Shown: piece after piece, positions 1-8,228 of the stretch
How the letters are laid out: each line of letters begins with the position of its first letter
Numbering within the stretch: the first letter of the stretch is position 1
IMG/VR virus record: IMGVR_UViG_2675903352_000011
Span: 1-8,228 of that record
Strand: one strand, 5' to 3'
Length of the DNA: 8,228 bases
From: a virus
Taxonomy: Duplodnaviria > Heunggongvirae > Uroviricota > Caudoviricetes
The notes under the pieces: model-generated
What the model saw: the letters and a program-made list of their open reading frames with translations, nothing else
Database searches by the model: none
Told to the model about the DNA's origin: nothing
Translations under genes and position numbers: made by a program

Positions 1-154
1 TAACGAGGAAAGACCTCTGCGAGGTACGAATCCGAACCGGCCAGACGGAGGTCGCTGTCTTCACAGCTTACGAACCTGAGGAGTAAGAGACCCGGCGAGG
101 GAGAAATCCCTCGCCACCTCTGATGTGGCAGGCATCCTCAACGCACCCGCACTT

Positions 155-181
155 AACCCGCTTCGGCGGGTTTTTGTTTTT
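155..181 (+). terminator. Rho-independent terminator (GC stem, UUCG tetraloop, T-tract)
   Basis: Seen in sequence: aacccgc / ttcg / gcgggtt stem-loop at 155-172 followed by tttttgtttttatttt. Upstream 100-122 holds a second hairpin (gcgaggga gaaa tccctcgc). No ORF is listed in 1-300. Confidence 0.6.
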
Positions 182-302
182 ATTTTCAACGCGTTTGAAG
201 ATCTGGACGGTGCCGGAATAGAATCAAAAATACTTAAGTAGCGCGCAGGGATAAGAGGGATGGTCCCTTAAAGGGGAGAGCTAATTATCCGGAAGGATTC
301 TG

Positions 303-554
303 ATGATGAACATCGAAGAACTGCGTAAAATTTTTTGTGAAGATGGCCTCTATGCTGTGTGCGTTGAAAATGGAAATCTTGTTAGTCATTACCGCATTAT
401 GTGTTTGCGAAAGAATGGGGCTGCGTTAATTAATTTTGTGGATGGTCGAGTGACAGACGGATTTATCTTGCGCGAAGGTGAGTTTGTCACTTCATTACAG
501 GCACTGAAAGAGATCGGAATAAAAGCAGGCTTTTCAGCTTTTGCAGAAGAATAA
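303..554 (+). CDS. Hypothetical prophage protein, 83 aa, family not recognised
   Basis: ORF with ATG start at 303 preceded by a Shine-Dalgarno-like ggaagga about 6 nt upstream. Translation is protein-like and not low-complexity. I cannot assign a family from memory. Confidence 0.55.
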   Translation: MMNIEELRKIFCEDGLYAVCVENGNLVSHYRIMCLRKNGAALINFVDGRVTDGFILREGEFVTSLQALKEIGIKAGFSAFAEE

Positions 555-620
555 ACTCATCTACAATCTTGCGCGGGGCTGAACTCCCGCTGAGTAACAC
601 CGTGCCACCGGAGAAAACCG

Positions 621-899
621 ATGGCACGCAACGTAAAATATTACAATTCTGATAATTCGCCCGTTCTTGCCTGCACGCACGAGCGGTATTCTCACGCATT
701 CAAGTCTGAATGGTTCCAGCACCCTCCATGCACTGAAGAGCAGGCTGAATGGATAATTCAGTGTTACCGCAGGCGCGGATACGAGGTTAAGAAAGCTCTT
801 AGTCTCGACTACCGTCACTGGATAATCTCAGTCAGATTGCCTTACTCCGAACGCCCATCGCGTCCGTCCCGTACATTCCAGCAACGCATCTGGAGGTAA
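621..899 (+). CDS. Hypothetical prophage protein, 92 aa; possibly the N-terminal fragment of a disrupted longer gene
   Basis: ATG at 621 with GGAG about 8 nt upstream. Same frame as the 1053..1922 ORF; separated from it by a ~150 nt segment that is open only in the +1 frame (901..1098). May be an independent small gene or part of a frameshifted gene. Confidence 0.4.
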   Translation: MARNVKYYNSDNSPVLACTHERYSHAFKSEWFQHPPCTEEQAEWIIQCYRRRGYEVKKALSLDYRHWIISVRLPYSERPSRPSRTFQQRIWR

Positions 900-1052
900 C
901 GTGCGGGTATTACTTCGACCTGTTCTGGTACCGGAACTCGGGCTGGTGGTCGTTAAGCCGGGCCGTGAATCCATGCCGGTATTCCACAATACCCGGGTAC
1001 TGGTGGAGCCGGAACCGAAAAGCATGCGTAATCTGCCGTCCGCCAGCCGCTG

Positions 1053-1922
1053 GTGGAAGACAAAACATTGCTGCCGTTTTTCAGTAACGCACGGGTAATT
1101 CGTGCTGCTGGTGCATTGTCTGACTGGCTGTTGCGCCATATTAAATCCTGCCAGTGGCCACACGGCGATTATCATCACAGCGAAACCGTTATTCACCGTT
1201 ATGGTACCGGCGCAATGGTGTTGTGCTGGCACTGCGACAACCAGCTGCGTGACCAGACATCCGAATCACTCGAGCAACTTGCTCATCAAAACCTGTCAGC
1301 ATGGATGATTGACGTCATCGGTCACGCAATAAGCGGTACGCAGGAGCGTGAATTATCTCTGGCTGAATTATCCTGGTGGGCGGTCCGCAATCAGGTGGCG
1401 GACGCGTTACCGGAAGCGGTATTACGTCGCTCGCTGGGATTACCAGCGGAAAAAAACTGCTCGGTGTACCGCGAAAGCGACATCGTACCGGGAGAGCAGA
1501 CCGCCACCAGCATATTGAAACAGCGCACAAAAAATCTTGCACCGTTGCCTCACGCCCACCAGCAACAAAACCCATCACAGGAAAAGACGGTGGTAAGCAT
1601 CACCGTTGATCCAGAGTCTCCGGAATCTTTCATGAAGCTGCCTAAACGTCACCGTTGGGTTAAGGAGAAATACACACGCTGGGTTAAGACACAGCCGTGT
1701 GCTTGCTGCGGTATGCCAGCCGACGATCCGCATCATCTGATTGGTCACGGGCAGGGCGGAATGGGAACCAAAGCACATGATCTCTTTGTGTTGCCTTTGT
1801 GCAGAAAGCATCACGACGAGTTGCATACGGATACCGTGGCATTTGAAGAGAAGTATGGCTCCCAACTGGAGCTGATTTTTCGATTTATCGATCGCGCGCT
1901 GGCAATTGGTGTGCTGGCCTAA
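1053..1922 (+). CDS. DUF968-type prophage protein (YdfU-like) with C-terminal HNH-like Cys/His motif
   Basis: 289-aa ORF. C-terminal region [22 protein letters not shown]...[10 protein letters not shown] has paired Cys and His-His motifs typical of HNH-like zinc fingers. Position immediately upstream of Q matches nin-region genes of lambdoid prophages. The start is uncertain: the listed start is GTG, and frame-0 is open from 1032. Confidence 0.6.
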
Positions 1923-1939
1923 TTTTGTGGAGTAAGTTG

Positions 1940-2317
1940 ATGCGTGATATTCAGATGGTTCTTGAGCGTTGGGGGGCATGGGCGGCTAATAATCATGAAG
2001 ATGTGACCTGGTCGTCCATTGCCGCCGGTTTTAAGGGATTAATTCCTTCAAAAGTAAGATCTCGTCCGCAATGCTGTGACGATGACGCGATGATCATTTG
2101 TGAATGTATGGCTCGCCTGAAAAAAAACAACAGCGATTTACATGATTTATTGGTGGACTATTATGTCGGCGGCATGACTTTTATGGCGCTTGCACGTAAG
2201 CATGGGCGATCTGATTGTTGGGTTGGCAGGATGCTCCAGAAAGCTGAGGGCGTAGTGGAGGGCATGCTGATGGTGTTGGATCTCCGATTGGAGATGGATG
2301 CTGATTGTTCGAAATAA
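1940..2317 (+). CDS. quuD: Late-gene antiterminator Q (phage 82 / DLP12 QuuD-like)
   Basis: Translation [24 protein letters not shown]...[18 protein letters not shown]... matches my memory of the short Q antiterminator of DLP12-type prophages. ATG at 1940 with GGAG about 9 nt upstream (the ORF track starts at an upstream TTG at 1925). Followed by a short promoter-terminator region as expected for PR'-tR'. Confidence 0.8.
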
Positions 2318-2359
2318 TTAAAGGAAAAGTTGCTGTCTGATTTTCATTAGTCTAACATT

Positions 2360-2400
2360 TTAAATGTTGGAATCGCAACGTAGTTATTATCATATAACAG
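2360..2400 (+). promoter_or_regulatory. Candidate late promoter PR' with Q-utilisation region (approximate)
   Basis: Inference from position directly downstream of Q and upstream of a strong terminator. Weak sigma70-like elements: ttggaa at 2367-2372 and tatcat at 2388-2393 (spacing is a short 15 nt); tcatat at 2390-2395 is an alternative. Exact hexamers and TSS cannot be fixed by eye. Confidence 0.3.
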
Positions 2401-2415
2401 CTTGTTTCCTGATTT

Positions 2416-2446
2416 AGCCAGCCTCCCCAAAGGCTGGTTTTTTCTA
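2416..2446 (+). terminator. Rho-independent terminator (tR'-like)
   Basis: Seen in sequence: agccagcc / tccccaaa / ggctgg hairpin followed by ttttttc. Lies about 100 nt downstream of the Q stop. On the minus strand the hairpin is not followed by a U-tract, so it is mainly a + strand terminator. Confidence 0.65.
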
Positions 2447-2471
2447 ATAAGTATCATTTCGGGTGGGGATT

Positions 2472-2996
2472 TTATTGTTTAACCCATAATAGTTCATTGA
2501 CATTGAATCCCAACTTTTGAGCGGTACGCACATAGTCTGCTTTTACATTATCTGGAATAGTTTGGGTCCTTGCCAGAATCCATAGGTATTCTCTGTTCGG
2601 ACCACTGACAAGAGCATACTTATACTCATCATCCAGTTTGATTACATTATAGCCACCATAGAAGGGGCCAAAAAACGAAACTTTCAACGCTGCAGTTTTA
2701 GTATCTCCAGTAAAGTATGCTTTACCTTCGCTCTCGCTCCATTTGTTTTTCGTTGGATCGTATCCACGGTTAAGTACGCGAATCCCTCCGTCGTTCCGTT
2801 TTTCATAAGTAGCGCTGACCTGTTCCAGACCACGTTCGAACCAGTTCTCGAGGCGAGCTATTTCATACCATTTTCCGAGGTAGCGGTTGGCGTCAAAATT
2901 TGTAATCGGCTGCACACCTTTAGGTGGTGTCGGGGCCTTACATGCTATAAGAGTGAAAGAGAGTGCAATGCCAGTCAACACAGGCCATAACTTCAT
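2472..2996 (-). CDS. blc: Bacterial lipocalin (Blc-like) outer-membrane lipoprotein
   Basis: 174-aa translation with signal peptide and lipobox (MKLWPVLTGIALSFTLIAC, Cys followed by K at +2, not an Asp Lol-avoidance signal). Strong resemblance to E. coli Blc motifs: NFDANRYLGKWYEIARLENWFERGLEQVSATY, KAYFTGD..AALKVSFFGPFYGGYNVI, YLWILART. AGGA Shine-Dalgarno 6-8 nt upstream of the ATG on the minus strand. Opposite orientation to the late operon. Confidence 0.85.
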   Translation of the reverse strand: MKLWPVLTGIALSFTLIACKAPTPPKGVQPITNFDANRYLGKWYEIARLENWFERGLEQVSATYEKRNDGGIRVLNRGYDPTKNKWSESEGKAYFTGDTKTAALKVSFFGPFYGGYNVIKLDDEYKYALVSGPNREYLWILARTQTIPDNVKADYVRTAQKLGFNVNELLWVKQ

Positions 2997-3188
2997 AATA
3001 AATCCTGTACTTTTGATAGTTGAGAGTAAGTATGAAAGATAGATGAGTACGACCGATCACTTAAAGAACTTTCCTACTATATTAGGAATAGTCAATAACA
3101 GAAAAATTGTCAGTGATGAAGCCAGAAAGGCAATTTAGTCCGTGCACTACAAAGTTTATGTGTTAATGAATTAGTCAAGGGGGAGGAA

Positions 3189-4148
3189 ATGATAAAAAAA
3201 CCTGTGATTGGGATCAGCGGTTGTTTGGGCGGTTCTGCTGTTCGTTTTGATGGTGGTCACAAAAGAGATGACTTTTTAATGGACAAATTAGTGGAATGGG
3301 TAACATTCAGACCAGTATGTCCGGAAATGGCTATAGGGCTGCCAGTTCCGCGTCCTGCTCTACGACTTGTGCGCTCGAAGCAAGGAAATATACGGATGTG
3401 TTTCAGCCACGACCAGAATGAGGATGTGACAGAGAGAATGACAGAGTTTAGTCGTTCTTATATGGACAAATTAAAGGATGTATCGGGGTTTGTGGTTTGT
3501 GCTAAATCTCCCAGCTGTGGCATGGAGCGCGTGCGTGTCTATGATGAAAATGGTAATCGAGGTCGTAAAGATGGAGTGGGACTATTTACGAGCACTTTGA
3601 TGGAAAAGTTTTCCTGGCTACCGGTTGAAGAGGATGGGCGATTACATGATCCAGTGCTTCGTGAGAATTTTATTGAAAGAGTTTTTGCTTTGCATGAGCT
3701 CAATCACCTTTACAAGGAGAAATTATCAAGAAGAGAGTTATTAGCTTTTCATAGTCGTTATAAGCTTCAGTTGTTGGCGCATAGCCAGGCAGGCTATAAA
3801 GATATGGGACCATTTGTGGCTGCAATACACGAGTGGGCGGACCTTGAATCATACTTTGAGGTGTATCGTGATAATCTGATGGCGATTCTCAGAAAACCAG
3901 CATCACGTAAAAATCACACGAATGTGCTGATGCATATACAGGGGTATTTTAGTAATTACTTAAGTACACGCCAGCGTAAAGAGTTGAGCGAGGTTATACT
4001 TAACTATCGCTTTGGCACATTGCCTCTTCTTGCGCCGTTGACTCTGCTGAAGCATTATCTGGGTGAGTATCCTAATGATTACTTGCTTACACAGAATTAC
4101 TTCGATCCCTATCCGGAAGAACTGGCTCTAAGACTGATGGTGAATTAA
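3189..4148 (+). CDS. DUF523-DUF1722 fusion protein (TudS-like, putative [4Fe-4S] thiouracil/thiouridine desulfidase family)
   Basis: 319 aa. N-terminal PVIGISGCLGGSAVRFDGGHKRD is a DUF523-type motif. Cysteines at about positions 12, 44 and 104 fit the three-Cys ligand pattern I recall for TudS-type DUF523 proteins. The C-terminal half (AFHSRYKLQLLAHSQAGYKDMG...) resembles DUF1722. Strong RBS gggggagg about 5 nt upstream of the ATG. Confidence 0.7.
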   Translation: MIKKPVIGISGCLGGSAVRFDGGHKRDDFLMDKLVEWVTFRPVCPEMAIGLPVPRPALRLVRSKQGNIRMCFSHDQNEDVTERMTEFSRSYMDKLKDVSGFVVCAKSPSCGMERVRVYDENGNRGRKDGVGLFTSTLMEKFSWLPVEEDGRLHDPVLRENFIERVFALHELNHLYKEKLSRRELLAFHSRYKLQLLAHSQAGYKDMGPFVAAIHEWADLESYFEVYRDNLMAILRKPASRKNHTNVLMHIQGYFSNYLSTRQRKELSEVILNYRFGTLPLLAPLTLLKHYLGEYPNDYLLTQNYFDPYPEELALRLMVN

Positions 4149-4545
4149 CTGTATGCGATATCATCTGAAAGTGATGAGTTCCTGTATGCAGGATATTTAC
4201 AATCGTAAAAACTACGCTATGATGCTCATAGTGTCAGTTTTTATAAAAATCCTGTTCACGCTAAAGAAAACATTGAGATGCAATTTAATGTTGGTAAACA
4301 TACCAGCCCCAAAAGATTTTATTCAATCTGTTTTTATATGAAGATATTTCAAGTGAATATTAAGAGCATATAATATTATTATTGCACGCAGCTATTATAA
4401 TATAACAGATTAGTTTAATGATTTGTTTTTTGTGAGTTAAACACATGGTTTTATAGTTGTGATGCAATGAGATTTTCCTTATTGTTGAACTGGCGAATAT
4501 TGATTTTCCACCTATACTTACCTGGTGTAACCCCAATGATATCAG

Positions 4546-5268
4546 GTGGATAATATGCCATACATATGTTCTATCATTTTGGTGTTGAACTCGTTTGGTG
4601 TCCGAATTGGTAAAGAAGATATTTTGTTTAAAAAAGGAAATGCTGTTCTCATTGAATACAATTTAAAAGATCTTTTTTCGTCAAATACAGATCATCTAAT
4701 GATCGTAGATGTTGAGGAGAAAACAGTTAATGATTTCTTTAAAAACTACACACTCTCACCTTTTTCTGTAAGAAGGTTTTATCCGTCATACTTTATAGTA
4801 GAATGTGAAGATTTTTCATTGTTAAAGAACTTGGTTGCATGCTTGAATTGTGATAGCAAAACCGTGGATGTAGTTAGAAATCAAATATCACTTGCATGTC
4901 TTGCTGTCTTATCTTCAGAGAAAATAGTGCAAAGTTTTTTGTTCGGAAGTCTTAATAGCTTAGGTTGTAAAGTTAAGGCTATTATTCACTCGGATATCTC
5001 AGCGTCATGGAGACTTTGTGATATATCTTCAAGATTATATATGAGCGAGAGTTTGTTAAAAAGAAAATTAAAAGATGAAGGATTATCGTTTAGTAAATTA
5101 ATTCTTGAAGAACGAATGATGATGGCGCAAAGATTATTGATCTACAGTAACCATACTGTCGGCAAGGTGGCGGGAATATGCGGGTATGACAATGCATCAT
5201 ATTTTGTAAGTGTTTTTAGAGGATATTTTGGTGTGCCTCCGCACCAATATTTATCAAGATTTTCTTAG
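4546..5268 (+). CDS. AraC-family transcriptional regulator (AppY / YdeO / PatE-like prophage regulator)
   Basis: 240 aa. C-terminal AraC-type HTH signature (SESLLKRKLKDEGLSFSKLILEERMMMAQRLLIYSNHTVGKVAGICGYDNASYFVSVFRGYFGVPPHQY). N-terminus MDNMPYICSIILVLNSFG... resembles the AppY-like subgroup. Very AT-rich gene and upstream region. Start could be M1 or M4. Confidence 0.8.
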   Translation: MDNMPYICSIILVLNSFGVRIGKEDILFKKGNAVLIEYNLKDLFSSNTDHLMIVDVEEKTVNDFFKNYTLSPFSVRRFYPSYFIVECEDFSLLKNLVACLNCDSKTVDVVRNQISLACLAVLSSEKIVQSFLFGSLNSLGCKVKAIIHSDISASWRLCDISSRLYMSESLLKRKLKDEGLSFSKLILEERMMMAQRLLIYSNHTVGKVAGICGYDNASYFVSVFRGYFGVPPHQYLSRFS

Positions 5269-5336
5269 AAGATATGATGTGATGGCATTTTATAAAGTTA
5301 TTTTTTGAAGTGTAAGATTATACGATATTTTTAGCT

Positions 5337-5369
5337 ACGCCAGAATAATTGCTGGCGTTTTTCTTTTTG
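5337..5369 (+). terminator. Rho-independent terminator downstream of the AraC-family gene
   Basis: Seen in sequence: acgccag / aataattg / ctggcg hairpin followed by tttttctttttg. Confidence 0.6.
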
Positions 5370-5458
5370 AATAGATGTTCGGGCCTTACGCTAATGTAAC
5401 TTCTTTCCTTCTTCGAACCAAACCGTGTACACCATCCGTTATCTGCGGAGGTGAGGCT

Positions 5459-5674
5459 ATGAAATCCATGGATAAGTTAACAACGGGCATCGCCTACAGC
5501 ACCTCTGCAGGCAGTGCTGGCTACTGGTTTTTACAGTTGCTCGATAAAGTCACGCCCTCACAGTGGGCGGCAATAGGTGTATTGGGTAGTCTGGTATTTG
5601 GCATGCTGACGTATCTGACAAACCTTTATTTCAAGATTAAAGAAGACAGGCGTAAGGTTGCGAGAAGAGAGTAA
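5459..5674 (+). CDS. essD: Class II holin / pinholin (S21, EssD-like) with dual-start motif
   Basis: 71 aa: [71 protein letters not shown]. Near-identical to my memory of phage 21 S / DLP12 EssD. Met-Lys-Ser-Met dual start is typical of the antiholin/holin pair. Two TM segments and a charged C-terminal tail. ggaggtgagg Shine-Dalgarno directly upstream. The ORF-track extension to 5375 is rejected. Confidence 0.9.
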
Positions 5675-5678
5675 TCCA

Positions 5679-6410
5679 ATGACTCAAGACTATGAACTGG
5701 TTGTGAAAGGAGTTCGCAATTTTGAGAATAAAGTGGCGGTAACTGTAGCCTTACGGGACAAAAAACACTTTGACGGTGAAATTTTTGACCTGGACATCTC
5801 GCTGGACCGTGTTGAAGGTGCCGCGCTGGAGTTTTATGAGGCAGCAGCCAGAATGAGCGTCAGGCAGGTCCTCCTGGGAGTGGCAGAAAAATTGTCAGAA
5901 AAAGTTGAGTCTTATCTGCAGCATCAGTACTCCATTGAGATTGAAAATTCTGCCAATAAACACGATCGTCCTCATCTTGCGGGTTTTGATAGTGCAGTTA
6001 AAGCCAACACCAGGCGCGCAGGGCAGGAAAAAAACGTCGGGGATGACATAAGTCGTGCGGTGGTTACTGTAGAGTTTCCAGGGCATATGGCATCAAGAGA
6101 GAAAGTCGGGAAAGGTGGTGCTCCTGTGCTGACGAAAAGAATCGGCAGCAAGGTCAGTGTCTGGCTTGATAATGAAGAAATGTTGTCGGTTATGTACAAG
6201 GAAGACTACGACCCGAAAACAACGTTCAGCGACTATGAAGCGAGAGCAAAAAAGTATGCCTTGTTGATAGTTGCCGCGATGCGAGCCGTAAATGAGCGAC
6301 AACGCCACCACGAAAATGGGGTGGCGTTTGTTGCTAAAGCTGTTCAGCAAACTATTGATGGTATGACGACGAAGTTTCTTCAGGAATTAAAATTGTCTCA
6401 GCAAGAGTAA
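5679..6410 (+). CDS. Unknown-function protein (243 aa) inserted between holin and endolysin
   Basis: ATG at 5679, 4 nt after the holin stop, suggesting co-transcription or translational coupling with the late lysis operon. The ORF-track start at 5658 is a TTG inside the holin gene. No family recognised; no obvious TM segments; no nuclease, NTPase or HTH motif I can identify by eye. Confidence 0.6.
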   Translation: MTQDYELVVKGVRNFENKVAVTVALRDKKHFDGEIFDLDISLDRVEGAALEFYEAAARMSVRQVLLGVAEKLSEKVESYLQHQYSIEIENSANKHDRPHLAGFDSAVKANTRRAGQEKNVGDDISRAVVTVEFPGHMASREKVGKGGAPVLTKRIGSKVSVWLDNEEMLSVMYKEDYDPKTTFSDYEARAKKYALLIVAAMRAVNERQRHHENGVAFVAKAVQQTIDGMTTKFLQELKLSQQE

Positions 6411-6633
6411 CGCATGATTCGGCAATCAATTTGTTCATTTCGTCTAAAACTTCCTGCGGGGTTTCCAGGGATTCGGGTAATTTTATTGATGAAAAAGTGT
6501 TAGCTGATTTAGTAAGCAAATCTTTAATAATTGCTTTTTTCTCATCTGGTAAAGCGTTAACTAGGAGTATGACAACCTGTCTGATGGCCAGAATATCAGC
6601 AAAAGCTTTTTTAGATAAATAAGTATCGCTCAT
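6352..6633 (-). CDS. Unknown-function small protein (93 aa), convergent to and 3'-overlapping the 243-aa gene
   Basis: ATG (minus) at 6633 with AAGGA Shine-Dalgarno about 4-5 nt upstream. Translation MSDTYLSKKAFADILAIRQVVILLVNALPDEKKAIIKDLL... is helical and charged, not antisense junk. Very AT-rich. Last ~19 codons overlap the 3' end of the + strand 243-aa gene (6352-6410). Confidence 0.5.
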   Translation of the reverse strand: MSDTYLSKKAFADILAIRQVVILLVNALPDEKKAIIKDLLTKSANTFSSIKLPESLETPQEVLDEMNKLIAESCVTLAETILIPEETSSSYHQ

Positions 6634-6759
6634 ATGTTGTCCTTACTGTTTGTTCTGTGATCTTCACATTGTCAGTATTACCCCTGCGAGGAACTACCTG
6701 CCGGGCTGAGTACTAAACATATCCAGGGTTCAGGAACCGATAAATCCTGATAAATATCC

Positions 6760-7293
6760 ATGAACGTAAAAATCAAATACGGCCTGTCAGCTGCCGTTCT
6801 GGCGCTGATTGCTGCAGGCGCGTCTGCTCCTCAAATACTTGACCAGTTTCTGGATGAAAAAGAAGGTAACCACACAACGGCATACCGTGATGGTTCTGGC
6901 ATATGGACCATCTGTCGTGGTGCCACAATGGTGGATGGTAAGCCCGTCATACCGGGAATGAAGCTGTCGAAGGAAAAATGCGACCAGGTTAACGCTATTG
7001 AACGTGATAAGGCGCTGGCATGGGTGGATCGCAATATAAAAGTACCACTGACCGAACCACAAAAAGCAGGTATTGCGTCATTTTGTCCCTATAACATTGG
7101 CCCCGGTAAGTGTTTCCCGTCGACGTTTTATAAGCGGCTGAATGCCGGTGATCGTAAAGGCGCATGCGAGGCGATTCGCTGGTGGATTAAGGACGGTGGC
7201 CGTGATTGCCGCATTCGTTCAAATAACTGTTACGGTCAGGTTATTCGTCGTGACCAGGAGAGTGCGCTGGTGTGCTGGGGGATCGACAGATAA
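6760..7293 (+). CDS. rrrD: SAR endolysin (T4-lysozyme-like muramidase, RrrD / R21-like)
   Basis: 177 aa. N-terminal signal-anchor-release domain YGLSAAVLALIAAGASAP (Gly/Ala-rich, weakly hydrophobic). Catalytic E...D...T spacing matches T4 lysozyme (E-9-D-6-T in EGNHTTAYRDGSGIWT). Closely matches my memory of DLP12 RrrD. Pairing with a pinholin is the established S21/R21 arrangement. Confidence 0.9.
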   Translation: MNVKIKYGLSAAVLALIAAGASAPQILDQFLDEKEGNHTTAYRDGSGIWTICRGATMVDGKPVIPGMKLSKEKCDQVNAIERDKALAWVDRNIKVPLTEPQKAGIASFCPYNIGPGKCFPSTFYKRLNAGDRKGACEAIRWWIKDGGRDCRIRSNNCYGQVIRRDQESALVCWGIDR

Positions 7294-7383
7294 GCAGAAT
7301 ATTTTGCTGAAAAATGCCGTTTGCTCACACAAGCGGATAACACGATATTCTGCAAACTGGCAAAAGGAAGTGAATAAAAGCAA

Positions 7384-7420
7384 AAACCCCGTTTGTTGGC
7401 AGCAAGCGGGGTTTTGTTTT
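7384..7420. terminator. Bidirectional rho-independent terminator between endolysin and Rz
   Basis: Seen in sequence: (aaaa)ccccgtttg / ttggcag / caagcgggg (9-bp stem with one U-G pair) flanked by an A-tract upstream and ttttgtttt downstream, so it reads as a terminator on both strands. Confidence 0.6.
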
Positions 7421-7449
7421 CTGCCCATGGGAAAGCTAAAGGAGAAAAC

Positions 7450-7587
7450 GTGTTTGATTTTAGCAAACCGATTCTGGAGATTCGAGTGATGGCTGAAAAA
7501 TTATCCACCTGGAAGTTCATCCTTATCTGGCTGGTGTTTGTGGTTATGGGCTCCGGTTATTTCATCGGTCAGATACGCTGGTGGTGA
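7450..7587 (+). CDS. Possible small single-pass membrane peptide (45 aa from GTG 7450, or 32 aa from ATG 7489)
   Basis: In-frame GTG at 7450 preceded by ggagaaaac; alternative ATG at 7489 preceded by ggagattcgag. Encodes ...MAEKLSTWKFILIWLVFVVMGSGYFIGQIRWW with one clear hydrophobic helix. Stop TGA at 7585-7587 abuts the Rz ATG at 7589. Could instead be a non-coding remnant. Confidence 0.3.
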   Translation: MFDFSKPILEIRVMAEKLSTWKFILIWLVFVVMGSGYFIGQIRWW

Positions 7588-7588
7588 A

Positions 7589-8053
7589 ATGAACCGGATT
7601 CTGTATGGCGTGATTATTGTCCTGCTGATGGTCTGTAGTGCTCTGTGGCTGGCAACAGATCATTACCGCGATAACGCCATTACCTACAAAACACAACGCG
7701 ATGACAATGCCAGAGAGCTGAAACTGGCAGAGGCGATCATTACTGATATGCAGGTGCGCCAGCGTGACGTTGCTGCACTCGATGCAAAATATTCAAAGGA
7801 ATTAGCTGATGCGAAAGCTGAAAATGATGCTCTGCGTGATGATATTGCCGCTGGTCGTCGTCGGTTGCGCATCAGAGCAGTCTGTCCAGCCGTGCGTGAA
7901 GCCACCGCCTCCTCCGGCGTGGATGATGCAACCAGCCCCCGACTGGCAGACACCGCTGAACGGGATTATTTCACCCTCAGAGACCGATTGATGACGATGC
8001 AGAAGCAACTGGAAGGGGCACAGCTATACATTCGTGAGCAATGCCTCAGATAA
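7589..8053 (+). CDS. rzpD: Spanin inner-membrane subunit Rz (i-spanin, RzpD-like)
   Basis: 154 aa from ATG 7589: MNRILYGVIIVLLMVCSALWLATDHYRDNAITYKTQRDDNARELKLAEAIITDMQ... N-terminal TM anchor plus coiled-coil periplasmic domain, strong resemblance to lambda/DLP12 Rz. The ORF-track start at 7538 is rejected because it lacks an RBS and overlaps the upstream peptide ORF. Confidence 0.85.
   Translation: MNRILYGVIIVLLMVCSALWLATDHYRDNAITYKTQRDDNARELKLAEAIITDMQVRQRDVAALDAKYSKELADAKAENDALRDDIAAGRRRLRIRAVCPAVREATASSGVDDATSPRLADTAERDYFTLRDRLMTMQKQLEGAQLYIREQCLR
7809..7991 (+). CDS. rzoD: Spanin outer-membrane lipoprotein subunit Rz1 (o-spanin, RzoD-like), embedded in the +1 frame of Rz
   Basis: 60 aa: MRKLKMMLCVMILPLVVVGCASEQSVQPCVKPPPPPAWMMQPAPDWQTPLNGIISPSETD. 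Lipobox LVVVGC and a proline-rich segment. Lies entirely within the Rz coding region in a different frame, the classic Rz/Rz1 arrangement. Confidence 0.85.
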   Translation: MRKLKMMLCVMILPLVVVGCASEQSVQPCVKPPPPPAWMMQPAPDWQTPLNGIISPSETD

Positions 8054-8228
8054 AAACCGGCCAAGGATAATCCGCTGAAGATTTGCCGGCGGCGAAAGAG
8101 AGCCAAGGGTTCAGCCTACGCCATTACTCCTGTCGATGCAATGCATTGTATGGGGCCACCACATATTGCAATTTTTGTGCTCTCTTAAAATATATTCCAC
8201 GGGTGTCATTAGCGCGAGCGCCTTATGG

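Follow-up and report, generated by a model that had tools for sequence, protein, structure and literature searches.

The interval between the antiterminator gene Q and the holin gene of an E. coli lambda-like prophage carries three cargo genes, for a Blc-type lipocalin lipoprotein, a predicted tRNA 4-thiouridine (s4U) desulfidase (RudS) and an AraC-family regulator. The island is composite, its two blocks having different origins. It is probably a moron (lysogenic-conversion cargo) island that occupies a variable slot where the late operon begins and moves together with a Q21-family Q and a P21-type holin as an exchangeable module. The window analysed, i.e. the whole stretch of DNA, is the 8,228 nt of IMG/VR record IMGVR_UViG_2675903352_000011. 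A sequence-only reading of the window had described an AT-rich island at this position and interpreted it as moron cargo; the observation is confirmed and the interpretation is supported. Not known to that reading were the identity of one gene as RudS, with a phage ortholog already tested, the published listing of blc as a moron, and the composite make-up. The three-gene island is real but ordinary, being common and already catalogued.

Bounds, composition and the Q cassette

The features of the window referred to below are:

1940–2317, plus strand: Q antiterminator of the Q21 family, 125 aa when read from ATG 1940 (the listed open reading frame starts at TTG 1925)
2318–5370: cargo island as first delimited, between Q and the holin gene
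2330–2358, plus strand: candidate late promoter PR′, TTGCTG-17 nt-TAACAT, 12 nt past the Q stop codon
2416–2445, plus strand: tR′-like intrinsic terminator closing the short PR′ leader, 9-bp stem with 5 GC pairs and a T-run
2472–2996, minus strand: Blc-type outer-membrane lipocalin lipoprotein, 174 aa
2997–3188: gap between the divergent lipocalin and RudS genes, 34% GC, presumably with the promoters of both
3189–4148, plus strand: RudS, TudS(DUF523)-DUF1722 fusion, predicted [4Fe-4S] tRNA 4-thiouridine desulfidase, 319 aa
4205–4245, plus strand: hairpin and T-tract 3′ of RudS, possible terminator, allele-specific
4246–4545: AT-rich spacer with the junction of the two cargo blocks
4430–4457: promoter-like site upstream of the AraC gene, TTGTGA-16-TATAGT, 9/12 match
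4555–5268 (open reading frame also from 4546), plus strand: AraC-family regulator of the PatE/GadW/YdeO/AppY clade, 237 aa, 33% GC
5337–5368, plus strand: intrinsic terminator 3′ of the AraC gene, ~90 nt upstream of the holin start
5456–5674, plus strand: class II (P21-type) holin, dual-start motif MKSM, anchoring the slot on its right side

GC content and GC3 both show an atypical composition. The 2318–5370 segment has 37.9% GC, against 50.5% in the left flank (1–2317) and 47.2% in the right flank (5371–8228). GC3 is 0.41 for the lipocalin, 0.40 for RudS and 0.29 for the AraC gene, whereas ydfU, Q, holin, lysozyme and Rz range from 0.48 to 0.56. The description of the island as markedly AT-rich holds mainly for 4149–5370 (32.0% GC); in the half with lipocalin and RudS, GC is reduced only to a moderate degree (41.8%). 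The left bound also needs correction, as the first ~130 nt (2318–2445) are part of the Q cassette, consisting of the late-promoter region and terminator, and lie outside the cargo. Otherwise the AT-rich Q-to-holin island with three genes is borne out by open reading frames, domain matches and GC, and the gene products are those first read, i.e. a minus-strand lipocalin lipoprotein, a TudS-like DUF523-DUF1722 fusion and an AraC regulator. Morphogenesis and lysis families gave no match to any cargo protein, in agreement with the claim that the cargo has no such function.

The Q sequence matches PF06530 (E = 8e-51, 171 bits) and the Q21 structures 6p18/6jnx (E = 5e-9, phmmer), and shares 83% aa identity with DLP12 QuuD. 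We infer the position of PR′ by analogy with phage 21, whose annotated pR′ has its −35 element 6 nt past the Q stop. The candidate agrees with 7 of 12 consensus positions, is absent from the consensus-scan list, and is kept in two other alleles, those of a bio/att-lambda prophage remnant (L002) and a lambda-like phage (N/cIII; L003). The Q21 binding motif [AT][AT]TGAGCA was looked for and is absent, and an 8-bp direct repeat (Q-binding element) cannot be clearly made out, both of which are expected of a Q that is a distant relative of Q21. The terminator at 2416–2445 folds with −15.6 kcal/mol (z = −4.2) and its stem is identical in the diverged alleles L002, L003, L006 and L079. At the other end of the slot, the holin matches PF04971 (E = 8.9e-34), and homology resumes before its gene at 5439 with DLP12 essD and at 5430 with K-12 essQ. 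Phage 21 S21 is likewise annotated with dual starts.

The divergent lipocalin–RudS pair

The lipocalin sequence displays the Pfam domain Lipocalin_2 (PF08212, E = 7.5e-43), exceeds the cutoff of the NCBIfam Blc subfamily (312.6 bits, cutoff 267) and matches the E. coli Blc structures 3mbt/1qwd (E ~ 1e-66). The signal peptide, read by eye from the translation, is MKLWPVLTGIALSFTLIAC, with a lipobox L-I-A-C, Cys19 and a Lys at +2. Fold family and lipoprotein signal are common to this protein and the E. coli chromosomal Blc (1qwd/3mbt), of which it is a paralog. It is nearer to the chromosomal lipocalins found divergent from RudS in Enterobacter, Leclercia and Citrobacter (75–80% aa identity). 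Between lipocalin alleles dN/dS is 0.07–0.23. The gap between the lipocalin and RudS genes is 192 nt, the equivalent gap in Citrobacter sedlakii (L014) being 188 nt; a promoter scan of this upstream region (2997–3188) gave none above threshold.

The TudS-like fusion is RudS, a tRNA s4U desulfidase as predicted from its domains and residues. PF04463 covers residues 7–149 and PF08349 residues 192–309, and the TudS structure 6z92 is matched with E = 8e-4. The cluster cysteines and catalytic residues are kept (Cys12, Cys44, Cys110, Glu46, Arg55, Ser107, Ser109), with Cys12/44/110 at the same positions as in RudS_vir and RudS_ST (Table 1, PMC11417400). Lambda_2E9 (L007) stands for the phage allele class to which RudS_vir (phage 1H12 H3V29_gp66) belongs; the island protein and the L007 allele are 91.8% identical in aa sequence, and RudS_vir occupies the same Q-S slot. 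In 2024, overexpression of RudS_vir was shown experimentally to lower tRNA s4U; the activity was demonstrated by overexpression only and was below that of other RudS proteins (PMC11417400).

RudS proteins such as P. putida PP_0741 and Salmonella STM1389 share the two-domain architecture and active-site residues of the island protein. The usual neighbours of chromosomal RudS genes are MerR/LitR-type light-responsive regulators and photolyase (PMC11417400), whereas the phage gene has no MerR gene and lies behind a putative Q-dependent late promoter. In Enterobacter a MlrA-like MerR gene is situated between lipocalin and RudS, and none is present in the phage copy. The hairpin 3′ of RudS folds with −17.5 kcal/mol (z = −7.5). 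It is weaker in L002 and L006 (−9.3) and poor in L003 and L079 (−4.5), so it is not a conserved feature, and therefore RudS and the AraC gene may be co-transcribed in some alleles.

The AraC regulator and the composite structure

The AraC protein shows HTH_18 and HTH_AraC domains and matches the DNA-binding domain of GadX (3mkl, E = 4e-21). Among NCBIfam models YdeO fits it best, along the entire length (E = 2e-32), with 112.6 bits against a cutoff of 348; GadX gives 89.3 bits against 500. Orthology to YdeO or GadX is rejected, since both equivalog cutoffs are failed, and the protein is assigned to the clade only. By BLASTP the sequence has 47% identity to PatE (Sakai ECs_0287) over 237 aa (E = 2e-75), 33% to GadW, 30% to AppY and 29% to YdeO. 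PatE, a prophage-encoded regulator of EHEC, and PsrA/PsrB activate gadE/hdeA acid resistance and repress the LEE (PMC10877973). PatE (Z0321/ECs_0287), PsrA/PsrB and the island protein are all prophage-borne, AT-rich in their genes and about 240 aa long, with the motif M..CS(V/I)I at the N-terminus and a double HTH at the C-terminus. The locations differ in that PatE is found at the end of prophage Sp1/CP-933H beside pin and IS remnants, whereas the island gene is in the Q-S slot. A 47% identity to PatE would not guarantee common targets. The terminator following the AraC gene folds with −11.6 kcal/mol (z = −2.7), and its stem ACGCCAG/CTGGCGT and T-run are kept in L003, L006 and L079, which are 80–88% identical.

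The two cargo blocks meet in the RudS–AraC intergenic region (4149–4545, 31% GC). Homology breaks at 4266–4460 in L003 and at 4306–4368 in L002, and homology to the most diverged allele stops at 4266, just past the post-RudS hairpin. GC content is 41.8% in block A (lipocalin and RudS) and 32.0% in block B (AraC). Between alleles, dS is 0.05–0.30 for lipocalin and RudS and 0.33–0.60 for the AraC gene. In 42 of 62 enterobacterial chromosomal loci the lipocalin gene is divergent upstream of RudS with neither phage genes nor an island-type AraC; members of these pairs, from hosts including Citrobacter and Enterobacter, show 66–80% aa identity. A direct donor of the cargo was not found, the chromosomal homologs having 66–70% DNA identity and a much richer GC of 47–62%.

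The lipocalin, RudS and AraC genes are under purifying selection. The possibility that they are degraded pseudogenes was checked and does not hold: dN/dS is 0.07–0.25 across the three genes (0.21–0.25 for AraC), and open reading frames are mostly intact in 80 viral contigs, i.e. 80/80 for RudS, 78/79 for lipocalin and 64/76 for AraC.

Mobility of the module and its possible role

The Q-S slot is filled differently in related elements, in line with its reading as a cargo hotspot. The stx genes of Stx phages are cargo of this slot. DLP12 carries nmpC (quuD-nmpC-essD), phage 21 carries tRNA-Asn and tRNA-Thr (Q-pR′-terminator-tRNAs-S21), and K-12 Qin, whose Q is a different one, carries cspB/cspF. 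Alignment with DLP12 puts the variable interval at 2300–5438, homology ending at 2299, 18 nt before the Q stop, and resuming 17 nt before the holin ATG. The nmpC and tRNA genes share with the island a location between the Q/PR′/tR′ unit and the holin. The island cargo itself is unrelated to nmpC, the phage 21 tRNAs or stx and differs in being composite, with three genes, two of them on the plus strand, and internal terminators that are conserved.

The Q-cargo-holin unit (1898–5675) is found in a Qin-site prophage (L001), the bio/att-lambda remnant and the lambda-like phage L003, as well as in the isolated phages IdasGreatGrand, Lambda_2E9 and 1H12. Upstream of Q, ydfU is present in 38 of 80 IMG/VR loci and absent from most others. 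The 1H12/Lambda_ev isolates (Jouyvirus) and IdasGreatGrand have the same slot and the same order, Q-lipocalin-RudS-AraC-holin. DNA identity to the 1H12/Lambda_ev group is 91% over the Q/lipocalin/RudS part, and to IdasGreatGrand 94% over the whole island; the AraC protein is just 76% identical to the 1H12 type and 86% to the IdasGreatGrand type. The backbones differ, that of the window being Qin-like (hokD-rem-ydfU upstream) and that of these phages lambda-like (rusA-ylcG upstream). DLP12 DNA has taken the place of the entire Q, late-promoter and lysis region of phage 434B (PMC9119081). Cargo is present in 1154 of 5426 complete E. coli genomes, on at least three prophage backbones and in isolated phages, and over half of a set of intestinal lambda isolates are on record as carrying blc as a moron (PMC6969025).

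This abundance could come from the Q-lysis cassette, with the island as its neutral passenger and the genes intact through recent capture, a very improbable explanation in our view. Linkage is tight between the cargo and a single Q allele class (at least 90% nt identity), which with ~1272 records is about as frequent as the cargo, so that cargo frequency could reflect cassette success. IS elements are found in or beside the island in several sampled genomes, and 12 of 76 viral loci (~16%) have a disrupted AraC gene, that of L002 being frameshifted. However, alleles have diverged to dS 0.17–0.60 and all three genes nevertheless keep a low dN/dS, which indicates long-term purifying selection; every RudS catalytic residue is kept, and the lipocalin–RudS pairing is maintained on enterobacterial chromosomes too. 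More remote still is an anti-phage defence or superinfection-exclusion locus, which we find scarcely credible. Variable slots of prophages are a frequent home of defence genes and a lipoprotein exposed at the surface might conceivably shield a receptor, but the cargo proteins are clearly homologous to non-defence families, one with experimental support, and a PADLOC family search with the three cargo proteins, DUF1327, orf93 and ydfU gave no match.

It is also unlikely, though less so, that the beneficiary of the plus-strand cargo, and of RudS in particular, is the phage instead of the lysogen. Induction in nature is often set off by UV. RudS, produced in large amounts thereafter, would strip s4U8 from host tRNA, and late protein synthesis would be spared near-UV crosslinking, uncharged tRNA and the stringent response. 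RudS does lie on the late-operon strand directly downstream of PR′/tR′, and its overexpression lowers s4U, RudS_KT cutting the growth delay caused by UVA (PMC11417400). In phage 21 and Stx phages tRNA genes stand at the head of the late operon, the two in phage 21 filling its Q-S slot. A second lambdoid prophage, in Citrobacter murliniae, has captured RudS independently, beside a DinI-like SOS-related gene, and the gene is intact in every viral locus. Yet its lipocalin partner, on the opposite strand, cannot be a late gene, and removal of s4U is no repair for tRNAs already crosslinked. Moreover, decayed prophages incapable of lysis, L076 (with a truncation associated with IS1) and the L002 remnant, keep intact RudS and lipocalin genes, which fits a benefit at the level of the host.

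For the composite moron island we propose that block A (~2446–4266), the divergent Blc-type lipocalin and RudS pair, was taken from an enterobacterial chromosome, and that block B (~4460–5438), the PatE-like AraC gene with its promoter-like site and conserved terminator, was acquired separately. In the lysogen the cargo genes would be driven by their own promoters, and tR′ and the post-AraC terminator would shield the holin gene from cargo and basal PR′ transcription. On induction, Q-modified RNA polymerase from PR′ would pass all terminators toward the lysis genes, a read-through that would be sense for RudS and AraC and antisense for the lipocalin gene. Gene orientation and terminators make it a sound inference that the plus-strand genes receive Q read-through and that the lipocalin gene has a promoter of its own. 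For the lysogen, the lipocalin/RudS pair may change the envelope and near-UV stress physiology, as RudS, an Fe-S enzyme, would strip the photosensitive 4-thiouridine from tRNA, with lower s4U and less delay of growth under UVA. The AraC protein may cross-regulate H-NS-silenced host loci such as GAD/hdeA acid resistance, as do PatE and PsrB.

Gene order and composition

Pfam, NCBIfam and PHROGs matches show the window to be late-control and lysis DNA of a lambdoid prophage of E. coli. Its genes are arranged as follows.

Left end of the window: rem-like gene and small open reading frames
901–1922: DUF968/ydfU gene, 5′ of Q
1925/1940–2317, + strand: Q antiterminator (PF06530)
2472–2996, − strand: lipocalin
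3189–4148, + strand: DUF523 + DUF1722 fusion (RudS)
4546/4555–5268, + strand: AraC-family gene
5456–5674, + strand: P21-type holin
3′ of the holin: DUF1327 protein gene
6352–6633, − strand: 93 aa open reading frame, 36% GC, phrog_2572, no Pfam match
6760–7293: SAR-type lysozyme
3′ of the lysozyme: Rz with embedded Rz1

For the Q protein, the match to solved structures of Q21 (6p18/6jnx) has an E-value of 5e-9, and the identity with QuuD of DLP12 is 83%. The ydfU gene displays 19-nt and 9-nt deletions (at approximately 1040 and 1105) relative to that of a prophage at the Qin site (L001). The 19-nt deletion is a frameshift that leaves a 65 aa open reading frame (901–1098) and a 289 aa open reading frame (1053–1922) in place of a 349 aa gene. 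Thus the window's prophage is at least slightly decayed.

The sequence-only reading described an AT-rich cargo island between Q and the holin, at 2318–5370. The composition bears this out, with 37.9% GC compared with 50.5% in the left flank and 47.2% in the right one. Codon positions show the same when compared with flanking phage genes: GC3 is lowest in AraC (0.29), followed by RudS (0.40) and the lipocalin (0.41), against 0.48–0.56 in the flanks. The interval holds as AT-rich cargo except for its first 130 nt or so, which are part of the Q cassette. GC content within the island is uneven (41.8% at 2318–4148, 32.0% at 4149–5370). The cargo island was correctly read and is an ordinary moron island, and its gene families are unambiguous as sequence-level assignments.

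Approximately 770 extra bases are found at 5977–6749, from the DUF1327 gene to the lysozyme, relative to K-12 Qin and L001. These lengthen the DUF1327 protein (phrog_34145) to 250 aa, compared with the 103 aa YdfR, and also add the minus-strand 93 aa open reading frame. The segment looks like a second small cargo insertion, within the lysis cassette. A 62 aa open reading frame (4153–4341, + strand) is situated in the AT-rich spacer 3′ of RudS; a short hypothetical open reading frame is annotated at the corresponding place in phage IdasGreatGrand (7857–8030 in L006). Since the 62 aa sequence has no PHROG match and overlaps the hairpin that follows RudS, it is probably not a gene.

Transcription signals around the cargo

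A strong intrinsic terminator at 2416–2445, approximately 100 nt 3′ of the Q stop codon, is kept in diverged alleles. The terminator after AraC (5337–5368), approximately 90 nt 5′ of the holin ATG, is conserved as well. The hairpin after RudS (4205–4245) is strong in the window's allele but is allele-specific, and was downgraded as a general terminator. A promoter-like site is found upstream of AraC at 4430–4457.

In the phage 21 record, a −35, QBE, −10, start site with pause element, and terminator are annotated after the Q stop codon. The exact PR′, QBE and pause element were sought in the window by comparison with DLP12 and phage 21, which gave a positional candidate only. By analogy with phage 21, TTGCTG-17-TAACAT at 2330–2358 is a candidate PR′; it is weak and absent from the list of the promoter scan. 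The Q21 QBE motif of the annotated phage 21 cassette is absent from the window. As the candidate is positional and the QBE motif is missing, PR′ stays putative.

In a lysogen, the cargo genes would be transcribed from their own promoters, and the terminators would shield the holin from cargo transcripts and from basal PR′ transcription. On induction, Q-loaded polymerase would read through all terminators, with RudS and AraC transcribed in sense and the lipocalin gene in antisense. On expression and regulation of the island, the literature searched yielded only the RudS paper (Jamontas et al., 2024, PMC11417400) and an infant-gut coliphage paper.

Comparison of the entire window with Rfam at E ≤ 1 gave three sub-threshold matches only, none credible. 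The match at 2403–2446 was rejected as an RNA family, being the tR′ hairpin itself. Another, at 95–176 (+ strand), is to isrK, an Hfq-binding sRNA of a Salmonella prophage (25.7 bits, gathering score 50, E = 0.023). It lies 5′ of the rem-like gene inside a stretch homologous to K-12 Qin hokD-rem, and could reflect either coincidence or an RNA element of the hok/sok type.

The Q-to-holin module and the origin of its cargo

The proposal that the Q-to-holin interval is a cargo hotspot agrees with aligned relatives, where the slot is variable. Homology with DLP12 stops 18 nt short of the Q stop codon (at 2299) and restarts 17 nt ahead of the holin ATG (at 5439), with nmpC filling the slot between these ends. 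In K-12 Qin, the left arm is shared as far as the ydfU 3′ end (1922) and the right arm matches from 5430 onward; its Q is a different one (ydfT) and its cargo is cspB/cspF. In phage 21 the slot is filled by two tRNA genes.

Positions 1898–5675 are homologous as one unit in three settings: L001, the Qin-site prophage; L002, a remnant that borders bio; and L003, a lambda-like prophage carrying N and cIII. The unit is also found in the isolated phages IdasGreatGrand, Lambda_2E9 and 1H12. Across 80 IMG/VR contigs, Q, lipocalin, RudS, AraC and holin follow one another in near-invariant order; ydfU is present 5′ of Q in 38 of these and is missing from most others. Of 5426 complete E. coli genomes, 1154 (about 21%) have the cargo, a count close to the approximately 1272 records with a Q allele of at least 90% identity; the 80–90% identity class is quuD. 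Q, cargo and holin move together as a single module. Exchange of a whole cassette is known from phage 434B, where DLP12 DNA replaced Q, the late promoter and the lysis genes (PMC9119081).

Two short contigs of a ‘Candidatus Nanosynbacter’ MAG (L060 and L065, JARKOR01) also carry Q, lipocalin, RudS, AraC and holin at 85–98% protein identity. These are almost certainly binning contamination of the public MAG.

A genome scan for RudS showed 62 enterobacterial chromosomal loci with proteins 66–76% identical. In 42 of them an opposite-strand lipocalin, 68–80% identical to the phage copy, is situated upstream of RudS. The lipocalin directly adjoins RudS in Citrobacter sedlakii, with a gap of 188 nt compared with 192 nt in the window, whereas Enterobacter and Leclercia have an MlrA-like MerR gene between the two. 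No phage genes and no AraC gene of the window's type are present at these loci. Thus the lipocalin and RudS are a pair captured from a chromosome. The search among 62 enterobacterial species representatives gave no direct donor, since the best DNA identity is only 66–70% and the chromosomal copies have 47–62% GC.

Homology between island alleles breaks at 4266–4460. The AraC block shows dS values of 0.33–0.60, compared with 0.05–0.30 for the lipocalin and RudS, and is also more AT-rich. From these sequence comparisons the AraC block probably has a separate history, and the island is a composite.

A RudS homolog (72% aa identity, 47% GC) without a lipocalin is found in Citrobacter murliniae CP163158.1 (L026, 6001–6960), in a different slot of another lambdoid prophage. 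It follows DUF977 and PerC-like genes and precedes a DinI-like gene, DUF968 and a holin, which points to an independent capture by a phage.

Cargo functions and the place of RudS in E. coli

The lipocalin scores 312.6 against the NCBIfam Blc cutoff of 267, aligns over its full length with structures of E. coli Blc, and carries the lipobox LIAC with Cys19. Homology to Blc predicts a role in envelope lipid handling. Earlier work on lambda phages from the intestine had recorded blc as a moron in over half of the isolates (PMC6969025).

The AraC protein is a member of the GadW/YdeO/AppY/PatE clade. Among NCBIfam models YdeO matches it best, over the full length and far under the cutoff, and the DNA-binding domain of the protein is nearest to GadX. 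BLASTP gives a 47% identity with PatE (Sakai ECs_0287) over 237 residues, 33% with GadW, 30% with AppY and 29% with YdeO. Relatives in the protein database are from E. coli only, in three allele groups plus distant paralogs. PatE and PsrB are EHEC prophage-encoded activators of gadE/hdeA acid resistance (PMC10877973), and a PatE-like AraC protein would be predicted to cross-regulate H-NS-silenced acid-resistance loci.

The DUF523-DUF1722 fusion is RudS by sequence, and retains Cys12, Cys44, Cys110, Glu46, Arg55, Ser107 and Ser109. TudS-DUF1722 fusions strip 4-thiouridine (s4U) from tRNA, and E. coli cells overexpressing RudS contain less s4U and show a shorter UVA-induced growth delay (PMC11417400). 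The proteins tested there include RudS_vir, gp66 of phage 1H12, which reduced tRNA s4U less than other RudS proteins did. gp66 occupies exactly the window's slot, flanked by gp65 (lipocalin) and gp67 (AraC). The window's RudS is 91.8% identical to the copy of Lambda_2E9, which is of the same allele class as 1H12. By homology it would be expected to lower tRNA s4U and the near-UV growth delay. The same paper describes E. coli as having no TudS/RudS homologs, with YbgA only; the presence of prophage RudS in 1154 of 5426 complete genomes qualifies that statement. The paper's own RudS_vir stems from an E. coli phage.

In Rosetta2(DE3), of the BL21 lineage (NZ_CP083274.1, 1–1500), the same Q and an intact lipocalin are found, and RudS is annotated as a 147-nt fragment at the record start. 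The assembly looks irregular near its ends. A truncated RudS in B strains, if real, could matter for RudS experiments in BL21 hosts.

With respect to decay, the cargo genes are not the degraded pseudogenes that would have spoken against a cargo island. Pairwise dN/dS values of 0.07–0.28 (lipocalin 0.07–0.23, RudS 0.11–0.28, AraC 0.21–0.25) are like those of Q and the holin, and contradict neutral hitch-hiking of the island. In viral loci RudS is intact in 80 of 80, the lipocalin in 78 of 79 and AraC in 64 of 76. A defence function has no support, as a PADLOC scan found nothing. That RudS serves the phage during the lytic cycle is plausible: the gene is at the head of the late operon, phage 21 places tRNA genes in the same slot, and the C. 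murliniae prophage shows a second independent capture, beside a DinI-like gene. This reading is weakened by the retention of RudS in dead prophages. In strain S30 a decayed prophage is truncated by IS1 right after RudS, and the decayed remnant next to bio has a frameshift in AraC only; the lipocalin and RudS are intact in both, which favours a host benefit over a purely lytic role.

The island is already known from published phage genomes and is partly characterised. With blc listed as a moron, the island's RudS gene cloned and assayed (PMC11417400), and prophage AraC regulators of the PatE/GadW/YdeO/AppY clade well described, it is a known kind of element with catalogued members. The literature searched did not mention three features of the island: a composite origin, tight linkage with one Q allele, and carriage by about 21% of complete E. 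coli genomes. The value of the finding is mostly housekeeping, with two modest points, RudS in E. coli and the AraC regulator. The PatE-like AraC is just as widespread, among commensal and environmental strains of E. coli, and could tie prophage carriage to acid-resistance regulation outside EHEC.

With prophage RudS in about 21% of complete genomes, differences between strains in s4U content and UVA response may depend on prophage content. It is a long shot that prophage RudS sets about one fifth of E. coli strains apart from K-12 in tRNA s4U level and near-UV growth delay, and perhaps is also a phage auxiliary gene, a role that its place at the head of a Q-dependent late operon may allow. 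If true, the strain difference would contradict the published statement of an E. coli without RudS. RudS would then erase host tRNA s4U after UV-triggered induction and keep late translation going in sunlight, as a phage-encoded RNA-modification eraser for host takeover.

Follow-up and report, generated by a model that had tools for sequence, protein, structure and literature searches.

Gene and protein

The window, the whole 8,228-nt stretch of viral DNA analyzed here, contains an uninterrupted ORF on the plus strand that encodes a 319-aa protein. The gene and its parts are:

3189..4148, plus strand: rudS, encoding a 319-aa RudS with a TudS domain fused to DUF1722 (ORF, Pfam, identity to RudS_vir, phrog_3275)
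3180..3186, plus strand: Shine-Dalgarno-like GGGGAGG two bases 5′ of the ATG at 3189, read from the sequence as a strong ribosome-binding site
3207..3635, plus strand: TudS-type catalytic domain, residues 7–149 (PF04463; TudS sequence and fold matches)
3762..4115, plus strand: DUF1722 helical domain, residues 192–309 (PF08349; all-helical in the model), a proposed anticodon-arm binder

A sequence-only reading had proposed a DUF523-type N-terminal half fused to a DUF1722-like C-terminal domain, and a Pfam profile search bore out both halves. PF04463 (2-thiour_desulf, formerly DUF523; TudS/2-thiouracil desulfurase) matches residues 7–149 across its full profile, positions 1–141 (E 5.8e-40, 137 bits, cut-off 34.7). 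PF08349 (DUF1722) matches residues 192–309 across profile positions 1–117 (E 9.4e-40, 136 bits, cut-off 22.5). Fusion of these two domains is the defining architecture of RudS, a tRNA 4-thiouridine (s4U8) desulfidase (Jamontas et al., NAR 2024; PMC11417400). The PHROGs family phrog_3275 matches the product end to end (E 1.5e-224), and a dN/dS of 0.14 relative to the allele of phage 1H12 indicates purifying selection. Its sequence here and published assays of a 92% identical orthologue identify the gene as rudS, carried intact on a prophage.

The predicted model of the protein is of moderate confidence (pLDDT 79.9), with a loop at residues 13–27 below 50. In a fold search, TudS chains alone were significant (E 4.6e-5, TM 0.66–0.69 normalized to TudS, rmsd 4.7–5.0 Å). 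The TudS-like fold covers residues ~6–160 with 26% identity in the structural alignment, and the DUF1722 part is predicted to be all-helical. TudS chains were also the sole significant match by sequence among solved structures. The Pfam domains, the TudS-aligned ligands described below and the TudS-only structure matches uphold the earlier assignment to the TudS-type [4Fe-4S] desulfidase family.

Two other identities were rejected. The first is YbgA, the name used in RefSeq: the NCBIfam YbgA equivalog PRK10167 scores 189 bits against a cut-off of 237 (E 4.7e-56) and matches residues 161–315 only. The second is a stand-alone TudS: the protein has a second domain and 319 residues, cells that relied on its assayed phage orthologue RudS_vir grew late on 4-thiouracil and not at all on 2-thiouracil, and the protein reaches 17.7 bits with the NCBIfam TudS-related model, whose cut-off is 130.

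Cluster ligands and catalytic residues

Positions and predicted roles were assigned from phmmer, the conservation alignment and Table 1 of PMC11417400:

3222..3224, plus strand: Cys12 codon, [4Fe-4S] ligand 1, equivalent to TudS C10 and RudS_KT C17
3318..3326, plus strand: Cys44-Pro45-Glu46, ligand 2 and catalytic Glu, equivalent to TudS C43/E45 and RudS_KT C49/E51
3351..3353, plus strand: Arg55 codon, predicted to orient the catalytic Glu, equivalent to RudS_KT R60
3498..3500, plus strand: Cys104 codon, the cysteine named in the sequence-only reading; not a cluster ligand, equivalent to TudS K98
3507..3518, plus strand: Ser107-Pro108-Ser109-Cys110 (SPSC motif), two catalytic Ser and ligand 3, equivalent to TudS S101/S103/C104 and RudS_KT S111/S113/C114

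The earlier proposal of a cysteine triad at residues 12, 44 and 104 stands for two of its three members. All three cysteines exist, but the phmmer alignment to TudS 6Z92 pairs C12 with C10, C44 with C43 and C110 with C104, and places C104 of the RudS protein opposite TudS K98. Conservation was scored over 142 rows, the query plus 141 diverse full-length representatives at 35–56% identity. C12 and C44 are each kept in 140 of the 142 and C110 in 138, whereas Cys104 is kept in only 11 and the majority residue at that position is Lys. By alignment, then, the third ligand is Cys110 of the SPSCG motif and not Cys104, which is invariant only among Enterobacterales homologues. The "104" is TudS numbering that coincides by chance with this clade-specific cysteine. 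Cysteine positions equivalent to C12/C44/C110 are also given for RudS_vir and RudS_ST (PMC11417400).

The catalytic residues are equally well kept in the same alignment (E46 141/142, R55 140/142, S107 141/142, S109 135/142), and ligands and catalytic residues are invariant in 20–29 Enterobacterales homologues. In RudS_KT, E51M abolished activity and R60M was inactive; SPSC-motif mutants were inactive, and cysteine and catalytic-residue mutants lost activity (PMC11417400).

Genomic setting

The features flanking rudS are:

1940..2317, plus strand: Q antiterminator, 125 aa (Phage_antitermQ E 8e-51; start from the RefSeq annotation of an identical gene, ORF-list start 1925)
2289..2318, plus strand: candidate pR′ promoter-like site at the end of Q, 9/12 consensus positions, no better than shuffled sequence
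2416..2445, plus strand: candidate tR′, a terminator-like hairpin (2416–2439) and T run just 3′ of Q; hairpin identical in 1H12
2472..2996, minus strand: blc-like outer-membrane lipocalin lipoprotein, first cassette gene, divergent from rudS (Lipocalin_2 E 7.4e-43; NCBIfam Blc 310 bits, cut-off 267)
4546..5268, plus strand: AraC-family regulator (YdeO/GadX-like), third cassette gene, ~31% G+C (HTH_18, HTH_AraC; RefSeq start of the equivalent gene 4555)
5337..5366, plus strand: terminator-like hairpin (5337–5358) and T run in the interval between the AraC-like gene and holin, kept in 1H12
5459..5674, plus strand: holin (EssD/phage 21 S type), first lysis gene after the cassette (Phage_holin_2_1 E 8.9e-34; start per RefSeq essD of strain 3036)

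Pfam matches define a lambdoid late region, with the Q antiterminator upstream of rudS and holin, a DUF1327 protein, lysozyme and Rz/Rz1 downstream, and so the late-region prophage setting read from the sequence was correct. Between Q and holin lies a blc / rudS / AraC-like cassette, with rudS in the middle. The Q-holin interval is the slot used for stx by Stx phages, and in those phages tRNA genes lie upstream of stx. A search for tRNA genes and Rfam families found none in the 8,228-nt window; this is therefore a cargo slot without the tRNA genes found upstream of stx. The best NCBIfam match of the AraC-like protein is YdeO (2.3e-32, below the YdeO cut-off), and tblastn against phages returned only unnamed relatives of it.

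Promoter-like sites at the 9/12 level are weak, with 12 found against 11.1 expected in shuffled sequence. The candidate pR′ keeps its −10 element as GATAAT in phage 1H12. The hairpin at 5337..5366 is conserved in 1H12 although its flanks are only ~72% identical. The interval 2997–3188 upstream of rudS yielded no convincing sigma-70 promoter. TTGCTG-N17-TAACAT at 2330–2358 was rejected as a promoter, matching only 7/12 consensus positions. Locating pR′ by comparison with cassette-free phages was also abandoned: 2318–2470 and 5225–5460 occur only in 12 cassette-carrying phage records. Phage HannyBb shares the flanks, but its Q differs (250 aa).

Distribution

The sequence-only reading had called the phage location unexpected, a view that published and database records overturn: ten viral RudS sequences have been noted and one of them assayed (PMC11417400), and the family phrog_3275 exists. 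Among 5426 complete E. coli genomes, 1136 (~21%) carry rudS, full-length in 1064, and 889 have the complete blc / rudS / AraC-like cassette. Within E. coli, the allele in the window falls in the most frequent group; 407 genomes carry a copy at least 99% identical to it. rudS also occurs in temperate phages that are fully functional (1H12, the Lambda_ev series, IdasGreatGrand), and Rosetta2 (BL21(DE3)-derived) retains a 147-nt remnant. E. coli has been said to lack RudS (PMC11417400). Databases label the gene "YbgA family protein", "DUF523 and DUF1722 domain-containing protein" or, in PHROGs, "unknown function".

The window is a mosaic prophage, and among complete E. coli genomes coverage of it reaches 89% at most. 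Many of the host prophages appear defective, such as the Qin-like element of strain 3036, in which terminase and tail genes are truncated.

Proposed function

Six RudS orthologues, RudS_vir among them, reduced tRNA s4U in E. coli 4.7- to 26-fold, and in vitro, purified RudS_KT both bound tRNA and removed sulfur from it (PMC11417400). Of the three substrates suggested from the sequence, tRNA s4U is the one shown experimentally for the TudS-DUF1722 architecture. A [4Fe-4S]-type spectrum has been published for RudS_KT only, and RudS_vir was among the less active orthologues though well expressed (PMC11417400).

The proposed mechanism takes all its steps by homology from TudS crystal structures and RudS_KT mutagenesis. 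RudS would be a tRNA "eraser", a [4Fe-4S] monomer that turns the 4-thiouridine of tRNA position 8 (and 9) back into uridine. Cys12, Cys44 and Cys110 would hold the cluster, and its fourth, cysteine-free iron would bind the sulfur of a flipped-out s4U. Arg55, Ser107 and Ser109 would position Glu46, which would activate a water for attack on C4. The cluster would take up the sulfur, giving a [4Fe-5S] intermediate, and the sulfur would leave as sulfide. The C-terminal helical DUF1722 domain, whose role is transferred from RudS_KT docking and mutagenesis, would hold the anticodon arm and make tRNA, not free thiouracil, the substrate.

A small-molecule job like that of stand-alone TudS, with desulfuration of 4-thiouracil or 4-thio-UMP for salvage from degraded tRNA during infection or for detoxification, is improbable. 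The catalytic domain is homologous to TudS, and TudS enzymes are reported to recycle 4-thio-UMP (PMC10611767). In a uracil auxotroph fed 4-thiouracil, RudS_vir gave the shortest lag of all RudS tested, which by analogy suggests that some small-molecule activity exists. However, no RudS equalled TudS in complementation, none used 2-thiouracil, and the authors concluded that thiouracils are not primary substrates; tRNA s4U was changed by RudS and not by stand-alone TudS (PMC11417400). The fused DUF1722 domain, needed for tRNA binding, is also kept under selection. Because RudS_vir supported only lagged growth on 4-thiouracil and none on 2-thiouracil, free thiouracil is probably a minor substrate for RudS at best.

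We infer both the mode of expression and the benefit to the phage. rudS is co-oriented with Q and the lysis genes and would lie downstream of a pair of sites placed like pR′ and tR′; given this orientation and position, Q-modified RNA polymerase would transcribe rudS at induction. Transcription from its own promoter, or dependent on the AraC-like protein, may operate in the lysogen. Less s4U would mean no UVA-induced s4U8-C13 cross-links, uncharged tRNA, ppGpp accumulation or growth delay, and translation would thus continue in light-exposed lysogens or induced cells. Overexpression of RudS_KT shortened the UVA growth delay from ~105 to ~60 min (PMC11417400). Lambdoid phages would accordingly carry rudS to keep tRNA insensitive to UVA. 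Taken as a whole, a RudS enzyme carried as lambdoid late-region cargo, with a presumed Q-driven protection of tRNA from UVA, is very probably the best explanation of the locus.

The specifically lytic form of this proposal is unlikely. Sunlight or UV would induce the prophage, Q-antiterminated RudS would strip s4U8, and no UVA cross-linking of tRNA, stringent response or translation stall would occur during virion building. If true, the phage would encode an "epitranscriptome eraser" tuned to its own inducing signal, and in about one-fifth of E. coli strains, K-12 not among them, s4U levels and UVA responses would depend on a prophage. A literature search found no paper on a phage role for RudS.

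A moron serving lysogenic conversion is a stronger candidate, if still somewhat short of an even chance. On this reading, rudS, blc and the gene for the AraC/GadX-like regulator would make up a stress-tolerance cassette with its own promoters, and the gain would be in lysogen fitness (under UVA, in stationary phase or in acid) instead of lytic growth. All three occur together in the 889 genomes noted above, a conserved terminator separates them from holin, and rudS is intact and under purifying selection although many of the host prophages look defective. blc lies on the opposite strand and therefore cannot be a late-operon gene, and the AraC-like regulators PatE, PsrA and PsrB, also prophage-encoded, affect the acid resistance of their hosts. 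Weighing on the other side are the lack of a convincing sigma-70 promoter in 2997–3188 and the retention of rudS in fully functional temperate phages. Such a cassette is also compatible with late-operon expression and does not exclude it.

Counter-defence or host takeover is the least probable reading and is pure speculation. Erasure of s4U would alter tRNA stability or recognition and so evade a tRNA-targeting defence or reprogram the tRNA pool for phage translation. The late-region cargo slot would suit such a role, and RudS_KT overexpression roughly halved tRNA-Ser and tRNA-Tyr, echoing degradosome decay of s4U-less tRNA in Vibrio (PMC11417400). However, PADLOC-DB models gave zero matches for RudS, Blc, the AraC-like protein and two neighboring ORFs, and the literature search found no supporting paper. 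We know of no defense system keyed to s4U.

Enzyme discovery gains little from this locus, as RudS is already known: the family received its name, a mechanism and assays in 2024, and a near-identical phage allele was among those assayed. Genes labeled "YbgA family", DUF523/DUF1722 or PHROG "unknown function" can now be annotated RudS. Work on s4U and UVA physiology in natural E. coli isolates should allow for prophage rudS.

Comparison with known systems

The closest characterized relative is RudS_vir of Escherichia phage 1H12 (gp66, H3V29_gp66, YP_009909557), which is likewise 319 aa, aligns without gaps at 92% identity and has been shown to reduce tRNA s4U in E. coli (PMC11417400). The two share the Cys12/Cys44/Cys110 triad, and none of their 26 substitutions falls at a ligand or catalytic position. 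The order Q / blc (minus strand) / rudS / AraC-like / holin is also common to both phages. They differ in the adjoining AraC-like protein, which is only 76% identical, and in the lysis module, which is of phage 21/Qin type in the window and of lambda type in 1H12.

RudS_KT (Pseudomonas putida PP_0741) and the chromosomal enterobacterial RudS proteins (for example Salmonella STM1389/ORF319 and Citrobacter braakii) share the two-domain layout of the window protein along with its ligand and catalytic residues. The RudS_KT residues E51/R60/S111/S113 are equivalent to E46/R55/S107/S109 of the window protein, and the DUF1722 Ser-Arg tRNA contact S243/R244 of RudS_KT is equivalent to S239/R240. Enterobacterales homologues, some of them chromosomal, are 69–76% identical and also 319 aa. 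Chromosomal rudS lies in light and photo-oxidative stress operons, with MerR/LitR and photolyase genes as neighbors (PMC11417400), whereas the phage copy stands apart from such operons, in a cargo cassette of the late region, and no light or photo-oxidative stress regulator of the chromosomal kind was found near it, which counts against the proposed phage role. The Citrobacter operon encodes, in order, SDR, amine oxidase, DUF1365, CFA synthase, DUF2878, chalcone-isomerase-like, DUF3833 and RudS proteins. An origin of Blc and rudS from one chromosomal light-stress operon was considered and rejected: the Citrobacter 175-aa protein encoded two genes upstream of rudS is unrelated to Blc (BLASTP E 1.8) and has a weak chalcone-isomerase-like match (E 0.0043, below cut-off).

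YbgA (b0707), a stand-alone DUF1722 protein from E. coli, is homologous to the C-terminal half of the window protein, hence the RefSeq label "YbgA family protein". YbgA is ~169 aa, lacks the catalytic domain and has no effect on tRNA s4U (PMC11417400). TudS, the stand-alone DUF523 enzyme (PDB 6Z92/6Z93/6Z96/6ZW9), shares the predicted fold over residues ~6–160 and, by alignment, the three cysteines of the [4Fe-4S] site and the Glu/Ser catalytic residues. It is a single domain of ~150–166 aa whose reported substrates are 4-thio-UMP and free 4- and 2-thiouracil and which leaves tRNA s4U unchanged, whereas the window protein has 319 aa and the additional DUF1722 domain.

The window is a lambdoid late region, and blc, rudS and an AraC-like gene lie as a cassette between Q and the holin.

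Features of the window
1053..1922, DUF968/YdfU-type protein
1925/1940..2317, Q antiterminator
2289-2318, promoter-like site directly after Q; 9/12 consensus positions, -10 kept as GATAAT in phage 1H12
2416-2445, GC-rich hairpin with T run, about 100 nt further on; identical in 1H12
2472-2996, minus strand, full-length blc-type outer-membrane lipocalin lipoprotein (NCBIfam Blc, 310 bits, cut-off 267)
3180-3186, plus strand, ribosome-binding-site-like GGGGAGG, two bases 5′ of the rudS ATG
3189..4148, plus strand, rudS; uninterrupted ORF of 319 codons, ATG at 3189 to TAA ending at 4148
4546-5268, plus strand, AraC-family regulator; best match YdeO/GadX/HilD-like, below cut-off
5337-5366, second hairpin with T run, between AraC-like gene and holin; conserved in 1H12
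within 5375..5674, P21-type holin
5658..6410, plus strand, DUF1327 protein
6760..7293, lysozyme
7538..8053, Rz
7809..7991, plus strand, Rz1-like ORF embedded in Rz, +1 frame

The rudS product was searched against Pfam with hmmscan and gave two full-length, non-overlapping matches: PF04463 (formerly DUF523, now "2-thiouracil desulfurase"; residues 7-149, E 5.8e-40, 137 bits, cut-off 34.7) and PF08349 (DUF1722; residues 192-309, E 9.4e-40, 136 bits, cut-off 22.5). The sequence-only reading had described this ORF as a DUF523-DUF1722 fusion, and both profiles, at about E 1e-40, bear it out. By definition, RudS joins a TudS domain to DUF1722 in one polypeptide (Jamontas et al., Nucleic Acids Res 2024, PMC11417400). 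The window protein has the two domains, three cysteines and four catalytic residues of RudS and is assigned to it by sequence, being 92% identical to RudS_vir (1H12 gp66), which has published activity. Its earlier interpretation as a TudS-type desulfidase with DUF1722 was correct, and the enzyme's identity is already known from the 2024 paper. TudS is its sole PDB relative in a sequence search of solved structures. The family has 6522 cluster representatives at E <= 1e-3 and 1170 at E <= 1e-30. In PHROGs, a dedicated 319-position family labelled "unknown function" (phrog_3275) matches end to end (E 1.5e-224).

Cysteines occur at positions 12, 44, 71, 104 and 110. Using phmmer against crystallised TudS (6Z92), C12 aligned with C10, C44-P-E46 with C43-P-E45, and S107-P-S109-C110-G with S101-P-S103-C104-G; C104 lies opposite K98. 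Conservation was scored over 142 rows, the query and 141 full-length representatives (35-56% identical to it) from a 50%-clustered protein library. C12, C44 and R55 are each kept in 140/142 rows, C110 in 138/142, E46 and S107 in 141/142 each, and S109 in 135/142; C71 is not conserved. C104 is kept in 11/142, with Lys the commonest residue there, and is invariant within the Enterobacterales clade only. Because C110 is conserved and aligns with TudS and C104 is clade-specific, the cluster triad is placed at 12/44/110. The sequence-only triad of 12/44/104 thus stands for C12 and C44, with C110 as third ligand; C104 is ruled out by its alignment and rarity. The "104" is TudS numbering that coincides with the clade-specific cysteine.

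Six RudS genes have been cloned (Table 1, PMC11417400), and RudS_vir and RudS_ST both list Cys12, Cys44 and Cys110 (PMC11417400). All six orthologues reduced tRNA s4U in E. coli, by 4.7- to 26-fold, and activity was lost in cysteine mutants and in E51M, R60M, S111M and S113M of the Pseudomonas putida enzyme, RudS_KT (PMC11417400). In vitro, purified RudS_KT bound tRNA and within one minute stripped it of ~80% of its s4U; RudS_vir, although well expressed, ranked among the weaker enzymes towards tRNA (PMC11417400). In a uracil auxotroph, RudS_vir gave delayed growth on 4-thiouracil, though with the shortest lag, and none on 2-thiouracil (PMC11417400), which makes TudS-like small-molecule salvage unlikely as the main function.

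1H12 gp66 is also 319 aa, identical at 293/319 positions without gaps, with no substitution at a ligand or catalytic residue, and 1H12 has the window's gene order: Q, blc (opposite strand), rudS, AraC-like, holin. The dN/dS of the two rudS genes is 0.14 (dN 0.041, dS 0.29; Nei-Gojobori), and rudS is therefore under purifying selection. Individual copies are broken by IS1 in H26 or cut down in the BL21 lineage, as a decaying passenger would be, but the dN/dS and full-length conservation contradict that reading.

Residue correspondence gives high confidence in the following predicted mechanism. C12, C44 and C110 would hold a [4Fe-4S] cluster whose unligated iron would bind the sulfur of flipped-out s4U8. 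E46, oriented by R55, S107 and S109, would activate water, sulfur would exit via a [4Fe-5S] intermediate, and DUF1722 would grip the anticodon arm. S239/R240 correspond to the tRNA-contact residues S243/R244 of RudS_KT.

rudS has the same orientation as Q and the lysis genes. The 2289-2318 site and 2416-2445 hairpin are arranged as pR′ and tR′ would be. If 2289-2318 is pR′, Q-modified polymerase would pass both terminators and transcribe rudS with the lysis genes, and the 5337-5366 terminator would shield the lysis genes from any transcription of the cassette during lysogeny. The promoter matches are weak, and such sites are no commoner than chance (12 found, 11.1 expected), so Q read-through is offered as a hypothesis.

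The physiological benefit is most likely loss of the UVA photosensor s4U8, extrapolated from overexpression of RudS_KT, which shortened the UVA growth delay of E. coli from ~105 to ~60 min (PMC11417400). Without s4U8, light-exposed lysogens or cells undergoing UV-triggered induction would be spared s4U8-C13 cross-links, uncharged tRNA, ppGpp accumulation and a halt in translation. A literature search found no paper on the phage role of RudS. A host-benefit moron, favored by intact rudS in defective prophages and by blc on the other strand, has roughly the same likelihood as a purely viral role and is compatible with both late-operon expression and the UVA benefit. Counter-defence or tRNA-pool reprogramming is speculative, and PADLOC defence models gave no match to RudS.

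rudS is found in 1136/5426 complete E. coli genomes (1064 with at least 80% of the gene covered), nearly always on the chromosome. Identity to the window is at least 99% in 407 genomes, 95-99% in 619 and 90-95% in 110. The 3-kb blc/rudS/AraC-like unit is at least 80% covered in 889 of the complete genomes, and 12 phage records carry it (1H12, the Lambda_ev series and IdasGreatGrand). Strain 3036 has a 100% identical rudS inside a Qin-like prophage ordered ydfU, Q, lipocalin, "YbgA family protein", HTH regulator, essD, ydfR, rrrQ, rzpQ. Published assays used BL21(DE3) as a "RudS-free" host (PMC11417400); prophage rudS is common in a species that the literature calls RudS-free. BL21(DE3)-derived Rosetta2(DE3) has the same Q and lipocalin in a Qin-like prophage (NZ_CP083274.1 101-1497, window 1940-3335), and its rudS, annotated as a pseudogene, retains the first 147 nt only.

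The blc lipocalin is divergent from rudS, always accompanies it in prophages and matches phrog_2809 ("unknown function"). The AraC-like protein diverges much faster (76% aa identity to the 1H12 copy, versus 92% for RudS) and may join the prophage acid-resistance/T3SS regulators PatE, PsrA and PsrB. G+C content is ~41-46% across blc and rudS, 31-35% along the AraC-like gene (~31% for the gene itself) and 50-54% in the ydfU region; a cassette below its flanks fits foreign cargo.

In the holin-endolysin gap, the 250-aa ORF 5658-6410 carries YdfR-like DUF1327 at residues 8-100; YdfR is ~103 aa, and this ORF adds a ~150-aa extension (phrog_34145, phrog_11851). A 93-aa minus-strand ORF (6352-6633, phrog_2572, no Pfam match) overlaps its end. 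Just 6 of the complete E. coli genomes cover at least 80% of this 1.1-kb stretch (5658-6633), and in no complete E. coli genome does coverage of the whole window exceed 89%. With an N-terminus like that of a lipoprotein (…LPLVVVGC…) and a proline-rich body, the 7809-7991 ORF is a typical Rz1 o-spanin embedded within Rz. Phage HannyBb (L004 3249-6010) shares the window's flanks, but its Q is 250 aa; ~2.7 kb in its cargo slot is annotated with about twenty ORFs of 90-170 nt each and has the look of a wrongly annotated array, perhaps one of tRNA genes.

Strictly, the window protein is not a TudS: it carries a second domain, and RudS_vir, its near-identical orthologue, makes poor use of thiouracil (PMC11417400). 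The YbgA equivalog, the RefSeq product name, was rejected (189 bits, cut-off 237). The nearest non-phage relatives, at 69-76% identity and uniformly 319 aa long, are RudS proteins of Enterobacterales (Citrobacter, Serratia, Klebsiella, Enterobacter, Salmonella and others). A Salmonella RudS homologue (P0033, 73% identical; loci L008-L010, including serovar Derby) is encoded at 5001-5960 in L008 and L010 and 3704-4663 in L009, beside a gene for a 311-aa PF01171 (ATP_bind_3) protein that we take to be ttcA, tRNA 2-thiocytidine synthase. With an integrase fragment and a phage gene of the DUF1367 type close by, this locus looks like a prophage remnant, and it appears distinct from STM1389/ORF319, used in the RudS paper, which we place adjacent to SPI-2. 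In Citrobacter braakii (L005 1-5960, a metagenomic contig), chromosomal rudS closes a compact operon that runs SDR, FAD amine oxidase, DUF1365, CFA-synthase-like methyltransferase, DUF2878, weakly chalcone-isomerase-like, DUF3833, RudS. This order fits a photo-oxidative or lipid-stress module, and RudS genes are known from light-responsive operons linked to MerR/LitR and photolyase (PMC11417400). The context of chromosomal rudS thus differs from that of the phage cassette.

Follow-up and report, generated by a model that had tools for sequence, protein, structure and literature searches.

An AraC-family gene lodged among the late genes of a lambdoid prophage raises the question of whom its product serves: the phage, the genes immediately beside it, the bacterial host, or none of these. 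Such a gene is carried on IMG/VR virus record IMGVR_UViG_2675903352_000011 (Caudoviricetes), and positions 1 to 8,228 of that record, a whole E. albertii contig hereafter called the window, were analysed to establish what the gene encodes, how it is embedded and what its relatives do. The original prediction, made from the letters and their open reading frames, had described a prophage-encoded regulator in a very AT-rich context, with an N-terminus like that of AppY, YdeO and PatE and possible effects on host acid resistance or virulence.

The reading frame lies on the plus strand and closes at 5268, with candidate starts at 4546 (GTG) and 4555 (ATG). It had been read as 240 codons; the frame itself stands, but a product of 237 amino acids (4555-5268; ORF, Pfam, RefSeq and collection gene calls) fits better. 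ATG 4555 is most likely the true start because GTG 4546 falls within a conserved Shine-Dalgarno sequence, AGGTGG (4541-4546, plus strand), located 8 nt 5' of the ATG, and because both RefSeq and the gene calls use the ATG; the block TCAGGTGGAT..ATGCCAT around this start is kept in four of four aligned loci. The protein comprises an N-terminal beta-rich regulatory domain (approximately residues 1-135) and a C-terminal double helix-turn-helix (HTH) DNA-binding domain (approximately 136-237). The AraC-type HTH proposed for its C-terminus is recognized by two Pfam models, each above its gathering score: HTH_18 (E=3e-16; 59.9 bits against a cut-off of 33.6; residues 161-237 of the 240-aa ORF) and HTH_AraC (E=6e-11; 42.7 bits against 26.6). 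An AlphaFold model (mean pLDDT 85.5) superimposes on the DNA-binding domain of GadX (3mkl) with a TM(target) of 0.87-0.90 and an rmsd of 1.2-1.5 Å at 40% identity, and on those of MarA, AraC, AdpA and SoxS with TM(target) values of 0.6-0.8. A sequence search of the PDB matched GadX, Rns and ToxT, the best being again GadX 3mkl (E=4e-21). [quoted passage not shown]

The order of genes around it, namely Q, lipocalin, YbgA-like, AraC and holin, is that of a lambdoid late region, and the position of the regulator between antiterminator Q and the holin bears out the claim that it is prophage-encoded. The late antiterminator Q gene (PF06530; Pfam and gene calls) occupies 1940-2317 on the plus strand, and is followed at 2330-2449 on the same strand by a pR'-like TTGCTG-17-TAACAT (2330-2358) and a tR'-like hairpin (2416-2439) with a T run, both recognized by terminator scan and from the sequence. 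By analogy with standard lambdoid architecture, we infer that 2330-2358 would be the pR' promoter; the three add-on genes, downstream of this pR'/tR'-like element, lie within the Q-dependent late transcription unit. The first of the three encodes a Blc-like lipocalin (2472-2996, minus strand; Pfam Lipocalin_2, E=7e-43), the second a YbgA-like protein with a 2-thiouracil desulfurase/DUF523 domain and DUF1722 (3189-4148, plus strand; Pfam), and the third the regulator. The same cassette is present in loci L003-L006, L008, L016 and L017; the complete E. albertii prophage also encodes NleG and SopA-like effectors. An Rfam scan of the window returned no matches.

The regulator gene appears to be bounded by signals of its own. 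Alignment of the upstream region (4149-4554) from four loci revealed conserved blocks at approximately 4196-4240 and 4466-4525 with a variable middle. The first block contains the best sigma-70-like site found by a two-hexamer promoter scan (TTTACA-16-TATGAT, 10/12; 4196-4223, plus strand), which is the sole promoter-like site whose sequence is almost fully conserved across all four loci and is predicted to act as the regulator's own promoter. A weak hairpin at 4214-4234 overlaps this site, and could alternatively mark the end of the ybgA-like transcript. Attention had earlier been drawn to two perfect TATAAT hexamers at 4369-4374 and 4396-4401 (plus strand). Both are indeed present, but their interpretation as promoters of the regulator was rejected as unsupported: the hexamer occurs six times in the window against 5.4 expected (at least six in 97 of 200 shuffles), the two-hexamer scan found no acceptable -35 for either and passed neither, and L003, an orthologous locus 76% identical, lacks the stretch that contains the first. 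Beyond the gene, the intrinsic terminator that had been placed between regulator and holin (5337-5369, plus strand; fold and conservation) withstood scrutiny. Its 7-bp GC-rich stem (ACGCCAG/CTGGCGT) is perfect over 5337-5358, encloses an 8-nt loop and is followed by a T run (TTTTTCTTTTT); the terminator folds at -11.3 kcal/mol (z = -2.95) and stays unchanged in five loci although the flanks diverge. The start of the holin, by comparison, had to be moved from 5375 to 5459, as indicated by gene calls and a conserved Shine-Dalgarno sequence (GGAGGTGAGG). This gene (5459-5674, plus strand; Pfam Phage_holin_2_1) encodes a class II holin of the P21 type, with a dual start (MKSM), and is the first of the lysis cassette that follows the regulator's terminator.

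In base composition, too, the gene stands apart from its surroundings. Its GC content is 33.1% (GC3 29%) and that of the intergenic/leader region 5' of it (4149-4554, plus strand) is 31.0%, compared with 43-53% in the neighbouring genes and 44.7% in the window as a whole. The AT-rich context that had been described is thus real, and the composition is that of an acquired add-on gene, as the claim of horizontal acquisition would have it. At 31-33% GC over 4149-5268, the locus is as AT-rich as is expected of a xenogeneic gene silenced by H-NS, and its AT content is compatible with such silencing.

Given that conserved phage genes flank it, that the cargo of the slot varies, that its GC content is 33% against 43-53%, and that it has its own conserved terminator, the regulator gene is a phage add-on gene, or 'moron'. 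Other cargo fills the slot between Q and holin elsewhere, including nmpC in DLP12 and other genes in prophages of EDL933. By analogy with the stx genes, which are found in this same slot, Q-modified polymerase should, on induction, run through the regulator gene's terminator. The location of the gene immediately 5' of the lysis cassette and within the late operon, together with its retention in plaque-forming lambdoid phages, might suggest a regulator without host targets that works inside the phage, for example on late genes, lysogeny or the timing of lysis. Such a role is highly improbable. The gene is not core phage circuitry, since it is missing, or replaced by other cargo, in many lambdoid phages and prophages whose Q, holin and lysozyme genes are the same; its terminator and foreign GC content are what one expects of an add-on gene; and host promoters are the targets of all its characterised relatives. 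The original prediction had named a phage-internal closest homologue as the finding that would count against it, but PatE, Psr and AppY all act on host genes.

These relatives were identified by sequence comparison over the full length of the protein. Residues 1-231 are covered by the NCBIfam YdeO model (E=2e-32), the start motif MxxxCS[IV]I is common to the regulator and the YdeO/AppY/GadW/PatE group, the alignment to PatE is free of gaps, and that to presumptive PsrB also runs from end to end; the N-terminal resemblance to AppY, YdeO and PatE is accordingly confirmed. Identity to the regulator is highest with PatE (47%) and declines through presumptive PsrB (37%), GadW (33%), AppY (30%), YdeO (28%) and GadX (26%) to YbcM (18%). 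In the first recognition helix, SESLLKRKLKDEG, the regulator hardly differs from PatE, GadW, AppY and YdeO. The phylogeny against AppY, YdeO, GadX and PatE that had been proposed as a check placed the regulator inside the group: in a neighbour-joining (NJ) tree of 15 sequences built from simple distances with 300 bootstraps, where deeper nodes are weak (26-60%), the clade of the window protein was recovered at 98% and as sister to the PatE clade at 95%, and the whole YdeO/AppY/GadW/PatE group was split from YbcM at 100%.

Orthology with YdeO, GadX, PatE or Psr was nevertheless rejected. The regulator scores 112.6 bits against the YdeO equivalog NF007407, for which the cut-off is 348, and 89.3 bits, over its C-terminal half only, against the GadX equivalog NF007432 with a cut-off of 500. 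It is distinguished from PatE by an identity of just 47%, a different prophage position and a separate 90% cluster, and from Psr by an identity of 37%. PHROG 1450, to which the regulator belongs, has no assigned function, and the names found in databases are all generic. Because it fails both equivalog cut-offs, the regulator is, by sequence criteria, the founder of a separate and unnamed subfamily, sister to PatE within the GadX/GadW/YdeO/AppY/PatE/Psr clade.

Whether this subfamily is maintained or is decaying bears directly on function. Near-identical copies of the regulator gene are present in many E. coli. Approximately 18% of complete E. coli genomes carry it, and 886 of 5426 give megablast matches of at least 80% DNA identity over at least 80% of the gene. 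It also occurs in isolated lambdoid phages, namely IdasGreatGrand (86%) and the Lambda_ev/1H12 series (76%). Some copies are evidently damaged. In E. albertii CP117654.1 an insertion sequence (IS) at the start codon parts the gene from its upstream region, with a contig break at the same point in another strain; in E. coli CFSAN064036 the adjoining ybgA-like gene is split by an IS3; and truncated forms of 195 and 133 amino acids are present in clusters. The IS-separated copies in some E. albertii and the truncated copies elsewhere thus indicate that the gene is dispensable. These lesions, and very AT-rich DNA that is likely to be silenced, might be thought to denote a silent passenger decaying in cryptic prophages and of no relevance to the host. 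This is quite unlikely in view of the prevalence of the gene among complete genomes, of the occurrence of the very same protein in lineages of both E. albertii and E. coli, with close variants maintained in active phages, and of dN/dS ratios of 0.19-0.25 (about 0.2) against three orthologues over dS values of up to 1.5. As judged from these substitution rates, the gene is under purifying selection and functional.

Activation of host acid-resistance genes is the best inference as to that function, since every characterised relative activates gadE/hdeA and E. albertii possesses both loci. PatE, PsrA/B and AppY each activate gadE/hdeA and raise acid resistance (PMC10877973, PMC10057817). In the type strain of E. 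albertii, gadE is present (94% amino acid identity) and the hdeA-hdeD spacer shares 91% identity with its K-12 counterpart. Hence our preferred reading, which we hold with moderate confidence, is that the gene encodes a moron-borne two-domain AraC/XylS factor of a PatE-sister subfamily that activates the acid-resistance promoters of its host. In a lysogen, the gene would be poorly expressed, its AT-rich DNA probably being bound by H-NS. The protein, once made, would bind AT-rich operators through its two recognition helices and, as the characterised members of its clade do, would switch on the gadE and hdeAB promoters of the acid-fitness island. In a host positive for the LEE, such as E. albertii, acid resistance would then rise and type III secretion would fall through GadE. 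Upon prophage induction, Q-antiterminated late transcription should also traverse the regulator gene.

AraC-family genes often adjoin their targets, and it must therefore be asked whether the regulator acts only within its own cassette, on the divergent lipocalin and the ybgA-like gene, perhaps in response to lipids or fatty acids and without a significant host regulon. All loci examined from the window subfamily, one of them in an isolated phage, keep the order lipocalin(-)/ybgA-like(+)/AraC(+), even where protein identity has fallen to 76%. Moreover, the top full-length matches to the model in a Foldseek search (E about 1e-11 to 4e-7) were the fatty-acid-binding regulators Rns, CsvR and ToxT, but the full-length TM to Rns/ToxT is only about 0.45. 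Relatives in the same slot do without the lipocalin and ybgA genes, these being P0013, 59% identical and directly after a PF03589 antiterminator, and presumptive PsrB. The GC content of 33%, against 43-44% in the two cassette neighbours, suggests separate origins. Finally, no operator-like motif common to the lipocalin/ybgA promoter region (2997-3188) and the region upstream of the regulator was detected, a search for shared repeats yielding only short chance matches in AT-rich DNA. A purely local role is consequently considered unlikely. A more ambitious view, with only a slim chance of being correct, would have the lipocalin, the YbgA-like protein and the AraC factor as one lipid-sensing, induction-coupled unit that reprograms both host acid resistance and the LEE/T3SS, and is distinct from PatE and Psr. 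On this view the regulator, whose fold is Rns/ToxT-like, would respond to a lipid or fatty-acid signal linked with the Blc-like lipocalin, its transcripts would arise from its own promoter as well as from Q-antiterminated late transcription, and prophage induction or gut lipid signals would serve as the trigger in E. albertii and E. coli.

The importance of the preferred reading, an activator of host acid resistance, lies in the mobility of the subfamily, which is distributed among E. coli, E. albertii (an emerging LEE-positive pathogen) and transmissible lambdoid gut phages. If its members act as their relatives do, they would be a common and mobile reason why strains differ in acid survival and in the expression of virulence genes, and the stx-type late-operon slot would couple their expression to prophage induction. 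For the prophage regulators AppY, PatE and PsrA/B, a connection to the gadE acid-resistance hub is already established, as is a reduction of type III secretion in attaching-effacing pathogens (PMC10877973, PMC10057817). The present regulator would thus extend a known theme, that of prophage AraC proteins acting on the gadE hub, rather than open a new one; no literature specific to this cassette or to AraC regulators of E. albertii prophages was found.

The known systems close to the regulator include Rns, CsvR and ToxT, virulence regulators of the AraC family that are inhibited by fatty acids. They share with the regulator a plan of two domains, in which an N-terminal beta-rich domain and a helical linker precede the double HTH, at approximately 16-21% identity. 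The full-length TM of about 0.45 is accompanied by an rmsd of 14-15 Å, which indicates that the packing or size of the domains differs, and the N-terminal domain of the regulator is the shorter. YdeO is the best NCBIfam match, and the DNA-binding domain of GadX is the best match in the PDB by both sequence and structure; YdeO, GadX and GadW all control gadE. At 26-33% identity, these three are chromosomal core or island genes, whereas the regulator is phage cargo.

AppY, from the DLP12 prophage of E. coli K-12, is 30% identical to the regulator; it too is a prophage AraC protein, comparable in size and bearing the same motif at its N-terminus. It branches deeper, with GadW, and its gene differs in lying at the prophage end beside ompT. 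AppY switches on gadE, gadY and nhaR by direct action and increases resistance to acid (PMC10057817). Its influence also reaches RpoS, FlhDC, biofilm formation and motility, effects that cannot be read across to the regulator.

PsrA and PsrB are prophage AraC-like activators of gadE/hdeA in O157:H7 (PMC10877973) that belong to the same clade, and the Psr proteins repress the T3SS via GadE (PMC10877973, PMC10057817). EDL933_RS10010, taken to be the PsrB gene by its position and the presence of two copies per O157 genome rather than by locus tag, resembles the regulator gene in that it is flanked by an antiterminator-like gene and a holin gene, in a lambdoid prophage that carries effectors. The Psr locus differs in that its antiterminator is of the DUF1133 type and is followed by tRNA genes, where the lipocalin and ybgA-like genes precede the regulator. 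Two Psr-type copies per O157 genome agree with the existence of PsrA and PsrB. Reviews place PsrA at OI-50/CP-933N, potBC; a tblastn search for PsrA in Sakai Sp6 and EDL933 CP-933N (2014 assembly) detected no AraC-like gene, and in EDL933 a Psr-type gene was seen only near 1.905 Mb.

The nearest characterised relative is PatE (Z0321/ECs_0287), encoded by prophage CP-933H/Sp1 of E. coli O157:H7, an activator of gadB, gadC, gadE and hdeAB that also represses the LEE (PMC10877973). The hdeA fragment from -132 to -45 is bound by both PatE and PsrB. A preprint's overexpression of 'PatE (CIW80_12240)' from E. coli Nissle was set aside as evidence, its gene numbering differing from that of RefSeq. 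Both genes are AT-rich prophage add-ons of similar size, and the two DNA-binding domains are 65% identical with nearly the same first recognition helix. Genes of the PatE type follow tail-fibre genes near int/att without a lipocalin or ybgA gene, in contrast to the location of the regulator between Q and holin. Moreover, just 34% of residues are identical in the N-terminal domains, against 47% for the whole proteins, so that the signal to which the regulator responds, and even the range of its targets, may differ from those of PatE.

The 237-aa product of the AraC-type gene at 4555-5268 (+) is an unnamed, widespread new member among the known prophage regulators. The C-terminal AraC-type helix-turn-helix recognized in the original prediction was borne out, both Pfam models of the double motif exceeding their gathering scores. 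The best NCBIfam match was the YdeO equivalog model, which aligned end to end but at 112.6 bits fell short of its 348-bit cut-off; the next matches, GadX, HilD and HilC, covered the C-terminal half only. In PHROGs the protein falls in family 1450, to which no function is assigned. It was compared with PatE (Sakai ECs_0287), AppY, YbcM, YdeO, GadW, GadX and the presumptive PsrB, the last taken from an EDL933 prophage carrying effectors and Pch. Identity to PatE was 47% overall (34% in the N-terminal domain, 65% in the DNA-binding domain), and the remaining values were 37% for the presumptive PsrB, 33% for GadW, 30% for AppY, 28% for YdeO, 26% for GadX and 18% for YbcM. An MxxxCS[IV]I N-terminal start is common to all of these proteins except GadX and YbcM, and in the alignment the first recognition helix, SESLLKRKLKDEG, is almost invariant across the group. 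By neighbour-joining, the window protein grouped with relatives 59-86% identical to it in one clade (98% bootstrap) that had the PatE clade as its sister (95% bootstrap), deeper nodes being weak; the proposed likeness to AppY/YdeO/PatE-type regulators thus held in a phylogenetic test. The protein is distinct from PatE, Psr, YdeO and GadX.

The presumptive Psr gene was found at a median of two copies among the 726 carrier genomes, and twice in each of the two O157:H7 genomes listed; its copy number agrees with the published PsrA/PsrB pair, the assignment being by position and copy number. Reviews assign psrA (z1789) to OI-50/CP-933N. A tblastn search for AraC-like sequence in Sakai Sp6 and the 2014 EDL933 CP-933N found none, a Psr-type gene being present instead near 1.905 Mb, in a different prophage. 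This mismatch may mean that prophages were misassembled when EDL933 was first sequenced.

By sequence, the closest solved relatives are the GadX DNA-binding domain, CsvR, Rns and ToxT. In an AlphaFold model based on 11 aligned sequences (mean pLDDT 85.5, pTM 0.79), an N-terminal domain rich in beta structure, its strands falling within residues 3-83, is followed by a helical linker and a seven-helix DNA-binding domain. The top Foldseek matches to this model were full-length Rns, CsvR and ToxT (E 4e-11 to 4e-7), with TM values of only ~0.45, and the relative domain arrangement therefore differs. The GadX DNA-binding domain superposed on the model with a TM of 0.87-0.90, an rmsd of 1.2-1.5 A and 40% identity.

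The regulatory inputs of PatE, PsrA/B, AppY, YdeO, GadX and GadW meet at gadE/hdeA (PMC10877973, PMC10057817). The source species possesses hdeAB-hdeD-gadE, with an hdeA-hdeD spacer 91% identical to that of K-12. Given that the relatives act on gadE/hdeA, that recognition helices are shared and that the targets exist in the source species, activation of the acid-fitness island is the likeliest role; by homology, the window protein would activate this island and, in attaching-effacing hosts, may damp the LEE/T3SS through GadE. Identity and acid-fitness/LEE role taken together are on balance probable, the identity being nearly certain and the specific targets about evenly poised.

The window constitutes the entire contig BBVQ01000092.1 (8228 bp) of a draft Escherichia albertii assembly and represents a lambdoid prophage's late-regulatory and lysis region. 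Genes on the plus strand encode Rem (303-554), a DUF968/NinG-like protein (1068-1922) and antiterminator Q (1940-2317; PF06530); a Blc-like lipocalin gene (2472-2996) on the minus strand and a plus-strand gene for a YbgA-like protein, a 2-thiouracil desulfurase/DUF523 fused to DUF1722 (3189-4148), precede the regulator gene. Beyond it, also on the plus strand, are a P21-type holin (5459-5674), a DUF1327 protein (5679-6410), lysozyme (6760-7293), Rz (7589-8053) and Rz1 (7809-7991). A 99-aa holin ORF from 5375 was discarded as an over-call; the real start at 5459 carries the dual-start motif Met-Lys-Ser-Met (holin/antiholin), with a conserved GGAGGTGAGG just upstream. The DUF1327 protein has 243 aa, usual YdfR/DUF1327 proteins having only ~100-115 aa, and the 3' end of its gene is overlapped by a convergent 93-aa ORF (6352-6633) without a Pfam match. 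The C-terminal two-thirds of this protein and the convergent ORF form a variable insert (5878-6715) that differs where this prophage region occurs elsewhere in E. albertii and E. coli.

A pR'-like TTGCTG-17-TAACAT lies directly 3' of Q (element 2330-2449), and a strong plus-strand terminator-like hairpin with a T run (2416-2439) faces the 3' end of the lipocalin gene; it probably doubles as the late terminator tR' and the lipocalin terminator. The regulator gene sits inside the Q-dependent late operon, downstream of this pR'/tR'-like element (2330-2439), and from standard lambdoid architecture Q-modified polymerase would be expected to read through to it on induction. It is an autonomous add-on, compositionally foreign, with its own terminator and a two-domain AraC product. 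The AT-richness originally reported was confirmed: the gene has 33.1% GC (GC3 29%) and its 406-bp upstream spacer 31.0%, against 43-53% in neighbouring genes and 44.7% in the window overall, making H-NS silencing plausible. The predicted terminator is likewise genuine, 5337-5358 and its T run being invariant across five loci with diverging flanks. The earlier description was essentially right except for the start codon and promoter hexamers. The 240-aa length assumed GTG 4546, but this triplet falls within a conserved AGGTGG Shine-Dalgarno; ATG 4555, used by RefSeq and the collection gene calls, is the better start. Two TATAAT hexamers are present precisely where claimed (4369-4374, 4396-4401), but as promoters they fared poorly: the window holds six against 5.4 expected, neither passed a two-hexamer promoter scan, and the first lies within a stretch missing from an orthologous locus. 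The top-scoring promoter-like site was TTTACA-16-TATGAT (4196-4223), where four loci show almost complete sequence conservation; a weak hairpin overlaps this site, which might just as well mark where the ybgA-like transcript ends.

The complete E. albertii genome CP117654.1 has an IS3-family element of 1.33 kb (8668-9997 of locus L016) exactly at the regulator start codon; the element is flanked on both sides by AATATG (window 4552-4557) and parts the gene from its Shine-Dalgarno and upstream region; a contig of another strain (L019) ends at the same point. The insertion could silence the gene or place it under an IS-derived promoter. Such insertions and truncated copies show that the gene can be lost, but its being a decaying passenger is improbable given a dN/dS of 0.19-0.25, indicative of purifying selection, and its retention in active phages. 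Among these isolated lambdoid phages, IdasGreatGrand carries an 86% copy in the same Q-to-holin cassette of lipocalin, YbgA-like and AraC genes (the first two at 2472-4148 in the window), and the Lambda_ev/1H12 series a 76%-identical copy.

Of 5426 complete E. coli genomes, 974 contained gene-region DNA at >=80% identity and 318 at >=99%; database records list the exact protein in E. albertii, and the 1532 members of its 90% cluster are all generically named. As dispensable cargo in the Q-to-holin slot, the gene is very unlikely to be a phage-internal regulator. Control of the lipocalin/ybgA genes themselves, possibly in response to lipid, is somewhat less doubtful though still unlikely: the linkage is conserved, the cassette recurring in the Q-to-holin slot of prophages whose AraC protein is only 76% identical, and the modelled fold is Rns/ToxT-like, but the neighbours differ in GC content, a search for shared operator-like repeats found none, and relatives exist without these neighbours, including one of 59% identity that immediately follows an unrelated antiterminator (PF03589). 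Clade members occupy the antiterminator-to-holin slot behind three unrelated kinds of antiterminator-type gene, PF06530 Q, PF03589 Antiterm and DUF1133 (window 1940-5268; comparison loci L020, 5045-6735, and L015, 4162-5987). The locus comparison suggests repeated capture or exchange at a slot also used by stx genes. The presumptive PsrB gene, preceded by a DUF1133 gene, takes up the equivalent position ahead of the holin, whereas those of PatE and AppY are located after tail-fibre genes. The complete E. albertii prophage with an identical regulator gene (L016) encodes, at its far end (17834-20714), an NleG-family protein and a pentapeptide/SopA-like (NleL-type) type III effector, paralleling the effector-carrying Psr prophages of O157:H7.

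Follow-up and report, generated by a model that had tools for sequence, protein, structure and literature searches.

The holin-endolysin interval

In the window, by which we mean the whole 8,228-nt stretch of Caudoviricetes DNA that was analyzed (IMG/VR record IMGVR_UViG_2675903352_000011), a phage 21-type holin gene and the endolysin gene downstream of it are separated by 1,085 nt, from the pinholin stop at 5674 to the SAR endolysin start at 6760. The question raised by this locus is what the intervening DNA encodes and whether its two genes belong together. A first-pass annotation had put the interval at about 1.08 kb, with a 243-aa ORF located 4 nt past the holin stop and a 93-aa ORF with a good ribosome binding site on the opposite strand, and all three observations were borne out. 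The features of the region are as follows.

5459-5674, + strand: class II (phage 21-type) pinholin with the MKSM dual-start motif (Pfam PF04971; phrog_9876 and phrog_20 holin)
5679-6410, + strand: 243-aa YdfR-family fusion protein (ORF, Pfam and PHROG profiles)
5679-5975, + strand: DUF1327/YdfR domain plus a short helix, residues 1-99 (PF07041, identity to K-12 YdfR)
5976-6056, + strand: linker, residues 100-126 (low confidence, pLDDT 30-40)
6057-6407, + strand: second domain (phrog_11851), residues 127-243 (phrog_11851 profile, own HMM, tblastn to FSL SP-016, alignments)
6059-6265: core "B" segment of 207 bp (69 codons), missing in frame from 174-aa forms (alignment)
6352-6633, - strand: 93-aa convergent partner, phrog_2572 (ORF, PHROG profile, homologues)
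6352-6410: 59-nt overlap of the 3' ends of both convergent genes (ORF coordinates)
6640-6645, - strand: Shine-Dalgarno sequence TAAGGA, 6 nt upstream of the 93-aa ATG (sequence)
6634-6759: 126-nt spacer from the partner start to the endolysin start (sequence comparison, motif scans)
5976-6746: about 771 bp absent from the K-12/Qin short ydfR form (alignment)
6760-7293, + strand: SAR endolysin (Phage_lysozyme PF00959, E 1e-24)

The pinholin ORF matched the Pfam family Phage_holin_2_1 with an E value of 3e-34 and terminated with TAA at 5672-5674. The 243-aa ORF began with ATG at 5679, and the 4-nt gap before it fits late co-expression with the lysis genes, as the first-pass annotation had assumed from its placement. 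GC content over 6350-6650, the region of the small gene, was 0.33-0.38 compared to 0.44-0.52 on either side, in agreement with the earlier description of that gene as AT-rich. The 59-nt overlap between the two ORFs had been missed. The spacer upstream of the endolysin gene was conserved between both E. coli subtypes and had stops in all three forward frames just before or across the endolysin ATG; neither a Shine-Dalgarno site for the endolysin gene nor a consensus promoter was found within it. The same arrangement of 243-aa and 93-aa genes was seen again in 4 IMG/VR contigs.

The ydfR slot in phages and E. coli genomes

In E. coli K-12, ydfR is located between essQ and rrrQ of the Qin prophage. 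Sequence resembling the holin/endolysin region was present in 5,164 of 5,426 E. coli genomes, and the Qin-type records among those listed had ydfR between the holin and endolysin genes. YdfR occupies the holin-endolysin slot in the Qin prophage and most E. coli genomes. In phage 21/434-type cassettes, the holin and endolysin genes had been expected to adjoin; this held for phages 434, 1W, and ev017, which have no gene between the two, but not for K-12 Qin, mEp460, YYZ-2008, and Stx1 phages, in which a ydfR-type gene separates them. A gene between holin and endolysin is the norm in Qin-like prophages rather than an anomaly, and YdfR/DUF1327 genes sit in the lysis cassettes of lambdoid and Stx prophages.

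K-12 YdfR (b1555) and the window protein share the slot between a class II holin (essQ/essD in K-12) and a lysozyme gene (rrrQ in K-12), and the surrounding lipocalin-YbgA-AraC-holin context of Qin-like prophages is the same as that of the window. They differ in that K-12 YdfR is a single-domain protein of 103 aa with no convergent partner, whereas the window protein has 143 further residues, which extend into a second domain, and its gene precedes the 93-aa gene and the 126-nt spacer. The 771 bp are missing cleanly from the K-12/Qin short form, the ydfR stop of which overlaps the endolysin ATG, and alignment placed the start of the missing sequence at the first base of the linker (5976). That the short K-12 ydfR is the same locus minus the cassette is well supported. 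The 93-aa subtype, carried for example by E. coli JP538, MS8345, and AR_0089, was rare (7 complete E. coli genomes out of 5,426), and the long ydfR form with an 86-aa convergent gene was common (314 of 5,426 genomes). Both the Qin form and the rarity of the 93-aa subtype show that the insert is variable cargo, a possibility raised by the first-pass annotation. Mosaic forms of the gene encoded 103, 174, 206, 243, 176/183/211, and 268-328 aa, and the partner gene was absent next to the other C-termini found in the 206-aa and 268-328-aa forms.

Domain composition of the 243-aa protein

Neither protein had been considered placeable in a known family; both were placed. Residues 1-93 of the 243-aa protein matched PF07041 (DUF1327) over the full model at 152.3 bits (cut-off 25; E 4e-45), and residues 1-99 were 86% identical to K-12 YdfR. 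The remainder carries a phrog_11851 domain, and the 93-aa protein belongs to phrog_2572. The gene also has the location of the DUF1327 family, flanked by class II holin and phage lysozyme genes in lambdoid phages and prophages. Its product does not share the single-domain build (about 100 aa) of the DUF1327 prototype, having 243 aa and a second domain at residues 127-242; the family as annotated includes mosaic long forms of 174-328 aa. Confident matches of both proteins to well-characterized families, with a DUF1327-type lysis-cassette protein as one example, had been named at the outset as grounds against an undescribed system. The DUF1327 match was indeed obtained, but the family is catalogued rather than well characterized, so these grounds apply only in part. 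The highest 19-residue Kyte-Doolittle hydropathy of the 243-aa protein was 0.81, with no hydrophobic or membrane segment, and the protein is soluble.

The sole activity reported for YdfR, in 2026, is RNase E binding (PMC13232886). K-12 YdfR bound RNase E 1-597, the catalytic N-terminal half, in two-hybrid and pull-down assays; residues 1-72 of YdfR sufficed for this binding, and RNA co-purified with the protein (PMC13232886). Overexpression of K-12 ydfR altered few transcripts (PMC13232886), so any effect on RNase E would be subtle or conditional. Judged by its sequence, the 243-aa protein may itself bind RNase E.

The second domain matched the PHROG profile of phrog_11851 at residues 130-225 (E 5e-12) and our own HMM at residues 127-242 (E 4.5e-31). 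Its core ("B") of beta-sheet and helix leads into a helical tail ("D") and was deleted in frame in 174-aa forms such as that of E. coli JP538. Members of phrog_11851 also exist as standalone phage proteins of 100-126 aa, with homologues in FSL SP-016 (tblastn), SW-37, and HK633, and share the motif V.V.FP ... IG..V.V ... Y.ED..P..T...Y..RA..YA. The DUF1327 domain and the second domain were also compared with each other. They aligned in a consistent register but below threshold (hhalign E 0.001-0.002 with a probability of 12-20%; HMM domain E 0.04-0.7), and their homology is possible at most.

The 93-aa convergent gene

The 93-aa protein matched phrog_2572 along its whole length (E 4e-39, with residues 1-93 aligned to positions 1-86 of the 86-position model), is acidic (pI 4.7), and was predicted by AlphaFold2 to form a three-helix bundle (pLDDT 73-84 in the helices). 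Homologues with 38-40% identity were found in approximately 75 further viral loci, in the same convergent position and with in-frame indels.

The conservation of this ORF could have a different origin, namely a function of the forward strand (an RNA, or a 63-aa ORF at 6431-6622) or linkage, in which case the 93-aa ORF would not be a gene. The forward frame was open in all copies, and a codon-position test cannot tell the coding strand because the third positions of both frames coincide. Scans for a promoter or terminator of the small gene in the window, phage 2H10, and 13 cassette types gave nothing above shuffled controls, and a sigma-70 promoter or terminator consensus was absent in every cassette type scanned. 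However, the 93-aa ORF was intact in 81 of the 81 copies gathered through the small protein, and at every carrying locus of two other collections as well, with subtypes that are just 38% identical. The BLOSUM local score between subtypes was 154 for the 93-aa frame compared to 77 for the opposite-strand frame, and dN/dS was approximately 0.4. An ATG with a strong AAGGA-type Shine-Dalgarno sequence was present in every partner and cassette type, whereas the start of the forward ORF was not conserved. Both PGAP and phage annotators call the 93-aa ORF as a gene. Rfam had no match within 5679-6760, and the overlap, when folded as RNA, was no more stable than shuffles (z -0.35). With a protein-coding frame maintained in this manner, a non-genic origin is very improbable.

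Three candidate matches were rejected. The "DUF1823" label of the PhiR5_1 partner was sub-threshold (13 bits compared to a cut-off of 25), the match of the 73-aa ORF of FSL SP-016 to the 93-aa protein was not significant, and a 676-aa repetitive match, P0147, was spurious.

Pairing and cassette exchange

A new result of this analysis concerns phrog_11851-type genes, which were found with a near-constant convergent partner in three unrelated phage neighborhoods: at the holin-endolysin junction, behind the tape-measure gene, and behind Rz/KilA-N. A free-standing convergent ORF of 60-130 aa was present at the 3' end in 70 of 71 phrog_11851-type loci compared to 4 of 143 neighboring genes, the latter being the other genes within the same loci. 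The window has such an ORF at 6352-6633, complete with its Shine-Dalgarno sequence, and the earlier suggestion that the two genes form an accessory module gains support from this recurrence. The E. coli partner was convergent to a long DUF1327 gene in approximately 75 of 80 loci, with an overlap of 53 nt (in the 86-aa subtype) or 59 nt; other cassette types ranged from a 38-nt gap to a 92-nt overlap.

Across at least 10 cassette types, tail and partner varied jointly while the domain core and the flanks were constant, a linkage that is partly trivial because the genes overlap or abut. One tail/partner type was found in two different genomic contexts. The partners of E. coli prophages, the HK633-type late-region group, and Salmonella siphoviruses linked into one family; homology to the 93-aa protein itself was undetectable for HK633 gp65, the 73-aa ORF of FSL SP-016, and the partners at loci L210, L218, and L239. 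Charge complementarity between partner and domain was not general across types. Partner genes and the C-terminal tails of the domain are swapped together, as cassettes.

Mosaicism of this kind is also what would be expected if a recombination hot spot at the 3' end of the gene family had simply brought together two unrelated, functionally unlinked inserts. Mosaicism here is extensive, with forms of 103 to 328 aa, and the boundary sequence upstream of the endolysin gene was also seen upstream of a different holin. Furthermore, locus L169 has a truncated remnant of the partner, and homology does not extend to all partner types. Such coincidental adjacency is quite unlikely given that the pair recurs in three different neighborhoods with the enrichment described above, that homologous partners are found across contexts, and that a tail type keeps its partner type. 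The DNA between the holin and endolysin genes is very probably a conserved and mobile two-gene accessory cassette that became fused into the ydfR position of a phage 21/Qin-type lysis cassette.

Related pairs in other phages show which parts of the arrangement are constant. HK633 (unannotated ORF 39561-39896 and gp65), the Salmonella phage FSL SP-016 (SP016_00105 and an unannotated 73-aa convergent ORF), and SW-37 each resemble the window in having a phrog_11851 domain whose helical tail is variable, together with a small convergent neighbor, a helical ORF of 60-100 aa with a strong Shine-Dalgarno sequence. Their domain is a standalone protein of 100-126 aa beside tape-measure/tail genes or downstream of Rz/KilA-N, whereas that of the window is fused behind a YdfR domain inside the lysis cassette. 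Phage 2H10 (gp52), PhiR5_1 (the "DUF1327"/"DUF1823" pair), and the CFT073, APEC O1, and S88 prophages have a long YdfR form with an 86-aa convergent gene. These loci share the slot and the 3'-overlapping convergent layout of the window, and their partner is 38-40% identical, but the C-terminal part of their long protein differs in sequence and gave no detectable match to phrog_11851. A literature search found no publication on the gene pair; it turned up a single mention of DUF1327 and a single functional study of ydfR.

Candidate functions

The first-pass annotation had proposed a lysis-timing regulator, a superinfection-exclusion or abortive-infection function, or a toxin/immunity-like pair. 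An accessory of lysis timing or lysis control would target the pinholin or the SAR endolysin, or the mRNA of either, to adjust the moment of lysis. The 243-aa gene is inside the lysis cassette, 4 nt past the holin stop, standalone copies of the second domain were also found directly upstream of other holin types, and a genetic screen, as cited in PMC13232886, ties ydfR to envelope integrity. However, that envelope phenotype could be a polar effect on rrrQ, and phages 21/434, 1W, and ev017 have no gene at this position. The pair was also found beside tail genes and downstream of Rz, away from holins, and the 243-aa protein has no membrane segment. These observations weaken the proposal, and a role in lysis timing is improbable.

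The pair could instead protect the lysogen as an exclusion, defense, or immunity-like pair, with a specificity cassette under diversifying selection; the small protein made by the prophage would recognize the variable tail of its cognate protein, supplied by a superinfecting phage of that type (newly made or carried in), or neutralize a harmful late protein. The segment is variable cargo with many alternative tail and partner cassettes within conserved flanks, the AT-rich, oppositely oriented small gene resembles a moron, as accessory genes inserted into phage genomes are called, and in tail clusters the cassette occupies a moron-like slot right after the tape-measure gene. In contrast, PADLOC-DB v2 had no match at E <= 10 for either window protein, nor at E <= 1 for seven of their relatives, which leaves the pair without a match to any of its defense models. 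NCBIfam had no match for either protein, no Pfam domain beyond DUF1327 was present in either, and no toxin, antitoxin, nuclease, membrane, or DNA-binding domain was found in the pair, results that also go against a toxin/immunity-like pair. Searches of solved structures by sequence gave nothing below E 0.04 for both proteins and for the partner and second-domain profiles, and fold comparison gave no informative match. The lack of a detectable promoter for the small gene also counts against exclusion, and the larger gene, which sits in late operons, would not be expressed in the lysogen. Helix 1 of the 93-aa protein reached a 19-residue hydropathy of 1.91 but carries D13, R18, Q19, and N26, and values for homologous partners were 0.9-1.7; the hydrophobic helix is under the transmembrane level in most types. 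An exclusion or immunity function is unlikely on this evidence.

Toxin-antitoxin systems were compared by gene layout as well. The pair does not have the form of a type II system, since the genes are convergent instead of co-directional and have no domain other than DUF1327 (Pfam, NCBIfam), nor that of a type I system, since both partners are protein-coding and the 243-aa protein is without a hydrophobic segment.

The mechanism that we tentatively propose for the two-gene cassette, as a somewhat doubtful possibility, is a late RNase E- or RNA-directed factor with a tail-specific partner. The long protein would be made late, from the Q-dependent late transcript, alongside the holin and endolysin. 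Its YdfR domain would engage the catalytic half of host RNase E and/or RNA, with the second domain contributing a further binding function, and the protein would tune the fate of RNA late in infection without being part of the lysis machinery. The small protein may bind the variable C-terminal tail of its own partner, modulating or neutralizing the long protein; such matching of tail and partner would explain their joint exchange as cassettes. The small gene runs opposite to the late operon and would therefore be expressed only while late transcription is off (in the lysogen or early in infection); convergent late transcription together with the 59-nt antisense overlap would afterwards silence it. 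Taken as a whole, the combination of cassette identity and this mechanism is our best explanation, plausible but short of probable.

It is possible, if rather doubtful, that the locus represents an undescribed mobile two-gene phage system in which DUF1327-like/phrog_11851 proteins with exchangeable tails are paired with cognate convergent helical partners as specificity cassettes. Such a system could be an effector that acts late on RNase E or RNA and has its own matching antidote or regulator, or else a type-specific exclusion device, and could occupy lysis, tail, or late-region slots of enterobacterial temperate phages. A functional pair would be a new kind of two-gene accessory module in the biology of temperate phages, and might be the first RNase E-directed factor from lambdoid phages; otherwise the locus is ordinary mosaic cargo. 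The mosaic family, a C-terminal domain that is an independent phage family, and a convergent small gene that co-varies with the tail are all testable handles.

Phage-encoded modulators of RNase E include T4 Srd, T7 gp0.7, and phiKZ Dip. Their likeness to YdfR is a functional analogy alone, that of a phage protein contacting host RNase E. Toxin-antitoxin and polymorphic toxin-immunity cassettes swap a variable C-terminal region along with a small adjacent cognate gene. The window pair is similar in that a variable C-terminal region is exchanged with the adjacent small gene; unlike those cassettes, its genes are convergent rather than in an operon, and the variable tail is just 10-45 aa. A scan of species-representative genomes returned a single locus, in Enterobacter.

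Lysis genes and the position of the pair

The window corresponds to the late region of a lambdoid prophage of the Qin/phage 21 type and contains the following features.

1053-1922, DUF968
1925-2317, antiterminator Q
2472-2996, minus strand, lipocalin (cargo cluster)
3189-4148, YbgA (cargo cluster)
4546-5268, AraC-type regulator (cargo cluster)
5459-5674, pinholin (stop codon 5672-5674)
5679-6410, plus strand, 243-aa ORF (long protein; ATG at 5679, 4 nt past the holin stop)
6352-6633, minus strand, 93-aa ORF (small protein; TAAGGA 6 nt before its ATG)
6760-7293, SAR endolysin (ATG at 6760)
7586-8053, Rz
7809-7991, Rz1, embedded in Rz

The holin-endolysin gap is 1,085 nt. Every coordinate in the first-pass annotation was correct, namely the holin stop, the ATG of the 243-aa ORF, the 93-aa ORF with its ribosome binding site, and the endolysin ATG, and the 93-aa gene was indeed AT-rich (GC 0.33-0.38, compared to 0.44-0.52 nearby). 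At their 3' ends the two ORFs share 59 nt, an overlap that had gone unremarked.

The 243-aa protein belongs to the YdfR family

The long protein had been considered unplaceable by eye, but profile searches placed both of its halves. The whole Pfam DUF1327 model matched residues 1-93 (152 bits at a cut-off of 25; E 4e-45), E. coli K-12 YdfR was 86% identical over residues 1-99, and phrog_11851 matched residues 127-242, as did a profile built from standalone relatives (E 4.5e-31). In the K-12 Qin prophage, ydfR is flanked by the holin gene essQ and the lysozyme gene rrrQ. The Qin-type records listed had the order essD-ydfR-rrrQ, several with lipocalin-YbgA-AraC upstream; a gene between holin and endolysin is thus normal for this prophage group. 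The abutting holin and endolysin genes that the first-pass annotation took as canonical were found in phages 434, 1W, and ev017, but not in Qin-type prophages. By both profile and position, the window locus is a YdfR/DUF1327 family member. It is atypical in that it has two domains and a partner gene.

Window-like holin-endolysin sequence was present in 5,164 of 5,426 complete E. coli genomes. None of the 5,426 carried the 243-aa form in full; the 93-aa gene was found in 7, the second-domain core in 6, and a related 86-aa gene in 314. Among the 80 IMG/VR loci with the nearest matches to the DUF1327 domain of the window, 75 had a 103-aa form, 3 had the identical 243-aa and 93-aa arrangement (a fourth contig was found via the 93-aa protein), and 2 had a 174-aa form (6059-6265 deleted in frame) with the 93-aa gene. 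Escherichia albertii was among the cluster members. PGAP called intact long or variant DUF1327 ORFs pseudogenes "missing C-terminus" and cut them at residue 99 (L001 6252-6776, JP538, 174 aa; L170 1130-1426, the LR-45 form), so the extra domain is hidden from annotation.

The window is longer than the Qin form by about 771 bp (about 5976-6746). The short ydfR ends in ...RPH-HKYL-stop; this stop codon and the endolysin ATG overlap as ATGA. In the window, stop codons occur in each of the three plus-strand frames at 6741-6763, either within the 20 nt before the endolysin ATG or overlapping it (TAA at 6741; TGA at 6748 then TAA at 6751; TGA at 6761 within ATGA), and no Shine-Dalgarno sequence precedes that ATG at normal distance. 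The segment resembles a frame-independent coupling junction that tolerates exchange of the upstream module.

The family is mosaic, with a common N-terminal portion of roughly 75-100 residues and alternative C-terminal modules; its lengths include 103, 174, 176, 183, 206, 211, 243, 268, 296, and 328 aa. The second domain of the window protein is rare: 1.84 billion proteins contained just 8 representative clusters of it. It also occurs alone, as a protein of 100-126 aa, with its gene in one of three places. In E. coli prophages this gene lies upstream of another holin type; in siphoviruses of Salmonella and E. coli (FSL SP-016, SW-37) it follows the tape-measure gene directly; and in HK633-like phages it is downstream of Rz/KilA-N. 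The ORF in HK633 (L172 1698-2033; HK633 39561-39896) is unannotated in the deposited record. In P0148, a distantly related protein of 267 aa, the N-terminus is weakly DUF1327-like and the second domain forms the C-terminus. Both domains have the predicted order strand-strand-strand-helix, and their alignment keeps one register around the motif (T)LE.Y.a.A+, at sub-threshold significance; an internal duplication is possible.

The 93-aa ORF is very probably a true gene

Phrog_2572 matched the 93-aa protein (E 4e-39), while Pfam, NCBIfam, and PADLOC gave no match. Homologues of 86-88 aa (38-40% identity) occupy the same convergent position behind YdfR-family genes of 176-211 aa in phages 2H10 and PhiR5_1 and in prophages of CFT073, APEC O1, and S88. 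In about 75 of 80 viral loci found via the small protein, its gene converges on a long DUF1327 gene in the holin-endolysin interval, with an overlap of 53 or 59 nt. The small ORF was intact in all 81 copies collected in this way and in every carrying locus of both IMG/VR sets (DUF1327-domain and small-protein retrievals), and its indels were in frame. Its ATG and strong Shine-Dalgarno sequence were conserved, third-position changes were in excess (16/30), and dN/dS was about 0.4. AlphaFold2 predicted a three-helix bundle (mean pLDDT 73).

A 63-aa plus-strand ORF antisense to the gene (6431-6622) was open in all copies of both subtypes. Codon periodicity cannot assign the strand because the third positions of the two frames coincide. 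The between-subtype BLOSUM score was 154 for the 93-aa frame versus 77 for the opposite-strand frame; the start of the 63-aa ORF was not conserved, and its score was half that of the 93-aa frame. Scans found no sigma-70 promoter or intrinsic terminator for the small gene. That the 93-aa ORF is no gene at all is highly improbable.

On the plus strand, 6301-6337 contains a GC-rich hairpin of 9 bp (AACGCCACC...GGTGGCGTT), with TTTGTTGCT after it. The hairpin falls where the C-terminal tail is encoded, 15-50 nt past the 93-aa stop codon, and its 10-nt loop kept the terminator scan from detecting it. RNA folding of the whole surrounding region was no better than shuffled sequence.

A conserved convergent pair that is exchanged as a cassette

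A convergent small ORF was also found downstream of standalone second-domain genes in FSL SP-016 (73 aa; L005 2789-3010, unannotated in the deposited record), SW-37 (70 aa), and HK633 (81 aa); only the last (gp65) is annotated. We retrieved 73 IMG/VR loci with a second-domain alignment. A free-standing convergent ORF of 60-130 aa was present at the 3' end of 70 of 71 domain genes, compared to 4 of 143 control plus-strand genes of the same loci (Fisher p = 2e-50), the loci being phylogenetically non-independent and comprising at least 10 distinct cassette types.

Within one context, the domain core and flanking genes were conserved, and the C-terminal tail that follows the ...EAAQ.Q.A helix changed together with the partner ORF. 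One tail/partner type (tail ...FEG..NVT, partner ...FPPLQR...) occurred in both tail-cluster and HK633-type contexts. The window 93-aa protein, the 86-aa subtype, and the partners of L209, L212, L215, L223, L224, and SW-37 formed one family, with pairwise phmmer E-values within linked partners from 5e-15 down to about 4e-3. A partner-alignment profile matched the L212 partner (E 2e-13), and an eight-type profile recovered its own members (E 1e-19 to 4e-29). HK633 gp65, the SP-016 ORF, and four other partner types had no detectable relation to this family. All partner types fall in PHROGs without assigned function.

These data strongly favor a reading in which a mobile pair of genes, one for a phrog_11851-type domain with its variable tail and one for the small convergent partner, has become fused into the ydfR slot to give a two-domain YdfR-family late protein. 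Unrelated neighbors at a recombination hot spot are quite unlikely since homologous pairs recur in three neighborhoods. A lysis-timing accessory, as the position between holin and endolysin could suggest, is very unlikely because the pair also adjoins tail genes and sits downstream of Rz.

An AAGGA-type Shine-Dalgarno sequence preceded every partner type, often with a CCTCTG box before it. The fuller CCTCTG(G/A)(A/T)AAGGA-like box (anti-SD-like CCTC plus Shine-Dalgarno) was upstream of the partner ATG in nine loci (L177, L209, L210, L218, L224, L226, L231, L235, L239), common to genes otherwise not detectably homologous, and absent from the window's own leader. At L169 (696-844), a second-domain gene stands alone upstream of a holin gene of a different type. 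After it come what is left of a truncated 93-aa gene (residues 54-93, 95% identical) and the same boundary sequence of about 40 nt that precedes the window endolysin gene. This arrangement points to transfer of cassettes from one type of lysis cassette to another.

Searches for function

No search run placed either protein in a characterized family. PDB sequence searches were empty, fold searches gave generic or weak matches only, and the locus could not be assigned to any known defense, toxin-antitoxin, or lysis-regulator family among those open to testing. A lysogen-protective exclusion or immunity-like cassette is unlikely, as searches found no PADLOC matches, toxin domains, or promoter. 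The 243-aa protein is soluble. In the 93-aa protein, helix 1 reaches a strongly hydrophobic value of 1.91 (19-residue hydropathy), yet it bears a polar stripe, and the values of homologues are lower.

The only experimental lead on function concerns K-12 YdfR, which a two-hybrid screen baited with RNase G picked up and which then proved to bind RNase E 1-597 (PMC13232886, RNA Biol 2026). It co-purifies with RNase E 1-598, and RNA comes along in its purification. Residues 1-72 of YdfR are enough for binding; overexpression of YdfR changed few transcripts, and essQ-ydfR-rrrQ is silent under standard growth (PMC13232886). Tentatively, the long protein could be made late, alongside the lysis proteins, with its YdfR domain contacting RNase E and/or RNA, and the small protein might bind and modulate the matching tail. 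The small gene is transcribed against the late operon and would therefore be expected only when late transcription is off.

A literature search found no publication on the convergent pair or cassette exchange; the families involved are catalogued in Pfam and PHROGs, and the PGAP label is "hypothetical". The main protein is from an annotated and ubiquitous family. The locus remains a tractable target, given the conserved pairing and the RNase E lead.

Other features of the window

The three-gene cargo at 2472-5268, between antiterminator Q and the holin, comprises the lipocalin (minus strand), YbgA (2-thiouracil desulfurase/DUF1722), and the AraC-type regulator, whose gene is very AT-rich (GC about 0.31). 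E. coli Qin-like prophages also carry this cluster. A terminator-like hairpin with a T-run (5337-5368, plus strand) follows the AraC gene just upstream of the holin gene and would need to be read through for late transcription. Two plus-strand Rfam matches were below the gathering score of 50: isrK at 95-176 (25.7 bits) and the "toxic sRNA" family at 2403-2446 (27 bits), the latter directly past the Q gene, where the late-promoter leader and terminator would be expected.

Follow-up and report, generated by a model that had tools for sequence, protein, structure and literature searches.

The late genes of lambdoid phages are normally read from a single Q-dependent promoter. In phage lambda, the bor gene is expressed in lysogens and lies backwards in the late region, and its coding sequence does not overlap those of its neighbours. 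Cis-antisense pairs that overlap at their 3' ends include lambda oop RNA with cII and the Bacillus prophage pairs txpA/RatA and bsrG/SR4, where a small non-coding RNA opposes the mRNA of a regulator or of a small hydrophobic toxin. Bidirectional intrinsic terminators are hairpins situated between convergent genes. Long convergent overlaps of coding sequences are usually annotation errors or are limited to very close relatives. A survey with a threshold of 60 bp for long convergent overlaps recognised real cases by their orthologue-like gene lengths, and these were mostly conserved between very close species only (Palleja et al. 2008, PMC2478687).

Here, we analysed a window of 8,228 nucleotides (the whole stretch of virus DNA examined), which corresponds to the late region of an Escherichia lambdoid prophage and carries a small minus-strand gene running into the 3' end of a late gene. 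By analogy, the locus would work like a backward moron of the lambda bor type combined with the conserved convergent overlaps of the survey. As with bor, a small accessory gene lies opposite late transcription and adjoins the lysis genes, is present or absent among related prophages, and appears to have a hairpin terminator of its own; in one of its three clades (clade C), the gene lies after Rz, which is the slot of bor. Unlike bor, it has its 3' coding end and likely terminator inside the frame of a neighbour, and its product is not a lipoprotein. The overlap resembles the surveyed cases (PMC2478687) in being close to the 60-bp threshold and in that both genes have the lengths and the 3' ends of their orthologues, but it differs from them in spanning clades at 38–53% protein identity and two genomic slots. 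With oop RNA and the type I pairs, the locus shares convergent prophage transcripts whose 3' ends would be complementary over roughly 55–120 nt, the kind of mechanism that the first-pass annotation envisaged, whereas both partners here encode soluble proteins. The antisense partner contains a conserved ORF of 86–93 aa with a Shine-Dalgarno sequence and has no Rfam match, while the partner gene product, at 67–243 aa, is hydrophilic and rich in charged residues; the locus thus falls outside the definition of type I toxin-antitoxin and oop systems. Finally, as in bidirectional terminators, a GC-rich hairpin folds equally well on both strands and is flanked by A and U runs in clade B, but it lies inside coding sequence, approximately 80–110 nt before the partner stop codon, and its U tracts are poor in the window.

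A convergent gene pair between holin and endolysin

The genes of the window are arranged, from 5' to 3', as a DUF968 gene, the antiterminator Q (1925–2317), three cargo genes, the holin, a DUF1327/YdfR-family gene (hereafter the partner), the small gene, the endolysin, and Rz/Rz1. The holin (5459–5674, + strand; Pfam Phage_holin_2_1, E = 9e-34) is of the phage 21 type, lies directly upstream of the partner gene, and has the dual start MKSM of phage 21-type holin/antiholin genes, typical of lysis cassettes. The endolysin gene (6760–7293, + strand; Pfam Phage_lysozyme, E = 1e-24) is followed by Rz (7589–8053), in which Rz1 is embedded as a lipoprotein-like 60-aa ORF (7809–7991). The cargo between Q and the holin (2472–5268) consists of a Blc-like lipocalin on the minus strand, a 2-thiouracil desulfurase/DUF1722 protein, and an AraC-type regulator. 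This is the slot where Stx phages hold the stx genes, and homologues of the desulfurase/DUF1722 and AraC-type genes are annotated at the equivalent place in E. coli LR-45. On the + strand, two hairpins with T runs, at 2416–2439 and 5337–5358, look like terminators. The former, approximately 100 nt after Q, resembles the terminator of the short late leader transcript and overlaps a weak Rfam hit (RF02278) below threshold; the latter, just before the holin, would keep transcription of the cargo from reaching the lysis genes. At 95–176 (+ strand), the isrK family of Hfq-binding RNAs was matched weakly (25.7 bits, E = 0.023; gathering score, 50), probably by chance.

The small gene occupies 6352–6633 on the minus strand (ATG at 6633–6631, TAG at 6354–6352), preceded at 6 nt by the Shine-Dalgarno sequence AAGGA (6640–6644), and encodes an acidic protein of 93 aa with the C-terminal tail ...IPEETSSSYHQ. 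The protein corresponds over its full length to phrog_2572 (residues 1–93 against profile positions 1–86 of 86, E = 4.3e-39), and no Pfam family matched it above the cut-off. The DUF1823 (E = 0.023) and ABATE (E = 0.07) models, retrieved at a permissive Pfam threshold (E ≤ 10), scored far under their cut-offs and were regarded as noise; the label "DUF1823" in the PhiR phage records is thus unsupported. The PADLOC defence models gave no matches at E ≤ 0.1 to the small proteins of all three clades or to the partner, and a literature search with the accessions and family name of the small protein returned nothing. AlphaFold predicted three helices (residues 8–26, 30–49, and 59–82; mean pLDDT 73.5), with values below 50 for residues 86–93, and a fold search of this model against the PDB and a viral library yielded nothing with E < 1.

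An exhaustive profile search of 1.84 billion representatives recovered only three clades of the small protein, with identities of 38–53% among them. Clade A is that of the window, clade B is 38–42% identical, and clade C is 53% identical; clade B is found in E. coli phages such as 2H10 and PhiR5_1. The protein of the window had exact matches in E. albertii and E. coli records, and a scan of a genome collection found a single locus. Between clades, nucleotide differences in the small frame were most frequent at codon position 3, followed by positions 1 and 2, and indels comprised whole codons; within clade B, dN/dS was approximately 0.36. The start codon and ribosome-binding site were also kept, with AAGGA in clade C and GAGGTG at the same place in clade B. 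Opposite the small gene, the + strand contains a 63-aa shadow ORF (6431–6622), which is open in all three clades (65 aa in loci L003 and L004, 115 aa in L087). Third codon positions of the two frames face each other, so that counts of synonymous and nonsynonymous changes cannot separate them. They were separated by between-clade BLOSUM62 sums, which reached 142, 176, and 159 without stop codons in the small frame and 82, 140, and 139 with 1–2 stops in the best shadow frame. Taken together with the profile match and the predicted helices, these comparisons suggest that the small ORF is probably a genuine coding gene.

The partner gene (5679–6410, + strand; ATG at 5679, TAA at 6408–6410) encodes 243 aa, of which residues 1–93 constitute a DUF1327/YdfR domain (PF07041, E = 4e-45; 152 bits against a cut-off of 25). 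This domain is followed by a middle domain and by a C-terminal stretch of approximately 37 codons that is antisense to the small gene and its downstream hairpin. The overlapping tail therefore lies outside the DUF1327 domain, and the AlphaFold model of the partner (pLDDT 43) is too poor for judging that tail. In E. coli JP538 (L001, 3252–3776) and CFT073 (L090, 3036–3371), RefSeq annotates the DUF1327 gene as a pseudogene without its C-terminus. The frame in JP538 is nonetheless intact at 174 aa, and it enters the small gene in just the way seen in the window; the pseudogene call is probably an artefact of annotating with the short K-12 YdfR model, and the annotation of the JP538 partner as a truncated pseudogene is corrected here.

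The two frames overlap tail to tail over 59 nt (6352–6410, both strands), which comprise residues 75–93 of the small protein and residues 225–243, i.e., the last 19 codons, of the partner. The extent and position of the overlap reported by the first-pass annotation were thus reproduced. The frames are in such a phase that first codon positions face each other and each position 2 lies opposite a position 3; a silent change in one gene therefore usually alters the other protein. The length of the overlap alone is no more than chance gives: an antisense-open run of at least 18 codons arose in 39% of trials when the partner codons were shuffled (P = 0.39) and in 15% of trials in the reciprocal test with the small-gene codons (P = 0.15). 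Its persistence was consistent across the loci. Among 89 loci with the small gene, 85 were intact, and all 85 retained the overlap, at 59 nt in clades A and C and at 53 nt in clade B, where the partner stop lies two codons earlier; the partner stops of clades A and C are the same. The stop codon of the small gene occupies the same alignment position in all three clades. In the other four loci, a shared change at the stop extends the small ORF to 137 aa (L062–L066, P0144), reading into a frame that elsewhere forms an ORF of its own; a partner ORF was not detected in two of them, and the convergent ORF of the other two is unrelated. This variant probably reflects a small deletion or rearrangement at the overlap.

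The first-pass annotation had alternatively suggested that the overlapping tail of the small protein may be a fortuitous extension, and had named homologues ending about 15–20 residues earlier as a refuting observation. No such homologues were found, and rare 85-aa alleles on two backgrounds end only 8 residues earlier, at ...ETILIPE. The first 8 small-gene codons of the overlap (residues 75–82) make up the end of predicted helix 3, with L77, E79, and I81 invariant among them, which together with the constant stop position argues against a fortuitous tail for most of its length. The idea holds in part for the last 8–11 residues, which are predicted to be disordered and are absent from the 85-aa alleles; the extreme tail thus seems dispensable. 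In these alleles, the overlap of the ORFs is reduced to 35 nt, and, by codon reading, the stop mutation changes a partner Leu to Ile. Some genomes also carry truncated alleles of 42–61 aa. Within the overlap, position 2 of the small frame, which is position 3 of the partner, changes least (8, 5, and 5 of 19). Coding in the small frame is accordingly supported there, whereas the partner frame is open with poorly conserved residues and a low-confidence model. Extra constraint on the overlap was considered for clade B and set aside: 5 of 53 sites vary there and 28 of 208 elsewhere in the small gene, which are similar raw proportions.

A shared DNA unit ending at a hairpin

The partner gene is modular and varies in its upstream part. 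In clade A, the DUF1327 and middle domains occur together (243 aa), in a deletion form (174 aa), or as the middle domain alone (144 aa), and these forms join at AAMRA(V)N, just before the hairpin and tail. In clade B, the partner is either a DUF1327 fusion of 169–211 aa or an independent gene of 67 aa that directly follows the holin; in clade C, a 73-aa partner gene stands alone after Rz, beside a DUF1441 gene and hence in a different slot. Standalone partner genes overlap or abut the stop codon of the upstream late gene. Common to the partners of all clades are the last ~37 codons only.

Comparison of clades A and C at the DNA level delimited the conserved unit. Upstream of the small gene, a 5' block had an identity of 0.71, and the remainder of the 5' flank one of 0.56. 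The coding sequence of the small gene reached 0.66, the overlap 0.64, and the spacer that codes for the partner only 0.45; the highest value, 0.82, was that of a 28-nt hairpin. Just beyond the hairpin, identity fell to 0.33, so that the conserved unit of 5' flank, small ORF, spacer, and hairpin ends there. The spacer (6329–6351), which runs from the small-gene stop to the hairpin and lies in the 3' untranslated region of the small gene, shows the lowest conservation of the whole unit (45% between clades A and C and 30% between A and B), with one indel of 3 nt.

The hairpin (6301–6328, extendable to 6296–6334) has the form AACGCCACC...GGTGGCGTT with a stem of 8–9 bp. It starts 20–23 nt past the small-gene stop (23 nt in the window), within the coding sequence of the partner, which places the likely terminator of the small gene a further 23–51 nt inside the partner gene. 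Its fold is stable in every clade, whichever strand is read (z = -3.5 to -5.0), and 98.4% of cells pair, compared with at most 70% when the partners are slid. Support from covariation is thin, with one compensatory A-U to G-C change and 61 of 500 shuffles reaching the observed score. The codons of the stem read RR...AA in clades B and C and RHH...GVA in clade A; the structure is thus kept while the encoded residues change. On the small-gene strand of clade B, the hairpin is followed by a U8 tail, which is the canonical form of a terminator, and A and U runs flank it on either side (AAAA-stem-loop-stem-UUUUUUUU). The tail of clade C is U-rich (UUUCUGUUCUG) and that of the window is weak (GUCGCUCAUUU); the flanking runs are accordingly present in part in clade C and poorly in the window. 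The hairpin is likely to be a terminator or a 3' stabiliser of the small-gene transcript, so that the gene, in the manner of a moron, would be followed directly by a terminator of its own: the hairpin is conserved, with a weak tail in the window. It also persists in Stx phages that lack the phrog_2572 gene and carry a different convergent gene, and it could therefore belong to the partner gene or its mRNA.

At the other end of the unit, the conserved 5' block (6716–6757, minus strand), with ATATTTATCAGGATTTATC at 6739–6757, serves at the same time as the leader of the divergent endolysin gene. It contains a weak candidate promoter for the small gene (-35 TTTATC at 6739–6744, a 17-nt spacer, and -10 TATGTT at 6716–6721, minus strand), and a scan for consensus sigma-70 promoters found none for this gene. 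The block was present in 87 of the 89 loci, including those of clade C, where no endolysin gene is adjacent. It also precedes the endolysin gene in 101 phage records, mostly without the small gene, such as H-19B. Its candidacy as a cassette-specific promoter was therefore downgraded; because it occurs without the small gene, the block may be that of the endolysin and cannot be assigned to the small gene alone.

We lean, with modest confidence, towards the small gene being a compact moron-type cassette that is packed into the 3' end of its neighbour. Such a cassette would comprise its own 5' flank and ribosome-binding site, the 93-aa ORF, and the hairpin terminator, set backwards in the late lysis operon. 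Its 3' coding end and terminator, read on the opposite strand, would supply the last ~37 codons and the stop codon of whichever late gene lies upstream. In the lysogen, where the late operon would be silent, the small gene would be transcribed and its transcript would end at the hairpin; upon induction, Q-modified late transcription would pass through the hairpin and the whole small gene, and the small gene would be suppressed. Because the end of the cassette doubles as the tail of the partner, the 59-nt overlap would then be an old, inherited packing feature and not a chance extension. The identities and codon comparisons above suggest that conservation in the overlap and hairpin comes mainly from the small gene and the hairpin, leaving the partner residues free to change. 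As it is kept across diverged clades and in two contexts, the locus provides a clean natural example of two reading frames and an RNA hairpin on one stretch of DNA. If expressed in lysogens, the small gene would represent an uncharacterised accessory gene within the lysis cassette.

Antisense control and protein pairing as alternatives

The first-pass annotation had further proposed that convergent transcription with overlapping 3' ends allows mutual antisense interference. From the arrangement of the two genes, such interference is plausible, but the overlap would not set its extent. The endolysin and Rz genes lie downstream on the + strand, a scan found no + strand terminator between 6410 and 6760, and a single late promoter is assumed; late transcription must therefore cross the entire small gene, and any interference would span approximately 400 nt and not 59.

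A stronger form of the same idea is that the overlap is a dedicated antisense control, in which the 3' ends of the mRNAs pair or the polymerases collide, so that, as the first-pass annotation proposed, the small and late genes are expressed mutually exclusively; cutting of the duplex might in addition uncouple holin from endolysin expression and tune the timing of lysis. The convergent geometry and the hairpin are indeed kept in all three clades, at either of the two slots that the locus occupies in the lysis region. In addition, YdfR reportedly binds RNase E at its catalytic half and co-purifies with RNA (PMC13232886), so that a YdfR-family partner puts an RNA-decay factor where sense and antisense RNAs would meet; this is suggestive, but nothing found here connects it with the overlap. 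The late transcript crosses the whole small gene in any case, however, and the 59 nt add nothing specific to that. Conservation of the overlap is explained by the coding constraint on the small gene together with the hairpin, the length of the overlap varies (35 nt in natural alleles, 53 nt in clade B), and the locus has no match in Rfam. We consider a dedicated device unlikely, and the overlap looks like tight packing of an inserted cassette, not like a new kind of switch.

It is similarly doubtful that the two genes form a functional protein pair, such as a late protein and its inhibitor, with the ~37 C-terminal residues of the partner as a true module. The small gene always occurs with the same partner tail, but two genes that share DNA necessarily co-occur. 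In all clades, the partner frame remains open across the hairpin, spacer, and overlap, and the sole spacer indel is 3 nt long, which gives a hint that the partner tail is perhaps also under selection; likewise, two polymorphisms of clade B in the partner-only spacer are, by codon reading, both synonymous for the partner, and, as described above, the standalone partners run up to or into the stop codon of the late gene before them. The residues themselves give a mixed picture. The partner tails of clades B and C are 43% identical over 35 residues, whereas BLASTP detected no similarity between those of clades A and C, in which the small proteins are 53% identical. The partner-only spacer is moreover the least conserved part of the unit, the partner model is of low confidence, and in Stx phages the partner's coiled-coil part is joined to different C-terminal domains and different convergent genes.

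A bolder version of the cassette would be a mobile two-strand module, whose antisense strand gives late genes a C-terminus and a stop codon, and in which pairing of the transcripts is a selected link between lysogenic and lytic states, for example through cleavage by RNase III or RNase E between holin and endolysin, with DUF1327 acting on the same RNA; we judge this version distinctly unlikely. Also improbable is that the 93-aa ORF or its tail is non-functional, being a gene-caller artefact opposite a real + strand ORF at 6431–6622 or a tolerated read-on: the shadow ORF is open in all three clades and has an equal synonymous-to-nonsynonymous ratio within clade B, and the disordered end, the 85-aa alleles on two backgrounds, and the truncations of 42–61 aa would suit a dispensable tail, but the higher BLOSUM sums without stops, the order of differences among codon positions, the conserved Shine-Dalgarno sequence and start, the identical stop position in three clades, and the invariant residues in the helix at 75–82 all argue against it.

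Presence, deletion, and replacement of the small gene

Of 5426 complete E. coli genomes, 6 carried clade A and 294 carried clade B, CFT073 being one of the latter; the clade B gene is thus present in approximately 5% of complete E. coli genomes. As in morons, the small gene is present or absent between conserved flanks, being absent from H-19B, LR-45, and K-12-type loci and replaced in Stx phages. The absence from H-19B and E. coli LR-45 is due to deletion. In K-12-type loci, YdfR is annotated between essD and rrrQ; the match extends over only 61% of the query, and the annotation shows no small gene. In H-19B (L093, 1505–1902), an unannotated truncated DUF1327 ORF of 115 aa lies between S and R, where the small gene and the partner tail are deleted and the endolysin leader block is retained. 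The Stx2a phage LC567842 (L091, 1798–2834) and the Stx1a phage LC567825 (L092, 1486–2727) carry a partner-like gene in the holin-to-endolysin slot, for which Pfam and PADLOC gave no match to the slot genes. In both phages, this gene, including its coiled-coil part, is joined to a different C-terminal domain of approximately 150 aa. The convergent gene of the Stx2a phage is unrelated, 104 aa long, and does not overlap its neighbour, whereas in the Stx1a phage an unannotated minus-strand ORF of 233 aa overlaps the + strand gene by 252 nt.

Follow-up and report, generated by a model that had tools for sequence, protein, structure and literature searches.

A predicted terminator and a small membrane-peptide gene form an apparently mobile cassette between the endolysin and Rz genes of a tailed phage

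The spacer that separates the endolysin gene R from the i-spanin gene Rz in the phage sequence analyzed here (the window, 8,228 nt of the Caudoviricetes record IMGVR_UViG_2675903352_000011) is a mosaic of two parts. The left part (7294–7373) is the 3′ flank of R and the right part (7374–7587) is a discrete cassette. Comparison of many loci indicates that a terminator, a leader, a Shine-Dalgarno sequence and a small ORF move together as one unit, and that the ORF is a real conserved gene, predicted to encode a membrane peptide with one transmembrane (TM) helix. Our favored reading, of modest confidence, is that this would be a late peptide gene whose own terminator silences it in the lysogen, whose expression depends on read-through by Q-modified polymerase, and whose translation is coupled to that of Rz.

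The R-Rz spacer and its surroundings

The preliminary description of this DNA had placed about 295 bp between R and Rz, and the length is correct: the R stop codon occupies 7291–7293 and the Rz ATG begins at 7589, leaving a spacer of 295 nt (7294–7588). R was identified by profile matches to PF00959 (1.2e-24) and to the phrog_7 endolysin family (1.2e-63). The late operon around the spacer is otherwise intact, with terminase, portal, capsid and tail genes downstream and a Q-type antiterminator gene upstream, both in the window (1925–2317) and in relatives. The features of the region are as follows.

6760–7293, plus strand: endolysin R, of the phage-21/T4-lysozyme type with a hydrophobic N-terminus, forming the left edge of the spacer
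7294–7373, plus strand: 3′ flank of R, a sequence kept in more than 300 phage records whatever comes next
7374–7424, no strand assigned: predicted intrinsic terminator and left end of the mobile cassette, from scan, fold and covariation; A-tract 7374–7386, stem-loop 7383–7415, GC core 7387–7411 and T-tract 7412–7422
7374–7452, minus strand: predicted cis-antisense RNA of about 75–80 nt
7425–7449, plus strand: leader with Shine-Dalgarno sequence AAGGAG at 7439–7444, 5 nt before the GTG, read from the sequence
7450–7587, plus strand: small gene of 45 aa (VFDFSKPILEIRVMAEKLSTWKFILIWLVFVVMGSGYFIGQIRWW), from GTG at 7450 to a TGA ending at 7587, identified by phrog_6632 and dN/dS
7457–7465, minus strand: TGCTAAAAT, a putative extended -10 motif inside codons 3–6 of the small gene
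7589–8053, plus strand: Rz (i-spanin), matching PF03245 (1.9e-49) and phrog_13 (1.3e-70)
7809–7991: Rz1 (o-spanin lipoprotein), with a VVGC lipobox, nested in Rz, from the ORF list

The 3′ flank of R

Within the left part, the two arms of a 9-bp inverted repeat, GCAGAATAT at 7294–7302 and ATATTCTGC at 7345–7353, are 100% complementary and enclose a hairpin formed by CCGTTTG (7317–7323) and CAAGCGG (7330–7336). This repeat had been reported earlier and is indeed present and complementary, although its true position is one base to the left of the one first given; the enclosed hairpin was likewise found, at 7317–7336. The stem motif recurs in the second hairpin of the spacer, with CAAGCGG at 7330 and 7403 and AAAAAYSCCGTTTG at 7310 and 7382. 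In the window, the RNA of 7291–7360 folds with -19.8 kcal/mol (z = -4.3 against shuffles), and the longer segment 7291–7425 gives z = -4.0.

The proposal that the first hairpin and its enclosing repeat are a structured RNA element did not withstand comparison with relatives. When 7294–7354 was examined in 28 of these, two of the ten outer pairs were unpaired in 25 sequences, the inner helix was 69% paired, and compensatory cells numbered one. The RNAalifold consensus of the same sequences was only -5.1 kcal/mol, with a fold unlike that of the window, and the E. coli homologue folded no better than its shuffles (z = -1.0). A conserved structure with covariation was thus sought in the 28 relatives and the E. 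coli homologue and was not found; the repeat and first hairpin are confined to this lineage and their stability to the window. Because the pairing breaks in relatives without compensation, nothing supports a function for 7294–7354.

The spacer is matched by 323 phage records, mostly through just its first ~90 nt, and this sequence beyond the R stop is conserved even where the terminator and the genes behind it are other ones. In phages of the Sakai Sp15/933W type, for instance, a terminator unlike that of the window stands about 110 nt after R. An anti-sRNA of the AgvB/AsxR type, with the CACACAA loop of the first hairpin acting as a GcvB mimic, was considered and rejected, since those RNAs belong to another locus and Rfam gave no match; AsxR and related sRNAs map downstream of pR′/stx, in the moron slot (PMC4104026).

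An intrinsic terminator at the left end of the cassette

The second hairpin, whose stem at 7383–7415 is followed by TTTTGTTTTCT, had been described as a terminator flanked by A- and T-tracts. A terminator scan of 6600–8228 called it as the sole terminator-like site, on the plus strand only. The scan taken alone is compatible with chance (one site found against 1.6 expected), and it is the comparative data that decide. Across 31 variants, 94% of the cells of the stem are paired and both sides change in six of 13 pairs (30 cells), a degree of covariation that none of 500 shuffles reached. A hairpin stands upstream of the small ORF in nearly every context, including those of the most divergent members, with new stem sequences, and the A-rich tract before it is kept in all contexts despite the differing upstream gene. 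These comparative data mark the second hairpin as a genuine intrinsic terminator, termination itself being predicted.

The same element had been called bidirectional, which the data support only in part. The A-tract is conserved and U-tracts are present on both strands in all contexts, but the minus-strand fold in the window is weaker (-13.6 against -20.0 kcal/mol), the hairpin there containing an A-C mismatch, and the scan made no call on that strand. Among 39 variants the plus-strand fold is the more stable in 34, with means of -18.4 and -15.7 kcal/mol.

A conserved gene for a small membrane peptide

The strong Shine-Dalgarno sequence follows the terminator tail after only about 25 nt, and a GGAG/GAGG of this kind is found in all variants. 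The short ORF with one hydrophobic helix that had been noted as ending 1 nt before Rz proved to belong to phrog_6632, with residues 1–45 aligning to profile positions 1–45 of 45 (5.1e-27). Between divergent pairs, dN/dS is 0.07–0.19 in frame 0 and exceeds 1 in frames 1 and 2. In 227 loci there are 31 distinct proteins, which start with GTG or TTG throughout, apart from one variant of three loci, and a scan of 1.84 billion representatives returned 37 clusters of the peptide. The E. coli copy is annotated by PGAP as WP_000459345.1; in H-19B and many phage records the ORF is unannotated. Searches of the peptide against Pfam and NCBIfam gave no matches, phrog_6632, of unassigned function, is its sole PHROG match with no lysis-category family among the hits, and a literature search for WP_000459345 found nothing. 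The idea that the segment is the scar of a deleted gene can be set aside, as it is a discrete cassette under purifying selection.

An AlphaFold model of the peptide (pLDDT 81.5) contains helices at residues 5–17 and 20–44. It is best modeled as a tail-anchored inner-membrane peptide, with a cytoplasmic amphipathic N-terminal helix, a C-terminal TM helix and an RWW end. The amino-acid pattern of the N-terminal helix persists in members down to ~30–40% identity. Translation likely starts at the GTG at 7450. Neither of two other forms was retained as the main product: a 64-aa form would begin at a TTG (7393) inside the terminator stem, and a 32-aa form from the ATG at 7489 would omit the first 13 residues, whose protein sequence is retained in distant members. 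This shorter form may be made as a second product, and an internal GGAG (7476–7479) stands 9 nt from the invariant ATG at codon 14 (7489–7491). A hairpin that would occlude the Shine-Dalgarno sequence, pairing GCUAAA of the leader with UUUAGC of codons 4–5, occurs in the window and is absent from relatives, and was dropped.

Genomic contexts of the cassette

Comparison of the R-Rz junction across relatives, as had been suggested, revealed that the right half of the spacer recurs as a cassette with sharp boundaries, its homology beginning at the A-tract and ending at the stop codon. Its left neighbors include endolysins of three unrelated families and its right neighbors i-spanins of five, likewise unrelated; it also occurs in tail and baseplate operons, which account for about one fifth of the loci. 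The counts per context are biased, since similarity to E. coli queries determined which loci were sampled. The contexts are listed below.

Phage-lysozyme endolysin to PF03245 Rz: 82 loci with a gap of 1 nt, and 55 more with further small ORFs between
GH19 endolysin to DUF2514 Rz: gap of 1 nt
GH19 endolysin to phrog_1026 spanin: gap of 22 nt or a 4-nt overlap
phrog_873 endolysin to phrog_214 spanin: gap of 1 nt
Another, divergent Rz family (L275, L287): gap of 1 nt
Baseplate spike to wedge or phrog_7986 protein: 47 loci
Before tail J-like, tape-measure-like and other structural genes

Most loci have the terminator ahead of Rz, and the gap from the stop codon to the spanin ATG is usually 1 nt, both in the 82 loci with the Rz family of the window and again in two other spanin families. 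In all contexts the small gene is co-oriented with the late operon and packed tightly against the next gene. The cassette-free state can be seen in rrrQ/rzpQ of the K-12 Qin prophage and in rrrD/Rz of EPEC, which overlap by 4 nt. Of 5426 complete E. coli genomes, 870 (~16%) contain the cassette, which also occurs in phages of the Stx1/H-19B type.

Relatives carry up to four small TM genes arrayed in the same endolysin-spanin slot. The families of small TM peptides at this junction (PHROGs 6632, 4906, 1115/4493/3246 and 12997) are unrelated to one another, and at least PHROGs 4493 and 1115 are preceded by a related leader and by a terminator identical or almost identical to the one described here.

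An opposite-strand motif and a predicted antisense RNA

On the minus strand, TGCTAAAAT is the sole match in the window to an extended -10 motif. Of the 27 distinct 5′ ends in the family, 22 have the pattern TGnTAnnnT at this position, compared with 1.5% of 938 control ORF starts. Among 42 distinct sequences, codons 3–7 each use a single synonymous codon, with almost no synonymous change. The synonymous sites of codons 1–21 are nearly frozen, whereas those of codons 22–43 have a synonymous pi of ~0.5 (Mann-Whitney p = 1.5e-5). At codon 4 the amino acid varies (F/I/L/H/S), yet the last base is always T, which corresponds to the -11 A of the motif.

A ~75-nt antisense RNA transcribed from TGCTAAAAT is a possible second layer of control, which we put forward tentatively. 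The 5′ end of such an RNA would lie close to the complement of the GTG, and the RNA would cross the Shine-Dalgarno sequence and leader and end at the U-tail of the terminator; its predicted fold is a hairpin with a UUUUUGCUUUUAUU tail. The -35 of the putative promoter is poor (3/6), and a sigma-70 promoter scan of both strands of 6600–8228 returned no site at the scan threshold. An alternative reason for the near absence of synonymous change would be translation initiation at the weak GTG/TTG, or at the internal start formed by GGAG, 9 nt and ATG14. A comparable arrangement is found in Sakai Sp4, where the hairpin is identical, and in PhiR12_2, where it is nearly so. Each has a related leader before a different small ORF, and each of these ORFs carries an opposite-strand TATACT at the same place, with a -35 of TGGACA or TAGTCA at 18 nt.

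PasB of EPEC was examined as a candidate for the predicted RNA and rejected on account of its locus and sequence. PasA, PasB and PasC are ~80-nt Hfq-dependent sRNAs in prophage regions, of which PasB is an 83-nt antisense RNA encoded between tail genes I and J (PMC8550237 Table S6). The cassette was also sought in the EPEC E2348/69 prophages PP2 and PP5 and is absent from both.

Proposed function and alternative explanations

Read-through of terminators by Q-modified polymerase is established lambda biology. In a lysogen, the terminator of the cassette would halt unmodified polymerase arriving from upstream moron promoters or leaking from pR′, and no peptide would be made. Upon induction, Q-modified polymerase would pass the terminator and the peptide would be translated. 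Ribosomes ending at the TGA (7585–7587) could then restart at the Rz ATG 1 nt further on; this layout is seen in the sequence and the coupling is what we infer from it. The spacing of small gene and Rz would take the place of the 4-nt R/Rz overlap of cassette-free phages. A dependence on terminator-resistant, Q-modified polymerase had already been proposed for Rz/Rz1, and it fits the layout of a terminator within an intact late operon with a Q-type gene upstream. The terminator more likely gates the small gene itself. As it lies downstream of S and R, it cannot shield the lysogen from those proteins, and its value as a gate rests on the peptide being putatively harmful.

For the peptide itself we would propose, with reserve, an accessory role late in lysis, whether it affects timing or contributes to a spanin or membrane function. 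This role is favored because the cassette lies immediately upstream of five unrelated i-spanin families. The link to lysis is weakened by its occurrence in baseplate and tail operons, which means that the peptide is not tied to Rz.

Several other explanations were weighed against a terminator-gated late gene. A type I toxin-antitoxin-like module, in which a toxic membrane peptide and a cis-antisense RNA serve prophage maintenance or abortive infection and the Rz site is only a permissive slot, would suit the small size and hydrophobic nature of the peptide, its weak start codon, the conserved opposite-strand extended -10 just inside the ORF with its frozen synonymous sites, the U-tracts on both strands of the terminator in all contexts, and the non-lysis contexts of the cassette. 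A weak cmscan match to OhsC, the antitoxin RNA of ShoB (22.8 bits, E = 0.31), points in the same direction, but the match is essentially the terminator stem and compares with a gathering score of 50. Rfam searches of the whole window and of 7250–7620 with E up to 10 gave sub-threshold, terminator-driven matches alone (OhsC, IS102 and others), and no toxin or antitoxin family was matched in Rfam, Pfam or NCBIfam. No sense promoter was found between the terminator and the ORF or upstream in the scan of 6600–8228, and therefore the ‘toxin’ would be transcribed solely by late read-through, unlike in known type I systems. With its co-orientation and tight packing also better suited to a late-operon passenger than to an autonomous module, we regard this explanation as unlikely. 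If instead the RNA were the functional unit, as a structured 3′ UTR of R or an sRNA derived from it (7294–7420, including the first hairpin), the conservation, across more than 300 phage records, of the ~90 nt that follow the R stop, the unusually stable fold of the window (z = -4.3 and -4.0) and the different terminator ~110 nt after R in Sp15/933W-type phages would all be accommodated. A recombination joint of the R module, however, explains the sequence conservation equally well, the structure of the window is lost in relatives without covariation and falls to shuffle level in the E. coli homologue, and no Rfam family is matched. The Hfq-CRAC peaks listed for EHEC Sakai (Tree 2014, Table S2) include none at the R-Rz gaps of Sp4 and Sp15, a result that is uninformative here as those prophages carry other small ORFs. 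A functional RNA at this site thus appears quite improbable.

The preliminary description had raised insulation of Rz/Rz1 as one possibility. In this version the terminator would shield Rz/Rz1, and with them the downstream late genes, and the ORF would be a mere leader that delivers ribosomes. The 1-nt spacing from stop to ATG with three different spanin families and the position of the terminator before Rz in the majority of loci would agree with this, but the terminator travels with the small gene into operons without Rz and stays joined to it there, selection acts on the peptide sequence beyond the reading frame, and cassette-free phages couple R to Rz directly, which makes a leader unnecessary. 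Insulation is probably not its purpose, and we give this version little credence. Still less probable is a moron expressed in the lysogen, for example a superinfection-exclusion membrane protein such as HK97 gp15. A small inner-membrane protein encoded between late genes, tail genes included, would be in keeping with such a role; a terminator directly upstream and no promoter before the ORF in the scan of 6600–8228 are the opposite of what expression in the prophage state needs. Finally, the shortness of the ORF and its missing annotation in H-19B and many phage records are what one would expect were the segment neutral filler or a deletion scar with a spurious reading frame. This is hardly credible, as the comparative data already contradict it: dN/dS is well below 1 in this frame only, the terminator covaries, and the sharp-edged cassette recurs in many unrelated contexts.

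Significance

Lysis of Gram-negative hosts is usually described by three components: holin, endolysin and spanin. A peptide gene located before five unrelated i-spanin families, together with arrays of small TM genes in the same slot, suggests that there may be unstudied accessory players in lysis. The carriers are very common prophages, including those of the Stx1/H-19B type and those in ~16% of complete E. coli genomes. A terminator placed before the gene, a weak start codon and a putative antisense promoter within synonymous sites would together be a compact way of silencing a potentially harmful late gene. Should the peptide have no phenotype, the finding amounts to one more conserved phage ORF of unassigned function. 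There is perhaps a small chance that the cassette represents an undescribed class, namely a portable late gene for a membrane-active peptide that is gated by a terminator and controlled by an antisense RNA, combining a type I toxin-like layout with Q-type antitermination. The small-TM families would then jointly form an exchangeable and so far hidden level at which lysis or spanins are regulated.

Comparison with known systems

The cassette resembles phage morons such as lambda bor and lom or HK97 gp15 in that it is inserted as a discrete unit between genes which in relatives adjoin or overlap, has its own terminator, occupies several late-operon slots and is exchanged horizontally. Classical morons, however, have their own promoter and a downstream terminator and are expressed in the prophage, whereas here the terminator lies upstream, no sense promoter was found, and the small gene is packed for translational coupling to the next late gene.

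Small membrane proteins with accessory roles in lysis include the antiholins lambda S107 and S21-71, P2 LysA, P1 LydB, LydC and LydD, T4 RI and RIII, and the Mu gp25 releasin. Like these, the peptide is a small membrane protein encoded in a holin-endolysin-spanin cassette, and a dual start (GTG/TTG and ATG14) is possible. It showed no sequence relationship to them in the PHROG, Pfam and NCBIfam searches and has a single predicted C-terminal TM helix in a small peptide; its gene lies between endolysin and spanin instead of beside the holin, and is also found outside lysis cassettes.

Among type I toxin-antitoxin systems (symE/symR, hok/sok, zorO/orzO, shoB/ohsC), symE/symR has the closest known layout, with the antisense promoter within the 5′ end of the ORF. 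Shared with these systems are the small hydrophobic peptide and the predicted ~75-nt antisense RNA, which would cover the Shine-Dalgarno sequence and start codon and arise from a promoter in the 5′ end of the ORF. The cassette differs in that it lacks a toxin promoter, a long folded 5′ UTR and a family match, in that its antisense RNA is a prediction only, and in that the small gene lies within a phage late operon and shares its direction. The predicted RNA is also like the Pas sRNAs of EPEC, which are ~80 nt long, terminator-ended and prophage-borne (PMC8550237), but sequences and loci differ, and nothing homologous to the peptide gene is present at the PasB locus.

The tight stop/start spacing into Rz and the Q gene upstream recall R/Rz coupling and Q antitermination in lambda. 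Unlike in lambda, the coupling partner of Rz would be the small gene instead of R, and a predicted internal terminator has been added to the late operon.

Organization of the window and its R-Rz spacer

ORF, PHROG and Pfam annotation identifies the window as late-gene DNA of a lambdoid prophage.

1053-1922, NinG-like gene
1925-2317, Q antiterminator
2472-5268, moron block: lipocalin-like (minus strand), DUF1722 and AraC-type genes
about 5459-5674, phage-21-type holin
5658-6410, plus strand, DUF1327 (YdfR-like) gene
6352-6633, minus strand, 93 aa ORF, PHROG 2572
6760-7293, endolysin R
7294-7588, spacer
7589-8053, Rz
7809-7991, Rz1, embedded in Rz

The moron block fills the Q-to-holin interval; its DUF1722/2-thiouracil-desulfurase-like and AraC-type genes are found as well in an E. 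coli relative (L009). The DUF1327 product is 250 aa long, compared with 103-114 aa in relatives, and consists of an N-terminal domain with an additional extension of about 150 aa that matches other PHROGs. Antisense to the late operon, the PHROG 2572 ORF has the DUF1327 gene and R on either side, and relatives carry a 90 aa minus-strand ORF at the equivalent position. Two sub-threshold Rfam matches lie on the plus strand, to isrK (25.7 bits, 95-176) and to 'Betaproteobacteria toxic sRNA' (27 bits, 2403-2446), the latter just 3' of Q, the place at which one would expect a short transcript of the pR'/tR' type.

What the preliminary description observed in the spacer is confirmed, while its interpretation is supported in part. 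The spacer, described as about 295 bp, measures 295 nt. Its 9 bp inverted repeat had been placed one base too far to the right and actually occupies 7294-7302 and 7345-7353, enclosing a hairpin at 7317-7336. A second hairpin with flanking A- and T-tracts was found at 7383-7415, the sole terminator-like site reported by a scan within 6600-8228. CAAGCGG recurs in both hairpins as described, and the stop codon of the short ORF (7585-7587) lies 1 base ahead of the Rz ATG. Folding of the single strand as RNA gave -19.8 kcal/mol for 7291-7360 (z = -4.3) and -45 kcal/mol for 7291-7425 (z = -4.0).

A 501 nt query spanning the spacer found matches (84-90% identical, with at least 80% of the query covered) in 870 of the 5426 complete E. 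coli genomes, as well as in H-19B, CP-1639 and many Stx1a- and Stx2c-converting phages. The E. coli copy of the ORF is annotated by PGAP as a 45 aa hypothetical protein (WP_000459345.1), and the H-19B record contains the ORF without annotation. In K-12 Qin and EPEC PP2, which lack the spacer, the endolysin gene and Rz share a 4 nt overlap. The peptide has its nearest relatives (96%) in Escherichia albertii. The arrangement there is the same and is part of prophages that look complete, in which an antiterminator gene precedes it and genes for terminase, portal and capsid follow.

A small gene linked to its own terminator

The ORF begins at GTG 7450, behind a Shine-Dalgarno AAGGAG (7439-7444). 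The possible membrane peptide proposed for it proved to be the product of a real gene, by its match to PHROG 6632 (45/45 profile positions, E = 5e-27) and by a dN/dS between divergent pairs of 0.07-0.19 in the ORF frame, as against values above 1 in both alternative frames. Pfam and NCBIfam searches with the 45 aa peptide returned no family. We collected 227 loci from isolate genomes, IMG/VR and metagenomes, with 31 different proteins and 48 different DNA sequences among them; the start codon is GTG or TTG everywhere except in one three-locus variant with ATG.

Only 37 clusters were recovered when 1.84 billion representative proteins were searched with a profile. In distant members the pattern x-S-K-h-I-+-E-h-R-h-M-x-E-+-L-x-x-W-+-F is preserved ahead of a TM segment, and the C-terminus is often RWW or KWW; the N-terminal helix is therefore conserved as protein, which favours the 45 aa form. 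AlphaFold models helices at residues 5-17 and 20-44 (pLDDT 81.5). Met14 is invariant in 42 full-length sequences, and all full-length members examined contain an internal GGAG-9 nt-ATG (codon 14; 7476-7491), so that two products, of 45 and 32 aa, may arise, in loose resemblance to dual-start holins.

In nearly every locus an A-tract, GC-rich hairpin and T-tract lie 25-35 nt ahead of the Shine-Dalgarno, with stems of many different sequences. In the 31 variants aligned, pairing holds in 94% of cells and 6 of 13 pairs have changes on both sides (30 cells), values reached by none of 500 shuffles. Homology between contexts starts at the A-tract and stops at the stop codon. By these comparisons the terminator belongs to the small gene and to neither R nor Rz, and the two form a cassette at 7374-7587. 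Of the bidirectional terminator previously proposed, both tracts are present, yet in 34 of 39 variants the plus-strand version of the hairpin is the more stable one.

Genomic contexts of the cassette (L-numbers are related loci compared with the window; gap is from small-gene stop to next-gene start)
Phage-lysozyme endolysin, cassette, PF03245/phrog_13 Rz; gap 1 nt; 82 loci
Phage-lysozyme endolysin, cassette, three more small ORFs, PF03245/phrog_13 Rz; gap 352 nt; 55 loci
GH19 endolysin, cassette, DUF2514 Rz (E. fergusonii); gap 1 nt; 4 loci
GH19 endolysin, cassette, phrog_1026 spanin; gap 22 nt or 4 nt overlap; 5 loci and L269
phrog_873 endolysin, cassette, phrog_214 spanin; gap 1 nt; L118
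Cassette, further, divergent Rz; gap 1 nt; L275 and L287
Baseplate spike-like gene, cassette, phrog_120 wedge or phrog_7986 gene; gap 3-15 nt; 47 loci, including Yersinia similis
Various genes, cassette, J-like, tape-measure-like or other structural genes; gap variable; single cases

Other small genes between R and Rz

Phage vB_EcoS-783R2 (L094 1655-2141) carries four small single-TM ORFs in tandem between R and Rz, and PhiR12_2 (L093 1657-1985) carries two. These arrays draw on PHROGs 6632, 4906 and 1115/3246-like, plus a 28 aa ORF that ends in IRWW, 1 nt before Rz. In Sakai Sp15 the gap holds ant and ECs_5741, a 48 aa TM ORF directly before Rz (L095 4749-4895, minus strand). The terminator also precedes unrelated ORFs, being identical in Sakai Sp4 (L231 6600-6870, minus strand; PHROG 4493) and nearly identical in PhiR12_2 (PHROG 1115), in both with a related leader. 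The Sp4 ORF likewise ends IRWW-TGA-T-ATG(Rz), and its 5' end carries, on the opposite strand, a promoter-like TGGACA-18 nt-TATACT. In E. fergusonii (L005 3689-3908) the cassette is preceded by a second small TM ORF (PHROG 12997), which has a terminator of its own and ends in KWW followed by TGATATG. The tandem arrays suggest that the R-Rz gap is a hotspot for small single-TM genes. The string TGGTGGTGATATG occurs on both sides of the L005 cassette, hinting at its manner of insertion.

The upstream hairpin

Most of the 323 phage records that match the spacer share only roughly the first 90 nt past the R stop codon. Among them are 933W/Sakai-Sp15-type phages, which continue with another terminator, a gene for an antirepressor and another small ORF. 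We compared 28 distinct versions of the segment, which agree in sequence at the flanks and vary in the centre. In 25 of the 28, 2 of 10 outer pairs are unpaired; the inner helix is 69% paired, and a double change occurs in one cell only. RNAalifold returned a different, weak consensus (-5.1 kcal/mol), and the fold of the E. coli homologue is no more stable than those of shuffles (z = -1.0). The strong fold thus belongs to the lineage of the window alone; the structured RNA element proposed here is not conserved, and no evidence of function for the fold was found in the 28 versions, RNAalifold or shuffles. In this lineage only, the upstream hairpin (7310-7336) and the terminator (7382-7409) have the same stem, CCGTTTG/CAAGCGG, which may reflect local duplication or gene conversion.

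Constraint within the small gene and a candidate antisense RNA

Third-position diversity is 0.15 in codons 2-21 versus 0.54 in codons 22-44 (Mann-Whitney p = 1.5e-5). Because the leader just upstream is variable (pi 0.50), codons 2-21 are an island of constraint and not a recent recombination tract. Codons 3-7 (GAT TTT AGC AAA CTG) show almost no synonymous change in 42 distinct sequences, with a single synonymous codon each. Their opposite strand reads TGCTAAAAT, the only match to an extended -10 motif in the window. TGnTAnnnT occurs at this site in 22 of 27 distinct family 5' ends, compared with 1.5% of 938 other ORF starts from the same loci. The hexamer varies at positions 3 and 4 only (TAAAAT, TAATAT, TAAGAT, TATGAT, TAGAAT), and codon 4, which varies in amino acid (F, I, L, H, S), always ends in T, the -11 A of the motif.

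We infer from these patterns a candidate antisense RNA of about 75-80 nt. Its predicted 5' end lies approximately 7 nt past the -10 motif, opposite the start codon, and its 3' end at the hairpin, with a UUUUUGCUUUUAUU tail; the Shine-Dalgarno would fall within it. Such an RNA would also account for the retention of the A-tract in every context of the cassette. Against this reading, the -35 is poor, a promoter scan of 6600-8228 called none, and most variants have the more stable hairpin on the plus strand. Initiation, either at the weak start or from the conserved internal GGAG-9 nt-ATG14, could instead account for the same codon constraint.

Interpretation

The comparisons show a gene and terminator that travel linked, tightly packed against the next gene and recurrently placed before spanin genes; the cassette would be of the moron or accessory-lysis-gene kind. 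In lambda, intrinsic terminators do not stop Q-modified polymerase, and one placed within an intact late operon can therefore affect unmodified polymerase only. In our reading the terminator would hold the peptide silent in lysogens, with the antisense RNA as a putative second lock, Rz translation would be coupled to the small gene, and the peptide may act in lysis.

Given a TM peptide and a candidate antisense RNA, a type I toxin-antitoxin-like module is conceivable, and we consider it unlikely. A 3'-UTR RNA as the functional unit, to be set beside an upstream hairpin that loses its pairing in relatives, is distinctly improbable. We give the same low standing to a pure Rz insulator or leader, akin to the insulation first suggested; the cassette abuts Rz at many loci and lies before structural genes at others. 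Still less probable is a moron expressed in lysogens, the gene being preceded by its terminator, and neutral filler is scarcely credible for a spacer with an in-frame signature of selection.

Databases already list the small gene, as a hypothetical protein and as a PHROG; as far as we could find, the cassette has not been described before in its architecture, its mobility or its link with spanin genes. Strains used in published Hfq-CRAC and RIL-seq studies lack the 45 aa gene at the loci inspected. The EPEC Pas sRNAs, Hfq-dependent RNAs of roughly 80 nt from prophage regions, are comparable to the candidate antisense RNA, and PasB is antisense between late (tail) genes, although the loci are different.
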